From Clostridia bacterium (GTDB lineage: Bacteria > Bacillota > Clostridia > UBA1381 > UMGS1253), in NCBI GenBank assembly GCA_045652745.1, contig JAZRUW010000009.1, positions 23,865 to 87,864 on the forward strand: a stretch of 64,000 bases of DNA. Reading direction: 5' to 3'. This document shows positions 1-64,000 of the stretch, piece after piece. Each line of letters begins with the position of its first letter. Position 1 is the first letter of the stretch. The notes beneath the pieces were generated by a model, which worked only from the letters and a program-made list of their open reading frames with translations, was not told where the DNA came from and ran no database searches. The position numbers and the translations under genes are program-made.

Positions 1-2
1 TG

Positions 3-728
3 GAAACGGCGGCAAAGTGCATTGCCGATACGGATGCGGATATGGTTTGTTTTGCACACCAAATCTATCGAAACGGCGTATACGGACCGACGGTGCGAGA
101 TTTGGCGGCGCCGGGACTTTACGATAAGGCGCGCTTGGAAAAGGAAGTTTTCCCGAAACTGCTTTCGGATGAAAACATGAAAAACTTGCACTATTTCGTG
201 TGGGGCAAGGCGATTCGGCGCACGTTGGCACAAAAGCACCAACTGCGCATCCCGACACAAGTTTCGCTCGGGGAAGACATCAGTTGTGTGATGCCGTGTT
301 ACATAGAGGCACAGCGCGTGTGCTTTAGCGATACGCCGGTGTATTACTACACCATTCGCGACGATTCGCTTTCGACGGATTTTAAGGCTTCGCAGATTAC
401 ACAGCTTGCCAATGTGAGTGCCTATCTGCAAAGTGACGGCGTGCCGAAAATGCCGGATTTTGAGGCACAGCATGAGCGGTATTGCTGTTTTATGTGTTTT
501 GCCATTTTAGCTGCAGCGGCGCAGGGCGGACACAAAGGAAGGCTCGGTGAGATTACGGATTTAATTCACTCGACAGGCTTGCAGACAATATTGCGGCGTG
601 CGCGGTTTGCGCGCATCAGTCCGAAAAGCCGTATTGCGATTGCTTTGATGCAGAAAAACCGTTATGGTGCGGCCTATGCGTTTTTGCGCGCGTGTCATCG
701 TTTGAAATCTATTTTAAAAAAGGGATGA
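3..728 (+). CDS. Glycosyltransferase family 2, 5'-truncated by the window edge
   Basis: Frame is open from position 3 (ETAAKCIADTDADMVCF...). Contains LGEDISC and YYYTIR motifs typical of the GT2 C-terminal half, and lies next to another GT2. Confidence 0.75.
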   Translation, partial: ETAAKCIADTDADMVCFAHQIYRNGVYGPTVRDLAAPGLYDKARLEKEVFPKLLSDENMKNLHYFVWGKAIRRTLAQKHQLRIPTQVSLGEDISCVMPCYIEAQRVCFSDTPVYYYTIRDDSLSTDFKASQITQLANVSAYLQSDGVPKMPDFEAQHERYCCFMCFAILAAAAQGGHKGRLGEITDLIHSTGLQTILRRARFARISPKSRIAIALMQKNRYGAAYAFLRACHRLKSILKKG

Positions 729-733
729 ATGTT

Positions 734-1813
734 ATGGAAAATGTAAAAATATCCTTGATTATGAGCGTCTATAACGGCGAAGACTATTTGGCCGAGGCAA
801 TAGACAGCGTACTGGGGCAAACCTTTACGGATTGGGAATGCATTATTATCAACGACTGCTCCACCGATTCTACGGCCGAGATTTTGGAAAGGTATGCCCA
901 AAAGGATGCGCGCATCCGCATACATACCAATGAGGTCAATCTACGCTTGCCAAAATCCCTTAACAAAGCGATTGAATTGGCGCGGGGCAAATATATCGCC
1001 CGTATGGATGCAGATGACATTTGTCTGCCGGACCGCCTGGAAAAACAGTTTGCGTTCATGGAAACGCACGGCGATATTGCGCTGTCGAGTTGTCGGTTTA
1101 TGACGCTTAAAAACGGACAAGTGCAATCGGGCGGCTGCGGCGGCATCGGCGAAGATGCATACTTGCGCGCCCTGCTTTTGGTGGCCAATCCGATTTTGCA
1201 TCCGGGCGTGATTGCCAAAGCGGAGGTCATGAAATCTCTGCGCTACGATACCAATCTGACCTGCACGGAGGATTTGGAGCTGTGGACACGCTTTGTGATG
1301 CAAGGGCATAAGATGCAGATTTTGCCGGAGTATCTGATGCTCTACCGTCTGCACGACAAGCAGATTACGCAGACAACGTTTGTGCGACAGCAAACGGAGG
1401 TGTTATCCATTATAAAAACCTATTTTGCGGCTACCTTGGAAGATTTGCCGCAGGATTTAGAGGAATTTTATATCCGTGGTGTGTACTTTACGCATGAGCG
1501 CGATATAAAAAAACTGCTTGCATTTTATCGTTGGCTTAAAAAGGCCAATGCAAAAACGCGCACCTTCGCACCCCGCGCAATAGATTATGCCGTGTTTGAG
1601 GTGCTTGCCGAGTATAAGCGAAGCGGCCTTGCCAAAAAAGATTTGCTTTGTGCGCTTGCACATTTCCCGCTCGGATTTGTCCTGGCTGAAACGGTAGCAA
1701 GAAAGCAAAGAGCGAAAAAAGACGGTCTTGCCTGCATTGAGGCGGCCAAGCGCGTCGGCTACGCGCATACCGGCGGCGACATTTCGTTTCCGCAGTTTTC
1801 AAAGGCAAAATGA
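734..1813 (+). CDS. Glycosyltransferase family 2
   Basis: ISLIMSVYNGEDYLAEAIDSVL...INDCSTD...ARMDADD motifs. Start is ATG 734 (or 725, which overlaps the previous stop). Confidence 0.9.
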   Translation: MENVKISLIMSVYNGEDYLAEAIDSVLGQTFTDWECIIINDCSTDSTAEILERYAQKDARIRIHTNEVNLRLPKSLNKAIELARGKYIARMDADDICLPDRLEKQFAFMETHGDIALSSCRFMTLKNGQVQSGGCGGIGEDAYLRALLLVANPILHPGVIAKAEVMKSLRYDTNLTCTEDLELWTRFVMQGHKMQILPEYLMLYRLHDKQITQTTFVRQQTEVLSIIKTYFAATLEDLPQDLEEFYIRGVYFTHERDIKKLLAFYRWLKKANAKTRTFAPRAIDYAVFEVLAEYKRSGLAKKDLLCALAHFPLGFVLAETVARKQRAKKDGLACIEAAKRVGYAHTGGDISFPQFSKAK

Positions 1814-1831
1814 CATTAGGAGTGATGTAGC

Positions 1832-3199
1832 TTGAAAATTCTTTTTGAATATCCTTACATACTGCTTACCATCCTGGTTTTGTGTGTTCTGGTGCTTGGT
1901 GGTGTCGGTGCCTATTTTGCAATGCAGGGTGTGCGCACGGCGAAGGGAACGGCCGGCGCGGATTTTGTAAATTCGGCACGTTTAAAAAAACATTACGATG
2001 CGTTTGTCCGCAATCGTGCACAAAGATGTATGCTTTATATTATGCTTTCGACTGACCGTGCACGCGGCCTGTATTCGTCCTCGGACATCGAGCGATTGGA
2101 AACGGAGATTGCAGGCTTGTTTTTGCGCAGATTTTACACGGATGCCGGCGGCATTACCGTATGCGAGGAAGCCGGCTATATTGTGCTTTGCGGCTGGGAG
2201 GCGGCGGAAGCCAAAGCCGCCATTGCGGACTGCATTACCGAACTCGGACAGCTGCTTTTAAAGCATAAGGCCATCAATGTGGTGGACTATGCTTTCGGCT
2301 ATTACTGTGCAAGTACAACGGAAGCAGAGTATGAAACTGCACTGGAGCGTGCAAAAAAAGCGTCTATGCTGGCGCAGGCGGAGCACAAGCCGTTTATGGA
2401 GTGGTCCAGTGCGGGGTCTAAGACGCTTGAACAGAAGATTGACATTGAAAATAAAATTGAAGCTGAGATTGACAACAATCGCTTTTTTCTGGAGTATCAG
2501 CCGGTAATCGATGCGAAAACAAAGAAGATTGTCGGTGCAGAGGTGCTTGCACGCCTCAATTCCGAGCAAGAGGGCGTTTTGTCGCCGGGCAGATTTTTGT
2601 CGGCGGTCAATTCGGTCGGTTTAAACGATAAATTTGATTACTATATTTTCGAGAAGAACTGCAAGTGGGTGTCAAACCGCCTTGCACAGCGCAGTGCGTA
2701 TGTGTACACGGTAAACTTTTCCAGAGCGACGCTTTGTGCGACGGACTTTGTGCAAAAAATTACAGAGCTTATAAAAAAATATGGTGTGCCGGCCTCGGCG
2801 CTTGCCATTGAAATTCTGGAGGATGAAAGCATTACGGGCGCAGCGCGCGAGCAGATGAAGGAAAACTTACGTACACTGCGTGCAATGGGATTTCTGATTT
2901 TGCTCGACGACTTCGGCAGCGGGTACACGACCTTCGGCGATTTGCAGAATTTTGACATCAGTACCGTAAAAATCGACAGGTCCATTACGAAAAATGCTAC
3001 CACGCCGGCAGGCTACACGATTTTGCAAAGTGTTGTGCGTACGGCGCACGAACTCGGTTTTAAAGCGGTGTGCGAGGGCATAGAAACGCCAGAGCAGGAA
3101 GCGGCGGCCGTTGAGGTCGGCTGCGATATGCTTCAGGGTTTTTACTACTATAAACCAATGCCGGTTTCCCAATTGGAAAAAATCTTTGAAGAGGAGTGA
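1832..3199 (+). CDS. Membrane-anchored EAL-domain c-di-GMP phosphodiesterase with a degenerate GGDEF-like region
   Basis: N-terminal TM helix, then LEYQPV, EVLAR (EAL-like), DDFGSGY, KIDRS, EGIE and QGFYY motifs. No GGDEF signature. Confidence 0.85.
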   Translation: MKILFEYPYILLTILVLCVLVLGGVGAYFAMQGVRTAKGTAGADFVNSARLKKHYDAFVRNRAQRCMLYIMLSTDRARGLYSSSDIERLETEIAGLFLRRFYTDAGGITVCEEAGYIVLCGWEAAEAKAAIADCITELGQLLLKHKAINVVDYAFGYYCASTTEAEYETALERAKKASMLAQAEHKPFMEWSSAGSKTLEQKIDIENKIEAEIDNNRFFLEYQPVIDAKTKKIVGAEVLARLNSEQEGVLSPGRFLSAVNSVGLNDKFDYYIFEKNCKWVSNRLAQRSAYVYTVNFSRATLCATDFVQKITELIKKYGVPASALAIEILEDESITGAAREQMKENLRTLRAMGFLILLDDFGSGYTTFGDLQNFDISTVKIDRSITKNATTPAGYTILQSVVRTAHELGFKAVCEGIETPEQEAAAVEVGCDMLQGFYYYKPMPVSQLEKIFEEE

Positions 3200-3204
3200 G
3201 ACTT

Positions 3205-4137
3205 ATGCTGTCCGTGCTTTTGCCTGCTTACAATGAAAGCGAGAATATCGAGCGTGCTTACCATGCGATTTCGGACATATTAAACGATGCAGAAATTCCG
3301 TTTGAAATCATTTTTATTGACGACGGTTCCACGGATGATACGTATGCCAAAATTACGGCCCTTACAAAGGAGTTTGCGTATATTCGCGGTTTGCATTTTT
3401 CCAGAAATTTCGGTAAGGAAGCCGCAATTGCCGCAGGACTTGCGGCGGCGCAGGGGGATTGCGCCGTAGTGCTCGATTGCGATTTGCAGCATCCGCCCGA
3501 AAAGATTGTTGAGATGTATGCGCTTTGGACGCAGGGGTATGAGATTGTGGAGGGCGTGAAAATTTCACGCGGCAAAGAGGATAAGCTGCGCGGTTTTGCC
3601 GCACGCAGTTTTTATGCGCTGATTAGTTCCATGGTGGGGTTTGACATGTCGAATGCATCGGATTTTAAACTCCTCGACCGTAAGGTGATGGATGTGATTA
3701 ACCGCATCCCCGAACGCAAAGGTTTTTTCAGAGCCATTTCGTTTTGGGTGGGGTATAAAAAAGCAACGGTGGAATTTGAGGTGCAGGCGCGCGGGGCGGG
3801 ACAGTCCAAGTGGTCAACCGTCGGCCTCATCCGCTATGCAATCTCCAACATTTCCGCCTATTCGACCGCACCGATGCAGATTGTCACGGTGCTGGGTTTT
3901 ATTATGCTGTTGGTTACGGCCGTTTTGGGTGTGTGGGCGCTGGTCGACAAATTGATGGGGCGCGCTTTGGAAGGTATGACCACGGTGATTTGGGTCACCA
4001 TCTTCATCGGTAGTATTATGATGATTTCGCTGGGCATTATCGGCTATTACGTGGCGCGCATTTACGAGGAAATCAAGGGCAGACCGAAGTACATTGTATC
4101 CGCAACGTGTGAAAGTAAAAAAGACGGGGTGAAATAA
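3205..4137 (+). CDS. GtrB/ArnC-like polyprenol-phosphate glycosyltransferase (GT2, two C-terminal TM helices)
   Basis: LPAYNE, IDDGSTD, SRNFGKEAAI, DCDLQHPPE and YVARIYEEIKGRPKYIV motifs. RBS GAGGAG upstream of ATG 3205. Confidence 0.9.
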   Translation: MLSVLLPAYNESENIERAYHAISDILNDAEIPFEIIFIDDGSTDDTYAKITALTKEFAYIRGLHFSRNFGKEAAIAAGLAAAQGDCAVVLDCDLQHPPEKIVEMYALWTQGYEIVEGVKISRGKEDKLRGFAARSFYALISSMVGFDMSNASDFKLLDRKVMDVINRIPERKGFFRAISFWVGYKKATVEFEVQARGAGQSKWSTVGLIRYAISNISAYSTAPMQIVTVLGFIMLLVTAVLGVWALVDKLMGRALEGMTTVIWVTIFIGSIMMISLGIIGYYVARIYEEIKGRPKYIVSATCESKKDGVK

Positions 4138-5141
4138 TGCAAAGAAATACATTGGTAGACCACCTGCGCGGCTATGCGTGTTTTTTGGTGTTGTTCGGGC
4201 ATGTGATTATGGGCATGCGTAATGCCGGTGTGCCGATGCCGTCGTTTTTTACCGCATTGGAAACATTTATATGGTCGTTTCATGTAGCGCTGTTTCTGTT
4301 TCTAAGCGGCAATGTTTACCGTCTGACGGACGGATGGCGTTCTAAAAAATCAAGACTTGGATTTATCGCGTACAAGGCGCTCAATCTCGGCGTACCATAT
4401 GTGGTGTTTTCCGTTGTGTATATTTGCATTAACAGCTTTGTGGGCAGTGCAAATACCATGTTTAAGCTTTCCGATATTCTCTACATTTGGAAAACCCCCG
4501 TTGCGCAGTATTGGTATTTGTATGCGCTGTTTTTTCTGCTTGTAATTTGGGCATTGCTTTCCGATTTTTTAAAGCCGTGGCTATTGACGGTGCTTGCCGT
4601 TGCGGTGGCCTATATCGTACCGGCACTCGGCGGTACACTCGGCAGTATTTCTTATGCCTTAGACAGTGCGCTTGCATTCGGTCTGGGTTTTTGTCTGTGC
4701 ATTAACGCATTGGAAAAATTACCGCGTGTGACCAAGGTGTGTGTGATTTTATTACATCTTGTTTTGGGTTTTGCGCTGGTGCTTTACGGCAAGGCAACAT
4801 TGGTCGGGCACAAGGAATTTTTGCTCATCGTCGGCGTTTATGCAAGCATTCAGCTGATTTCGCTTTTGCAGACATGCTCGCCGCTTGCAAAGGCGCTTGC
4901 GTTTTTAAACCGCTATTCCTTGCAGATTTATCTTTTGCATACGATTTTTACGGCAGGCGTGCGCATCGTACTGATGCGCGTCGGCATTGTATTCTGGCCG
5001 GTGCATTTGGTTGCAGGCTTGGTTGCCGGTCTGGGCATGAGTGTATTTGCATCTTGGGTTGCAAAAAAGACGAAAGTATTGGACTTTTTCTTTTTTCCGA
5101 GTAAGACCATACGGGTATTATCTTATAAAAATGCAGATTAA
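4137..5141 (+). CDS. Acyltransferase family 3 (OafA-like membrane O-acyltransferase)
   Basis: DHLRGYACFLVLFGH, FHVALFLFLSG, QYWYL and YSLQIYLLH motifs; many TM segments. Confidence 0.88.
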   Translation: MQRNTLVDHLRGYACFLVLFGHVIMGMRNAGVPMPSFFTALETFIWSFHVALFLFLSGNVYRLTDGWRSKKSRLGFIAYKALNLGVPYVVFSVVYICINSFVGSANTMFKLSDILYIWKTPVAQYWYLYALFFLLVIWALLSDFLKPWLLTVLAVAVAYIVPALGGTLGSISYALDSALAFGLGFCLCINALEKLPRVTKVCVILLHLVLGFALVLYGKATLVGHKEFLLIVGVYASIQLISLLQTCSPLAKALAFLNRYSLQIYLLHTIFTAGVRIVLMRVGIVFWPVHLVAGLVAGLGMSVFASWVAKKTKVLDFFFFPSKTIRVLSYKNAD

Positions 5142-5224
5142 CGAAAAAGTTTCGAAAGCAAACATTTGACTATTCGTGCGCAAAATGATAAAAATTTAAC
5201 CGAGTAATGTCAGGAGGAAAGATT

Positions 5225-6343
5225 ATGAAAAGTTATGTGTCAGAACATACTGCATCCATGTTTCAAACATTAAAGGAACTTTGCGGCATTCCGGCACCGT
5301 CGCACAAGGAGGAAAACCGTGCGGCTTACTGTAAGGCGTGGCTCGAAAGCATCGGCGCAAAGGGTGTATATATTGACGAAGCACTCAATGTAATTTTTTC
5401 GCTCGGTTGTAAGGATAGCAATGAAATCACGGTCTTTGCCGCGCATACGGACACGGTGTTTCCGGATTTGGAGCCGATGCCGTACACGGAGGATGACGAA
5501 AAAATTTATTCTCCGGGCGTTGCCGACGATACGGCAAGCGTCGTGGTGCTTTTACATACGGCAAAGTACTTTTTAGATAACAACATTGTCCCGGAAAAGG
5601 GCATTATGTTTGTTTGCAATTCCTGCGAAGAGGGCCTTGGTAACTTAAAGGGGACAAGACAGTTGTTTAAGGATTTTGAAGGCAGAATTAAGCAGTTTTT
5701 TACGTTGGATGCAAATTTGAACAGTGCTTCAGACCGCTGTGTCGGATCGCACCGTTACAGCGTAGAGGTAAAAACACCGGGCGGCCATTCGTTCGGCGCG
5801 TTCGGCAATAAAAACGCTTTGGCGGAGCTTTCGAAAATCATTACGGAGATTTATAAAATCAATGTGCCGAAAAAAGAGGGCACAAAGACCACATACAATG
5901 TCGGCATCGTGGAGGGCGGCACTTCGGTCAATACCATTGCGCAGAGTGCAAAAATGCTTTGCGAGTATCGCTCCGATGATAGAGATTGTCTTGCAACGAT
6001 GCAAGTGCATTTTGAAAGAATTTTTGCGGCGGCGCGCACGGAGGAAGTATCTGTGGAGGTAACTTTGGTCGGTGATCGCCCGTGTGCAAATATTGACCAG
6101 GAGAAAGTAGAAGAACTCAAGGCGATTGTAAATCCGATATACGAAGAAGCAATCGGCGAGCCGATTCAATGGAACAGCAGTTCTACGGACTGTAACATTC
6201 CGCTGTCGCTCGGCATTCCGGCGTTGGCTATAGGTGCAAATACATATGCAAATATGCATACGCGTGAAGAATGGGTGTCCAAGGCTTCTATTCCGGTGGG
6301 CCTTGAAGTTACGATTTTGACTGCGCTCGCATTAGCGAAATGA
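5225..6343 (+). CDS. M20/M25/M40 family metallo-hydrolase
   Basis: AHTDTV, ADD, CEEGLG, GGHS, GGTSVNTI, STDCN and HTREE motifs. RBS AGGAGG. Confidence 0.85.
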   Translation: MKSYVSEHTASMFQTLKELCGIPAPSHKEENRAAYCKAWLESIGAKGVYIDEALNVIFSLGCKDSNEITVFAAHTDTVFPDLEPMPYTEDDEKIYSPGVADDTASVVVLLHTAKYFLDNNIVPEKGIMFVCNSCEEGLGNLKGTRQLFKDFEGRIKQFFTLDANLNSASDRCVGSHRYSVEVKTPGGHSFGAFGNKNALAELSKIITEIYKINVPKKEGTKTTYNVGIVEGGTSVNTIAQSAKMLCEYRSDDRDCLATMQVHFERIFAAARTEEVSVEVTLVGDRPCANIDQEKVEELKAIVNPIYEEAIGEPIQWNSSSTDCNIPLSLGIPALAIGANTYANMHTREEWVSKASIPVGLEVTILTALALAK

Positions 6344-6486
6344 CGGGGGAAAACCTGCGCTACGCTATTACGGCACTGAAATTTACGAGTACATCAAAGA
6401 AAAGTCTGCCTCGTACGCAACGAAGATGACCCTGCGCGAAGACGATCTGATTGAGTGCTCTTGGTAAAAGCCAAAAGGGGATATAT

Positions 6487-7011
6487 ATGAACGTACTTGG
6501 TCATTTTTATACAATTACAAAGCACCGTCATAAGGTCATTGAGCACTGCTTTAAAGCCGGTATCTTTTGGCAGGGGCTTTTGCATGATTTATCGAAGTAT
6601 TCGCCGACGGAGTTTATAAATGGCGCAAAGTTTTATTCCGGTACGCACTCGCCGATTGTGGATGAACGTAAACAATTTGGCTACTCCGTAGCATGGATGC
6701 ACCACAAGGGCAGAAACAAGCACCATTTTGAATACTGGCGGGATTTGAATGCGGACACACACGAATATGTTGCGGTCAAGATGCCTTTAAAATACGTCAA
6801 GGAAATGTTTTGTGACCGCGTGGCGGCAAGCAAAATCTATCAGGGCAAAAAGTACACGGATGAATTTCCGTACAATTACTTCAAAAAAGAAAACTTTGCA
6901 TCGACGATGCATCCGGAGACGTACGATTTTATTGAAACTCTGCTTGTGATGCTCAAAGAGCACGGTGAAAAAGCGACATTTCGTTATATCAGAAAGCTTA
7001 AAAAATATTAA
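6487..7011 (+). CDS. DUF5662-like HD-motif protein
   Basis: GHFYTITKHRHKV...LLHDLSKYSPTEF...HHKGRNKHHFEYW...EMFCDRVAASK pattern. Confidence 0.75.
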   Translation: MNVLGHFYTITKHRHKVIEHCFKAGIFWQGLLHDLSKYSPTEFINGAKFYSGTHSPIVDERKQFGYSVAWMHHKGRNKHHFEYWRDLNADTHEYVAVKMPLKYVKEMFCDRVAASKIYQGKKYTDEFPYNYFKKENFASTMHPETYDFIETLLVMLKEHGEKATFRYIRKLKKY

Positions 7012-7030
7012 ACTTGTGCATAATTTTATA

Positions 7031-7059
7031 TTGAAAACACACTCCTTTTGTAGTATGAT
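7031..7059 (+). promoter_or_regulatory. Sigma-A-like promoter of the glycosidase / amidohydrolase-fusion operon
   Basis: TTGAAA-17bp-TATGAT. Confidence 0.6.
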
Positions 7060-7087
7060 GAAGCCATGATGCAAAAGGGGTGTTTTT

Positions 7088-8071
7088 ATGGATTTTGCAA
7101 AGCGAATGGGAAAGGTAAACCAAAATTCAATCTTTGAAATGGAAAACTATTTTGTGTGGTGCGGCACAGTCACCAAGGGCGATGACGGGCTGTACTATCT
7201 GTATTTTTCTTTCTGGCCGAAGGCGAAAGGCGCATTTAACGACCAGTGGGTCATTTGCTCCAAGGTCGGCTGGGCAGTCAGCGACAACCCCTACGGCGGC
7301 TTTCAATACGGCGGCATTGCACTCGAAGGCACCGGTAGCGGTTGGGATGCACATTCTATCCACAATCCGGCAGTGCTCAAAGTGGACGGTAAATACTATT
7401 TGTATCATATGGGCAACTACGGCAACGGTGAATACTGGAACCACAGAAATCATCAGCGTGTAGGCTGTGCTGTGGCGGATAATCCGCGCGGACCGTTTGT
7501 GCATTGCCAAAAGCCTGTTTTGGATGTGACCGAGGGCAGTTTTGACTCGCTCATGACTTCTAACCCGAGCGTAACCCAAGGACCGGACGGCAAGTTTTAT
7601 ATGATTTACAAGGCGGTGCACGATAACGGCGAGCGTCCAAAGGGCGGTGCGGTGGTTTGCGGTATCGCTGTAGCAGAGCATCCGCAGGGACCGTTTGTGA
7701 AATACGGCAAGCCGATTATGGTTAATCCCGAGCACGATTGGTCGGTAGAAGATGCGTTTATTTGGTATGAGGACGGCAAATTTTACAGTCTTGCCAAGGA
7801 TTTTCAGGGGTATTTTACCAAGACCTATCAGCGAAACCATACGGCACTTTTTGTATCGGAGAACGGCTTTGACTGGGCGCCGGATGCTCAGCATCCGCTG
7901 GCCTATAAAAACGAACTGGAATTTGAAGACGGGTTTCATCCGGTGCACCGTATGGAGCGTCCGCAGATTTATTTTGAGGACGGCAAGCCGAAGGTGATTT
8001 CCTGGGCAATTATGCCGGACAAGAGCGCCGAGCATACTTACAATATTATTATTCCTCTCGATAAGGAGTAA
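7088..8071 (+). CDS. Five-bladed beta-propeller glycoside hydrolase (GH43/GH117-like)
   Basis: Repeated blade motifs (HNPAV, SNPSV, EDAFIW, ERPQI; A-x-S/A-D-x-P-x-GPF). No signal peptide. Confidence 0.7.
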   Translation: MDFAKRMGKVNQNSIFEMENYFVWCGTVTKGDDGLYYLYFSFWPKAKGAFNDQWVICSKVGWAVSDNPYGGFQYGGIALEGTGSGWDAHSIHNPAVLKVDGKYYLYHMGNYGNGEYWNHRNHQRVGCAVADNPRGPFVHCQKPVLDVTEGSFDSLMTSNPSVTQGPDGKFYMIYKAVHDNGERPKGGAVVCGIAVAEHPQGPFVKYGKPIMVNPEHDWSVEDAFIWYEDGKFYSLAKDFQGYFTKTYQRNHTALFVSENGFDWAPDAQHPLAYKNELEFEDGFHPVHRMERPQIYFEDGKPKVISWAIMPDKSAEHTYNIIIPLDKE

Positions 8072-8075
8072 GGTT

Positions 8076-9758
8076 ATGAAGATTATAGACATGCACATTC
8101 ATATGGGGCCTGTGCCCGAGCAGGGCGATATTTTAGACAATATGGCGAAGGCCGGCGTGTACGGCGGTTGTATTTTTTCACCGCGTCCGAAACAGCACAA
8201 CCCGGTGACGGGCATGGATTTTGAGCCGCGTCTCGAAGCGGTGCTGAAATTCTGCGAGGGTAGACGCGACCGCCTGTTTCCGATTTTGTGGATTGACCCG
8301 CGCGAAGACAATATCTTAGCAAATATTGACAAGGCGATTGAGGACGGTATTGACGGCTTTAAAATCATTTGCTCGACTTTGTTTGTGTATGAAGAAGAGT
8401 CTATTGAAGTTTTAAAGTATATTGCCTCGAAAGGCAAACCGGTGTTTTTCCATTCCGGCATTTTGTGGGATGGTAAGGTATCGTCGGCCTACAATCGCCC
8501 GATGAACTGGGAGTCACTTTTGCACATCGAGGGCTTGCGTTTTTCGATGGGACATTGTTCGTGGCCGTGGATGGACGAGTGCATTGCCATGTATGGCAAG
8601 TTTTTAAACTCGGACAACAAGGGCACAACCAAGCACGCGGAAATGTTTTTGGATATAACACCGGGCACACCGGACATTTATCGCGAAGAACTGATGGCAA
8701 AGCTGTTTACGATTGGGTATGATTTTAACCATAATCTGATGTTTGGTACGGACACCTATGCCGAGAAATACAGCAGCAGCTGGGCAGCGCATTGGTTGGA
8801 AACCGACCGCAAGCTGATGGACAAATTTGGTGTATGTAAAGCAGTGCGTGAAAATATTTATTACAACAATGTGCTTCGGTTTCTGGGCAAGACCGACACG
8901 GCGGTAGAGCATGCGCGCCCGAGCGAGGACGATGCAAATGCGTGGAGTCCTGTCAATGATGAGGTCAAGGATGTTATCCGCAAGTGGCATGATAAAATCG
9001 GCTTTGCAGATTTATACAAGGGCGAATTTGAGCGCGCATTAAAGACAGTGAAAATTTCGGACGCCATTACGATTGACGGCTACGATGTAACCGAGCCGGA
9101 CGGCAAGAGAAATCTTTTATCGTACCTTTTCTTCTGTGAGCAGTTGGAAAGACGGTACAAAGAAAAGGGCATCTCCGAAGAAATTTTAATGGATACACTG
9201 GGCGATATTTCCATTTGGACGGATGTGTGGAGTGGCATCAAAGGAGAGCTTTACTTAGGCGAAGTTGCGTGGCTGAAACGTCACATGGACATGAAACTGT
9301 TCAAACTCGGCCGTTTGCAGTTCTGTATGGCGGGTTCGGAGTTTGATATTCCCGAAATTGGTGTGCAGAAGGGTGATAATGTAATTGAAGTGCATATTCC
9401 GGAGGGCGAAGCTATGACGCCGTCTGCGTGCGCAGACTCCATTGAAAAAGCTAAGGCATTTTTTGCAAAGTATTTCCCGGAATTTGAATACAAGTATTTT
9501 ACCTGCCACAGTTGGCTGCTGGACACTTCTTTAAAAGAAATCCTGCCTGCGGACAGCAATATTGTAAAGCTCCAAAATTTGTTTACCATTGTGCGTGCGG
9601 ATAAATCCGATGCGATACTCAAATACGTATTTTACTGGAATACGACCAGGTATATGGCAAAGAAACTGCCGTGTGCAACAAGTTTTGCCAAGGCGGTGCA
9701 ACAGCGTGTGCGCGCCGACGGCGATTTTTATGAAAGTTTAGGCTATTTTGCAAAATAA
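8076..9758 (+). CDS. Amidohydrolase-2 domain fused to a C-terminal GNAT-like N-acyltransferase domain
   Basis: N-terminal DMHIH, GFKI, FHSG, GHCSWP and FGTD (amidohydrolase). C-terminal LFKLGRLQF, EVHIPEG and TCHSWLLD (NAT_N/GNAT_C-type). Confidence 0.75.
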   Translation: MKIIDMHIHMGPVPEQGDILDNMAKAGVYGGCIFSPRPKQHNPVTGMDFEPRLEAVLKFCEGRRDRLFPILWIDPREDNILANIDKAIEDGIDGFKIICSTLFVYEEESIEVLKYIASKGKPVFFHSGILWDGKVSSAYNRPMNWESLLHIEGLRFSMGHCSWPWMDECIAMYGKFLNSDNKGTTKHAEMFLDITPGTPDIYREELMAKLFTIGYDFNHNLMFGTDTYAEKYSSSWAAHWLETDRKLMDKFGVCKAVRENIYYNNVLRFLGKTDTAVEHARPSEDDANAWSPVNDEVKDVIRKWHDKIGFADLYKGEFERALKTVKISDAITIDGYDVTEPDGKRNLLSYLFFCEQLERRYKEKGISEEILMDTLGDISIWTDVWSGIKGELYLGEVAWLKRHMDMKLFKLGRLQFCMAGSEFDIPEIGVQKGDNVIEVHIPEGEAMTPSACADSIEKAKAFFAKYFPEFEYKYFTCHSWLLDTSLKEILPADSNIVKLQNLFTIVRADKSDAILKYVFYWNTTRYMAKKLPCATSFAKAVQQRVRADGDFYESLGYFAK

Positions 9759-9759
9759 G

Positions 9760-9797
9760 AAAAGGTGCTGTAAAGTTGTTTTTACAGCACCTTTTTT
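9760..9797. terminator. Bidirectional intrinsic terminator between convergent genes
   Basis: 15-bp perfect stem AAAAGGTGCTGTAAA / TTTACAGCACCTTTT. Confidence 0.8.
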
Positions 9798-9806
9798 ACA
9801 TACGCT

Positions 9807-10844
9807 TTATGGGTTTAAGTATTCATAGATGACCTGCGATATCTTGCCGAAGGTGTGGCGTACTGGGGCACCGTTAAAATCGGTGACACTGATGCATAAA
9901 ATGTAGTCGCAGTTTGGTGAATACACAATACCGACATCGAGTTCAGCACGGGAGTTTTCGCCTGTCTTGTGCGCGAGCACGGTGCCTTTCGGCAGATAGA
10001 GCGGCAGCTTAAAGCGCCGCGTCTGCTGTTTTAACAAATCAATCATCTGTGCATCGTATTCCGGAGTGATGCATGTACCGTTGTAGAGTTTGTCTAACAC
10101 AAGACCGCAGTCGCGCACCGAAACTCTGTTTTTGCCGGGCGTTACCACAGGGTCATCATAGAGCATATGCTCTTGTTGTGTATCGAGCGCGCCGAGCGCG
10201 TGTGCAAGTTCGGTGACCTTTTTTGCGCCCGCAAAGAAATTGCCGTTGCCGATGGCACTGACTACCAAATTGGAATCCGAATTGGAGCTGACGGTAATCA
10301 TCGCTTCCATACGCGCTTGCAGTGCGTCATCCAATTCCAGATTGCCTTTGTTTAACTCATCGTAGACTGTGAGCATATTAAACAGTTTAATCGTGCTTGC
10401 CGCATGCACCGCGCGGTTGTTGATTTCAATTTGGTGCTCTGTGTTCGGGATTTCAAAATAGAGTGACCAGTTGCCGGGTGCGCCTTTGAGAATTTCGGCA
10501 ATCAAAGGTTCCAGTTCCTGCATATCATAATTGTAGACGGGATTCTCTTCGAGGGAATCTAAATGTGTCTGAGCGGCAAAGACGGTCTTTTCTAAGGCTT
10601 CCGTATCGCGACGCAGGGTTGTTAAAAGCGCTTTTGCCGTTTCTAACTGTTCTACAGCCTCCGGATAGTCCGGCGCGTTGGAATATTCTGTTTTGTTTAT
10701 GCTGTCGCAAAGCGCTTGTATTTTTTCGGCGGTCTGCGTATGTCGTGCACTTTCGCGCTGCAGATAATTTACGGCGAAAACGGCCGTGAGTGTCAAGAGG
10801 ATAGCGAGTACGCCGGCCCCGAGGATTATATAAAGCTTTCTCAT
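9807..10844 (-). CDS. Membrane-anchored serine hydrolase (class A beta-lactamase/PBP-like fold)
   Basis: N-terminal TM and coiled coil. SxxK (ASTIK), SSN and HKTG motifs. Confidence 0.8.
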   Translation of the reverse strand: MRKLYIILGAGVLAILLTLTAVFAVNYLQRESARHTQTAEKIQALCDSINKTEYSNAPDYPEAVEQLETAKALLTTLRRDTEALEKTVFAAQTHLDSLEENPVYNYDMQELEPLIAEILKGAPGNWSLYFEIPNTEHQIEINNRAVHAASTIKLFNMLTVYDELNKGNLELDDALQARMEAMITVSSNSDSNLVVSAIGNGNFFAGAKKVTELAHALGALDTQQEHMLYDDPVVTPGKNRVSVRDCGLVLDKLYNGTCITPEYDAQMIDLLKQQTRRFKLPLYLPKGTVLAHKTGENSRAELDVGIVYSPNCDYILCISVTDFNGAPVRHTFGKISQVIYEYLNP

Positions 10845-10958
10845 AATATCACCTGGATTTACTATAACATATTATGTCGCTTATTGTCAATTTGTGACAT
10901 TGAATTTGCGTGTGGTTTATGGTAAAATAAACAGAGTTACAGATAAAGGAGACAACGC

Positions 10959-12263
10959 ATGTGGTATTATGAAAGTGTGATCTATCAGATTTATCCGTTC
11001 GGATTTTGCGGTGCGCCGCGCGAAAATGACAGACAACTGCAGCCGCGTATTTTGAAGGTGCTGGATTTTACGGAGCATTTAAAGAATTTGGGCATCGGTG
11101 CGGTGTATTTTTGTCCGGTGTTTGAAAGCAGCGCGCACGGGTATGATACGGCGGATTTTACGAAAATGGATGTGCGCCTCGGCACGAATGCGGATTTTAA
11201 AACGGTGTGTGATGCTTTGCACGAAAGCGGCATCCGCGTGATTTTAGACGGTGTGTTTCATCATGTCGGCCGAGACTTTTTTGCCTTTCGTGATGTGCGT
11301 GAAAAGAAAGGGGATTCGCCGTATAAGGATTGGTTTTACATCTCGTTTGACGGCAATTCCTGCTACAATGACGGCTTTTGGTACGAAGGCTGGGAGGGGC
11401 ATTTTGAACTGGTTAAACTGAATTTAGACAACCCGCAGGTCAAAGCGTATTTGTTTGACTGCGTGCGGATGTGGATTCGTGAGTTCGGCATCGACGGCCT
11501 CAGACTCGATGTGGCGTATATGCTCAACCGTCAGTTTATGCGTGAACTGCGCGGTGTGTGCATTAACGAAAAGGAAGACTTTTTCCTCGCAGGCGAGATG
11601 ATTCACGGCAATTACGCCGAAATCGTCAACTGTGAAACCTTGCATAGTGCTACAAATTATGAGTGTTTTAAGGGAATTTATTCGTCGCTCAATTCGATGA
11701 ATATGTTTGAAATCGGGCACTCTCTGCGCAACCGTTTCGGGAGCGAAGACTGGTGCATGTATCGTGGTATGCACCTCATTTCCTTTGTGGATAATCATGA
11801 TGTGACACGCCTTGCTTCCAATCTGACAAATCCAAACCATTTGCCGTTGGCCTACGGTATTTTGATGGGCATGCCCGGCATCCCTTGCATCTACTACGGC
11901 AGTGAATGGGGGATAGAGGGCAGAAAAGAGCACGGCGATGATGCGCTTCGTCCGGCAGTGGATACGCCGCAGAGCAATACGCTTACCTCGTTTATCGCGC
12001 GTGCGGTAAAGGCGCATCGTGAAAGCCGTGCGCTGTGCTACGGCAATTTCAATATTTTGCATATGACAAATAAGCAACTCATCTTTGAGCGATGTGCAGA
12101 CGGCGAGCGCGTGATTGTGATGGTCAATGCGGACGGAGAAGACTACACGGCGCATTATAACGCCAATGCCGGCGCAGGTACGGATTTGCTGACGGGCGAG
12201 ACATTTGATTTCGGCGCCGGCAGTTACTTAGAACCGTACAGTGTAAAATATATCAAAGTATAA
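10959..12263 (+). CDS. GH13 alpha-amylase family (cyclomaltodextrinase/neopullulanase-like)
   Basis: HGYD, LDGVFHH, DGLRLDVA, GEMIHG, FVDNHD and YYGSEWG conserved regions. Confidence 0.88.
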   Translation: MWYYESVIYQIYPFGFCGAPRENDRQLQPRILKVLDFTEHLKNLGIGAVYFCPVFESSAHGYDTADFTKMDVRLGTNADFKTVCDALHESGIRVILDGVFHHVGRDFFAFRDVREKKGDSPYKDWFYISFDGNSCYNDGFWYEGWEGHFELVKLNLDNPQVKAYLFDCVRMWIREFGIDGLRLDVAYMLNRQFMRELRGVCINEKEDFFLAGEMIHGNYAEIVNCETLHSATNYECFKGIYSSLNSMNMFEIGHSLRNRFGSEDWCMYRGMHLISFVDNHDVTRLASNLTNPNHLPLAYGILMGMPGIPCIYYGSEWGIEGRKEHGDDALRPAVDTPQSNTLTSFIARAVKAHRESRALCYGNFNILHMTNKQLIFERCADGERVIVMVNADGEDYTAHYNANAGAGTDLLTGETFDFGAGSYLEPYSVKYIKV

Positions 12264-12266
12264 TAA

Positions 12267-12296
12267 AAAAACCCGAATACGTGTATTCGGGTTTTT
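12267..12296. terminator. Bidirectional intrinsic terminator
   Basis: AAAAACCCGAATAC / GTATTCGGGTTTTT inverted repeat between convergent genes. Confidence 0.75.
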
Positions 12297-12374
12297 GTTG
12301 TTTATTACCGGATGAGATATCCGCTACCCTTTCATTTTGCGATGGCTTCTACCAAGAAGAAGTCTGCGCTTGCG

Positions 12375-14090
12375 TCAAGGTTTGCGACGAACAAAAAGTT
12401 TTACAACGCATAAATTTGCGAGCGTAAATATACCAATAAACGGCACGGAGAATACAAGGCCGCCTAAAGTACGCAAAACCGAGGTGGAAACGTCGGTAAA
12501 TACGTGACAAAAGGTATTCATTACCGAGGCAAACAAAATAGCGCTTCCGGCGCCGAACGCCCAGGTTAAAAGCTTGCTGATATTGCTTTTTCGGTAGTAG
12601 GCAAAAATTGCAACTGCCGGCCAGCCGATTAAAAATTCTTTGGTGCGCGGTCTTGCTGAAGTCAGCTCGCTCATGCGGTTGCGAATGGTGTTTTCAAGTC
12701 CGGAAATCTTGGTGTTGCCACTACGTATAAGATACACGGAAAGTACGACAACAACCGCCGCAATAACAAGAAAGTGCCATGGGCGAAGACTCGATTTAAA
12801 TTGTGCGAACTGTGCTTTGAGCGCCTTGGGAGATAAATCTGCTTTTTCGGTGCGGCAATACATCAGCAAAAGCGCGAACGCAATCGGTGCAAGCAGCGTA
12901 ACAGATACGCCGCGGAAAATATAGATATTTAAGTAAAATTCTGTGCCGGAGAGCATTGCGGATAAGGCCATGCTGCACGCCAGAAGCGAAGCAAGGGACA
13001 GGCCGAGCAATGCGACAGTGTAGGCAAAAGCGCCAAAGCGTGATTTCAAATATTCGGCGGCACTGTAACATACGCAAAAACTAAAGCAAGCGCCGAGCGG
13101 TGCAAACACAGACGGATACAAAAGCACCAAATTGAGCGGTAATACATAGGTCACTGCAAAGGCAAAAGCACCGGATGCGAACAATATCCATTCTGATTTG
13201 GCATCGCTCTTTTTGCGCAGAATATACAAAATGAAAATGCACATCAGCGCGCCGAGAAACGCACCCGCCGCTTCTACGGTTTTTAAACGGATGTTATAGC
13301 CGGCAAGTGTGCCCGCAAGACCGCGTGTGTAGCCTACGGTTTCTATCCAGTCACAGAACTTGCGGATGGCATTTTGCGTAATTTTTGCGTTTTGCGCCGC
13401 ATCGTCACTCGCATCCGTGAGCTGGTTGATCAACAAAAATTCCGTATTGCGGTCACGCGCCGAATTCATCATATGATAGTAAATTAAATCGGGGTCATAA
13501 CTGCCGGAAGTTAAATATCTTGCCGGTGTCGGATTGGTTTCATAACAGCGCAAAATCTGTCCCTGCGCGGCATTTACAAAGGCATCAAAATCCGGCGGAC
13601 ATTCGTTGGACAGTTGCGTTTTGGTTTCCGCAAGCACCAATGTGAGGTTGTATTTTTCAATCAGCGGTGCGAGGTTTACAGAGTGCGTACGCACATCTTC
13701 CGCCTCTTTGAGCAACAGATATTTTATATCGTAAGCCTGCAACAAGGTATCTAAGCGGCTTTCATAGTCAGCCGGTTTTTCGTTGCCGACATAGACGGCA
13801 ATGGCGCAGTCCAAACCGACGGATTTTGCAATGTAGAGCAGTTTTCCGTCAAAAGTGCCGTCAGCGGCTTCGCGCAGCAGCGCCGTCTGCGTGCCGCTGA
13901 TTTTGTAGTCTAAAAGCGTGCGGCTCAGCGCGTCGGGCGTGATATGCTCTGTTACGGAATCGAGCGCAATCGCGGTCACATACCCGCGGTGTTTTTGTTC
14001 ATAGGAAATTCTGACCGCCAGGGCAGGCAGAAGCATAGTCACTGCAAGCACGAGGGCGGTCAGTAAAAATACAATGTGTCTTTTTTTCAT
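12375..14090 (-). CDS. DUF5693-family multi-pass membrane protein
   Basis: C-terminal RSGN...RPRTKEFLIGWP...NTFCH signature and many TM helices. Confidence 0.7.
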   Translation of the reverse strand: MKKRHIVFLLTALVLAVTMLLPALAVRISYEQKHRGYVTAIALDSVTEHITPDALSRTLLDYKISGTQTALLREAADGTFDGKLLYIAKSVGLDCAIAVYVGNEKPADYESRLDTLLQAYDIKYLLLKEAEDVRTHSVNLAPLIEKYNLTLVLAETKTQLSNECPPDFDAFVNAAQGQILRCYETNPTPARYLTSGSYDPDLIYYHMMNSARDRNTEFLLINQLTDASDDAAQNAKITQNAIRKFCDWIETVGYTRGLAGTLAGYNIRLKTVEAAGAFLGALMCIFILYILRKKSDAKSEWILFASGAFAFAVTYVLPLNLVLLYPSVFAPLGACFSFCVCYSAAEYLKSRFGAFAYTVALLGLSLASLLACSMALSAMLSGTEFYLNIYIFRGVSVTLLAPIAFALLLMYCRTEKADLSPKALKAQFAQFKSSLRPWHFLVIAAVVVVLSVYLIRSGNTKISGLENTIRNRMSELTSARPRTKEFLIGWPAVAIFAYYRKSNISKLLTWAFGAGSAILFASVMNTFCHVFTDVSTSVLRTLGGLVFSVPFIGIFTLANLCVVKLFVRRKP

Positions 14091-15574
14091 CTTTGTTCAT
14101 CCTTGTTTTGAATGATATAGCGTACGGATCCTGTCAGCCACAGCACGGCAATGTAGACAATGCCGCAAGCGCCGAGCGGTAAAATGAAGCCGAACTTACT
14201 GTCGGAAAGCGGCAGCGGAAGCGCGCGGCAAAGCACGCAGGTGCCGACCGCTAAAATACCGGCCAGCACAATCTTTGAAAGATTTGCGGCGAGTACTTTA
14301 TCTGCATAATTGCCGATCGCTTTGCGGATGGCAATTAAAATGCACACGGCATAGAGCGTGAACAAAAAGGTTGTTGCTGCGGCCACGGCAGCCGTGCCGT
14401 AGGGCAGAACCAGTGCATTGAAAAGCGGCTTTGCCAAAACTACCGCCAGAGTTCCTATGACGGTGTAATTGTATTTGGAGGCAAGATACAAAACCTTGTT
14501 TAAGAGTTCCTGACAAACGTAGCCGAACACGCCGAGGGTGTAGATACAAAACAGCGTTGCGGTTGCATCGCTTAATTCCTTTGTAAACTCACCGCGTTCG
14601 TATAAAAGGGAGATAATCTCGCGCCCGAAACAGGTGACTGTTAAAATAAACGGCACGAAAATTGCAAAGAGTACCGTCATGATATACTGCAGAATTTTGC
14701 GCACTTGCGCGATGTTGCCCGCCTCGTAGTGGCGGCAAAGGGATGGATAGGATACATTGCTCATCGCCACAACAAACACGCTTGCAACCGCGATGAAGAG
14801 GTTGGACGCGTAGTTTACGGTGGAAGCTGCACCGATGTCTGCAGAAACGGCGGCCTTGTCCATCATAAATACCAGCTGAAACATCATGCTGGAAATGAAG
14901 ATGTACAAAACCTCACGCTGCTTGTCGCCGCCCGCGGGCTTGAGCGTTCTACCGAACATTCGATAGCCTTTTTTGAGGAAATTCGGCAGTAAAAGCACAA
15001 TGTGCAAAAACCATCCTACCGTAGTTAAAACGCTGACGGTGGTTAAAGAAATATCCTCTACAAACAGCGCCGCAATAATGATTACGTTATACGGCAGACT
15101 CATAATAGAAGTGATGAAAAACACCTTGCAGTTTTGCAGTACGCCCGACATGATGTAGGCCAAAATGACAAACAGACAGCTCGGCAGCATAATGTACATT
15201 GTCTGCACGGCCGTTGTGAAGAGTTCGTCGGACAACCCCGGCAAAAGAAGATGCACAATCGGACCTGCAAAAAGATATAAAAGCGCCGTGGCAAATATGA
15301 CCAAAGCGGTTGTTTTGGTCATAAAATGCGCCACATAGCGCTTTTCGTTTTCTTCGCCGCAGTTTTCAGGCTTGTTTAAATTTTTTATAATTAAAACGGA
15401 AAGGGCAGCGCCGATGCCGGTGAAAATCAGGCTTGCAAGACCGAAGACCTGAAAATAAATGTCCGTATATTCCGATGCGCCGAACACCGATGCAAAGATA
15501 ATATCGCGCACAAAGCCAAGGCATTTTGCTACCAAAATACCGAGCACAACCAAAATGTAGGCACCGCCGTTCAT
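14087..15574 (-). CDS. murJ: MurJ/MviN-family lipid-linked oligosaccharide flippase (copy 1)
   Basis: KCLGFVRDIIFASVFGA, YPSL and LLYERGEFT motifs; 12-14 TM. Confidence 0.8.
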   Translation of the reverse strand: MNGGAYILVVLGILVAKCLGFVRDIIFASVFGASEYTDIYFQVFGLASLIFTGIGAALSVLIIKNLNKPENCGEENEKRYVAHFMTKTTALVIFATALLYLFAGPIVHLLLPGLSDELFTTAVQTMYIMLPSCLFVILAYIMSGVLQNCKVFFITSIMSLPYNVIIIAALFVEDISLTTVSVLTTVGWFLHIVLLLPNFLKKGYRMFGRTLKPAGGDKQREVLYIFISSMMFQLVFMMDKAAVSADIGAASTVNYASNLFIAVASVFVVAMSNVSYPSLCRHYEAGNIAQVRKILQYIMTVLFAIFVPFILTVTCFGREIISLLYERGEFTKELSDATATLFCIYTLGVFGYVCQELLNKVLYLASKYNYTVIGTLAVVLAKPLFNALVLPYGTAAVAAATTFLFTLYAVCILIAIRKAIGNYADKVLAANLSKIVLAGILAVGTCVLCRALPLPLSDSKFGFILPLGACGIVYIAVLWLTGSVRYIIQNKDEQR

Positions 15575-15612
15575 AGGACCGCTTCCTTTCCTTTGTATTA
15601 TCTTATATTATA

Positions 15613-16488
15613 CTATTCTTTTCCGGTTTCGTCAAGCAAGGCTAAGTTGCGTTGCATCGTTTTGTAGCCGCGCCAGTGAAAGGCGCGGTCTTTGTAGTTT
15701 GCGCGAAATTCTTCTTCGCTCAACTGCGGCGGGAGAAATCCGTCTGTTTTTGTGAATTCGGGGATGGTCGTTTGGGGCAGATTTTGATTTTTCGGACAAA
15801 TATTCTGGCAAATATCACACCCCCAGGCCGAGCCGGATTTTGCAATCAGTTCTTCTTCCGTTTCGGTAAGTGCACCTTTCTTCTGTTGCAGATAGGAAAT
15901 GCACTTGTAACCGTCGAGTTTGCCTGTGCCGCAAATCTGCGCAGGACATGCCTTTTCGCAGGCGGTGCAACTGCCGCAGGTATCGGTCAGCGGTGAGTCG
16001 GCTTCAAGTTTTACGTCGGTTACAATACCGCCGATAAAAAAGAAACTGCCGAGTCGCGGATGGATTAACAGACTGTTTTTGCCGAAATAGCCTAGCCCTG
16101 CGCGGTAGGCAAGCGCCTTGTCGCACAAAGGCGAGTTATCGGTAAATATATACCCTTGCACACTTGCATCTGCCGCCTGCAAAGTTGTCAGCAGGCGCTC
16201 TAAATATGATTTGACGACCGTGTGGTAGTCTTTGACCCAGACGTAGCGGGATAAATTCACTTTCTCGGGTGCGGGATTTGCATAGGAAAATGCACAGACA
16301 ATCACGCTTTGGGCATCCGAAAGCATCTGTGTGGGCGCAATGCGGTTTTGCGCATCGCCGACAAAAGGCGTGTTTGTATCCAGCAGGCGTGCAAGCAAGC
16401 TGTCATCGCGCGCGGCAGAGCAAATGCCCGTGTCGCTGATGCCAAGCGCGGCGGCGAGCTGTTTTACTTTTTTATTTGTCAGGCTCAT
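15613..16488 (-). CDS. queG: tRNA epoxyqueuosine reductase
   Basis: SRYVWVKDYH, AGLGYFGKNSLLIHPRLGSFFF, CGSCTACEKACP, CISYL and WGCDICQNICP Fe-S motifs. RBS GAGGTGA; start 16488 or 16494. Confidence 0.88.
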   Translation of the reverse strand: MSLTNKKVKQLAAALGISDTGICSAARDDSLLARLLDTNTPFVGDAQNRIAPTQMLSDAQSVIVCAFSYANPAPEKVNLSRYVWVKDYHTVVKSYLERLLTTLQAADASVQGYIFTDNSPLCDKALAYRAGLGYFGKNSLLIHPRLGSFFFIGGIVTDVKLEADSPLTDTCGSCTACEKACPAQICGTGKLDGYKCISYLQQKKGALTETEEELIAKSGSAWGCDICQNICPKNQNLPQTTIPEFTKTDGFLPPQLSEEEFRANYKDRAFHWRGYKTMQRNLALLDETGKE

Positions 16489-16501
16489 AATCATGCTCAC
16501 C

Positions 16502-17404
16502 TCAAATTTTTTGTTCCAGAATGGCCTTGACGGAATGACCGTATTCGAGCGGTGCCATACCTGTCTGTTTTTTAAACCATCTGGAAAAATAGTGGATGCT
16601 TTCAAAACCGAGCATCGCGGCAATCTGCGTAATGTTAAAATAGTTTTCGCGAATCAGCGATTTGGCGCGCTCGGTCTTCAGCTGCGAAAAATACTGCATT
16701 ACGCTGATACCGGTTTCGCGGCGAAACATTTCTTTGAGTGCCGTCTGGCTCATGGAAACGTGCGCCATAATTTCGTCAAAGGTGACTTTTTTATGCACGT
16801 TTTCTTCCAGATAAGCAATCACGTCCTGCACAGGCTTTGGCTGGCGTTTCAAATTGAGAGAGGCAATCGTTGTCGGCGTGTTGGCATTTAAGGTCGAGCG
16901 CATCAGATAAATTAAAATTTCGGTTAAGTTAATCTGGATGAGCTGTTCTGCACCGAACAACGGCTCTGGCTTGCGTTCGAGTTTTTTGACATACGGGTCA
17001 CCGAGCGGAGAATCGTATACGTTTTTTGCCTCTTCGATAATTTTGGAGAGCAGCAGACGGATGTGGTTCGTGGTGTCGAGCGTACGGTTATAGAAAAAGC
17101 GCATCTCCTTAGAGCGGCAGTCAAATGAGAGAGTAATCACGTTCGTGTTGGCATCGTCCGCGGTGCGGATGGAGTGCCATTGGTTCGGGGAGTGGAAGGT
17201 CATCTGTCCGCGATAGAGCGGGAAGTTGCCGTCACGCGTCATGATTTCCACGCTGCCCTTGTCGACGTAAACCATCTCCCAGAAATCGTGGCTTTCGCCC
17301 TCGAATTCAAAATAACGGGTGTACTCAAAATAGTGCACCGTAATGAGCGCATTGATTTTAAAGTCCTCTTTCAATCTGGTTTTCTGATAATCCACCGTCT
17401 GCAC
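16502..17404 (-). CDS. AraC-family transcriptional regulator (cupin sensor + HTH)
   Basis: ESHDFWEMVYVDKG cupin; ITQIAAMLGFESIHYFSRWFKKQTGMAP HTH. GTG start at 17404 or 17395. Confidence 0.9.
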   Translation of the reverse strand: MQTVDYQKTRLKEDFKINALITVHYFEYTRYFEFEGESHDFWEMVYVDKGSVEIMTRDGNFPLYRGQMTFHSPNQWHSIRTADDANTNVITLSFDCRSKEMRFFYNRTLDTTNHIRLLLSKIIEEAKNVYDSPLGDPYVKKLERKPEPLFGAEQLIQINLTEILIYLMRSTLNANTPTTIASLNLKRQPKPVQDVIAYLEENVHKKVTFDEIMAHVSMSQTALKEMFRRETGISVMQYFSQLKTERAKSLIRENYFNITQIAAMLGFESIHYFSRWFKKQTGMAPLEYGHSVKAILEQKI

Positions 17405-17450
17405 CTGCCTTTTTTTGTTTCTTTCTGCACCTACTTTAACACAGTTTGTC

Positions 17451-17551
17451 TGAAAATGCAAATTATTATAATAAAAGTGCAAGAAAAATGTCGAAAAGTA
17501 CAAATAGCACACCTGAATGTGCAAATACAAAAAACGAAAAAGAAACTATAA
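17451..17551. promoter_or_regulatory. Divergent promoter region with four 21-bp-periodic direct repeats (putative AraC operator array)
   Basis: T(G/A)CAA cores start at 17457, 17478, 17499 and 17520. TATAAT on + at 17546-17551 and on - at 17470-17465. Confidence 0.6.
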
Positions 17552-17610
17552 TTAAAGTGTAATGAACGAAGGGAAGCGTTCGGGACATGGGTAGGAAAAG
17601 AGGGAGAAGT

Positions 17611-18699
17611 ATGAGCGTACTGACCAAGGAAGAATTCACGTGTATCTTGCACGCTTTCGGCTTTGAATCGCAAACCGTGCCGTTTGGTAACGGTCATATT
17701 AACGATACGTTTTTAATTGACGGTACCCCGAAATATATTTTGCAAAAAATCAATAAAGATGTTTTCAAAGACCCTGTTGCACTGATGAACAACGTGGCAT
17801 CGGTGACCGAATATATTATAGAGCAGGCAGCAAAGCTCGGACTCGATACCGAGCGTTGCACCTTGCATATATGCAAAACCGTGGACGGTAAAAATGTTTT
17901 ATGCGCCGCCAACGGCGAGTATTACAGAGCTTACAGATTTGTAGACGGCTGTGACAGCGTAGAAAAATCCGACGATTTGAAGTATTACTACAATTCCGCA
18001 TTGGCCATTGGTAATTTTTACCGTTTGCTGGACGGCTTCGATGCCGCATCGCTTTCGGAAACCATTCCGAAGTTTCACCACACCAGACAGCGCTTTGAAA
18101 ACTTAAAAGCCGCCATCGAGGCTGATAAGGCAGGCAGAGCCGCATCCGTACAGGCGGAAATCGATTTTGCGCTGGCGCGCGAAGCTATGACCGATGCAGT
18201 TTTGAATGCAATACGTGACGGCACAGTGCCGGTGCGCGTGACCCATAACGATACAAAAATGAACAATATCTTATTTGACAGCGAAACGGCCAAGCCGGTA
18301 TGTTTGATTGACCTCGATACCGTTATGCCGGGTTCTTTTCTCTATGACTACGGTGATTTTCTGCGCTTTGCCGCAAATACCGGCGAGGAAGATGATATTG
18401 ATTTGTCGCTTGTCAACTTTGACTTAACTGTTTTCGAGGCATTCACCAAAGGCTGTTTTGATTCGCTCGGTGCAACATTAACCGAAAAGGAAATTGAACT
18501 TATGCCCCTTGCCGTAATGCTTATGACCTATGAGTGCGGCATCCGTTTCCTCGAAGACCACCTAAACGGTGACACCTACTTTAAAGTACACCGTGAAAAC
18601 CACAATCTTGACCGTGCCCGCACCCAATTCAAACTCGTTGCGGACATGGAGCACTTGAATGCCGAAATGGTAGCCATCATCAACAAGTGCAAAAACTAA
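17611..18699 (+). CDS. N-acetylhexosamine 1-kinase-like / aminoglycoside-phosphotransferase family kinase
   Basis: GNGHINDTF, YILQKIN, THNDTKMNN, IDLDTVMPG and DYGDFLR motifs. Confidence 0.8.
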   Translation: MSVLTKEEFTCILHAFGFESQTVPFGNGHINDTFLIDGTPKYILQKINKDVFKDPVALMNNVASVTEYIIEQAAKLGLDTERCTLHICKTVDGKNVLCAANGEYYRAYRFVDGCDSVEKSDDLKYYYNSALAIGNFYRLLDGFDAASLSETIPKFHHTRQRFENLKAAIEADKAGRAASVQAEIDFALAREAMTDAVLNAIRDGTVPVRVTHNDTKMNNILFDSETAKPVCLIDLDTVMPGSFLYDYGDFLRFAANTGEEDDIDLSLVNFDLTVFEAFTKGCFDSLGATLTEKEIELMPLAVMLMTYECGIRFLEDHLNGDTYFKVHRENHNLDRARTQFKLVADMEHLNAEMVAIINKCKN

Positions 18700-18775
18700 G
18701 TTTGTTTCGGGCTTCGGCCCGTTACATAAAAGTCCCTGTCGTCTTCCCTACATACAGGCAGGGCAAACACGCTCA

Positions 18776-18824
18776 TACAAAAGGAGTCTGGGGCGAGAGT
18801 CTCAGACTCCTTTTGTATTTTTTT
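18776..18824 (+). terminator. Intrinsic terminator with a conserved-family 12-nt loop
   Basis: 15-bp perfect stem TACAAAAGGAGTCTG / CAGACTCCTTTTGTA, loop GGGCGAGAGTCT, followed by a T-tract. Confidence 0.8.
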
Positions 18825-18834
18825 TGCGGCGGCT

Positions 18835-18916
18835 AATTTTGTGTAATGCTTTGTTGGCAGGCTGTGGCAATACCTACGTACTATCCCTGCCTTTTCGCCT
18901 CGTTTTGCACAAAATT
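18835..18916. repeat. Imperfect palindromic intergenic element, same family as 52552-52635
   Basis: AATTTTGTGTAATGCTTTGTTG...CGCCTCGTTTTGCACAAAATT; left arm matches 52552-52573 at 19 of 22 positions. Confidence 0.65.
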
Positions 18917-19003
18917 ATCTTTGCGGTTGTTGTGTGCTTGAAAATAGCTGACTTATGTGTTAAAATAAAATGTAAACCGAAATATTTACAGGGGCGGACG
19001 AAA

Positions 19004-19292
19004 ATGGCATATAAATTGGGATTGACGTCGGTTTCGTTTTGAAACCATTCCCCTGAAGAGATTTTGAAGGCGATGCAAGGTGCCGGCTTGTCTGTGATTG
19101 AGCGGGGAAGTGATGTGCATGTTTTCAACTGGAGCGAAGATGGAAAATATCCGCTCTCGGATGCGAAAGATGTGTGGAAAAAGTATCTTTCTTGCTTTGC
19201 GGAGAACAAAACGCTGCTATCGGAATTTATGCCGGACGGCAAGTTGGACACTTAAAAAAAGAAACGCAAGCATAAAAGAAATCGCAAGATAA
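19004..19292 (+). pseudogene. Decayed sugar-phosphate isomerase/epimerase (xylose-isomerase-like TIM barrel) gene
   Basis: MAYKLGLTSVSF*NHSPEEILKAMQGAGLSVIERGSDVHVFNW...LLSEFMPDGKLDT*. In-frame TGA at 19040, a large apparent internal deletion, and 3' frameshifts. Confidence 0.65.
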
Positions 19293-19322
19293 TTAAAATT
19301 TTTATATAAAGGAGAGAAGGAA

Positions 19323-19781
19323 ATGATTTTTGACAACGTTAAAAACTGCGAGATGTACTATGGGGTGCACCCGAACTTCGAAAAGGCCTTTGCGTTCATT
19401 CAAAAGGCGTTTGAAGAAAATTTGCCGGTCGGCAAATATGAAATTGACGACAAAGAAGTTTTTGCCTCTGTGCAGGAGTATACCTCCAAACTCAAGGAAA
19501 ACAGCGGGTTTGAGGGGCATAAAAATTACATAGACATTCAGTGCATTATGGCAGGTCGCGAAATTATGGGCTGCGTGGAAATTTCGGGCGCGGCAATCAA
19601 AAAGGAGTACAATGCCGAAAGAGATGTTGCCATTTATGAAAAAAATGAGTTTGCGACCTACTGCGTAGCCGGTAAAGGTGATTTTTGCATTTTCTATCCG
19701 CACGACATCCACAGTCCGGGCGTAGCCTATAACGACGTACCGTGTGAGATGAAAAAAATTGTTGTAAAAGTACATATATGA
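19323..19781 (+). CDS. YhcH/YjgK/YiaL family protein
   Basis: FEGHKNYIDIQ, FCIFYPHDIHSP and KKIVVKV motifs. Confidence 0.9.
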   Translation: MIFDNVKNCEMYYGVHPNFEKAFAFIQKAFEENLPVGKYEIDDKEVFASVQEYTSKLKENSGFEGHKNYIDIQCIMAGREIMGCVEISGAAIKKEYNAERDVAIYEKNEFATYCVAGKGDFCIFYPHDIHSPGVAYNDVPCEMKKIVVKVHI

Positions 19782-19810
19782 TTGAAAAGTAGGGGAAAGG
19801 AGTTTTTGAT

Positions 19811-20344
19811 ATGTCGAATATCTGGCATGATATTTCGCCGAAAAGAATACAGGCGGAGGATTTTATATGTGTAATTGAAATTTCCAAGGGCAGCAAGAAA
19901 AAATATGAACTGGATAAGGAAACGGGTTATCTGATGCTGGACAGAATTTTATACACATCGACGCATTATCCGGCAAATTACGGTTTTATTCCCCGTACCT
20001 ACGGCGATGATAACGACCCGCTGGATGTGTTGTTATTGTGTTCCGAGCAAATAGAACCGATGACCTTGGTGCGCGCCTATCCCATTGGCGTAATCACTAT
20101 GATAGACAACGGACGCAGTGACGAAAAAATTATAGCCATTCCTTTCAGTGATCCGAATTATAATGTTTATAAGGATATCAGCGAGTTGCCGAAACATGTT
20201 TTTGACGAGATGAAGCATTTTTTCACGGTCTACAAAAATCTTGAAAACAAAGACACTGCCGTGGATGAAGTCAGCGGGAAGGCGGAATCTGTGAAAATTA
20301 TTGAGCAGGCTATCGATAATTACATAGAAAATTTCTGCAAGTAA
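19811..20344 (+). CDS. ppa: Inorganic pyrophosphatase (family I)
   Basis: KKYELDKE, DRILY, YPANYGFIPRT and DNDPLDV motifs. Confidence 0.93.
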   Translation: MSNIWHDISPKRIQAEDFICVIEISKGSKKKYELDKETGYLMLDRILYTSTHYPANYGFIPRTYGDDNDPLDVLLLCSEQIEPMTLVRAYPIGVITMIDNGRSDEKIIAIPFSDPNYNVYKDISELPKHVFDEMKHFFTVYKNLENKDTAVDEVSGKAESVKIIEQAIDNYIENFCK

Positions 20345-20395
20345 TGCATATAATTTATCGTGTGAACCGGTGGACGAATGCACAGGAGAAACATT

Positions 20396-22543
20396 ATGGA
20401 TATGGTACAGATTTTAGCAAAAGAATTTGAAATGAAGGAAAATCACGTTGCCAACATCATTGAACTTATTGACGGCGGCAATACGATTCCGTTTATTGCG
20501 CGTTACCGCAAAGAAATGACGGGTGCGTGTGATGACCAGAAACTGCGTGAACTTTCCGAGCGTCTTGCATATTTGCGCAATTTAGAAAAGCGCAAGGAAG
20601 AAATTATTGCATCCATCACCGAGCAGGAGAAAATGACGGATACACTGATGGCGCAAATTGCTGAGGCGCAGACATTGGCGCGCTTGGAAGACATTTACCG
20701 CCCGTACAAGCCGCACCGCCGCACGAGAGCGACGATGGCAAAGGAAAAGGGATTAGAGCCGCTTGCCGATGTCATTTGGGCGCAGGACGGCGCGGATGTG
20801 TATGCCCTTGCCGAGCAATTTGTGAACGAAGAAAAAGAGGTTTTGAGCGTTGAAGATGCGATTGCAGGCGCAAAGGATATCGTGGCAGAGCGCATGAGCG
20901 ACGATGCCGCCTGCCGTGATGTACTGCGCCGTTTTATCGGCAAAACCGCCTTCTTGGTGTCGACCTCCGATGCCGAAGAAGAGGGCGTATATGCGATGTA
21001 TTACAACTACCGCGAGTCGGCCCATAAAATTCCGGGGCATCGCATCTTGGCGGTCAACCGCGGTGAAAAGGAATCTGTGTTGAAAGTCAGCATTGAAGTT
21101 GATGAGGTAGCGTGCATATCCAAAATGGAAAAGCAGTTCATCTCAGGCACGGGCGTAGCGCAGGATTTGATGCGCGGGGCGGCAGAGGATGCGTATAAGC
21201 GATTGATTTTTCCGTCGCTTGAGCGTGAACTGCGCGCGGCGCTGACCGAAAAGGCAGCCGCCGGGGCGATTTCTGTATTCGGACTCAATCTGAAGGCGCT
21301 TTTGATGCAACCGCCGATTCAGGGAAAAACCGTGCTCGGTCTGGATCCGGCATACAGAACAGGTTGCAAGATTGCGGTTGTGGACAAAACGGGTAAACTT
21401 TTAGATTGGACGGTGATTTATCCGACACCGCCGCAAAACAAAATCGAAGAAGCCAAGGCAAAATTAAAGGCATTGATTGAAAAATATGATGTAGATGTGA
21501 TTTCCATCGGCAACGGTACGGCATCGAAAGAGTCGGAAATCTTTGTGGCCGAGCTCATCGGTGAAATTGATAAAAACGTGCAGTATATGGTGGTCAATGA
21601 GGCAGGTGCTTCGGTGTATTCCGCCTCTAAACTCGGAGCGCAGGAATTTCCGGACCACGATGTAGCGGTGCGCAGTGCCGTTTCGATTGCGCGTCGTTTG
21701 CAGGATCCGCTTGCGGAACTCGTGAAAATCGACCCGAAATCCATCGGTGTAGGACAGTATCAGCACGATATGCCGCCTAAGGAGCTTGATGCGGCGCTCG
21801 GCGGTGTGGTTGAGGCGAGTGTAAATACCGTCGGTGTTGATGTCAACACCGCATCGCCGTCTCTTTTATCCTATGTGTCCGGCCTTTCGGCAGCAACTGC
21901 GAAAAATGTCGTAGCTTATCGCGAGGAAATCGGCGAATTTACGGCGAGAACACAGCTCAAGAAGGTGGCAAAGCTCGGCCCGAAAGCGTACGAGCAGTGC
22001 GCAGGTTTCTTGCGTATTCCGGGCGCGAAGAATATTTTGGACAATACGGCGGTGCATCCGGAAAGTTATGCGGCGGCGGAAATGCTTTTGGCGCATTTCG
22101 GTTACAGTGCAAAGGATGTGTCCGCAGGTAATCTCGGCGAACTGGAAGCGAAAATTAAGGCGGAAGGCGAAACGAAGGTTGCGCAAATTTGCGGCATCGG
22201 TGTGCCGACCCTGCGTGACATTGCTGCGGAACTTATACGTCCGGGCAGAGATATGCGCGACGATTTGCCTGCGCCGATGCTTCGAAGCGATGTCATGGAT
22301 TTAAACGATTTAAAACCGGGCATGGAAATGAAAGGCACGGTGCGCAATGTTATCGACTTCGGTGTATTTGTCGATATCGGTGTACATCAGGATGGTTTGG
22401 TGCATATTTCGCAGATTACCGACCGCTATATCAAGCATCCGTCCGAGGTATTAAAAGTGGGCGATGTGGTGACGGTATATGTCATTTCGGTCGATGCACA
22501 AAGAAAGAGAATTGCTCTTACGATGAAAAAACAGAACGCATAA
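20396..22543 (+). CDS. tex: Tex-family RNA-binding transcription accessory protein
   Basis: GNTIPFIARYRKE, YqgF-like GLDPAYRTGCK, HhH region and a C-terminal S1 domain. Confidence 0.95.
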   Translation: MDMVQILAKEFEMKENHVANIIELIDGGNTIPFIARYRKEMTGACDDQKLRELSERLAYLRNLEKRKEEIIASITEQEKMTDTLMAQIAEAQTLARLEDIYRPYKPHRRTRATMAKEKGLEPLADVIWAQDGADVYALAEQFVNEEKEVLSVEDAIAGAKDIVAERMSDDAACRDVLRRFIGKTAFLVSTSDAEEEGVYAMYYNYRESAHKIPGHRILAVNRGEKESVLKVSIEVDEVACISKMEKQFISGTGVAQDLMRGAAEDAYKRLIFPSLERELRAALTEKAAAGAISVFGLNLKALLMQPPIQGKTVLGLDPAYRTGCKIAVVDKTGKLLDWTVIYPTPPQNKIEEAKAKLKALIEKYDVDVISIGNGTASKESEIFVAELIGEIDKNVQYMVVNEAGASVYSASKLGAQEFPDHDVAVRSAVSIARRLQDPLAELVKIDPKSIGVGQYQHDMPPKELDAALGGVVEASVNTVGVDVNTASPSLLSYVSGLSAATAKNVVAYREEIGEFTARTQLKKVAKLGPKAYEQCAGFLRIPGAKNILDNTAVHPESYAAAEMLLAHFGYSAKDVSAGNLGELEAKIKAEGETKVAQICGIGVPTLRDIAAELIRPGRDMRDDLPAPMLRSDVMDLNDLKPGMEMKGTVRNVIDFGVFVDIGVHQDGLVHISQITDRYIKHPSEVLKVGDVVTVYVISVDAQRKRIALTMKKQNA

Positions 22544-22547
22544 TCCG

Positions 22548-22583
22548 ATGTCCGTGAAAGAAGGTTTCTTTCGCGGACATTTT
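22548..22583 (+). terminator. Intrinsic terminator after tex
   Basis: ATGTCCGTGAAAGAA / TTCTTTCGCGGACAT followed by Ts. Confidence 0.6.
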
Positions 22584-22591
22584 CATAAGGC

Positions 22592-22620
22592 TTGCTTTTT
22601 TGTTGAAAAACGTGTATAAT
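22592..22620 (+). promoter_or_regulatory. Sigma-A-like promoter for the Lrp-aminotransferase operon
   Basis: TTGCTT-17bp-TATAAT. Confidence 0.6.
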
Positions 22621-22661
22621 AAATTAAATTCTCCTGTTTGGAGCGGAAAGGATGAACTTTC

Positions 22662-23141
22662 ATGGAAAAAATTTTGGAATTATTGGAAGAGAACAGCAGA
22701 TTAACGGCTGAGCAGATTGCCGTAATGATAGACGAAACACCGGAGGCGGTCGCGGCCGCCATTAAGTCCTTGGAAAAGGACAAAACAATTTTAGGTTACA
22801 GAACATTGGTCAACTGGGAAAAGACGATGAAGGAATCCGTCAGTGCTTTAATCGAAGTGAAGGTTACGCCGCAGATGGGCGAGGGCTTTGATAAGATTGC
22901 AAAGCGCATTTACCAGTATGCCGAGGTGCAGAGTGTCTATTTGATGAGCGGCGGCTTTGATTTGTGTGTTATGATTGAGGGCAAAACCTTAAAAGAGGTT
23001 GCGCTTTTTGTCTCCGAAAAGCTTTCACCGATGGATTCTGTACTGAGCACAGCAACGCATTTTGTGCTTAAAAAATACAAAGACGCCGGTGTAATCTTTC
23101 AGGTGGACAGCGGCGATGAGAGAAGGATGATTACATTATGA
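22662..23141 (+). CDS. Lrp/AsnC-family transcriptional regulator
   Basis: N-terminal HTH (LEENSRLTAEQIA) and C-terminal RAM domain (VYLMSGGFDL). Confidence 0.92.
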   Translation: MEKILELLEENSRLTAEQIAVMIDETPEAVAAAIKSLEKDKTILGYRTLVNWEKTMKESVSALIEVKVTPQMGEGFDKIAKRIYQYAEVQSVYLMSGGFDLCVMIEGKTLKEVALFVSEKLSPMDSVLSTATHFVLKKYKDAGVIFQVDSGDERRMITL

Positions 23142-24316
23142 GCCATTTTGACGTGGAGGCGCTCATTTCGCCTGTTGTCAAAAACATTCGCCCGTCGGGC
23201 ATTCGAAAATATTTTGATATTGCAAACGAAATGGAAGATGTGATTTCCCTCGGCGTGGGTGAGCCGGACTTTGTAACGCCGGCGCATATCCGTAACGCAG
23301 GAATCACATCGTTGGAAAACGGACATACCTATTACACGGCAAATTCCGGTTTGAAGGAATTGAAAACGGAGATTGCCAAATATTTAAGCAGGCGTTTTGA
23401 TTTGAAATACGACGGCGCATCCCAGGTGCTTGTTACGGTGGGTGGCAGTGAAGCGATTGATTTGGCACTTCGTGCAATTATCCAGCCGGGCGACGAGGTA
23501 TTGGTGCCGGAGCCGAGTTTTGTGTGCTACAAACCGGATGCACAACTGGCCGGCGCGGTGGCTGTGCCGCTGGAAACCTATGAAAAGGACGGCTTTGCTT
23601 TAACGCCGGAGATTTTAAAGGCGGCGATTACGCCGAAAACCAAGGCACTGATTTTGCCGTATCCGAACAACCCGACCGGCGGTATTATGACCAAGGCGCA
23701 GGTGGAGGCCATTGCCGAGGTTTTAAAAGATACGAACATTTTTGTGATTTCCGATGAAATTTATGCGGAACTGACCTATGGCGACAACAAGCATTTTTCA
23801 ATTGCAGCTTTGCCGGAAATGTATGACCGCACGATTTTGGTGAGCGGTTTTTCCAAGGCCTATGCGATGACCGGTTGGCGTCTCGGCTATGCGTGCGCGC
23901 ATCCGGCACTGATTAAGCAGATGACGAAAATCCACCAGTATGCGATTATGTGCTCGCCGACGGTAAGCCAGTATGCGGCGATTGAGGCGCTCAAAAACGG
24001 CGACGAGGACATTGAAAAGATGAAGACGGAGTATAATCACCGCCGCAAGTTTATCGTAAATGGTTTTCGCACAATCGGGCTCGATTGCTTTGAACCGCTC
24101 GGTGCGTTTTACGTGTTCCCGTGCATTCAATCGACCGGCCTTTCTTCGGATGATTTTTGCGAGCAACTACTTTTGGAACAAAGGGTTGCCGTGGTCGGCG
24201 GTACGGCGTTCGGCGACTGTGGTGAAGGCTTTATTCGTTGTTCGTATGCGTACGGACTTGATAGCATTGCGGAAGCACTTGACAGGATGGAACTGTTCTT
24301 AAAGAAATTCAAATAA
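23138..24316 (+). CDS. PLP-dependent aminotransferase class I/II
   Basis: SLGVGEPDF, PNNPTG, SDEIY and SKAYAMTGWRLGY motifs. Confidence 0.93.
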   Translation: MSHFDVEALISPVVKNIRPSGIRKYFDIANEMEDVISLGVGEPDFVTPAHIRNAGITSLENGHTYYTANSGLKELKTEIAKYLSRRFDLKYDGASQVLVTVGGSEAIDLALRAIIQPGDEVLVPEPSFVCYKPDAQLAGAVAVPLETYEKDGFALTPEILKAAITPKTKALILPYPNNPTGGIMTKAQVEAIAEVLKDTNIFVISDEIYAELTYGDNKHFSIAALPEMYDRTILVSGFSKAYAMTGWRLGYACAHPALIKQMTKIHQYAIMCSPTVSQYAAIEALKNGDEDIEKMKTEYNHRRKFIVNGFRTIGLDCFEPLGAFYVFPCIQSTGLSSDDFCEQLLLEQRVAVVGGTAFGDCGEGFIRCSYAYGLDSIAEALDRMELFLKKFK

Positions 24317-24317
24317 T

Positions 24318-24348
24318 AAAATATGCACCCACCGGGTGCATATTTTTT
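24318..24348 (+). terminator. Intrinsic terminator
   Basis: AAAATATGCACCC / GGGTGCATATTTT followed by Ts. Confidence 0.75.
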
Positions 24349-24360
24349 ATTTGAAAACAG

Positions 24361-24389
24361 GTGACAAAACGGAAAAGCCGTGATATAAT
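24361..24389 (+). promoter_or_regulatory. Sigma-A-like promoter for lepA-hemW
   Basis: GTGACA-17bp-TATAAT. Confidence 0.65.
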
Positions 24390-24433
24390 AAACTATCTAT
24401 TTATGTGAAATTTTAAAGGAAAGGATTTTCCGC

Positions 24434-26233
24434 ATGCAAAAGAACATTCGAAATTTTTCTATTGTTGCACATATTGACCACGGTAAATCCACGCTGGCTG
24501 ACCGCCTTTTGGAAAACACGGGTGAGGTTGAACAGAGAGATATGGAAAGCCAGCTTCTGGACAATATGGATTTGGAGCGTGAGCGCGGTATTACAATCAA
24601 GGCGCGCGCCGTGCGCTTAAACTACCGTGCAGAAGACGGGCAGGACTATGTTTTAAACTTAATTGACACGCCGGGACACGTGGACTTTAACTACGAAGTA
24701 TCGCGCAGTTTGGCGGCCTGCGAGGGTGCAATTTTGGTTGTCGATGCTTCGCAAGGTATCGAGGCGCAGACCCTTGCCAATACGTATCTTGCGCTCGAGC
24801 ACGACTTGGAGATTGTGCCGGTTATCAACAAAATCGACCTGCCGGCGGCAAGACCGGAAATGGTGAAAAACGAGATTGAAGATGTTATCGGCATTGAGGC
24901 ACAGGATGCGCCGCTGATTTCGGCAAAAAACAATATCAACATTCCGGCAGTTTTGGAAGAGATTGTGAAGCGTGTGCCGCCGCCGGAGGGCGATGCGAGT
25001 GCACCTTTGCAGGCGCTTATATTTGACTCCTACTATGACAGTTACAAAGGCGTTATTGTCTATGTGCGTATCAAGGAGGGTTCAATCAAGGCGGGCCAGA
25101 CCATTTTGATGATGGCGACGGGTGCCAAGTATGAGGTTGTGGAAGTCGGCTACTTAAAGCCGGTGGGCATGCAGAGAGCCGACAGCCTTTCTGCGGGCGA
25201 GGTTGGCTATATTGCGGCGAGCATCAAGTCGATGAAGGATGCGCGCGTGGGCGATACGGTGACAACTACTGACCGTCCGGCAAAAGAGCCGCTGACGGGC
25301 TACCGTGATGTACAGCCGATGGTGTTCTGCGGTATTTATCCGGCAGACGGCGCAAAGTACAATGACTTAAATGATGCGCTTTTGAAGCTGCAGTTAAACG
25401 ATGCTTCTTTGGTATTTGAGCCGGAGACATCCGTAGCGCTGGGTTTTGGTTTCCGTTGCGGCTTTTTGGGACTTTTGCATATGGAAATTATTCAGGAGCG
25501 TTTAGAGCGCGAGTATAACCTTGATTTGGTCACGACTGCGCCGAGTGTTGTGTATAAGGTGAAAAAGACCAACGGCGAATATTTTGATATTTCCAATCCG
25601 ACCAATCTGCCGCCGGCTGCGGAGATTGAGTATATGGAAGAGCCGATGGTGAAAGCGGACATTATGGTGCCGAAAGACTATGTCGGCAACATTATGGAGC
25701 TTTGTCAGGACAGACGCGGCGTGTACAAGGATATGCAGTACATTGATGCCGACCGCGTGTCGCTCCACTACGATATGCCGCTCAATGAAATTATCTACGA
25801 CTTTTTTGATGCACTTAAATCGCGCACGCGCGGGTATGCATCCTTTGACTATGAACTCTACGGTTATCAGCGTTCGGATTTGGTAAAACTCGATATGCTC
25901 TTAAACGGCGACATGGTCGATGCGCTTTCGTTTATCGTGCACAGAGAAAAATCCTATACGCGCGGCAGAAAGATTGCGGAAAAACTCAAGGAAGCGATTC
26001 CGCGTCAACTCTTTGAAGTGCCGATTCAGGCGGCCATCGGCGGTAAAATTATCGCAAGAGAAACCGTGAAGGCAATGCGCAAAGACGTGCTTGCAAAGTG
26101 CTACGGCGGCGACATTACCCGTAAAAAGAAACTTTTAGAAAAGCAGAAGGAAGGTAAAAAGCGTATGCGCCAGGTGGGCAGTGTAGAACTGCCGCAGGAG
26201 GCGTTTATGTCGGTGCTGAAACTCGATGAATAA
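24434..26233 (+). CDS. lepA: Translation elongation factor 4
   Basis: [28 protein letters not shown] and [29 protein letters not shown]. Confidence 0.98.
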
Positions 26234-27344
26234 TTTCGGTTTATATCTTCATATTCCGTTTTGCATCCAAAAGTGTGCCTATTGTGACTTTTTGTCCGCA
26301 CCGGCCTTGCCGGAAGTGCGCGAAGCGTATGTAAATGCGTTGGTACACGAAATCCAAATGCAACCGTCGCAAACGCTCGATACGGTATTTTTTGGCGGTG
26401 GTACGCCGAGTTTGCTGAGTGAAAAACAGGTAGAGCGGATTTTAAATGCGATATACACGCATCATGCGGTAGCGGCGCAGGCGGAAATCAGTTTGGAATG
26501 TAACCCTGCCACGGCAGATGAAACCAAACTGCGCACCTTTCGGAAACTGGGCATCAACCGCCTGAGCATCGGGGTGCAGAGTTTTTCGGAGGCAGAGCTA
26601 AAATTGCTCGGACGTGCGCACGATAGCGCACAGGCCAAGGCGTGTATTGAAGATGCCCATACGGCAGGCTTTGAAAATATCAATCTTGACTTGATGAGCG
26701 GTTTGCCGCATCAGACCTTGATGTCTTGGGAAAACACCCTGCAAACGGCGCTTTCGTTTGCGCCGAAGCACATCAGCGCCTATTCGCTGATTGTCGAACC
26801 GGGGACGCCGTTTGAAAAACGGTACGCAGACGGCAAGGATTTGCCTAAAGAGGATGCGGAGCGCAAAATGTATGCGCGTACGGCTGAAATTTTGGCGCAA
26901 AACGGGCTTGAGCGCTACGAAATTTCCAACTATGCACAGCCGGGGTACGAAAGTCGACACAATTTAAAATACTGGCATTGCAGTCCGTATCTGGCGGCAG
27001 GCCTTGGTGCGCACGGGTTTGACGGGCAGAAACGTACGGAAAATGTGTGTGATTTAAAAACTTATTTAGATTTCATTTCACAAAATAAATTGCCGGCGGC
27101 GTGCGAAACCGTACTTTCGAAAGATGACCTTGCAAGCGAATGTATTATAATGGGTTTGCGTTTAAACGAAGGAATATCCCTTGCGGCATTTTCGGAAAAA
27201 TTCGGTTACGATTTATACGAAAAGCACAAAGCCAAACTGGATATGTATATCCGCGGCGGATTTATGCGCAAAGATGCAGACAGACTTTGCTTTACCGACA
27301 GCGGTATCTGCGTAAGCAATTCGATACTATGTGAACTGATTTAA
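26226..27344 (+). CDS. hemW: Radical SAM heme chaperone HemW (HemN-like)
   Basis: [25 protein letters not shown] and YEISNY motifs; follows lepA. Confidence 0.9.
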
Positions 27345-27370
27345 AAAAGACGGACATTCCGTCTTTTTTT
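27343..27370 (+). terminator. Intrinsic terminator
   Basis: AAAAAAGACGGA / TCCGTCTTTTTT. Confidence 0.75.
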
Positions 27371-27432
27371 ATTTTCATAAAATGTTTAAAACTGTCCATA
27401 CTACCAATATCAACTTTTTTGGAGGGTGTAGT

Positions 27433-29472
27433 ATGAAAGATAAAATTTTCGGCGTATTACAAAGAGTCGGGCGCTCATTTATGCTTCCGATTGCAATTTT
27501 GCCGGTCGCAGGTCTGCTTTTGGGTATCGGCAGCTCGTTTACCAATCAGACGATGCTGGAGGCGTACAATTTAACCGGTATCATCTATCCGGGCAGTCTT
27601 TTGTATACCGTGCTCGATATTATGAGTAAGGCCGGCAGTGCGGTGTTTGACAATCTGGCGCTTTTATTTGCTATCGGTGTTGCTATTGGTATGGCCAAAA
27701 AGGAAAAAGAGGTGGCGGCGCTTTCGAGTGTTGTGGCATTTTTAATTATGCATACCACCATTTTTGCCCTGATTAACGCCAACGGCGGTGCGCAGAGTAT
27801 GCTTGTCAATTCAACGGCGAGTGTGCTCGGTATTACCACGCTGCAGATGGGTGTGTTCGGCGGTATCATTGTCGGTCTTGGTGTAGCGGCGCTGCACAAT
27901 CGTTTTTATAAAATCCAACTGCCGCCGGTGCTTGCCTTTTTCGGCGGTACGCGTTTTGTGCCGATTATTTCGGCGTTGGTGTATGTCGTGGTCGGCATTT
28001 TGCTGTTTTTTATCTGGCCGCTGATTCAAAGAGGTATTTCCATGCTCGGTAATTTGGTGCTTGCTTCGGGCTATGCGGGCACGTGGATTTACGGTATCAT
28101 TGAGCGTGCGCTCATTCCGTTCGGTTTGCACCATGTGTTTTATATTCCGTTCTGGCAGACGAGCGTGGGCGGCAGTGCGGTGATTGACGGCGTGCTCGTA
28201 CAGGGTGCACAAAACATTTATTTTGCTGAGTTGGCATCGAAAAATACCGTATTTTTCAATACAGAGGCAACACGTTTTATGGCGGGTAAATTCCCGTTTA
28301 TGATTTTCGGTCTGCCGGGTGCCGCACTTGCGATGTATCAATGCGCAAAATCCGAACGCCGCAAGGTGGCAGGCAGTTTGCTTTTGTCAGCGGCACTCAC
28401 TGCGATGCTGACGGGTATCACCGAGCCGCTGGAATTTACGTTCATTTTCGTCGCGCCGCTGATGTATGCGGTACACTGTGTGCTTGCCGGCCTTTCGTTT
28501 ATGCTTATGCACATTCTGCGTGTCGGCGTGGGTATGACATTTTCCGGCGGTGTGATTGACTTAACGCTGTTTGGTATTTTGCAGGGCAATGCCAAAACGA
28601 ACTGGATTTATATTGTGCTGGTCGGCATTGTGTATTTCTTCCTTTATTGGGGCGTATTTACCTTTATGATTCGAAAGTTTAACTATAAAACACCGGGTCG
28701 AGAGGATGAAGGGGAAGAAACGAAACTTTATACCCGTAAAGATGTGGAGGCGGCCAAGCAGGAGGGCGCACAGTCTGCGCTGATAGTAAAAGGTTTAGGT
28801 GGCAAGGAAAACATTGCCGATGTCGATTGTTGTGCTACGCGTCTGCGCATCACCGTAAAAGACGGCAGTAAGGTGTCGGATGCCCTGTTAAAGCAGAGCG
28901 GCGCAAGCGGTGTCATTCACAAGGGCAACGGTGTGCAGGTGATTTACGGACCGACGGTCACGGTGGTAAAATCCAATTTAGAAGATTATCTGGAGATGCA
29001 TGTGGAAACGCAGACGGGCATTTGCACGCTCGGCGCATATGCCGACGGCAAAGTGGTGGATTTGAAAAAAGTGGAGGATGAGGTATTCAGCCAGGGTATT
29101 TTAGGGCAGGGCATTGCCATAGAGCCGACACAAGGCGTCATATATGCGCCGTGCGATGCTACAGTTTCCAATGTGGTTGACTCCAAACATGCCATTGGTT
29201 TGAAAACCGCGGAGGGCTTTGAACTTTTAATTCATGTCGGCATTGATACGGTCAATTTGAAAGGCAAGTATTTTGAGTATGCGGTTTCAAACGGGGAGTC
29301 GGTGCGCAAGGGCGATGTGCTCATCCGCTTCGACAAAGCGGCGATTGAAAAGGCGGGATATAAGACGGTTACACCGCTTGTGATTGCAGATGCAGACGGG
29401 TATAAGGGCTTAAATGTCGTTGCGGACGGTGCGGTGAAGCACGGTGAGGCTTTGCTTGAAATTTTGTACTGA
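27433..29472 (+). CDS. PTS glucose-family transporter EIICBA
   Basis: LQRVGRSFMLPIAILP, GITEPLEF, IIB DCCATRLR and IIA LIHVGIDTV motifs. Confidence 0.92.
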   Translation: MKDKIFGVLQRVGRSFMLPIAILPVAGLLLGIGSSFTNQTMLEAYNLTGIIYPGSLLYTVLDIMSKAGSAVFDNLALLFAIGVAIGMAKKEKEVAALSSVVAFLIMHTTIFALINANGGAQSMLVNSTASVLGITTLQMGVFGGIIVGLGVAALHNRFYKIQLPPVLAFFGGTRFVPIISALVYVVVGILLFFIWPLIQRGISMLGNLVLASGYAGTWIYGIIERALIPFGLHHVFYIPFWQTSVGGSAVIDGVLVQGAQNIYFAELASKNTVFFNTEATRFMAGKFPFMIFGLPGAALAMYQCAKSERRKVAGSLLLSAALTAMLTGITEPLEFTFIFVAPLMYAVHCVLAGLSFMLMHILRVGVGMTFSGGVIDLTLFGILQGNAKTNWIYIVLVGIVYFFLYWGVFTFMIRKFNYKTPGREDEGEETKLYTRKDVEAAKQEGAQSALIVKGLGGKENIADVDCCATRLRITVKDGSKVSDALLKQSGASGVIHKGNGVQVIYGPTVTVVKSNLEDYLEMHVETQTGICTLGAYADGKVVDLKKVEDEVFSQGILGQGIAIEPTQGVIYAPCDATVSNVVDSKHAIGLKTAEGFELLIHVGIDTVNLKGKYFEYAVSNGESVRKGDVLIRFDKAAIEKAGYKTVTPLVIADADGYKGLNVVADGAVKHGEALLEILY

Positions 29473-29476
29473 TAGC

Positions 29477-29511
29477 AAAAACGGATGGTTTGAATAAAAC
29501 CATCCGTTTTT
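29477..29511. terminator. Bidirectional intrinsic terminator
   Basis: AAAAACGGATGGTTT / AAACCATCCGTTTTT between convergent genes. Confidence 0.8.
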
Positions 29512-30150
29512 CTATTTCAATACTTTTTTGCAATACGTACTTACGGGGCATATGTCGCATTTGGGATTGCGTACGCAAAATTCACGACCGAGATAAACGA
29601 TGCGGTGGCAAAAATCACTGCCCATGCCGGGCGGCATGATTTTCCAAAGTTCCATTTCGATTTTGGTCGGGTCTGTTTGCTTGGTTAATCCCATGCGGTA
29701 GGTGATACGCTTGCAGTGTGTATCGACCACAATGGCATCGCCGCCGAAGCAGTCGCCGATTAAAAGATTGGCAATTTTTCGGCCGACGCCGGGCAGGGAG
29801 GTTAATTCCTCCATCGTGCGCGGCACTTTGCCGCCGAAGTCTGCCATGATTTTTTGCGCCGAGCCGACAATGTTTTGTGCCTTGTGGTTAAAAAAGCCGG
29901 TAGAGCGGATGTACGGCATCACATCCTCCGGCGATGCTGCGGCAAAATCCGCAATTTCCGGAAACTGCGCAAACAGCGCCGGTGTGACCATATTCACACG
30001 TTTGTCGGTGCACTGTGTCGCTAAAATTGCCGAAACAAGCAGTTTCCACGGATCAGTTGCATTATCTAAGGAACATACCGCATCGGGGTACGCTTTTTGT
30101 AAATCCTGCGCGAGCAGGAGAAGTCTTTCTTTTTTTGTCATATACATCAC
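29512..30150 (-). CDS. nth: Endonuclease III
   Basis: ILATQCTDKRVN, LPGVGRKIAN, VDTH and C-x5-C-x2-C-x5-C Fe-S motif. Confidence 0.95.
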   Translation of the reverse strand: MMYMTKKERLLLLAQDLQKAYPDAVCSLDNATDPWKLLVSAILATQCTDKRVNMVTPALFAQFPEIADFAAASPEDVMPYIRSTGFFNHKAQNIVGSAQKIMADFGGKVPRTMEELTSLPGVGRKIANLLIGDCFGGDAIVVDTHCKRITYRMGLTKQTDPTKIEMELWKIMPPGMGSDFCHRIVYLGREFCVRNPKCDICPVSTYCKKVLK

Positions 30151-30264
30151 CGATTTCTATTTTAGCATAAGGCAAGGAAAAAGTAAAGAATGTCGAAAAG
30201 TCTTGCGAAATGTTTAAGAATATAGTATAATATGAATATCTATAATGTTAAGGAGTGACAGTAC

Positions 30265-31497
30265 ATGGAATTTAATAAAATCAAGGCTGCAGACGCCGAA
30301 GTTTATGAAGCGGTGATGCAGGAGCTGTCCAGACAGCAAAATAAGATTGAATTGATTGCTTCGGAAAACTTTGTAAGCGAAGCCGTTATGGAAGCGATGG
30401 GTACACCGCTGACCAATAAATATGCAGAAGGTTATCCGGGCAAACGTTACTACGGCGGTTGCGAATATGTAGACGTTGTAGAAACGCTGGCGATTGAGCG
30501 TGCAAAGAAAGTGTTTGGCGCAGACCACGCCAATGTACAGCCGCACTCCGGCGCACAGGCAAACCTGACGGTGTTTTTCTCCGTTTTAGAGCCGGGCGAT
30601 ACGGTGCTGAGCATGAGCCTTGCACACGGCGGCCACTTAAGCCACGGCAGCCCGGTCAACATTTCCGGTAAGTATTTTAACATTGTGCCGTATGGTGTAA
30701 ACGAAGGCGCGAACGTAATTGATTATGATGAAGTTCGCCGTCTTGCGCTCGAATGTAAGCCGAAGCTTATTTTGGCCGGTGCTTCTGCATATCCGAGAAC
30801 GATTGATTTTGCGCGCTTTGCTGAAATTGCAAAGGAAGTCGGCGCATACTTTATGGTAGATATGGCGCACATTGCCGGTCTGGTTGCGGCAGGCTTGCAT
30901 CCGAATCCGGTACCGTACGCTGATTTTGTGACCACCACAACACATAAGACACTTCGCGGACCGCGCGGTGGTTTGATTTTGTGCAAAGAAGAGCATGCCG
31001 CAAAGATTAACAAGGCATTGTTCCCGGGAATTCAGGGCGGCCCGCTCATGCACGTGATTGCTTCCAAGGCAGTTTGCTTTAAAGAAGCACTCTCCGATGA
31101 ATTCAAGGCTTACCAGACGCAGATTGTAAAAAATGCGGCTGCACTTGCAGATGCATTGGTGAAGGAAGGCTTTAAACTTGTCAGCGGCGGTACGGACAAC
31201 CACCTGATGCTCGTAGACTTAACCCCGATGAACATCACCGGTAAGGAAGCAGAGCATAAGCTCGACGAAATCGGTATTACCGTTAACAAAAATGCCATTC
31301 CGTTTGATACACAAAGCCCGTTTGTAACCAGCGGTATCCGTATCGGTACACCGGCGGTAACCTCCAGAGGCTTTAAAGAAGAGGATATGGTGGAAGTTGC
31401 CGCGCTCATTAAGCTCGCGGTAACGGACGGCGCAAGTGCAGATGAAATCAAAGCGCGTGTAGCTGCACTTTGTGCAAAACATCCGCTTTACGCATAA
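30265..31497 (+). CDS. glyA: Serine hydroxymethyltransferase
   Basis: [25 protein letters not shown] and [14 protein letters not shown]. Confidence 0.98.
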
Positions 31498-31507
31498 TCA
31501 GCAGTAT

Positions 31508-31540
31508 AAAAACCCGCGTCCCGAACGGGCGCGGGTTTTT
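31508..31540 (+). terminator. Intrinsic terminator after glyA
   Basis: AAAAACCCGCG...CGCGGGTTTTT. Confidence 0.8.
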
Positions 31541-31585
31541 AAGCAAATTTTTAAGCAATACATTCTGGCATAGGGAAGGTGCAGT

Positions 31586-32527
31586 ATGTGTGAAAAAGTA
31601 GCAGGTTTGTCGCTTTCTCCGGCGATGGACAGAACGATTTATGTAGACGATTTTTGTTTAAATGAAGTCAACCGTGCGCGTGAATCGACAGCGATTCCCG
31701 GCTCTAAAGGCGTGAACGTGGCAAAATATCTGGCTGCAAGCGGTCTGGATTCTGTTTGCTTCGGCTTTATTGGCGGACCGGACAGGGCTGTGTTTATCAG
31801 CCAGCTTAATAAGTTCGGTGTGCGTTCGGATTTTATTCCGGTAGAGTACCCGATTCGCAACAACATTAAAATTGTGGATTTGAAAAACGGGACGTATACC
31901 GATGTAAATCTGGAGGCAGGTACACCGACAGAGGCGCAACTTGCTATGCTACATGAAAGAGCGGCACAGGTGGCTAAGGAATGTGCTTATGTGGCACTCA
32001 GCGGACATGTGTCGGATAAAATGCCGACAGATATTTACAAAACGCTGACGGAAATTATTCATCAAAACGGCGCAAAAGTGGCGGTGGATTGCAGCGGTAA
32101 AGCGCTTTTGTCGGCGCTCGAAGCAAAACCGGATGTCATTAAGCCGAATTTAAAAGAACTTTGTGAAAGTTTTGATGTGCATCTGGTCAATCGCTATGAA
32201 ATTATAGAGTGTGCAAAGCGTATTGCTGAGCGCGGCATAGACAATGTTTTGGTTTCCTGCGGTCCGGACGGCGCCGTTGCCGTTTGCGAAGGAGAAATTT
32301 ATTTGGTGCAGGTTCCGAATGTACCGGTGTTGAATACCGTTGGTGCAGGGGATGCGTTTTTGAGCGGTTTTATCTATGGTAAAACCAAGAACTTTGACAA
32401 TGAAGCGGCACTTCGTCATGCGGCGGCTTTTTCGCAAGCGATTGTAACCGGCCCGGCAACGCAGACGCTCGATTATGCGGCGCTGACGGCGGCCATCAAT
32501 GAAATCGAGATTACAAAGGTTGTTTGA
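31586..32527 (+). CDS. PfkB-family sugar kinase (1-phosphofructokinase/tagatose-6-P kinase-like)
   Basis: GSKGVNVA, LSG, IKPNLKEL and NTVGAGDAFLSG motifs. Confidence 0.88.
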   Translation: MCEKVAGLSLSPAMDRTIYVDDFCLNEVNRARESTAIPGSKGVNVAKYLAASGLDSVCFGFIGGPDRAVFISQLNKFGVRSDFIPVEYPIRNNIKIVDLKNGTYTDVNLEAGTPTEAQLAMLHERAAQVAKECAYVALSGHVSDKMPTDIYKTLTEIIHQNGAKVAVDCSGKALLSALEAKPDVIKPNLKELCESFDVHLVNRYEIIECAKRIAERGIDNVLVSCGPDGAVAVCEGEIYLVQVPNVPVLNTVGAGDAFLSGFIYGKTKNFDNEAALRHAAAFSQAIVTGPATQTLDYAALTAAINEIEITKVV

Positions 32528-33045
32528 TTATGAACTGCGTTTCCATGTATAAAGAAGCCTACCGTTTGCTTGAAGATGTGACACCGCTTTTGGTAGATTG
32601 CGGTCAGTTATGCTCTCATGCCTGTTGTGTAAGTGAAGACGAAGAGGCGGGGATGTATTTGTATCCCGGCGAGGCAAGCTTATATAAAACGGCAGATGCG
32701 CCGTGGCTTAGGATTGAAACTTCGGACTTTTTATACGGTCCGTCGGACAAAAAAACGCCCATTGCGATTTGCGACGGCACATGTGACAGAGCATTGCGTC
32801 CTTTGTCGTGTCGCATTTTTCCGCTGATTCCTTATTTAAAAGAGGACGGGAAACCCGAAATTATCATTGACCCGCGCGCTAAGGCGATGTGTCCGCTGGC
32901 GAAAACCTTTACGCTCGCAGATTTTGAGCCGGAATTTGTGCGCAGAGTTAAACTTATTTTCGGTGTACTTTTAAAAAATAAAGATGTACGGGAGTTTGTC
33001 ATTGAACAGTCGTATGTTTTAGATGAGGTAGGAAAATTTTATTAA
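32524..33045 (+). CDS. Cys-cluster protein (YkgJ/UPF0153-like, putative Zn or Fe-S binding)
   Basis: DCGQLCSHACC ... RPLSCRIFPL ... CPL pattern. Confidence 0.6.
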   Translation: MIMNCVSMYKEAYRLLEDVTPLLVDCGQLCSHACCVSEDEEAGMYLYPGEASLYKTADAPWLRIETSDFLYGPSDKKTPIAICDGTCDRALRPLSCRIFPLIPYLKEDGKPEIIIDPRAKAMCPLAKTFTLADFEPEFVRRVKLIFGVLLKNKDVREFVIEQSYVLDEVGKFY

Positions 33046-33058
33046 GAGGTGTATACCG

Positions 33059-33934
33059 ATGATGAAGAAATTTTTAGCCGTATTTTTATGCCTTTGCATG
33101 CTTGCCGTGCCGGCAAGTGCGATGCGCGTGCAGGTTTCGATTGGCTCTACACAGGTACATACCGCAGATGTGGATACCAAAACGGCGCAGACACTTACGC
33201 TGGAAGCGGCGCCGTACACCGCACAGGGGAGGACTATGGTGCCGGTGCGCGTCATCACGGAGAGTCTGGGCGCAACCGTCGGTTGGGATGATGCAACGCA
33301 GAAGGTCACCATTACGCAAGGCGAAAACGTGGTGGAACTGATTATCGGCTCGACTGAGGCAAAAATCAACGGTGAAGTCAAGGTTTTGGATGTTGCACCG
33401 GAGACCATTAACGGCAGAACCTTTATTCCGATGCGTTTTGTCGGCGAAGCGTTTGGCTATACGCTGCAGTGGGTGCCGAGCATACAAAACGTTATCATTT
33501 CCGATGTGCCTGTGATTTTAAAAAGCGAATACTCCGTAGCGACAGCGCTGGATGTGCTCTTTTGGGGATGGCTCTTTGATGAGAACGAGGAAACCTTTGA
33601 AATAGAGAAATGGATGGATGTATATGCCATTGCTATGGTTATCTCAGATTTTAGAAATTACAAACTGGGGCAGCCGCAGCCGATAGATATACTCGCCAGA
33701 GATGAGGGGACTGACGCTTTGTGCGTTGTACCGGCCGCAATAAATAATGCAGTTGAACTGGCGGCAAATGTCCGGTGGGCGAGAGAACTGCAAACCAATG
33801 ACCCGCAGACTTTTGCAGCATTTAAGGCATATCTGGACACGAAGCCGACAAGCCGCTTGTGTACGAATGAGGAGTTTATGGATTCTGTATTGGAGTATAT
33901 ATTAATGGTATCGGATGGAATCGAAACAGATTAA
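33059..33934 (+). CDS. Secreted protein with copper-amine-oxidase N-terminal (stalk) domain
   Basis: Signal peptide; GRTMVPVRVITESLGATVGWD and GRTFIPMRFVGEAFG repeats. Confidence 0.8.
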   Translation: MMKKFLAVFLCLCMLAVPASAMRVQVSIGSTQVHTADVDTKTAQTLTLEAAPYTAQGRTMVPVRVITESLGATVGWDDATQKVTITQGENVVELIIGSTEAKINGEVKVLDVAPETINGRTFIPMRFVGEAFGYTLQWVPSIQNVIISDVPVILKSEYSVATALDVLFWGWLFDENEETFEIEKWMDVYAIAMVISDFRNYKLGQPQPIDILARDEGTDALCVVPAAINNAVELAANVRWARELQTNDPQTFAAFKAYLDTKPTSRLCTNEEFMDSVLEYILMVSDGIETD

Positions 33935-33943
33935 GCCGAGGTG

Positions 33944-34000
33944 AAGCACTTGTTTTGTCGATGGAAAAAGAAACCAACGACAAAATAAGTGCTTTTTTTT
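33944..34000 (+). terminator. Intrinsic terminator-like hairpin before the spoIIA operon
   Basis: AAGCACTTGTTTTGTCG...CGACAAAATAAGTGCTT followed by Ts. Confidence 0.6.
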
Positions 34001-34043
34001 ATGCTTTTTACGCTATGATACTGCTAGTGAAAGGATGAAGCAT

Positions 34044-34394
34044 ATGAAAACGGAGTATAACACACGCGCCCGTGCGCTCGTTGTGCACCTGGATGCGGAG
34101 ATTGACCATCATATTGCAGGTGCTGTGCGCCGGGACATAGACGAGGCATTTTTGAACACACGTGCCAATCATATCATTTTTGATTTTTCGTGTGTACAGT
34201 TTATGGACAGTTCGGGCATCGGTCTGATTATGGGCAGATACCGTTTGGTAGCACCGCTGGGCGGCAGAGTGGTGCTTTCTGGCGTATCCGAGCGGATGGA
34301 CAGGCTGATGAGCCTGTCGGGAATTTATAAACTGGTGCGTTGGACGAAAACGGTGAATGAGGCGCTGCAAATGGTAAAGGAGGCGGCAATATGA
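34044..34394 (+). CDS. spoIIAA: Anti-sigma-F factor antagonist
   Basis: EIDHHIA and FMDSSGIGLIMGRY; first gene of the spoIIA operon. Confidence 0.95.
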   Translation: MKTEYNTRARALVVHLDAEIDHHIAGAVRRDIDEAFLNTRANHIIFDFSCVQFMDSSGIGLIMGRYRLVAPLGGRVVLSGVSERMDRLMSLSGIYKLVRWTKTVNEALQMVKEAAI

Positions 34395-34852
34395 AAAATG
34401 AAATGCGATTGCTTTTTGATGCGCACGCATCCAACGAAGCTTTTGCTAGAACGGCAGTTGCCGCTTTTGTAGTCGGGCTTGATCCGACGGTCGAGGAGCT
34501 TTCTGACATAAAAACGGCGCTGTCCGAAGCGGTGACCAATGCGATTGTACACGGCTATGATGGCGCAGATGGCGTTGTGGAACTGCATTGCGTTACGCAA
34601 AAACGACATATAACGGTTTCGGTCACCGATACGGGCGTCGGGATTGCGGATATTCAAAAAGCCATGGAACCTATGTATACGGGAAAGCCTGAGGCAGAGC
34701 GAAGCGGTATGGGATTTACGGTCATGGAAGCCTTTATGGATACCGTGTCGGTACATAGCATTTTAGGCGAGGGTACGACGGTGGTTTTGGAAAAGCAACT
34801 GCGTGCACATGAGGGCGTGCGCGAAAAACTGTCTGCAAAGACACAACAGTAA
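34391..34852 (+). CDS. spoIIAB: Anti-sigma-F factor / kinase
   Basis: NEAFAR, SEAVTNAIVHGY and ERSGMGFTVMEAFMD. Confidence 0.96.
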   Translation: MKNEMRLLFDAHASNEAFARTAVAAFVVGLDPTVEELSDIKTALSEAVTNAIVHGYDGADGVVELHCVTQKRHITVSVTDTGVGIADIQKAMEPMYTGKPEAERSGMGFTVMEAFMDTVSVHSILGEGTTVVLEKQLRAHEGVREKLSAKTQQ

Positions 34853-34875
34853 AATAAACAGCGGAGGCGAGCGGA

Positions 34876-35568
34876 ATGACGGCGACAACTTTAGAAAACA
34901 AAACGCTTTCGCAGGAGGAGCAAAACAAAATCATAGAAGACAATCTCGCTTTGGTCGGCAGTATTGTCAAACGGTTTGCCTATACCGGCCACGATACGGA
35001 AGACTTGTTTCAAATCGGCGCTTTGGGGCTTGTAAAAGCCGTACAGCGTTTTGATGCCGCCTATGGCGTAAAACTGTCTACCTATGCTGTACCGGTGATT
35101 GTCGGCGAAATTAAGCGGTTTTTGCGCGATGACGGCGCGGTGCGTATCAGCCGCCGCATCAAAACCAATGCCATGCACATTCGCAGCTTTGTGGAAACAA
35201 AAACAAAAGAAGACGGCAGCGCACCGAGTATTTCGGATATCGCGGATGCACTCGGTCTGGAAATCGAAGACGTCACTGTAGCGATGGAGGCGATGCGCCC
35301 CATACAATATCTGCAGGCGGAAACGGACGATGTGCCGGGGCTGATGGAAACCATACCTGCGCCCGATACGCAGGAGAGTTTGTTGGATTGTTTGGCTTTG
35401 CGTCAGGTGATTGCCACACTGCCTGCCCGGGATAAAAAACTGATTCAGATGCGCTATTTTGAAAACAAAACGCAAACCGAAATTGCGAATTGTCTAGGTA
35501 TCAGCCAGGTACAGGTTTCACGCATTGAAAAGAAACTTTTGTTGAGTTTGCGCAATCAAATCGGTTGA
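34876..35568 (+). CDS. sigF: Sporulation sigma factor F
   Basis: DLFQIGALGL, STYAVPVIVGEIKRFLRDDG and SQVQVSRIEKK; third gene of the spoIIA operon. Confidence 0.92.
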   Translation: MTATTLENKTLSQEEQNKIIEDNLALVGSIVKRFAYTGHDTEDLFQIGALGLVKAVQRFDAAYGVKLSTYAVPVIVGEIKRFLRDDGAVRISRRIKTNAMHIRSFVETKTKEDGSAPSISDIADALGLEIEDVTVAMEAMRPIQYLQAETDDVPGLMETIPAPDTQESLLDCLALRQVIATLPARDKKLIQMRYFENKTQTEIANCLGISQVQVSRIEKKLLLSLRNQIG

Positions 35569-35609
35569 TGTTTGACTGCTGAATTTACAAAATGTTCACA
35601 CTTTGTTTA

Positions 35610-35756
35610 TTGCTATTCAAAGATAAGCCAATTATAATAAAAGCATAAGCATATGCGTCGGCAAAGGCTGTTTGTTTTTCTTTCGTTTCATACACCCCAC
35701 CTAAAAACATTCCCCCCTAAAAAAATGTTGCCACCAAGCAAAAAGTTTGGTACAAT
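35610..35756 (+). promoter_or_regulatory. Tandem sigma-A-like promoters upstream of the phosphomutase gene
   Basis: TTGCTA-17-TATAAT (35610-35638) and TTGCCA-17-TACAAT with TG (35728-35756). Confidence 0.55.
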
Positions 35757-35839
35757 GTATGTGGACGAAGAAATGAGATAGGCAGTTTTTGCCTTTTGTT
35801 TTACTTGAAGAATATCTACATAGAAAGAAGGAACAGAAA

Positions 35840-37573
35840 ATGAGAAAAACAGCGCAGGAGTTGTACCGTTACTGGTTGGATAGTGCCGTAGCAGATACGG
35901 ACACAAAACAGGAACTGACTGCGATTGCAAACGACGAAAAGGAAATTGAAGAACGCTTTTACCGCGATTTGGAATTCGGCACGGGTGGTATGCGTGGTAT
36001 TCTGGGCGCAGGTACCAACCGCATGAACATTTACACCGTGCGCCGTGCAGCGCAGGGCCTTGCCAAATATGTGCTTGATGCCGGCAAGGCGGCAGATGGC
36101 GTTGTCATCGGTTATGATACGCGTTATTTCTCGGACACCTTTGCAAAGGAAACGGCAAAGGTGCTCATTGCCAATGGTATTAAGGCATACCTGTTTGATT
36201 GCATCCATGCTACACCGGAGGTTTCGTTCGGTGTTCGCTATTACAAGGCGGCGGCCGGCGTTATGATTACGGCCAGCCATAACCCGAAAGAGTACAACGG
36301 CTTTAAGGCGTACGGCAGCGACGGTGCACAGTTCCCGCCGGAGGCGAGCGATGTCATCGTAGAGGTTGTCAACCGCTGTGATATTTTTGAAGATGTGAAA
36401 GTGATTTCCGATGCGGAGTTTGAAAACAGTCCGCTTTTGGTTAAAATCGGCGCCGAGGTCGATGCGGCATTTTTGGATGCTGTGTATGCGCAAAGCATCA
36501 ATCCGGACGTGTTTGCCAAGGTCGGCGACGATTTTAAAGTGGTTTACACACCGTTTCACGGTACTGGCCTTCGTCCGGTGACGGCGATTTTTGAAAAAAT
36601 CGGCATCAAAAATGTGATTGTAGAGCCGACGCAGGCAAAACCAGACCCGGCGTTTTCTACGGTAAAATCTCCGAATCCGGAGGAAAAAGAGGGCTTTACC
36701 CGTGCAATCGCACTGGCAAAGGAACACGGTGCTTCGCTGATTATCGGTACGGACCCGGATGCAGACCGCGTGGGCGTGGTTGTGCGCGATAAAGACGGCG
36801 AATATCAGGTGCTCACGGGCAACCAGACGGGCGCGCTTTTGTGCCGTTATGTGCTGGATGCGAAAAAGCGCAAGGGTGTACTTAAGAACAATTCGGTGCT
36901 GATTAAAACGATTGTAACCTCCGATGCCGCACGCGCAATTGCCGCAGATTACGGTGTGCAGGTGGTGGATGTGTTTACCGGATTTAAGTATATCGCAGAA
37001 AAAATTGCAGACTATGAGGTGACGGGTGCACATACCTATGAATTCGGTTTTGAGGAAAGTTACGGCTATCTGCCGGGTACTTACGCGCGTGACAAAGATG
37101 CGGTCGGCGCGACGATGCTGATTGCAGAAATGGCGGCGGATTATCAGTTAAAAGGCATGACGCTCTATGACGGTTTAACGGAGCTTTATGAAAAATACGG
37201 CTTCTTTGCAGAGTCCACCGTTTCGGTGTATATGCCGGGCAAGGACGGCATGCAAAAAATCGCCGATACCATGAAGGGCATCCGCGAAAATATGCCGAGC
37301 GAATTTGGCGGTATTGCAATTGCGGAAAAAGAAGATTACAGCATCAATACAAAATATCTTGCAGACGGCACGACTACCGAAATCGGTGACTTTGCAAAGA
37401 GCAACGTGCTTCGCTTCCGTTTGGCGGACGGCAAGACCTTTATTGCCATTCGTCCGTCAGGTACAGAGCCGAAAATCAAGCTCTATTTCTGCACGGCGGC
37501 AGAAAGCAAGACAGCGGCAGAAAGCCAGATTGCTTTCCTGACCGGTGCGGTGAGAAGTTATCTGAATATTTAA
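35840..37573 (+). CDS. pgm: Phosphoglucomutase/phosphomannomutase
   Basis: FGTGGMRG, TASHNP, DPDADR, FEESYG and RPSGTEPKIK. Confidence 0.92.
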   Translation: MRKTAQELYRYWLDSAVADTDTKQELTAIANDEKEIEERFYRDLEFGTGGMRGILGAGTNRMNIYTVRRAAQGLAKYVLDAGKAADGVVIGYDTRYFSDTFAKETAKVLIANGIKAYLFDCIHATPEVSFGVRYYKAAAGVMITASHNPKEYNGFKAYGSDGAQFPPEASDVIVEVVNRCDIFEDVKVISDAEFENSPLLVKIGAEVDAAFLDAVYAQSINPDVFAKVGDDFKVVYTPFHGTGLRPVTAIFEKIGIKNVIVEPTQAKPDPAFSTVKSPNPEEKEGFTRAIALAKEHGASLIIGTDPDADRVGVVVRDKDGEYQVLTGNQTGALLCRYVLDAKKRKGVLKNNSVLIKTIVTSDAARAIAADYGVQVVDVFTGFKYIAEKIADYEVTGAHTYEFGFEESYGYLPGTYARDKDAVGATMLIAEMAADYQLKGMTLYDGLTELYEKYGFFAESTVSVYMPGKDGMQKIADTMKGIRENMPSEFGGIAIAEKEDYSINTKYLADGTTTEIGDFAKSNVLRFRLADGKTFIAIRPSGTEPKIKLYFCTAAESKTAAESQIAFLTGAVRSYLNI

Positions 37574-37590
37574 AAACAAATAATAAAAAC

Positions 37591-37623
37591 AAAAGCAACC
37601 GAAAATTTTTTCGGTTGCTTTTT
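37591..37623. terminator. Bidirectional intrinsic terminator
   Basis: AAAAGCAACCGAAAA / TTTTCGGTTGCTTTT. Confidence 0.8.
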
Positions 37624-37630
37624 CTATGGA

Positions 37631-38545
37631 TTATTTAAATGCGTCCGTAGATAAATATCGCTCGCCTGTGTCCGGCAGGAGAACCACGACGGTTTTGCCT
37701 GCGTTTTCCGGTCTGTCGGCGATGATGGTTGCCGCATGAAGTGCAGCGCCGGAAGAGATGCCGACGAGCAGGCCTTCTGTTTGTACCAAGGCTTTTGCCG
37801 CTTTGTAGGCTTCTTCGGTTTTGACGGTTACGATTTCGTCATAGATGTCCGTATCCAAAACGGTCGGCACAAAATTTGCGCCGATGCCCTGCAGGCCGTG
37901 CGCGCCGGATTTGCCTTCGGAAAGCAGGGGAGAGTCAAACGGCTCTACGGCTACGATTTGAATGTTTTTATTTTTTGATTTTAAATATTTTCCCGTACCG
38001 GTCAGCGTACCGCCCGTGCCGACGCCTGCGACAAAGATATCGACATTGCCGTCGGTGTCCGTCCAGATTTCGGGGCCGGTGGTTTCGAAATGCGCCTTGG
38101 CATTTTCCGGATTGTCAAACTGTCCCGGAATGAAACTGTTTTCATGCTGCGCGGCAAGCTCTTTTGCTTTTTCTACCGCGCCCGTCATGCCCAAACGTCC
38201 TTCGGTCAAAACGATTTGTGCGCCGTAGGCGGTAAGCAGATTGCGGCGTTCGATGCTCATGGTGTCCGGCATCGTTAAAATCACTTTGTAGCCTTTATAA
38301 GCGGCCATAGCGGCGAGGGCAATGCCCGTGTTTCCACTGGTCGGCTCAATAATAATACTGTTCGGCTTTAATGCACCGGTTTCTTCGGCGGCGGTGAGCA
38401 TTTTCAGCGCGGCTCTGTCTTTGGCAGAGCCTGCCGGATTGAAAAATTCCACCTTCGCAAAAATCTTTTGCTTCGGTGCAAAACGGGAAAGTGCTACAAG
38501 CGGCGTGTTGCCGACAAGTTCGGTAATGTTTTTATAAATTGCCAT
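37631..38545 (-). CDS. cysK: Cysteine synthase A
   Basis: GNTPLV, NPAGSAKDR, EPTSGNTGI, GVGTGGT and PDTGERYLS. True start is ATG 38545. Confidence 0.95.
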   Translation of the reverse strand: MAIYKNITELVGNTPLVALSRFAPKQKIFAKVEFFNPAGSAKDRAALKMLTAAEETGALKPNSIIIEPTSGNTGIALAAMAAYKGYKVILTMPDTMSIERRNLLTAYGAQIVLTEGRLGMTGAVEKAKELAAQHENSFIPGQFDNPENAKAHFETTGPEIWTDTDGNVDIFVAGVGTGGTLTGTGKYLKSKNKNIQIVAVEPFDSPLLSEGKSGAHGLQGIGANFVPTVLDTDIYDEIVTVKTEEAYKAAKALVQTEGLLVGISSGAALHAATIIADRPENAGKTVVVLLPDTGERYLSTDAFK

Positions 38546-40760
38546 GTTGTGCCTCCTGTAAAAGCGCCAGTGCAATTTCTGCATTCTTTTCTGCACGTGC
38601 GCGAAGTTCGGTATTGTCAATGGCGCACACGTTTTGTACGCATTGGGCCACCTCTGCACACAGACGTGCAGCATCAAACTCACCGAGTGCAATGCGATGC
38701 TTCATTCCGGCATCGTGCATAAAGCCGCTGATTTTCGGGTCGTAGTCGATGGCTACGGCATCCTTGCCGATGGCGGCGGCATAAATCAATGTATGCAGGC
38801 GCATGGCAATGATTAAGTCGGCGCGTGTTAAAAGTTGCATGGTTTCCGTCACCTCGGGTGGCGTTTCGATGATATATGCGGATTGGGTCATGCGTTTTAA
38901 TATGTCACGCGAAAATTCCAAGTCACGCGGATATTGCATCGGTAAAAAGACGATGCTTTTTTTGTGCGCGGTTGCAATTTTGTCCAAAGCGGAAGCCAAC
39001 TGTGCACGGAAATCGGGTTTTGCATTTTTTGCGCTTCGCACGGAAACGGCGATGAATGCTTCGTTTTCCGCAAGTCCTGCGTTTTTCAAAATTGCTGTAG
39101 CACGGCGGCAATCTTTCGGCGTAAGTGTCAGTGCCGGGTCTGCGGTTACGCAGTGTTGTACATTGCCCAGGCCGAGGCGCAGAAGTTCTTTTTCGGAATG
39201 GCTGTCGCGTAATGTGATGACATCCACACAGCTTGGAATAATTTTTTGGCAAAGTTCGCGGTCAAATTTATATTTGACCGGGCCGATGCCGTTGGCAAGC
39301 TGAATGACTTTTAAACCGTAGTGCTTGGCTAAACGGATAACTGCCAGATAGTACCACAGGGATTGCGGACTGGTTTCGTCCTGAATGAGAGAACCACCGC
39401 CGCTGATGAGCATTGAGGTGTTTTTCAATATGCCGCAAAGCGACATCAGATTACTGCGGTTGATGGCATCCACGCCGTACTGTAAGCGTGTAGAGCGCGG
39501 CGCGGCGGATAGGACTGCTGCGCGCAGATTCGGTTTCTTTGCTTTAAGGCCGTCCAAAATGGCGAGCAAAAGTGCATCGTCACCGCTGTTGTGAAAACCG
39601 TAGTAGCCGGAAAGCACCACATCGTAGCGTTTATCTGCAGTATAGTCCTCTAAAATATTTTTATACATTTCCAGATGCTTTTTTGCAAAAGAATCATCCG
39701 AGAAATGTTCGGTTGCGAGTTTGTAAATGTTTTCACCCATTTGCGCGAGGGTTTCGGGCGCGCTTGCCAAAGATAAAATATGCTCGGCCATTTCTTCGTA
39801 GTTGCCGACATCAAACAGATAACCGGTTTCGTCGTCGTGCACGAGGGCAGGAATACCGCCGACGCGCGAAGCAACCATGGGAAGACGCATTGCCGCACCT
39901 TCGAGCATCGAGTACGGAAAACTTTCGCAAAGGGAAGTTAATGTATTGATATCAATAAAGTTTAAAAAGCCGTAGTTGTCGGAAACGTAACCTAAAAACT
40001 GCAAGCCTTCGCCGATGTGCAGATTGCGCGCGAGTGCTTCTAAATTCTTGCGTTCCGCGCCGTCGCCGCCGATTAAAAAGCGAAGGCGCTTGTTTTGTGC
40101 GCAGGCCTTTGCCGCACAGCGCACAAATGTTGCCACGTCTTTTACAATGTCTAAACGTGCCAGTATACCGACGTAAATGCAGTCGGGGTCATAGGCAATG
40201 CCGTAATTTTTTGCGAAGGTTTCCTTGTCCGTCACCGCGGTCGGTACGGCGGAAAAATTCATGCCGTTGTATACGGTCTGGATGCTATTGGGGCGAAAGT
40301 TTCTTTCGCGCAGCATCGCAGAGAAGGCATCGGATACCGCAATAAAATAGTCAATTCTGCGCAGGGCATAGCGGTTCATGTTCGTAAACATCAGCTTTTT
40401 GAAGAAATCATCGAAGTCTAACAGATAGTCACTGTGCATGGTGGTGACAATCGGGATGTTGATTTTTTTCTTTAAAAAAACGGACACGAAATTTGCTCTT
40501 GCACCATGTACATGCAAAAGATCGTAATGCTCGTTATTGAGTTTTTTTGCGATGGCGTTTGCCACAGACAAATCCATACGGTTTTTTTGCTTGAACAATA
40601 CGGTATCTTTGTAATTGGCGGCAAAATCCGTGTAGAAATCACCCTCCATTAAACACGCCACAGTAATGGTTGCGTACTCGGAGAGCTTGTAGACGAGATT
40701 TTTCAAATGTGTTTTTGCGCCGCCGCTGTCGCCGCCGCTGATCAGATGCAGAATTTTCAT
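38532..40760 (-). CDS. csaB: GT4 glycosyltransferase fused to polysaccharide pyruvyl transferase CsaB
   Basis: N-terminal MKILHLISGGDSGGAK...ESFPYSMLEG (GT4). C-terminal VLSGYYGFHNSGDDALL, SGGGSLIQDETS and AMRLHTLI (CsaB). Confidence 0.85.
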   Translation of the reverse strand: MKILHLISGGDSGGAKTHLKNLVYKLSEYATITVACLMEGDFYTDFAANYKDTVLFKQKNRMDLSVANAIAKKLNNEHYDLLHVHGARANFVSVFLKKKINIPIVTTMHSDYLLDFDDFFKKLMFTNMNRYALRRIDYFIAVSDAFSAMLRERNFRPNSIQTVYNGMNFSAVPTAVTDKETFAKNYGIAYDPDCIYVGILARLDIVKDVATFVRCAAKACAQNKRLRFLIGGDGAERKNLEALARNLHIGEGLQFLGYVSDNYGFLNFIDINTLTSLCESFPYSMLEGAAMRLPMVASRVGGIPALVHDDETGYLFDVGNYEEMAEHILSLASAPETLAQMGENIYKLATEHFSDDSFAKKHLEMYKNILEDYTADKRYDVVLSGYYGFHNSGDDALLLAILDGLKAKKPNLRAAVLSAAPRSTRLQYGVDAINRSNLMSLCGILKNTSMLISGGGSLIQDETSPQSLWYYLAVIRLAKHYGLKVIQLANGIGPVKYKFDRELCQKIIPSCVDVITLRDSHSEKELLRLGLGNVQHCVTADPALTLTPKDCRRATAILKNAGLAENEAFIAVSVRSAKNAKPDFRAQLASALDKIATAHKKSIVFLPMQYPRDLEFSRDILKRMTQSAYIIETPPEVTETMQLLTRADLIIAMRLHTLIYAAAIGKDAVAIDYDPKISGFMHDAGMKHRIALGEFDAARLCAEVAQCVQNVCAIDNTELRARAEKNAEIALALLQEAQHGNL

Positions 40761-40780
40761 GCGTTTTGCCTCCGGATGGG

Positions 40781-42310
40781 TTACTTTTCTTTTTTGGAGA
40801 GGCGGATTGCACAAAGCAGGATGCCGACTGCAATCCAGAATACAAACATTACACGCGGATAAAACCAGATATATTCGGCCGCGCATACAAAGCTGATACC
40901 GCCCAGGGAGGCGATGCCAGCAATGATGATATTGCGCAGAGCGGAATCTGCGCGGTTAAAGGTCGCAAGCGCCTTTTTTACGGTAGAAAACATAAAGGTT
41001 AAGAAGCTGATACCGCCGAGCAGTCCCAGTTCGACAAAGACTTCCAGATAGAGCATGTGCGCGTGCGGCGCCGCTAAGCCGAGCGGGTTTGCATAGAGCG
41101 GATACAGCTTGCCGAATGCTGCAGGCCCGAGACCGATACCGGTCACAATGTGCTCACGCAGCATCTTTAAAATACCTTCCCAGATATAGATACGGCTGGC
41201 GTTGGAGGTATCCTCCATGGAGCCGATGGTCAAAATGCGGTTCATAACCGTTTCCGGAAGAAGCGGAATGCATAAAACCGCTATGATAGCAAGAGGAATT
41301 AAAAGTCGCCAATCATAGAGCGCAATAAACAATAGCGCGGCAATGGCAAAAGCCACATAGCATGAGCGCGAATAACTCATCATCAGCGCGGCGATGCAAA
41401 CACCGAGCAGCGCAATCCAGAACAGTTTTGCTTTTTTGCCTTTGGAATTTAAAAGCATCGCACCGGCAAACGGTGCAAGCAGTACAATCACTTCCGCGAA
41501 GTTGTTCGGGTTGGAGAGCGTGGCATAGACTCTGCCCGGCATCCCCTCGTTGGTGGCTACATCCGTAAATTCCGGATTGACCTCCACGCCCAAAAAGCGC
41601 TGAATGATACCGAACAGACATAACACGCCGAGGCCCGTAAGCAGGATGTGCAAAAAGACGGAAAGCGCCGTTTTGCTTCTTATGCCGCCTGCACAAACCA
41701 CGGTAAAAATGACCGAAGAGAAAAAGAACAGGGCGACACGTATGCCGTCCCCGCGGTCAGGCGTAATCAGCATGCCTGCAAAAATGGCCAATATAAAGGC
41801 GATTAGAGAGGCGCTGATTGCACGTGTATCTTTACCGATACCGGGCAGGGTTTGCATCTGGACAAGATACAGCGCCGCTAAGGCGAGAGCGCCGATAAAG
41901 GCATAGACATTGTTCCAAAAATCGTGCGGCACGAGCAGCATCAATGCAAAGAAAACTGCCGCGAGGTATTCTATCCCGAACAAACCGTGCGCTTTGAGTT
42001 TGCGCAGGGTATTGCCGAGAATACCGCCGTCGCTTGCTTTCCATATCGGCCGTGCAACGGCTGTGGCGCATTTGCTGATGCCGCCGAGGACACGGTTTGC
42101 AAACGAGTAAATGTATGAAGTTTTGTAGTGCGCCTCCAGTTTAGAGGGGGAAACGAAATAGTTGCGCAGTGCGCTTTGGGTAAATGCAGATTTGATTGCA
42201 TTTGCCGCGCGCATTACACAGGCATAACTAAACGAGGTTTTGTACTGCATCAGGCAGTTTTTCAGCCAAAGCAGAATATGCCCCGTAACACTTTGTCGGA
42301 ACATGGCCAT
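40781..42310 (-). CDS. O-antigen ligase / Wzy-like membrane protein
   Basis: RVYATLSNPNNFAE, SYSRS, SRIYIW, GIGLG and HAHMLYLEVFVELG. Confidence 0.85.
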   Translation of the reverse strand: MAMFRQSVTGHILLWLKNCLMQYKTSFSYACVMRAANAIKSAFTQSALRNYFVSPSKLEAHYKTSYIYSFANRVLGGISKCATAVARPIWKASDGGILGNTLRKLKAHGLFGIEYLAAVFFALMLLVPHDFWNNVYAFIGALALAALYLVQMQTLPGIGKDTRAISASLIAFILAIFAGMLITPDRGDGIRVALFFFSSVIFTVVCAGGIRSKTALSVFLHILLTGLGVLCLFGIIQRFLGVEVNPEFTDVATNEGMPGRVYATLSNPNNFAEVIVLLAPFAGAMLLNSKGKKAKLFWIALLGVCIAALMMSYSRSCYVAFAIAALLFIALYDWRLLIPLAIIAVLCIPLLPETVMNRILTIGSMEDTSNASRIYIWEGILKMLREHIVTGIGLGPAAFGKLYPLYANPLGLAAPHAHMLYLEVFVELGLLGGISFLTFMFSTVKKALATFNRADSALRNIIIAGIASLGGISFVCAAEYIWFYPRVMFVFWIAVGILLCAIRLSKKEK

Positions 42311-42319
42311 AAAGCCTCC

Positions 42320-42799
42320 TTATTTTACTTCAATGCCGGAAACGCGGCCGTAAATTTTGGCTTTACCTACGCGCAGGGTAATCGAATGACCCACGCCGTA
42401 TTTGGAAGAACCGATCTGGATACCGTGCGGATACGGCTCGCCCGATACGGTCACTTCCGTGGTCAGTTTTACACTATTGTAACCGTCGCGGCTCGTTGTG
42501 CAAAGCTTGCCTTGTGCATTGCCGATATAGGATACGGAAGGCTCTACGGTTACGCTTGTTACATGACCGAGCGGTACATCTTTGTATTCGTCGCTGACTG
42601 GGTCGCCTTCAAATATGGCTTCTGCCGCAAAGGTCGGCACTTCTTCGCAAAAATAACTTACCACATAAGTGGTTTGCTGCACATTTTGTTCGCTGTTCGG
42701 CTCTACAAAGAGCTTATAGCCTGCAAAGCAGAGTGCGGCAATGAGCACGAGCACAACAATGGCGTCGATAATGTTGAATTTGCATTTCTTTTCGGACAT
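42320..42799 (-). CDS. DUF4330-family protein
   Basis: KFNIIDAIVVL N-terminal anchor followed by a beta-rich domain; cell-wall-cluster context. Confidence 0.65.
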   Translation of the reverse strand: MSEKKCKFNIIDAIVVLVLIAALCFAGYKLFVEPNSEQNVQQTTYVVSYFCEEVPTFAAEAIFEGDPVSDEYKDVPLGHVTSVTVEPSVSYIGNAQGKLCTTSRDGYNSVKLTTEVTVSGEPYPHGIQIGSSKYGVGHSITLRVGKAKIYGRVSGIEVK

Positions 42800-42811
42800 G
42801 GGAGTTCCTCC

Positions 42812-44431
42812 TTAGTGATACACCGCAAAGGTGTCATCTAATATTTTATTTAGATTAAAGACTTCAAATATAGCTTTAAGTGCATTTTCGCTGTAGCGCT
42901 GATACAACGCAGGCTCGTCCATCAGGCGGCAAATGGCATTCGCCATTGCATCCGTATTGCCGTACGGCACGAGCAGACCGCAATCGTTATTTAAAATGTC
43001 GGAGTTGCCGCCGACGTCGGTGGCAACCACCGGCAGTTTGCGGCTGAGCGCTTCCAAGATGGCGAAGCTGAGCGCTTCGTAGCATTTGGCGGAGTTTACG
43101 AAAATATCGCTGCCGCGCAAAATGTTGTCCGTATCGGAGCGAAAACCGAGTTGCAGGATTTCTTTTTCCAATCCGAGGCGCTGGATTTGCGCACGAATGT
43201 CTTCAAACAACTCACCGTCACCTGCATAGAGCACCACAAACGGGCGTTTTGCAATTTGTTTGAGTTTTGCAATCGAATCCGTGAAAAAATCGAGGCCTTT
43301 TGCCATATGGTAACGCGCAAGCGTTGTAATCACGAACGTGTCCGGCGCAATACCGAGTTCTTCGCGGATGGTGGACGGAATCGGCTTGTATTCTTCCGGC
43401 ACAATGCCGTTGAAAATGACATCAATTTTCTCTCTGCGCACACCGTTTTGCACCAGTAAATCCGCACCGTTGTTACATACGGAAATGATTTTGTGGTTGC
43501 GGTTGGTGATGTAGCGGTTAAACGGACGGTGCCAAAACGGATTTTTCAAGGTCAGATGGCAGGTGTAGACCACCTTCGGACCGGAAAAATATCGTTTCGA
43601 CAGCACCGCAATGTAGTTTTCGCGCGGATACTGCGCGTGGATGACATCAATGTTGTTGTCACGGCAGATTTGCGCAAGCTGCTTTGCGGCTTTGAAGTCA
43701 AAACTGTTTTTCATCGTTATCTGAAAAGACGGGATGCCGAGTTCTTGCATCTGCTCGGACAACAGTCCCGATTCATTGTAGGCAAAAAAGCAATGTGCGC
43801 GTGTGCCGTGGTAGGCTTTCACCAAATTGAGCACGTACTTTTCCGTGCCGGCCTTGCCCGCATGGTTAATCAGATACAATATGCGCGGTTTGACGGCATC
43901 CGGGTCGCTTGTTCGCTTTTTGATTTCCTTTGCAGGGTTCCCACCGACAACGGTGTAAGGCTCAACGTCTTTGGTTACTACTGCACCGGCGGCTAAAATT
44001 GCGCCGTCACCGACGGTGACACCCGGCAAAATCATCACGTTTGCGCCAATCCATACGTCGTTTCCGATGGTGACCGCTTTCTTTTGTGCGGTTTGCAGAC
44101 GCATCGGTTTAGCGACGTTTTCCGTTTCGTGATTTTGCGTGAAAATCATCACATTCGGCCCCATCATCACGTCGCGGCCGATTTTGAGCGGCCCGGCCAC
44201 GCGGCAGTTTAAGCCGAGGCCGGAATTGTCGCCGATTTCAATATCTTTCCCCGAAGCGAAAAACGCGCCGTGCTCAATATTTACATTTTTGCCCATGTGT
44301 TTAAACATCGCTTTGCACAGTCCGCGGCGTATGTGTTTTGCACCGAGGCTGTACGGCAGGTCAGAACAGGGCAGATGTCTTGCATACAGATAGTAAAGTC
44401 CGTACGCGGCAGGAAAGAAAAATTTGTTCAT
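42812..44431 (-). CDS. Left-handed beta-helix O-acetyltransferase fused to GT4 glycosyltransferase
   Basis: Residues 1-175 carry hexapeptide repeats ([41 protein letters not shown]). The remainder is GT4 ([16 protein letters not shown]). Confidence 0.85.
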
Positions 44432-45973
44432 TTACGCACCTCTTTTCAAAAACTTGGCGATGATATCCGTTACCTGCGGGATACGCAGGAAAATTGCAGA
44501 AATTAAATATAAAATCACACCGAAACCGCATTCGAGGCCGAGACGCAGGATGCGCCATAAAATGCCGTCGCCCGCGAACGATGCAAGATAGCGGTGTAAT
44601 ACGGTTACGCCGACAAACATAATGACGGAGGCTATAAGACTCTTCAATAAAGTTATACCCACGCCGTCGGCAAACTTGCCGACCTTTTTCTTTAAACGCC
44701 ACAACAGCACCGCACTGCCCGTCAAGGAAGAAATCGAATAGGCGAGGGGGATACCGTAGGCACCAAAAAACTGCATCAGTATTAAACTTAAAGAAATGTT
44801 GACCGCCATAATCACAAAACCGGTTACGGCGGAAGTTTTTGTATCCTGCAATGCATAAAAAGCACGGTCTAAAATTTCTTTAAAACCGATACCGAGCACG
44901 CCTACGGCATAGGCCGCCAGCAAAAGTGCGGCGCGGAAGATGTCCGTCTCCGTAATATTGCCGTATTGCGCCAGTACGCGCAAAAGCGGCTCGCGCACGG
45001 CGATAAAGCCGAAGGTCATCGGCAGTAAAAGTGCGCCCATTGCGCCCAGAATACCGCTGAGGTCTTTTTTGTACTGTGCCATATTGTTTTGCGATGCGCT
45101 TTCCGTCAGGCGCGGATAAATCACGGCGGTGACGGAGTAGATGATGGCAAGCACCATATACAACACGATATTTTGTACGTAGGTCAGCAGCGTTACCATG
45201 CCTTCAAAGCGCGCAATCATCGTCACATTGTAGAGCATGTTGAGCTGATACGCCGATACACCCAGCAGTACCGGACCGGTCAACTTTAAGGCATTTACGA
45301 TGTCGGGATGTTTTAATTCGAAACTTATGCGATAGCGATAGCCCTTTTTATAGAGCGGAAAAATCAAAATGATGGCTTGCAGGGAAAGACCGAGTACCGT
45401 CGCAACCAGCAGGCCGGAGATGCCAAACTTGTCCGCAAGTAAAAACACATATAAAATAACAACTAAACTGCTCGGTACGCTGACGAAGGCCGGCAGATTG
45501 TAACTGCCCATCGCCTGCAACATGCCTTGGAAGATGTAGTTTAGCCCGTAAAAGAACATGACCGGCATAACCACCATTAAGGCTTTTGTGGCATAACTGT
45601 ATGTCTGCTCGGTTTTGGCAAATTCCGTAAAACGCGGCAAAATCGGCGCGAGTGCGATACCGATGAGCACCAAAACAGCAGTCAAAGCTACGGAGATGGT
45701 GATGATATTATCTGCAAAACGCTTGGCGGCATCCTTTTTACCGTTCGCGGTATGTCCCATAAAAATCGGGATGACCACGGTGGAAAGTGCCGTGCCGATG
45801 CAGGTGAAAATAATATTCGGGATGCTGATGACATACGAATAAATATTCATATATACATCTGAAGCGCCGAAATGCGCCATATAGATTTGTGTGGATAACA
45901 GGCTCATCATGCGGGCAAGTATCATAATGACCATGACTGAGCTGATGGAGCCTAACAGATTTTTCTTTTGCAT
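44432..45973 (-). CDS. murJ: MurJ/MviN-family flippase (copy 2)
   Basis: IYPRL and RAFYALQDTKT motifs; 13-14 TM. Start is ATG 45973. Confidence 0.8.
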   Translation of the reverse strand: MQKKNLLGSISSVMVIMILARMMSLLSTQIYMAHFGASDVYMNIYSYVISIPNIIFTCIGTALSTVVIPIFMGHTANGKKDAAKRFADNIITISVALTAVLVLIGIALAPILPRFTEFAKTEQTYSYATKALMVVMPVMFFYGLNYIFQGMLQAMGSYNLPAFVSVPSSLVVILYVFLLADKFGISGLLVATVLGLSLQAIILIFPLYKKGYRYRISFELKHPDIVNALKLTGPVLLGVSAYQLNMLYNVTMIARFEGMVTLLTYVQNIVLYMVLAIIYSVTAVIYPRLTESASQNNMAQYKKDLSGILGAMGALLLPMTFGFIAVREPLLRVLAQYGNITETDIFRAALLLAAYAVGVLGIGFKEILDRAFYALQDTKTSAVTGFVIMAVNISLSLILMQFFGAYGIPLAYSISSLTGSAVLLWRLKKKVGKFADGVGITLLKSLIASVIMFVGVTVLHRYLASFAGDGILWRILRLGLECGFGVILYLISAIFLRIPQVTDIIAKFLKRGA

Positions 45974-45975
45974 AT

Positions 45976-46518
45976 TTACGGTCTCCAAACCACGTTTTCT
46001 TTTACAATGCGCGCGGGATTGCCGGCAACGACACAGTGCGGCGGCACGTCCTTGGTGACAACCGCACCGGCGCCGATTACTGCGCCTTCGCCGATTGTTA
46101 CACCTTTTAATATTGTAGCGCCCTGGCAAATCCATACGTTATCTTCGATGGTTACGGGCTTCATGATTTCGGTTTCGCTGTTTAGTTTGTGGTAGTCGCG
46201 GTCGATAATCGTACAGTTCCAGGAAATATTGCAACCCGACCCGATGCGTACGCACTTGCCTGCGTGAATTTCCGTGCGGTCACCGATGTAAGTGTTTGCG
46301 CCGATGTGCAGCTCAGCGCGGCCGTCCGTGCCCCATACGCTCAGCTTGCAGCCGCGGTGCAACAGCACGCGGTCACCGGCGGTGAGGATGGCGTTCTTTT
46401 TTAAAATGCGTACCCCGCGCTCCGCGCGCAAAAGCCTGCCGCACTTTTTAAAATAAAACCGCTTATATATGCCGCGCAGAACGGCAAAACCGTTTGTAAA
46501 GAATTCGGACAAATTCAT
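45976..46518 (-). CDS. Hexapeptide-repeat (LbH) acetyltransferase
   Basis: [36 protein letters not shown] and AGNPAR. Confidence 0.9.
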   Translation of the reverse strand: MNLSEFFTNGFAVLRGIYKRFYFKKCGRLLRAERGVRILKKNAILTAGDRVLLHRGCKLSVWGTDGRAELHIGANTYIGDRTEIHAGKCVRIGSGCNISWNCTIIDRDYHKLNSETEIMKPVTIEDNVWICQGATILKGVTIGEGAVIGAGAVVTKDVPPHCVVAGNPARIVKENVVWRP

Positions 46519-46603
46519 ATTTTTCGCTCCTGAAACTTTTTGTAAGTATATTTATAAATAGTATAGCATAAAATGCTTGCTCCGTCAACAAAACGGGCGC
46601 AAA

Positions 46604-46910
46604 AAAAGAGAGCCTGAAGGGCGAGTGTTCTTAAGGATAAAACGCCTTAAAAAGCAATATTTTGGCGAATAGCCGTGTTAAAAATGACCGAAATCCGCGA
46701 GGATGTCGGTCATTTTTGCCTTGCTCTTCATCCAAACTATTACCTTTTAAGGTGCCGTTGGCAGTTTTAGTCGAGGAATTTTGTCGGAAAGAGGAACAAA
46801 AAAATCTGCATTATACTCGCGTATAATGCAGATTTTTTGTGAACTATTTTCGGTAAATTACCGACTAAAACCATTGTATCCTTGAGAACACTCGCCCAAG
46901 ACTCTCTTTT
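46604..46910. repeat. Composite inverted-repeat element (two 108-bp palindromes inside about 37-bp terminal inverted repeats)
   Basis: Terminal IRs at 46604-46642 and 46874-46910; internal palindromes at 46645-46752 and 46764-46871. Confidence 0.75.
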
Positions 46911-46932
46911 CGTTTGAATTTATAACTCTAAA

Positions 46933-48351
46933 TTAAAGTTTGAAGTCTACGCCTGTGTTGGCAGCTTCCGGATCTTCTGTCTTGAATTCGTAGTCCTTAC
47001 CCGGCAGGATAGCGTTTAATACGATACCTGCGATGGAAGCACATGCGAGAGCGGACAGAGTGATAGTCAAAGTGCCGATCGGGAAGGAGATGGAACCTAA
47101 ACCGAGGGCGGATACCAGGATAACCGCTGCAACGATGAGGTTACGGCTCTTTGTAAAGTCAACCTGATTTTCAACTACGTTACGAACACCGATTGCGGAA
47201 ATCATACCGTACAAGATGAAGGAAACGCCGCCGATTACAGCTGTCGGAATCAGGTTAACGAGTGCAGCAAACTTCGGAGAGAAGGAAAGGATTACAGCGA
47301 TGATGGCTGCAATGCGGATTACCTTCGGGTCGTAAACTTTAGACAGAGCGAGTACGCCTGTGTTTTCACCGTAAGTTGTGTTTGCAGGGCCGCCGAAGAG
47401 GGATGCCAGCGTGGTAGCAATACCGTCGCCGAGAAGTGTTCTGTGCAGACCCGGGTTTTCGATGAAGTTTTTGCCAACGGTGGAGCTGATTGCGCAGATG
47501 TCACCGATGTGCTCCATCATAGTAGCAAGAGCGATCGGCATAATTGCAACGATAGAGCTTACCACCAAAGAGGTGTTGGACCAGTCGATTCCGCCGAATA
47601 CAGTGCCGTTCCACTTGATCGGGAAACCAATCCAAGCGGCGCTCTTGAGGTTTTCAAGTGCGGAAACGCTGAACAGCTGGAGTGCCGGATTGCCGCCGAG
47701 TGTGATGTAACCATCCACCGGTACACCGAAGCAGATTGCTAAAATTGCAGCGATTGCGCAAGAACCGAGAACACCGATTAAAATCGGAATAATTTTTGCC
47801 ATGCCTTTACCCCAGATGTTAAAGATAACAACGAGCGCAAGTGCGATGAAAGCGATGAGCCAGTTGGTTTTGCAGTTGTTTACTGCGCTGCCTGCCAGGC
47901 CAAGACCGATTGCAATGATAATCGGGCCTGTTACTACCGGCGGGAAGAAGCGCATAACCTTCTTTACGCCTACGAGTTTGATGAGTGCCGCAAGTACGAG
48001 GTACAAAAGACCTGCGCATGCTACGCCTAGACATGCATACGGAAGAAGCTGTGCATTTGTCAGCGTGCCGTTACCGGCGAGCGGTGCAATTGCGCCGTAA
48101 CCGCCCAAGAAAGCAAAGGAAGAACCTAAGAAAGCCGGAACCTTGCCCTTTGTTACCAGGTGGAAAAACAGCGTACCCAAACCTGCCATGAGCAGTGTGG
48201 TTGCAACGTCCAAACCGGTCAGTAGCGGAACGAGTACCGTTGCGCCGAACATTGCAAACATGTGCTGGAAGCCAAGAACGAGCGTCTTGGCGGTGCCCAA
48301 TTCACGTGCATCGTAAACCGGGCCGGAAATTACCTTTTTCTCTTTTGCCAT
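46933..48351 (-). CDS. uraA: Uracil/xanthine (NCS2) permease, UraA/PyrP type
   Basis: GFQHMFAMFGATVLVP, FLGSSFAF, EHIGD and NTTYGENTGV NCS2 signature. Confidence 0.85.
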   Translation of the reverse strand: MAKEKKVISGPVYDARELGTAKTLVLGFQHMFAMFGATVLVPLLTGLDVATTLLMAGLGTLFFHLVTKGKVPAFLGSSFAFLGGYGAIAPLAGNGTLTNAQLLPYACLGVACAGLLYLVLAALIKLVGVKKVMRFFPPVVTGPIIIAIGLGLAGSAVNNCKTNWLIAFIALALVVIFNIWGKGMAKIIPILIGVLGSCAIAAILAICFGVPVDGYITLGGNPALQLFSVSALENLKSAAWIGFPIKWNGTVFGGIDWSNTSLVVSSIVAIMPIALATMMEHIGDICAISSTVGKNFIENPGLHRTLLGDGIATTLASLFGGPANTTYGENTGVLALSKVYDPKVIRIAAIIAVILSFSPKFAALVNLIPTAVIGGVSFILYGMISAIGVRNVVENQVDFTKSRNLIVAAVILVSALGLGSISFPIGTLTITLSALACASIAGIVLNAILPGKDYEFKTEDPEAANTGVDFKL

Positions 48352-48409
48352 GTGAGAAAAACCCCCTTAATAAAATTTTGTCCGTGCATCACAGCAGCCT
48401 TTTTTTGGC

Positions 48410-48546
48410 AAAAAAAAACCTGCCTGCGCAAAAACAGACAAGGTTAAAACCTGTACTACGATGTAAACTTGTCGATGTCTTCGCACCGAAAAAAAGCTAC
48501 CGTATTGACTTGAGTACAGTTTACCATAACGAATTTGCTTTGTAAA
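48410..48546 (-). promoter_or_regulatory. Promoter plus attenuator-like 5' leader of the permease
   Basis: TTTACA-17-TGnTAAACT (48546-48518). Leader hairpin CCUUGUCUG/CAGGCAGG plus U9 (48443-48410), about 60 nt before the start codon. Confidence 0.65.
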
Positions 48547-48638
48547 GAATTTTTTGTAAATTTGTCAAAATCCGCCTCTTTACAAATCGGTGCGCGATGT
48601 ACTAAAATAATATTAAATGAAAATAAGCGAGGTACATA

Positions 48639-50909
48639 ATGAAGAGAACAGTTCAAATCTTAATTTTATTTATAAGCATATTGTGGATGGCGACGGCAAC
48701 GGTACAGGCTGCACCGCTTTGGGAGAGCGATACAATTGAGACCGTGACGCAGGGTGTACAACTTAGAAAACTCGACCGATTTTATCAAAACACCTGGGAT
48801 AAAATCCGCGTGTTATATATGGATTTAAACAATCCGAATTTGTCTTTGCGTGTATTAACGGCGGCAGATGGGGTATCTGCGCTTGAAACCACAATGTCCA
48901 TGGCAGAGCGCACCGGCGCGGTGGCGGCGGTCAATGGCGATTTTTTCAATGTGCGCGCCGGGCAGACCAATGCGCTCGGTATGGTGGTGCAAAACGGGGA
49001 ATATGTCGCTTCACCGTCCAAAGATGCGGGGCTGGCCGGATTTGCGCTCACGCAGGACAATGAGGCGTTGTTTGCTTATTTTACCTTTGAAGCACAGTTG
49101 ATCTCGCCGCAGGGATACACCTGTGAGTTGTACGCAGTCAACAAACTGCCGTCCATGGGCGGTGCCGTTACGATGCTGACATCTGCGTGGGGCAAGCAAA
49201 CTTATGCTCCGGCAGAAGCGACGGGGCTTGCGCAAATGGTGGTAGAGGACGGAAAGGTGTCTGCCGTTTATACGGGCGCACAGGCGATTGAAATCCCGCA
49301 GGACGGCTATGTACTGGTTACAAACAGCGAGGTCAATGGCTTTTTAACGGATAATTTTGAAATCGGCGATGCCGTTGAAATTGAGCATACGCTTTCTCCG
49401 CAGACGGAGAAACTGCGTGAGGCAACGGGCGGCGGCACGCTTTTGGTGCAAGACGGAAAAGTAGCACCGTTTACCAATACAATTTCGGGCTATTCTCAGC
49501 GTACGGCAATCGGCGTGGATAAAAAGGGTGAAACGCTGATGCTCGTTACGGTGGACGGCAGACTTGCCGAATGTGAGGGCATGAATCAGACCGAGCTTGC
49601 ACGGCTTTTGATTGAACTCGGCTGTGATACAGCGTTGAATTTAGACGGCGGCGGCTCGACTACGATGGTAGCGCGCGACAGGTATACTGGACAACTTGCC
49701 GTGCAAAATACGCTTGTAGGCAGTATGCGCAAGGTTTCGACGGCCATCGGTATTTTTGAAGATGCGCCTAAGGCGGCACTTGCCGGCATCGAAGCAAAGG
49801 TTTCGGCTTCCGCGGTAGCGTGCGGCTCTGCAGTTTCGGTGGAATATGCACTTTTCGATAAGTATTACAATCCTGTAAGTACGAAAAACAAAGTAAACAT
49901 TGCGTCAAACCGTCCGGCCAAAATTTCCGGAACGCAGATTGTGCCGTTGGAGGGCGGCGATTATGTGCTGACGCTCACTTGCGGCAAAGCAAAAACAACG
50001 CTAGAGTTTGCCAGCGTGGCAGAGTATACGGATTTGTATTTGTCTGCGCAAAGCAAGCAGATTACAGTAGGTGAGAGCTATAATTTTGCCTTGTGGGCGA
50101 CGGATGCTTACGGGCATCACGTGCGTTTGGATAACCAAACTGTAAACTGGACGGTGGACAGCGACGCATTTTCGGTGACGGACGGCAAGGTGCGTGCGCT
50201 TTCGGAGGGAAGTGCAAATGTATGCGCACAAATTGGTGATTTGAAAGCCTATGCGGCGGTGGCAACGCCATCCTCGGATTTATACAACAAACCAAATGAT
50301 GTCGGTTCTGCGCATCCGCAATATGGCGCGGGAAACGGCTATACGCTTTGTATTTCGGGGGACAGCTACGAAGAAGATACTTTGCTGAAGCGATTACTTC
50401 GTATGCAAAGAGATGAGGATTTGAAAAAGGACGGACACGTAGCATACCGTCTCGGTATTTACAATGGGGATACGGAAGCCGTGCACGCGGTGGACGGATT
50501 TACGGCGCAGAGCATTAACAACAATCTGCTCATCACCGTCAACAACAAAAACGGCGGTATCAAAAAAACGGATGCTTCGCAGTGGCCGAAATTGATAGAT
50601 GCGATTGAAAATGCCAAAGAGCACAGCATTGTGCTTTTGATGCCGAAGTCGGTCTATACCTTGGAAGAAAACGAAAAGCGTGTCTTTGATGCGGTGCTTG
50701 CGGATGCGGTGAAAAAAGGCAAAAAGGTCTATGTGGTCTATGAGGGCAGTGAAACGGAATATGCCATGACCGACGGCGTGACCTACATCGTATGCGGCGC
50801 GCTCAAAAACGCACACACAAAAACGTTTTGGACGGATGCCGAGCGGTTTGGGTATGTAAAACTGATCTTGACTTTGCAGGGCGTGAAATTCGAATTTGTC
50901 AGGGACTAA
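48639..50909 (+). CDS. Secreted phosphodiester glycosidase (NAGPA-like) family protein with Ig-like and degenerate C-terminal domains
   Basis: Signal peptide; AAVNGDFF, RTAIG, VTVDGR and ALNLDGGGST motifs. Confidence 0.85.
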   Translation: MKRTVQILILFISILWMATATVQAAPLWESDTIETVTQGVQLRKLDRFYQNTWDKIRVLYMDLNNPNLSLRVLTAADGVSALETTMSMAERTGAVAAVNGDFFNVRAGQTNALGMVVQNGEYVASPSKDAGLAGFALTQDNEALFAYFTFEAQLISPQGYTCELYAVNKLPSMGGAVTMLTSAWGKQTYAPAEATGLAQMVVEDGKVSAVYTGAQAIEIPQDGYVLVTNSEVNGFLTDNFEIGDAVEIEHTLSPQTEKLREATGGGTLLVQDGKVAPFTNTISGYSQRTAIGVDKKGETLMLVTVDGRLAECEGMNQTELARLLIELGCDTALNLDGGGSTTMVARDRYTGQLAVQNTLVGSMRKVSTAIGIFEDAPKAALAGIEAKVSASAVACGSAVSVEYALFDKYYNPVSTKNKVNIASNRPAKISGTQIVPLEGGDYVLTLTCGKAKTTLEFASVAEYTDLYLSAQSKQITVGESYNFALWATDAYGHHVRLDNQTVNWTVDSDAFSVTDGKVRALSEGSANVCAQIGDLKAYAAVATPSSDLYNKPNDVGSAHPQYGAGNGYTLCISGDSYEEDTLLKRLLRMQRDEDLKKDGHVAYRLGIYNGDTEAVHAVDGFTAQSINNNLLITVNNKNGGIKKTDASQWPKLIDAIENAKEHSIVLLMPKSVYTLEENEKRVFDAVLADAVKKGKKVYVVYEGSETEYAMTDGVTYIVCGALKNAHTKTFWTDAERFGYVKLILTLQGVKFEFVRD

Positions 50910-50953
50910 TTTGATGGGGACGGGCATAGGATAAATACGGGAGGCGTTTATCC

Positions 50954-51568
50954 ATGCAGGTCGGCGGTACTTTTTTGGACAATTATATACGGGCACATAT
51001 TCGCCTTTTGCTTTTGGCACTGTTTGCCTTTACGGCAGGGAGTGTTTGGGGTGCCGTTTACTGCGCCCGTCTGCCGCACACAGCAAACGAAGCACTCTAT
51101 GGCGCGTTTGCGGGGAGGGAAGGCTTACTTGCGGTGACGGACAGTTTCCGTATCTTTTGCGCTTCGTTTGTCAACTATCTGCGCCTGTGGGTGCTTTTGA
51201 GTTTGTGTGCCACCAGTCGGCTCGGCGTACCGTTTGCACCGATGCTTTTGGGTGTGCGTGGTTTTCTGTGCGGCTTTTCGGTTGCCGCGCTTTTTGTGCT
51301 CTACGGTCTTCCGGGAACGGGCGCGGCAGCGGCGGGAATACTGCCGCAAATGCTGCTTGCTCTGCCGGCGATGCAACTGCTTTGCTGTGTTGCCATGCAC
51401 CGCGCGCTTGCGCCGCCGACGGCGGACCGTACGCTTCGTCGCAGCCGATTTTTTGTCTACTGCATATTTTGCCTGGCAATTTTGTGTATGTTTGCGCTGG
51501 CGGCATTTTATGAGGGCTACATCGGCTGGCGCTTGATTTTAAAAATTTTATCCAACACAATTGCATAG
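50954..51568 (+). CDS. spoIIM: Stage II sporulation protein M
   Basis: Multi-TM protein with LGVRGFLCGFSVAALF and ILPQMLL motifs; directly upstream of xerD (conserved synteny). Confidence 0.7.
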   Translation: MQVGGTFLDNYIRAHIRLLLLALFAFTAGSVWGAVYCARLPHTANEALYGAFAGREGLLAVTDSFRIFCASFVNYLRLWVLLSLCATSRLGVPFAPMLLGVRGFLCGFSVAALFVLYGLPGTGAAAAGILPQMLLALPAMQLLCCVAMHRALAPPTADRTLRRSRFFVYCIFCLAILCMFALAAFYEGYIGWRLILKILSNTIA

Positions 51569-51659
51569 GTTTACATAAAATTTTCAAAAAAACTATGTAC
51601 ATTTGACAAAAAATCCTGTAAAATGGAATTAAGGATTATAAAGAGGGAGTGTATATAGG

Positions 51660-52541
51660 ATGCAAACGTACTTGGAAAATTACATACAACATCTTTCCAA
51701 AGCGCGAAAGCTGTCGGAAAATACGCTTTCTTCGTATCGGCGTGATATACAGGCCTACCTGCAATTTTTGAGTGGCCGCGGTATCACGGACCCGAAACAA
51801 ATCAATAAAACGGTTGTACTTACATATTTACTCCAAATGCAAAAACAGGGCAAAGCGGCCTCGACCGTGTCGCGCATCCTCGCGTCTTTGCGCTCGTTTC
51901 ATGCCTTCCTCGCACAATCGGGTATGGCCTCTGAAAATGTAGCGCTTGGCTTGGAAACACCGCGCGTACAGCGCAAGCAGCCGCAAGTTTTAACTGCGCA
52001 GGAAGTAGAACGTCTGCTCGATGCGCCACAAAGCACCGACCACAAGGGATGCCGTGATAAAGCGATGCTCGAACTGCTCTATGCCAGCGGCATGCGTGTC
52101 AGCGAACTGATTTCTCTCAAACTCGATGACATCAATCTTCAACTCGGATTTGTGCACTGTGGCTCTAAAAAAGAAAGAATTATTCCGCTCGGAAAATATG
52201 CAACCGATGCTATCGCCGCTTATCTTTCCGGCGCGCGTGAACATCTTTTGCATCAAAATACAACTGACGCCCTATTCGTCAACACCAATGGCAAACCCAT
52301 GACTCGCCAAGGTTTCTGGAAGCTCATTCGTTCCTATAAAACCAAAGCGGAAATTTCCTGTGAGCTTACGCCTCACACCCTCCGTCATTCCTTTGCCGTT
52401 CACCTTCTCGAAAACGGTGCCGACCTGCGCTCCATTCAGGAAATGCTCGGACACAGCGACATATCCTCTACGCAGATCTACGCGCAGATGCAAAAGAACA
52501 GAATCAAGGATATATATCAAAAATCCCACCCCCGCGCATAA
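51660..52541 (+). CDS. xerD: Site-specific tyrosine recombinase XerD (RipX-like)
   Basis: LSENTLSSYRRD, LYASGMRVSEL, HTLRHSFA and LGHSDISSTQIY catalytic motifs. Confidence 0.9.
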   Translation: MQTYLENYIQHLSKARKLSENTLSSYRRDIQAYLQFLSGRGITDPKQINKTVVLTYLLQMQKQGKAASTVSRILASLRSFHAFLAQSGMASENVALGLETPRVQRKQPQVLTAQEVERLLDAPQSTDHKGCRDKAMLELLYASGMRVSELISLKLDDINLQLGFVHCGSKKERIIPLGKYATDAIAAYLSGAREHLLHQNTTDALFVNTNGKPMTRQGFWKLIRSYKTKAEISCELTPHTLRHSFAVHLLENGADLRSIQEMLGHSDISSTQIYAQMQKNRIKDIYQKSHPRA

Positions 52542-52815
52542 AAAAATGGTGAATTTTGTGTATTACTTCGTTGCCGGTTTGGCCCGCATATAAAAATATA
52601 GCGGACAACCCACCGCCTCGTACTACACGAAAATTCCCTCATTTTTTACTTGGTGGCAAGTATAGCGACGAGGCAGCCGCCTAGCGCTGCATCCGAATTT
52701 CCTCGTTTTTTTACTTGGATGGACGTGTGAAGGGGATTGTGGAACTTGCCCGCATATAAAAATATAGCGGACAAACCGCCGCCTCGTACTACACGAAAAC
52801 TCCCTCATTTTTTAC
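52541..52815. repeat. Mosaic repeat: 107-bp imperfect palindrome, a degenerate unit, and a 68-bp direct repeat
   Basis: 52582-52649 and 52748-52815 are identical at 65 of 68 positions (period 166 bp). 52541-52647 is self-complementary. Confidence 0.85.
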
Positions 52816-52900
52816 ATATTGGCGGACAATACGAAATTTCTTTGTATACAACAGCGCTATGCTGTGAAAATAAACAATTTATACCAAGGAGGTATTTGAA

Positions 52901-53338
52901 ATGGAATTTAAAGGTTTTATGGAAAAATTTATGCAGCACGCAACGAAAACAAAAGAGGTTGTGATGCAAAAGTCCGGCGAGGTTGCCAAGTTGACAAAAT
53001 TAAAGGTAGCTATCGTATCTGCGGAAGGCAAAATTAAGGACGTATACACCGCCATCGGCAAGATTGTATACGATGCATACCGTAACGATGAGGGCGATTC
53101 GGAAGAAATCGAAGCAAAGTGCGCTGAGCTGGATACATTGCATGCAGAACTTGAACAGCTCAAAGCAGACTATGCGGCGGTGCGCAATTTAAAGGTTTGC
53201 GAAGATTGTCATGCGGAAAACGCGGAAGATGCAACCTATTGCGCGAAATGTGGTGCAGTGCTTGCACAAAAAGTGGAAGCCATGCCGGTGGAGACGGAGG
53301 CTGAAACCATCGTCGAGGTGGAAACTACGGAAGAATAA
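52901..53338 (+). CDS. Coiled-coil protein with zinc ribbon
   Basis: CEDCHAENAEDATYCAKCG motif; RBS GGAGG. Confidence 0.75.
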   Translation: MEFKGFMEKFMQHATKTKEVVMQKSGEVAKLTKLKVAIVSAEGKIKDVYTAIGKIVYDAYRNDEGDSEEIEAKCAELDTLHAELEQLKADYAAVRNLKVCEDCHAENAEDATYCAKCGAVLAQKVEAMPVETEAETIVEVETTEE

Positions 53339-53364
53339 GGGTAAAACGCAAGGCTTTTTCGTAA

Positions 53365-54900
<1,536 letters not shown>

Positions 54901-54911
54901 GAAAGTAATTC

Positions 54912-54964
54912 AAAAGACCGCAATCTCTTGGACGAGTGTTCTCAAGAGATTGCGGTCTTTTTTT
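54912..54964 (+). terminator. Intrinsic terminator with a conserved-family 12-nt loop
   Basis: 19-bp perfect stem AAAAGACCGCAATCTCTTG / CAAGAGATTGCGGTCTTTT, loop GACGAGTGTTCT. Confidence 0.85.
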
Positions 54965-55232
54965 CGTGAAATGAGAAGAGAGAATAGTGAAGAGGTACGA
55001 TGATTTTTGCAATGCAAAAATCTTGTTGATACAATTTAAAATAAAATGTCACCTTGTATGCGGATTTGGGATATATTATTTTCAAATTGCTGATGTGGCT
55101 CAAAGCAAATGAACGAATAGGCATGATTGGTCTGTTTTGCGGATTATAATTATTTTATTCGCTTATTAAAAAAGAAAAACGGCTATGCACCGTTGCAATT
55201 CCGAAAAAAATTTCCGCACGAAGTCATTAAAT

Positions 55233-55275
55233 AAAAACAGCCCTGCATCGGGGGAAGATGCAGGGCTGTTTTTTT
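55233..55275. terminator. Bidirectional intrinsic terminator downstream of noc
   Basis: 17-bp stem AAAAACAGCCCTGCATC / GATGCAGGGCTGTTTTT; T7 on the + strand. Confidence 0.8.
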
Positions 55276-55315
55276 AGGGGTATATGTATAAACGAATATG
55301 GGGCAAGCACATTCG

Positions 55316-56125
55316 TCAGAGAGGCAGGGTAATGATGTATTCTACATAAGCATCCGACTTGCTTTCTTTTAAAACTGCGGCAATACCGCTTTTTTGAATC
55401 AGGTTGACCGCCTGCTTTAAAGTATTGGCGGCGAGTTTGAAACTGCGCGTTTTGATTTGCGCGCTGCGCTTCGGCTTTTGGCCTTTTTCGGTAAGCAAGC
55501 GTTCAATGAGCGCTTCGGTTTGGCTGACATTGAGCTCGCGCGATACAATGCTTTCCAATGCCTGCATTTGCAGCTTGCAGTCTTCGCCGAGGCGCAAAAG
55601 CGCACGGGCGTGCCGCTCGGTCAGGTGATGGGCCTGCAAGCCTTTTTTGATGACGGACGGCAACTTCAGCAGGCGCAGTTTGTTGGCGATTGCACTTTGC
55701 GTTTTGCCGACACTCTCTGCAATCTGCTGCTGTGTCAGTCCGTGCAGGCGCAACAGTTTTTCGTAGCCTTCGGCCTCCTCCATGTAGGATAAGTCACAGC
55801 GCTGCAGATTTTCAATTAAAGCCAGTACAGCCATGTCTTTTTCGCCGATTTGCACTATAACTGCGGGGACGGTTTGCATACCGACAGCCTTGGCTGCACG
55901 CAGGCGGCGTTCGCCCGCGACCAGTTCGTACGTTGAGCCGAGACGTCGTACCGTAATCGGTTGCAGAATTCCGTAGCGCTGAATCGAAGCGCACAGTTCG
56001 TCCAGGGCGTCTTGTTCAAAGTGGGTTCTGGGTTGGTATGGGTTGGGATGAATGATGTCAATTGGCAAGAGAGAAATTGCCCCGACCGTTTCTGCACCCC
56101 GACTGACGGTGAGCGGTAAACTCAT
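55316..56125 (-). CDS. noc: Nucleoid occlusion protein Noc (ParB family)
   Basis: NPYQPR and GERRLRAA (ParB-N). HTH GKTQSAIANKLRLLKL...TERHAR carries the Noc-type Q/K/K/R residues. Follows rsmG. Confidence 0.8.
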   Translation of the reverse strand: MSLPLTVSRGAETVGAISLLPIDIIHPNPYQPRTHFEQDALDELCASIQRYGILQPITVRRLGSTYELVAGERRLRAAKAVGMQTVPAVIVQIGEKDMAVLALIENLQRCDLSYMEEAEGYEKLLRLHGLTQQQIAESVGKTQSAIANKLRLLKLPSVIKKGLQAHHLTERHARALLRLGEDCKLQMQALESIVSRELNVSQTEALIERLLTEKGQKPKRSAQIKTRSFKLAANTLKQAVNLIQKSGIAAVLKESKSDAYVEYIITLPL

Positions 56126-56317
56126 TGCTGCTCCTCCTTAGATGTAAAATAACAAAAAACGGCTTTCGTACTTTCCGTTTCGGTAGTCGCCGCCCCACAG
56201 TTGATAGCGGATTGTAGGCAGTTTTGTCTGCCGACAATCTAAGAATACCATATTTTGGAAAAAAGTAAAGAAAAACCGTTTCTTATGTTTCGACATATTC
56301 AATTGTTATTTTGGCAA

Positions 56318-57031
56318 TTATAAAGGTTTGTTTGCCGGTTTATTGCCGCTTCTGGGGTATTTTGTCGGCGTAGCTACAAGCTTGTCGATGAAAACTATAT
56401 TGTGTGCCAAATCCGTTCCGGAAACGTTTATGGATACTACCTCTGCCGTTTTGCCGCCCAAAATCTCGATGGCATTGGTGGCCGAGGCGAGTTCTTCTTC
56501 GACACTTGGCCCCTTATAAGCGGCCATTTTTCCGCTGATTTTCACAAAAGGCAGACAGTATTCCGACAATGTGCTTAAATTCGCAACGGCGCGGGATACG
56601 GCAAATGCGAAACGCTCTCTGTATTTGTCGTCTCTTGCCAAATCCTCCGCGCGGCTGTGCGTTAATGTCAGTTTATCGCAAAGCCCGAGCTTTGCGGCAA
56701 CCTCTTCTAAAAAACGAATGCGCTTTTGCAGGGCATCAAGCAAGGTGATGTCCAAATCCGGACGCAAAATTTTAAGTACCATGCCCGGAAAACCCGCGCC
56801 CGTGCCGATGTCAATCACCTTTGCGCCATGCGGAATCTTTTCATATGCCAGAAGCGCGGCCGAGTCTAAAAAATGCTTTTGAGCGACTTCTTGTTTATCG
56901 GTGATAGCGGTTAGGTTCATCACCTTATTGGTTTCCACCAGCATTTCATAGTAGGTTTCAAACTGCGAAAGCATCTGCTCGGTATAGGCAATATTTAATT
57001 CGTCCAGACCGGACGCAAGTATCGTTTTCAT
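56318..57031 (-). CDS. rsmG: 16S rRNA m7G527 methyltransferase
   Basis: MNLTAI, HFLDS, DIGTGAGFPG, SRAVA and YPRSG..KPL. Confidence 0.96.
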   Translation of the reverse strand: MKTILASGLDELNIAYTEQMLSQFETYYEMLVETNKVMNLTAITDKQEVAQKHFLDSAALLAYEKIPHGAKVIDIGTGAGFPGMVLKILRPDLDITLLDALQKRIRFLEEVAAKLGLCDKLTLTHSRAEDLARDDKYRERFAFAVSRAVANLSTLSEYCLPFVKISGKMAAYKGPSVEEELASATNAIEILGGKTAEVVSINVSGTDLAHNIVFIDKLVATPTKYPRSGNKPANKPL

Positions 57032-57043
57032 GGCGAGGCTCCT

Positions 57044-57883
57044 TTATTTCTGCGCGGCGCGAATGGTGTTTTTCATCAGGATGGCACGGGTCATTACGCC
57101 CACGCCGCCCGGAACGGGTGTGATGTAGGAAGCCTTTTTCTCGGCGCTTGCAAATTCGACATCGCCGACGAGCTTACCTTCTGCATTGCGGTTCATACCG
57201 ACATCGATGACAACGGCACCTTCTTTAATCATATCGCCCGTGATGAATTCGCCGCGGCCGATGGCTACAACCAAAATGTCCGCGCGGCGTGTGATTTCAG
57301 CCAAATTCTTTGTCTTGGAGTGACATACGGTAACTGTACCGTGGCGCTGCAGTAAAAGCATGGACTGCGGTTTGCCGACGATATTGCTTCTGCCGACAAC
57401 CACACATTCTTTGCCCGTAATATCAATGTTGTATTCGTCTAAAAGTTCCATAACACCGGCCGGAGTGCATGGCAGAAAATCATAATCACCAATCATGATT
57501 TTGCCGACGTTTGCCGGATGAAATGCATCTACGTCCTTTGTCGGGTCAATCGTGTCAATCACGGCTTTTTCATCCAAATGTTTCGGAAGCGGTAACTGTA
57601 CGAGCAGACCGGAAACGGTTTCGTCTGCGTTAAGTTTCTTTACCAGTGCGATTAATTCTTCCTGTGTTGTGGTTTCCGGCAGGGCAAATTCTCTCGATTC
57701 AATGCCGACTTCGCCGCAGTCACGGATTTTGCCTGCAACGTACACCTTGCTTGCCGGATCTTCGCCTACTATAATAACCGCCAAACACGGGTTAACGCCG
57801 TTTGCCTTGAGTTTTTCTGCCTCGATTGCCAGATTTTCCTTGATTTTTTTGGAAAGTGCCTTTCCGTCCATAATGATTGCCAT
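57044..57883 (-). CDS. folD: Methylenetetrahydrofolate dehydrogenase/cyclohydrolase
   Basis: [29 protein letters not shown] and TPVPGGVG. Start is ATG 57883. Confidence 0.96.
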
Positions 57884-59699
57884 TTTTATCTCCTCCGTTT
57901 GGTTGTTTTCCTGGTTCGGGGCGCACCAGACAGTGCTTGCCGAAGCCAATTAAGTCCTCGCGGCCGCACAGCTTGAGTGCCTTGCGCACTAAATTGTGAT
58001 TGGCCGGGTTTTTATATTGGAGTAATGCGCGCTGCATTGCCTTTTCCTCCGGTGTTTTTGCCACGTAGAGGGTTTTGCCTGTGTAGGGATGGATGCCCGT
58101 ATAGAACATCGCGGTGGAAATCGTACCCGGGGTGGGGTAGAAATCCTGCACCTGTTGCGGATTTAAGCCGTTGTCACGCAAAAACAGCGAAAGTTCCACG
58201 GCATCTTTTAATGTAGAGCCCGGATGCGAACTCATCAGATAGGGCACAAGATACTGCTGTTTGCCTAGTTTTTCATTGATTTTATAATACTTGTCCGAAA
58301 AACGCTTGTACACGCCACCGGCGGGCTTACCCATGCAGGAAAGCACATTTTCGCTCACATGCTCGGGTGCAACTTTTAACTGACCGCTGACGTGGTGGGC
58401 GCATAGCTCGGTAAAGAACGTATCGTCCTTGTCCGCCATGATATAGTCGTAACGCAGACCGGAGCGCACAAACACCTTTTTCACGCGGTCGAGCGCGCGC
58501 AGTTTGCGCAGAAGCGACAAATAATCGCTATGGTCGGCCTCTAAGTTTTTGCAAGGTGTCGGAAACAGACATTGTCTGTTTTTGCATGCACCGACTTTTA
58601 ACTGATTTTTACACGCCGGTTTTCGAAAATCTGCCGTCGGTCCGCCGACATCGTGAATATAGCCTTTAAAGTCCGGCTCCCACGTGATTTTTTTGGCTTC
58701 GTTTAAAATAGATTCATGACTGCGTGATTGCACAATTCTGCCCTGATGGAAGGTCAGCGCGCAAAAGTTGCAGGCGCCGAAGCAACCGCGGCAACTTGTG
58801 ATGGAGAATTTTACTTCTGCAATTGCCGGAATACCGCCCTTTTCCTCGTAGCACGGATGATAGGTGCGCATATAGGGCAGGGCGTAGACCGCATCGAGTT
58901 CTTTGGTGGTCAGCGGAAGCATCGGCGGGTTTTGTACTAAAATCTTATCGTGATGCGGTTGCATCAGCCGTTTGCCGCGGATGGGGTCTTGCTCTTCGTA
59001 TTGGATGCGGCAGGCTTTCGCGTATGCCGGTTTATCCGCCGTTACGGTTTCGAAACTGTCGAGCAAAATGCCGTCAGCTGTATAGTCTTTGTCGGCGATA
59101 AAACACGTGCCGTTGATGTGCCGGATTTTCTTTACGGGGATGCCTTTTTCAAGCGCATCTGCGATTTGCACAATCTGTTTTTCGCCCATGCCGTAGATGA
59201 GCAGGTCGGCGCGGCTGTCGAGTAAAATGCTGCGGCGCACCTTGTTGTCCCAGTAATCGTAGTGGGCGAATCTGCGCAGACTTGCCTCGATACCGCCGAT
59301 GATAATCGGGATATCACCGAATGCCTCGCGAATGCGGTTGCAGTATACAATTACGGCGCGGTCCGGACGGTGGCCTGCTTCGCCGCCGGGGGAATACAAA
59401 TCTTCGGAACGCGGCTTTTTTGCGGCGGTGTAGTGGTTGACCATCGAGTCAATGTTGCCGCTGGAAACCAATACACCAAGGCGCGGTCTGCCCAGCCGTT
59501 TAAAATCATCCGTGTTTTTCCAATCCGGCTGTGCGATGATACCTACACTGTAACCGTTTGCCTCCAACACGCGCGTGATAATGGCGTGTCCGAAACTCGG
59601 ATGGTCAACGTACGCATCGCCGCTGATGTACAGAAAGTCGGGCGTGTCCCAGCCGCGTGTTTTTAAATCTTCTTTTGTAATCGGTAAAAAGTCTTTCAT
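57792..59699 (-). CDS. YgiQ-family radical SAM protein
   Basis: [30 protein letters not shown] and QVQDFYPTP. Confidence 0.93.
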
Positions 59700-59723
59700 A
59701 TTATGCTTCCTTATTGTACGTCC

Positions 59724-60551
59724 TTAGTTTGCATCATAATAGTACACTCTGCCGTCCGCTGTGGTAATACGCCAAGACGGCATGGCGGAGGCGGATTTGT
59801 GATAGGTGCTTTTGTCTCCGGTTGTATAACCTAATGTAATATCTGTAATCTGTGTGGAAGATTGTGCGCGATTTTCGTCGGAAATAAAATCAATCAACAC
59901 CGAGGTGATTTCTTTTACGCGACCGCCGGCACTGCCGCCGGTCTGGTCATCGGTCATGTCAAACCAACAGCCAATGGCTTCGCGTACGCCTTTGGCATTG
60001 ACAATCAGTTTGATTTGGGAATCCAGGAGTGGATAGCGGTCGAGTTTTTGGGTAAAGAGTACCGCGACCTCGCTGGCGTTTTCCGCATACACCTGCGATT
60101 GCGCTTTTCGCAAATCCAAGCCGGCTTTGCTACAGAAGTTTTTTGCGATTTCCAAGGCACTTTGCGCATCTGCCGGTGTCGTTTTCTGTATGGGATTGAT
60201 ATTGATATAACTGAAAGTATCGCCTTCGAATCGAACGATGGATGTGCCGTACATATACTGGTTATGCTGCGCGTCAAAAGAGCCTTTGCCGCCGAGCAGT
60301 TTTTGGGCAAATGCCTTTTGGTCGGTTACGGTGTTTTGCACCTGTACGGCGCTGAGGTCCGGCATTTTGCGCACAATGGTTTGCGGCTCGACCGCAATGC
60401 CGTTTTTGGCAAGGATTGCAATGGTGTCCGTCACCATTTGTTCCGAAATGGTGGATTTGACTATATTTTCTTTTGCGATGGTAAACAGCAAGAACAGATT
60501 GATGCCGACAAAGAGCACAATCAGCCAGGTTTTTGTTCTTGACCAGTTCAT
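59724..60551 (-). CDS. yycI: YycI-family WalRK regulatory protein
   Basis: MNWSRTKTWLIVLFVGINLFL N-terminal anchor; C-terminal ITLGY...PSWRI. Confidence 0.7.
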   Translation of the reverse strand: MNWSRTKTWLIVLFVGINLFLLFTIAKENIVKSTISEQMVTDTIAILAKNGIAVEPQTIVRKMPDLSAVQVQNTVTDQKAFAQKLLGGKGSFDAQHNQYMYGTSIVRFEGDTFSYININPIQKTTPADAQSALEIAKNFCSKAGLDLRKAQSQVYAENASEVAVLFTQKLDRYPLLDSQIKLIVNAKGVREAIGCWFDMTDDQTGGSAGGRVKEITSVLIDFISDENRAQSSTQITDITLGYTTGDKSTYHKSASAMPSWRITTADGRVYYYDAN

Positions 60552-60608
60552 ATACACACCGCCTTTCTTCTAACATAATAGGAGTGGCCTGAGGCCACTC
60601 CTATTATA

Positions 60609-61439
60609 CTACTTTATGAAGCTAAATACAAGACAAACTATACCGACAAGGGCACAATAAATTGAAAAAAGGTAAAATCGGTTGTTTTTAAGCAGATTAA
60701 TCATAAATTTGATGGCCAGAACGCCGGAAATCATTGCGGCGATAAAGGCAATGATTGTCGGTACGAGTTCTACCGAAAAGGTACCGTCCATAATCAGACC
60801 TGCGCCCTCCAGCACCGCCGCGCCTAAAATAGCAGGCAGGGACATCAAAAATGCGAACTTGATGGCGAAATCTTTTTTGTAGCCGCAAGCGCGTGCGGCT
60901 GTGATGGTAGAGCCGCTGCGCGACAGTCCCGGCAGAAGTGCGCACGCCTGTGCAAGACCGATAAGCCATGCCGATTTGCCGCTTGCGTTCTTTGCGGTGT
61001 ACTTGCCGTCGCCAAAGCGGTCAACGATGTACATCAGCGTTGCCGTCAGTAAAAGGGTAAAGCCGACTACGGGCAAAACGGAGAGTTTTGCATCGAGGTC
61101 GAAAACCTTAAACAACGCACCGACCGCGATGGCGGGGATGGTTGCGTAAATGAGCAAAATCAGCATCCGGCGCTCGGGCGTTTTTACTTCGAATCTGCCG
61201 CGGCATATGTCGCCAATCCATAAAAAGGCTTCTTTGATGAGCATCCATACATCTTCTTTGTACATGATGCAAACCGAGATGAAGGTCGCAAGATGCAAAA
61301 GTACGGAAAATGCGTTGCCGTCTTCAATCTGAATGTTTAAAATGTTGCTGAAAATGACAATGTGTCCGGAACTCGATACCGGCAAAAACTCGGTCAAACC
61401 TTGTACCAGACCTAAAATTAAAGCCTCAAACCAATTCAT
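60609..61439 (-). CDS. uppP: Undecaprenyl-diphosphate phosphatase
   Basis: GLVQGLTEFLPVSSSGH and LPGLSRSGSTI. Confidence 0.95.
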   Translation of the reverse strand: MNWFEALILGLVQGLTEFLPVSSSGHIVIFSNILNIQIEDGNAFSVLLHLATFISVCIMYKEDVWMLIKEAFLWIGDICRGRFEVKTPERRMLILLIYATIPAIAVGALFKVFDLDAKLSVLPVVGFTLLLTATLMYIVDRFGDGKYTAKNASGKSAWLIGLAQACALLPGLSRSGSTITAARACGYKKDFAIKFAFLMSLPAILGAAVLEGAGLIMDGTFSVELVPTIIAFIAAMISGVLAIKFMINLLKNNRFYLFSIYCALVGIVCLVFSFIK

Positions 61440-61454
61440 AATAAACTCCTTTTT

Positions 61455-61850
61455 TTAAATTTCTATGCTGTCGGCGTGTTCTTTATGTGCCTTGAGCATT
61501 TCATGTGCACTTTTTTGATAACCGCGGATGCGCTCGCGCTCTGCTTCAGCGAGGGCATACAAACGGTCAAGCTCTGCCTGCGCAGCCGTTTGCAGCTCTT
61601 CGATTTCTGTGCGGGTTTGCGTAAGTAACTTTTCGCCTTCTCTTTGTGCGGTCAAAAGCGCATCGGAAATCAGACAGCGTTCCTGCTCAAAACGTGCGAG
61701 TTGTTCGCTTTGCGCATTCAGCTTCTCCGTCAGTTCGGCAATCTGTGTTTTGCCGGCTTCAATTTCTGCTTGCAGAGTGGCAATCTCGGCATCTACAAGT
61801 TTTTTATTGTAACCGCCCATAAAGGCTTTTTTAAACAATATGTCAGCCAT
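61455..61850 (-). CDS. DivIVA-like coiled-coil protein
   Basis: FKKAFMGGYNKKLVD N-terminus and ISDALLTAQ coiled coil. Confidence 0.55.
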   Translation of the reverse strand: MADILFKKAFMGGYNKKLVDAEIATLQAEIEAGKTQIAELTEKLNAQSEQLARFEQERCLISDALLTAQREGEKLLTQTRTEIEELQTAAQAELDRLYALAEAERERIRGYQKSAHEMLKAHKEHADSIEI

Positions 61851-61948
61851 TTGGCATACCCCCAATCCCTGTTTTGTGTAATTTCTACATGATTGAAACA
61901 ATTTCCTTCTTTTTTCCTTCGGAATTGAAAAAAACCTTCTATAAAGTA

Positions 61949-62002
61949 TTGACAGCGCATTTGGATTGTGGTATGATTCCATAGTGCGAATACAAATGTA
62001 TT
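61949..62002 (+). promoter_or_regulatory. Sigma-A promoter with a downstream palindrome (candidate operator) for the ACT-hom-aspartokinase operon
   Basis: TTGACA-17-TGnTATGAT (61949-61977); AATAC-AAAT-GTATT at 61989-62002. Confidence 0.65.
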
Positions 62003-62042
62003 TCTACCGCGTACAAAGATGCGGCGGTGCGGAGGTGAGTTT

Positions 62043-62486
62043 TTGGAGCGTCAAAATGAATATCTGATGATTGATACTGCGGTATTGCCGGAGATTTTTC
62101 AAAAGGTGATGGAAGCAAAACGGCTTTTGAAAAGCGGCGCTTGTCAAACGGCCTCGGAGGCGGCGGAAAAGTTGAAAATCAGCCGCTCGGCGTTTTACAA
62201 ATACAAAGACCGCGTATTTGAACTCGAAGAGATGGGTAAGGATAAAATCATTACGGTTTTATTTGAGGTGGCCGACCGGATGGGCGTACTGTCCTCGATA
62301 CTCAATGTTCTGGCCGGCGCACATACGAGTGTTCTGACTATCAACCAGAATATTCCGGTCAACCGCCTGGCGAGTATAACGATTTCTCTGCGCATCGGCG
62401 AAATGAATATGCGTGTAGATCAGCTCATCAAACAACTCCGTTTGGTGGATGGAGTAAAGCGTCTGGAAATTATCTCGGGCGAATAA
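62043..62486 (+). CDS. HTH+ACT domain protein (ThrR/PheB-like)
   Basis: LPEIFQKVMEAKRLL, ISRSAFYKYKD and GVLSSIL...TINQNIP. TTG start after GGAGGTGA. Confidence 0.85.
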   Translation: MERQNEYLMIDTAVLPEIFQKVMEAKRLLKSGACQTASEAAEKLKISRSAFYKYKDRVFELEEMGKDKIITVLFEVADRMGVLSSILNVLAGAHTSVLTINQNIPVNRLASITISLRIGEMNMRVDQLIKQLRLVDGVKRLEIISGE

Positions 62487-62517
62487 TAAATTACGAAACA
62501 GAAAGGCGTAAAAGATT

Positions 62518-63723
62518 ATGATTAAGATTGCAATACTCGGGTATGGAACGGTAGGGTCCGGCGTATACGATATTTTGGATACCAACGCCCAAGGCATTGA
62601 GCGCAAGGTCGGCAAAAAAATCGAAGTGGCGCATGTGCTGGATTTGCGTGATTTTGACACGCATCCGAGAAAAGAGATTTTTACAAAGGATTTCGATGTA
62701 ATTTTAAACGATGCTTCCGTCAGCATCGTGGTGGAAACCATCGGCGGTGTGGAACCGGCCTATACCTTTACAAAGAAGGCGCTTATGGCAGGTAAGAGCG
62801 TTGTGACGAGTAACAAGGAGCTTGTGGCAAAGTGCGGCACCGAGCTTCTGGCGATTGCCAAGGAAAAGAACGTAAACTATCTGTTTGAAGCCAGTGTCGG
62901 CGGCGGTATTCCGATTATCCGACCGCTCCACAAGTGCCTGGCGGCAAACAATGTTACCGAAATTTTCGGTATCTTGAACGGTACTACAAACTACATTTTA
63001 ACACAGATGATTCATAACAATAAAACGTTTGAGCAGGCGCTGTCCGAGGCGCAGGAGAAGGGCTATGCGGAGCGCAATCCGGCAGCTGACGTGGAAGGAC
63101 ATGACGCTTGCCGTAAAATCAGCATTTTGGCTTCGCTTGCATTCGGTACGGCGGTAGACAGCGAAAAAGTGTATACTGAGGGTATCACCAAGATTACCTT
63201 GGAGGATGTGAAGCTGGCCGATCGTTTGGGTTATGTGATTAAACTGATTGGTTATACGCAAAACAAGGACGGCAAGAGCCTTTGCCGCGTATCGCCGATG
63301 CTGATTAAGAAAGGCACACCGCTTGCGATGGTAGAAGATGTATTTAATGCCATCATGGTGCGCGGCGACAGCGTGGGCGATGTGATGTTCTACGGCAGAG
63401 GTGCCGGCAAGTTGCCGACGGCGAGTGCCGTACTCGGCGATGTGATTGATATCGCAACAGACAGCGCAAACAAAAACTTTATCTGGACAGACGGTGCAGA
63501 GGAAATGTGCGCAAGTCATCTTGAGGCAGAGGGTGCAATGTTTGTGCGCGCAGACGGTGTAAGCGTGGATGAAATCCGCGGCATATTCGGCGAGGACACC
63601 GTGTTTGCCGACAGCGACGAAGAGGTTTGCTTTATCGCACCTGTCGACACGGAAGCGCATATGATGGAAAAGATTGAAAAGCTCGCAGGCAGCATAAAGA
63701 GTTATATTCGCGTAATGAAGTAA
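62518..63723 (+). CDS. hom: Homoserine dehydrogenase
   Basis: [36 protein letters not shown] and [13 protein letters not shown]. Confidence 0.96.
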
Positions 63724-63736
63724 GGGGGAGAATACA

Positions 63737-64000
63737 GTGGGTTTGGTAGTACAAAAATTCGGCGGCAGCTCCGTTGCCAATGCCGAGAGAGTGTTTAATG
63801 TGGCAAGCATCATCACGGACAAATACAAAGAGGGCAACCAGGTGGTGGTTGTTGTATCCGCACAGGGCGATACCACGGATGATTTGATTGAAAAGGCAAA
63901 GGAAATCAGCGAAAGACCGTCTAAAAGAGAAATGGATATGCTTTTGGCGACCGGTGAGCAGATTTCGATTTCACTTCTGGCCATGGCAATTGAAAAGCTC
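63737..64000 (+). CDS. lysC: Aspartate kinase, 3'-truncated by the window edge
   Basis: GTG start; [14 protein letters not shown]...[14 protein letters not shown]...[14 protein letters not shown]. Confidence 0.9.

Follow-up and report, generated by a model that had tools for sequence, protein, structure and literature searches.

A probable foldback mobile element within the terminator loop of a permease gene in a Clostridia bacterium

The stretch of DNA analysed here (the window; 64,000 nucleotides of contig JAZRUW010000009.1, Clostridia bacterium assembly GCA_045652745.1) carries on its minus strand a gene for a 472-aa xanthine/uracil permease family protein (46933..48351; Pfam Xan_ur_permease, E = 2.3e-81). 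The stop codon of this gene lies about 20 nt from the stem of its terminator, and that terminator hosts a repeated unit of 283 bp at 46617-46899. Downstream on the minus strand the element adjoins a promoter-like site (46560..46588; TTGACG, 17 nt, TG, TATACT), which a pattern scan placed by consensus match alone (10/12 matches, with an extended -10 TG); the next gene (45976-46518) encodes a hexapeptide-repeat transferase.

The 283-bp unit begins with AA (46617..46618), followed by the left arm of an 18-bp outer stem (GGGCGAGTGTTCTTAAGG, 46619..46636), which is exact or nearly exact in all copies in this genome. Two 108-nt hairpins, pal1 and pal2, flank a mini-hairpin, and the unit ends with the right arm of the outer stem (TATCCTTGAGAACACTCGCCC, 46880..46897; pairing with 46619-46636) and a closing AA (46898..46899). 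The element's ends read GGGCG..TTAAGGATAAAAC, and the terminal inverted repeats, GGGCGAGTGTTCTTAAGGATA / TATCCTTAAGAACACTCGCCC, have zero to two mismatches in every copy within the window genome. An inverted-repeat search returned the outer arms (46600-46642 / 46874-46916; 43 nt, 77% complementary), the outer arms of pal1 (46645-46665 / 46732-46752), its inner stem (46680-46696 / 46701-46717; 94% complementary, GCGA loop) and the arms of pal2 (46764-46773 / 46862-46871 plus 46775-46816 / 46821-46862), confirming the palindromes and repeats, including two palindromes of 108 bp each, that the original prediction had placed at 46604-46910.

The first hairpin, pal1 (46644..46753; inverted repeats I3 and I4), has its apex at 46680-46717, where the GCGA loop is on the plus strand and is followed by T5. 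Its arms are conserved and asymmetric (left TTTTGGCGAATAGC..GTT, right GCCTTGCTCTTCATCCAAA), and covariance model R1 scores it at 143.7 bits. Between it and pal2 (46764..46871; inverted repeats I2 and I9) lies the junction mini-hairpin TGCC-GTT-GGCA (46753..46763). The apex of pal2 (46799-46838) is a terminator-like hairpin between an A-run and a T-run, with its GCGA loop on the minus strand, opposite to that of pal1; the pattern scan read this site on the minus strand as 18 pairs followed by T6. Both long hairpins are tipped by an A-run/stem/GCGA-loop/stem/T-run unit resembling a bidirectional intrinsic terminator, and two terminator-like internal sites were found in the element against 0.5 expected. 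As predicted, coding content is lacking, the sole ORF in the ORF list being 54 aa long with a TTG start. An 11-codon frame in pal1 (ATG..TAA) was discarded as a candidate small peptide because fam2 carries ACG in place of its ATG.

Either strand of the element folds into a Y shape, in which the outer stem closes the two 108-nt hairpins and the mini-hairpin. The predicted RNA fold of 46590-46925 reached -144.6 kcal/mol on the plus strand (z = -12.5) and -145.6 kcal/mol on the minus strand (z = -15.5), so that pairing is far above chance; fold stability and G-U counts are equal between the strands. Across the 23 sequences of alignment A1, compensatory double changes were found in 41 of 104 base pairs and were most dense in the outer stem, whose right arm (columns 269-286) shows up to four or five standard pair types per position across subfamilies. 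Congeners replace the arms of this stem by co-varying pairs (GGGCGTCTTCAG../..GTGAAGGCGCC and GGGCGTGC../..GCACGCCC). Covariation was also seen in pal2 (columns 151-260), the junction mini-hairpin (columns 141-149) is paired in 23/23 sequences and shows GC to AU changes, and the pal1 apex stem is swapped from GACC/GGTC to GGTC/GACC in four copies. Taken together, this covariation and the equal stability of both strands indicate that the structure is selected.

The permease terminator is split by the element. Its gene-proximal half (46900..46910, minus strand) reads GACTCTCT plus TTT on the plus strand and AAAAGAGAGTC on the gene strand; its gene-distal half (46601..46616, minus strand; AAAAAAAGAGAGCC plus the loop bases TG on the plus strand) provides, on the permease transcript, the 3' half of the stem and then a U7 tract. 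An empty site exists in relatives: all five congeners (5/5) carry, at the orthologous position, the intact terminator as an uninterrupted hairpin, AAAAAAGAGAGTC-CGAA/CGGA/CGCA-GACTCTCTTTT. With one AA kept, the reconstructed empty allele of the window genome is AGAGAGCC-TGAA-GACTCTCT, having a TGAA tetraloop where the relatives have CGAA, CGGA or CGCA, and the joined flanks of the window copy fold as a hairpin, albeit with a weaker stem (z = -2.7). The window copy is inserted at AA within the tetraloop of this pre-existing terminator. The outermost parts of the previously reported repeat (AAAAGAGAGCCTG / GACTCTCTTTT) are host DNA belonging to the permease terminator, because the flanks of other copies are unrelated and the congeners' terminator is intact. 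Of the terminal inverted repeats predicted at 46604-46642 and 46874-46910, the inner part is real, but the outer 12-13 nt are the two terminator halves; and where no obvious target-site duplication had been noted, a direct AA flanks the 283-bp unit. Insertion into a terminator loop, the main feature of the locus, was absent from that prediction.

The window genome (a 1.54-Mb metagenome assembly of 33 contigs, 95% complete) contains six full copies that are 94-98% identical, three copies cut at contig ends, and shorter derivatives, all with different, unrelated flanks. The element is therefore not single-copy, and its presence in many copies with different flanks agrees with the suggestion of a non-autonomous repeat like MITEs, REPINs or BIMEs; it constitutes an undescribed MITE/REPIN-like family. 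Each of the five congeneric species also has many copies, a sister family distinguished by another outer stem extends to other genera, and a pal1 covariance model detected the family in 11 of 19 genomes and three of four genera of the taxonomic family. The proposed assembly from interchangeable modules was borne out by fam2 and fam3, which re-use the homologous pal1 hairpin with other outer stems (fam3 in the opposite orientation); the junction mini-hairpin is found in fam2 too. Hairpins resembling pal1 also stand alone elsewhere in the window genome, and the asymmetric arms of pal1-type hairpins are conserved across genera.

An exact scan for the pal1 apex in 185,579 species genomes retrieved two congeners only, both "Clostridia bacterium" metagenome assemblies and one of them from goat colon. 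A degenerate scan for the terminal repeats in metagenome contigs gave 45 matches, of which one was real and truncated; viral contigs gave a single match, by chance, and BLAST of plasmids and phages gave none. Contigs from metagenome runs were too fragmented for polymorphic empty sites within species to be seen. Rfam yielded no match in the 64-kb window at the gathering score and nothing credible at E up to 10, the best sub-threshold match (suhB/mmgR, 23.6 vs 41 bits) lying on the flank, and group II intron models did not match at the element. Elsewhere in the window, the pal1 covariance model matched 52539-52655 at 23 bits (E ~1e-3). Kinship of pal2 with 52541-52647 had been proposed; the weak match preserves a kinship, but with pal1 rather than pal2, and this region may, on weak support, be a distant member of the pal1 hairpin superfamily. 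A resemblance of the right arm of pal1 to 52679-52697 (15/19 positions) was not reproduced.

The choice of a terminator loop is not peculiar to the window copy. Among the testable copies of fam1, fam2 and the mini form in the window genome, eight of nine have flanks that, when joined, form an A-run/stem/loop/stem/T-run hairpin, with z values of -4.5 to -8.8 apart from that of the window copy. These target hairpins lie 15-35 nt 3' of stop codons, and the pattern at the reconstructed empty sites is that of an intrinsic terminator: a stem-loop with A and T runs, after a stop codon. The same arrangement recurs in five other species and in three genomes of other genera, and at one site (on C4) relatives carry plain terminators between the same convergent genes. 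Exceptions to the loop rule were seen: the C29 copy has an atypical hairpin context, and copy L047 of genome G004 lies between a terminator stem and its T-tract. Nearly all of the roughly two dozen copies examined sit in the loop, and terminator hairpins are the family's normal target. The target hairpins have no common sequence, sharing only their shape and AA or TT, and copies occur in either orientation relative to the upstream gene. Short forms are found in terminator loops as well, namely 28-bp palindromes (C6:28680, C13:24884) and a 55-bp form (C30:134938).

Where both flanks were readable (about 24 copies), the flanking dinucleotide was a direct repeat, AA/AA or TT/TT, in about 21 and an inverted pair in three; a few copies are flanked AA/TT. 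In the window genome AA..AA surrounds five of the six full copies and the 55-bp mini form, and TT..TT the sixth full copy. The dinucleotide is specific to the subfamily, AA accompanying GGGCGAGTG and TT accompanying GGGCGTCTTC (AA vs TT about 12:2 in one subfamily and about 1:6 in another), a specificity better explained by a dinucleotide that is matched for crossover or cleavage than by staggered cutting at random. The empty site agrees with a host origin for one of the two dinucleotide copies. In the main subfamily, the left flank terminates in NAA throughout and the element itself in CCCAA, as would fit a left-target / right-end cleavage pair.

The segment 46617-46899 is one copy of a non-autonomous, non-coding foldback mobile element whose usual targets are terminator loops, and on balance we favor the view that it is moved as folded DNA. 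The outer stem is free to change while it stays paired, and the internal hairpin arms and loops are conserved, suggesting that the element would be recognised and moved as folded DNA without reliance on a conserved terminal sequence. Integration may then join it at a dinucleotide matching its own, AA for the GGGCGAGTG subfamily and TT for the GGGCGTCTTC subfamily. We postulate that a dinucleotide can serve as target only when it is left unpaired in the loop of a hairpin, for instance in terminators formed from the single-stranded DNA of a replication fork. The upstream gene's termination would be largely preserved, by the element's own two-way terminators and by the split host stem being drawn together, which would explain why such insertion sites are tolerated.

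For the mobilising enzyme, the leading candidate, which we put forward tentatively, is an HUH/Y1 transposase of the RAYT/IS200 kind that is specific for single strands and acts in trans. The window genome has two single-copy RAYT-like Y1 genes (C23:2066-2593 and C9:93196-93694), whose proteins score 65-67 bits on NCBIfam REP_Tyr_transpos, below its 80-bit cut-off. Y1_Tnp matches occur in all six genus genomes, and Y1 genes and the element are co-present or co-absent in 17 of 19 family genomes, a count that is uncorrected for phylogeny and pools RAYT-like with IS200-type matches. In addition, the outer-stem base GGGCGA..TCGCCC is identical to that of REP_A, one of this genome's own REPs. In REPs and REPINs that go with RAYTs, a GTAG tetranucleotide is conserved at the 5' foot of the palindrome, and the true REPs of the window genome (REP_A and REP_B) all carry it; the element does not, its feet being AA or TT followed by GGGCG. 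The association with RAYT or Y1 genes that had been anticipated was thus found only in part: the two genes exist, but they are flanked by, and contain, REP_A and REP_B rather than modules of the element. Nothing like the element core was seen at any of ten Y1 loci inspected, G004 has many element copies yet only a 250-aa Y1 type and a pseudogene, and REP type and outer stem show no co-variation across species. A RAYT link is accordingly not established. IS200/IS605-type elements are strand-asymmetric and have no terminal inverted repeats, and the IS200/IS605-derived PATE has subterminal hairpins and inserts 3' of a fixed tetra- or pentanucleotide without duplication. The terminal inverted repeats of the element and its symmetry between strands do not fit this pattern; the NAA flank and CCCAA end would. 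Contig ends also carry a multi-copy gene of 483 aa, which was considered as a transposase and set aside, as by eye it showed no resemblance.

More speculatively, and with rather less confidence than in the candidate enzyme, folded single-stranded elements may be integrated, at a matching dinucleotide in the loop of whatever hairpin forms on single-stranded DNA, by a domesticated-looking RAYT-type HUH enzyme or a structure-specific recombinase, in what would be a novel mode of transposition. If so, the target would be chosen by the shape of the DNA and not by its sequence; terminators, which outnumber all other stable hairpins of a genome, would form a universal safe harbour, in which the element substitutes its own two-way terminators for the function it interrupts; and RAYTs would gain a demonstrable substrate for mobilisation outside Proteobacteria.

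Several features fit a DDE transposase instead, and count against the folded-DNA model: the element is symmetric, and a 2-bp direct repeat with terminal inverted repeats is the classical signature of such enzymes. The element could be a conventional MITE, that is, an insertion sequence that has lost its interior and is mobilised in trans, a DDE transposase binding its terminal repeats and cutting with a 2-bp stagger, with the parent missing from the draft assemblies. The IS30, IS630 and IS5/ISL2 families produce 2-3-bp duplications, and IS30-family enzymes favour palindromic targets. Besides terminal inverted repeats of 18-21 bp and the 2-bp flanking repeat, the high identity of the copies (94-98%) and a short, non-coding unit present six times in full and three times truncated, each time with different flanks, speak for this origin. 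Moreover, the window genome is a fragmented metagenome assembly in which contigs often end in repeats, and at 95% completeness it could simply be missing an insertion sequence. We nonetheless judge it unlikely. Genes of the rve, DDE_Tnp_1, DDE_3, resolvase, IS110 and IS3 types are absent from the window genome, and DDE_Tnp_1 and DDE_3 from all six genus genomes; rve-type transposases are present in G001-G003 but absent from G004 and G005 too, and the element's terminal repeats were not found at the congeners' rve loci. Self-BLAST detected no repeat longer than 500 bp, and no autonomous parent, in the window genome; seven half-copies in G002 turned out on inspection to be plain truncations; nhmmer and covariance-model searches found no pal1/pal2 pair split around a gene; and GTDB genomes, metagenomes, viral contigs, plasmids and phages held no longer relative, an absence that in draft assemblies falls short of proof. 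Finally, the terminal repeats are the least conserved part of the element and change by compensatory substitution, the opposite of what is expected of a transposase-binding end, and symmetric ends predict AA and TT at 1:1 within each subfamily, where about 12:2 and 1:6 were seen.

An origin as a nest of independent hairpin elements, each inserting into loops, would have the 283-bp unit grow stepwise and now also move whole; its layers would be the 28-bp GGGCGAGTGTTC-TTAA-GAACACTCGCCC palindrome, a 19-bp GGATA..TATCC hairpin and the pair of 108-nt hairpins. The intermediates all occur in terminator loops (the 28-bp palindromes and the 55-bp form), short direct repeats (TTAA, AAAAC), conceivably duplications, border every layer, pal1-like hairpins occur singly, and one inner module is combined with different outer stems across families. 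However, deletion between short direct repeats in an unstable palindrome would give the same series, and CTTAAG, being self-complementary, is present on both arms. Among about 30 copies, none is a two-hairpin inner unit lying in a terminator without the outer stem, and one orthologous site that holds a full element in G005 retains a 13-nt remnant in the window genome, which argues for decay; we consider such a nest improbable. Least probable of all, and in our opinion very much so, is a functional structured RNA (a 3'-UTR stabiliser, terminator module or small RNA) that selection keeps at gene ends, with mobility secondary or extinct. A structured RNA family had been among the original suggestions, and a very stable, conserved fold with covariation, GNRA-type GCGA loops, location at gene 3' ends, terminator-like hairpins and pal1-type arms that remain asymmetric across genera would all suit it. 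It is not favoured as the primary nature of the element, since neither strand folds better than the other or differs from it in G-U count, and copies point either way with respect to the upstream gene. The two GCGA loops on opposite strands and the failure to match any Rfam family also weigh against it, as do presence or absence at orthologous sites and the 94-98% identity of copies, which point to recent spread by insertion.

The folded-DNA element that we favor shares traits with several known systems. Ton-Hoang et al. in 2012 reportedly described REP-BIME elements together with RAYT (Y1/HUH) transposases. Like REPINs and REP-BIMEs, the element is a short, non-coding, multi-copy hairpin repeat at gene 3' ends and a mosaic of palindromic units; unlike REPINs, it nests three hairpins in a far larger unit (283 bp), is bordered by a 2-bp direct repeat and neither carries the GTAG foot nor lies beside RAYT genes. 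In Pseudomonas fluorescens, one class of REP doublets lies between A and T runs and has been interpreted as a co-opted terminator (Bertels & Rainey, PMC3337134). The A and T runs and flanking stems of our element, in contrast, belong to host terminators, since they differ at each site and the empty site is seen in relatives. Bacterial MITEs (Correia, RUP, Nezha, Chunjie and others; reviewed in PMC10969869 and PMC3184786) likewise are under 300 bp, lack an open reading frame, have terminal inverted repeats and a short flanking direct repeat, and exist in multiple copies with stable predicted stem-loops and truncated or deleted derivatives. The element departs from them in that no parent insertion sequence with matching ends was found, its terminal repeats change by compensation, and what it targets is the terminator-loop structure instead of a sequence such as TA.

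Other mobile elements also make use of hairpins. Class C group II introns home to intrinsic terminator stem-loops, where insertion is harmless, but they are ribozymes of ~2 kb with a reverse transcriptase, and their insertion point is immediately 3' of the hairpin and outside the loop. IS1397, for its part, enters BIMEs at the loop region. Insertion specifically inside or beside extragenic hairpins is shared by our element with IS1397 and ISKpn1 (IS3 family) and with IS110/IS1111-family elements, which are reported to enter REPs or other palindromes (Wilde et al. 2001; Tobes & Pareja 2006; cited in PMC3184786). Those elements are autonomous and recognise a repeated sequence, whereas the targets described here share shape and AA/TT only. 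A small interspersed repeat of a Firmicute, described in 2011 as ~105 bp long, located at gene ends and including a terminator-like hairpin in its fold, appears to be unrelated in sequence and, in the parts of its description consulted, is not reported inside pre-existing terminators (PMC3049150).

The target of the present family is unusually clear and structural, being a terminator loop between stems of unrelated sequence that is found empty in sister species and is marked by a 2-bp signature, and its mechanism is thus testable by simple oligonucleotide or reporter assays. To our knowledge, both the choice of sites by REPs, REPINs and MITEs and the enzymes that move them are in large part unsolved except in a few Proteobacteria. 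Should the mover be an HUH/Y1 enzyme, the RAYT-like genes of gut Clostridia would be tied to an actual mobile substrate; if not, some other, novel enzyme is implied. For the annotation of uncultured Clostridia, element copies inflate the apparent structure of 3'-UTRs and may lead to mis-called riboswitches or small RNAs. The family also breaks metagenome assemblies: three contig ends of the window genome lie within it.

The repeated part of the region, as delimited by BLAST against the source genome, was 46617-46899 only (283 bp; hereafter the element), shorter than the 307 bp of the original prediction. The inverted repeats were found where they had been placed, with outer arms at 46600-46642 and 46874-46916; the outermost part of the terminal repeat (AAAAGAGAGCCTG ... 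GACTCTCTTTT), which had been counted as part of the element, is missing in the other copies and is therefore host sequence. The first palindrome (pal1, 46645-46752) has a 17-nt inner stem and a GCGA loop, and the second (pal2, 46764-46871) has a long inner stem whose loop is GCGA on the minus strand. For 46590-46925, the fold energies of the plus and minus strands were -144.6 and -145.6 kcal/mol, respectively (z = -12.5 and -15.5). An Rfam scan of the whole window returned no match at the gathering score, and a permissive scan returned noise only.

The source assembly (1.54 Mb, 33 contigs, 95% complete; the window corresponds to C9:23865-87864) contains six full copies, which are 94-98% identical, a further three that contig ends cut short, and a truncated copy at C1:4643. 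Shortened forms comprise a 55-bp mini form (C30:134938-134992), in which both terminal repeats are linked via AAACCATTG, and two 28-bp palindromes (C6:28680 and C13:24884; GGGCGAGTGTTCTTAAG.ACA.TCGCCC). They are bounded by direct repeats, AAAAC and (C)TTAA(G), and may be products of deletion inside an unstable palindrome or, alternatively, steps of nested insertion. The assembly is also broken by a multi-copy gene (C4:93124-94575; 88-95% identity between copies), partial copies of which lie at the ends of C20, C24, C29, C31, and C4; inspection by eye alone suggests that its 483-aa product is unlike a transposase.

Between copies the flanks are unrelated, yet within each copy left is complementary to right, with an A-run preceding the left flank and a T-run following the right, as in aaaaaGTGGTGTTCC-[element]-GGAACACCACttttt and aaaaaGCAAGGATGG-[element]-CCATCCTTGCtttt. 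Empty sites were rebuilt by joining both flanks, keeping one copy of the flanking dinucleotide, and then folded. Eight of nine such sites, drawn from the element, its sister family (fam2), and the mini form, gave canonical hairpins (z = -4.5 to -8.8); the rebuilt window site has a weaker stem (z = -2.7). The sites lie 15-35 nt past stop codons, downstream of genes in tandem or convergent arrangement, and both orientations relative to the upstream gene are found. The window copy is downstream of a xanthine/uracil permease gene, and at the orthologous site all five congeners carry an uninterrupted hairpin, AAAAAAGAGAGTC-CGAA-GACTCTCTTTT (loop variants CGGA, CGCA, and ATGCA), whereas the source genome reads AGAGAGCC-TG-AA[279 bp]AA-GACTCTCT. 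The congeners' terminator is an empty site at the genus level, and the comparison implies an ancestral TGAA tetraloop into which the element was inserted at AA. A second site, on C4, lies between convergent genes that in relatives are separated by plain terminators of divergent sequence. The same context surrounds 20 element copies fetched from the five congeners, and sister-family copies in three genomes from other genera. Two exceptions were seen: the C29 copy, in an atypical hairpin context immediately 3' of the stop codon of a short ORF, and one copy in congener G004 that lies between a terminator stem and its T-tract. As terminator loops make up a tiny share of the genome, we infer that this precision cannot stem from selection among random intergenic insertions.

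An alignment of 23 copies from six species, plus fam2, yielded a consensus fold consisting of an 18-bp outer stem, the 108-nt pal1, a 3-bp mini-hairpin (TGCC..GGCA), and the 108-nt pal2, with compensatory double changes in 41 of 104 pairs. Sequence varies most in the outer stem, where pairing is nonetheless kept (GGGCGAGTGTTC / GAACACTCGCCC; GGGCGTCTTCAG / GTGAAGGCGCC; GGGCGTGC.. / ..GCACGCCC; and, in fam2, GGCCACCGCCAGATAAGG / CCTTACCTGGCGGTGGCC). Conservation is seen in the asymmetric pal1 arms (TTTTGGCGAAT..GTT and GCCTTG..CTTCATCCAAA), in the apical loops (CGCGAG), and in the A and T runs that border the apices; each apex resembles a bidirectional terminator. In all three families described here, the two strands have G-U pairs at equal frequency, and the two GCGA loops of the element are on opposite strands. 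This places constraint on the two strands alike, as would fit DNA, or a function independent of orientation, better than a single RNA.

When flanks were oriented by the element interior, about 21 carried direct AA/AA or TT/TT and three were inverted, which argues against the dinucleotides being mere extensions of the palindrome. A symmetric-ended DDE element should yield AA and TT at 1:1, but the counts are skewed by subfamily: about 12 AA versus two TT for the GGGCGAGTG subfamily, and about one AA versus six or more TT for the GGGCGTCTTC and GTGC types. We infer from these counts, which are of modest size, that the element dictates the dinucleotide, which has to match that of the target; by analogy, such matching would fit either a 2-bp crossover site or the left-target/right-end cleavage pair of an HUH/Y1 enzyme. 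No autonomous parent was found in the source genome or its congeners, or in genome, metagenome, viral, plasmid, and phage searches. In whole-genome profile searches of the six genus genomes, DDE_Tnp_1 and DDE_3 were absent from all, rve from the source genome, G004, and G005, and Resolvase from the source genome, G002, and G005; IS110 matched only in G004, and Y1_Tnp was present in all six. A Y1 single-strand mechanism is the leading, unproven model for movement, favored because it naturally explains hits restricted to hairpin-loop nucleotides, and we hold it only tentatively. Among 19 genomes of the taxonomic family, ten have both Y1 genes and the element, seven have neither, and two are discordant (Fisher test, ~0.001, uncorrected for phylogeny; ~0.03 outside the genus). 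The proteins encoded by the two Y1 genes of the source genome (165-175 aa) carry HUH and Y motifs; against NCBIfam REP_Tyr_transpos, for which the cut-off is 80 bits, they reach 65-67 bits. Counting against the link, the sites around these RAYT-like genes are classical GTAG REPs (REP_A, GTAGGGGCGATTCACGAATCGCCC; REP_B, GTAGGGCAGGGGCTTGCTCCTGCC), the element contains no GTAG, and REP types do not track its outer stem between species; the only sequence tie is a common stem base, GGGCGA..TCGCCC. The source genome has about 22 REP_B and 19 REP_A copies, all with the GTAG foot and none in a terminator loop. The two often form inverted B+A doublets of heterologous units about 20 nt apart (C4:92936-92997, C12:42146-42207, C30:135036), similar in layout to BIMEs, and REPs show genus-wide conservation, with many contigs of the five congeners matching query stretch 3964-4121.

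Both RAYT-like genes are themselves associated with REPs. The gene on C23 (C23:1922-2762) has REP doublets on its flanks (cGTAGGGGCGATTCACGAATCGCCCg), and its ORF contains two in-frame copies of that REP in opposite orientations, translated as VGAIHESP and RAIRESPL. The other (C9:93196-93694), about 5.3 kb past the right end of the window, contains the REP_B sequence twice in frame (VGQGLAPA, AGASPCP).

Kindred systems in the literature include MITEs, REP/REPIN-RAYT, SPRITE, and insertion sequences targeting REPs; one REPIN class, with A/T runs on its flanks, has been interpreted as a co-opted terminator (PMC3337134). A non-exhaustive literature search turned up no repeat family described as integrating into loops of intrinsic terminators that are pre-existing and unrelated to one another. 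The element lacks two defining features of REPINs (GTAG, and the same repeats flanking a RAYT), and one that defines MITEs (a parent insertion sequence with matching ends) was not found for it; we therefore file it as of the MITE/REPIN kind, distinct from both known groups.

The sister family (278 bp; C3:74078 and C1:10582) has the same plan and a pal1 core 86% identical to that of the element, but differs in outer stem and pal2; its copies, flanked by AA or TT, likewise lie in terminator loops, and it is the form present in other genera. A third family (283 bp, seven copies) shares the Y plan and carries the GCAAGGCAAAAA-hairpin-TTTTAACAC module reversed in position and orientation; its copies (C12:44861-45143, C1:4797-5079, and contig ends of C3, C19, C22, and C30; ends GGCTTAAGCAGATGCGTCAGTATCCGAAC) are outside terminators. 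Two of them adjoin sequence like a tRNA 3' end (GGGGTTCGACTCCCCTC), and five contig ends are breaks of the assembly by this family. A pal1 covariance model detected the element family in 11 of the 19 genomes, and also matched, more weakly, many solo hairpins (110-120 nt) with the same conserved arms. Of the kinship originally proposed with 52541-52697, what stands is a match to this model at 52539-52655 (23 bits, E about 1e-3). That weak match is the first module of a tandem, partly duplicated hairpin array (52539-52815) extending from the stop codon of a xerD-like recombinase gene (51660-52541), and comparable units, solo or in tandem, lie at C17:10035, C12:94704, C4:67315, C28:106422, and C30:40091.

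At least four other terminators have as their loop precisely the initial 12-13 nt of the terminal repeat, without AA flanks (GGGCGAGTGTTCT or a near variant; also GGACGAGTGTTCT and GGGCGAGAGTCT): window 54930 (54912-54964), window 18791 (18776-18816), C29:25715, and C12:128499. In congener G005 the terminator homologous to C12:128499 holds a full element, which suggests that the remnant is a decay product. At window 18791, three congeners share the stem, with a different 8-nt loop. The terminator at 54912-54964 serves a glutamate dehydrogenase gene and looks like a recurrent hot spot; G001, G003, and G004 have a pal1-like hairpin of about 120 nt there.
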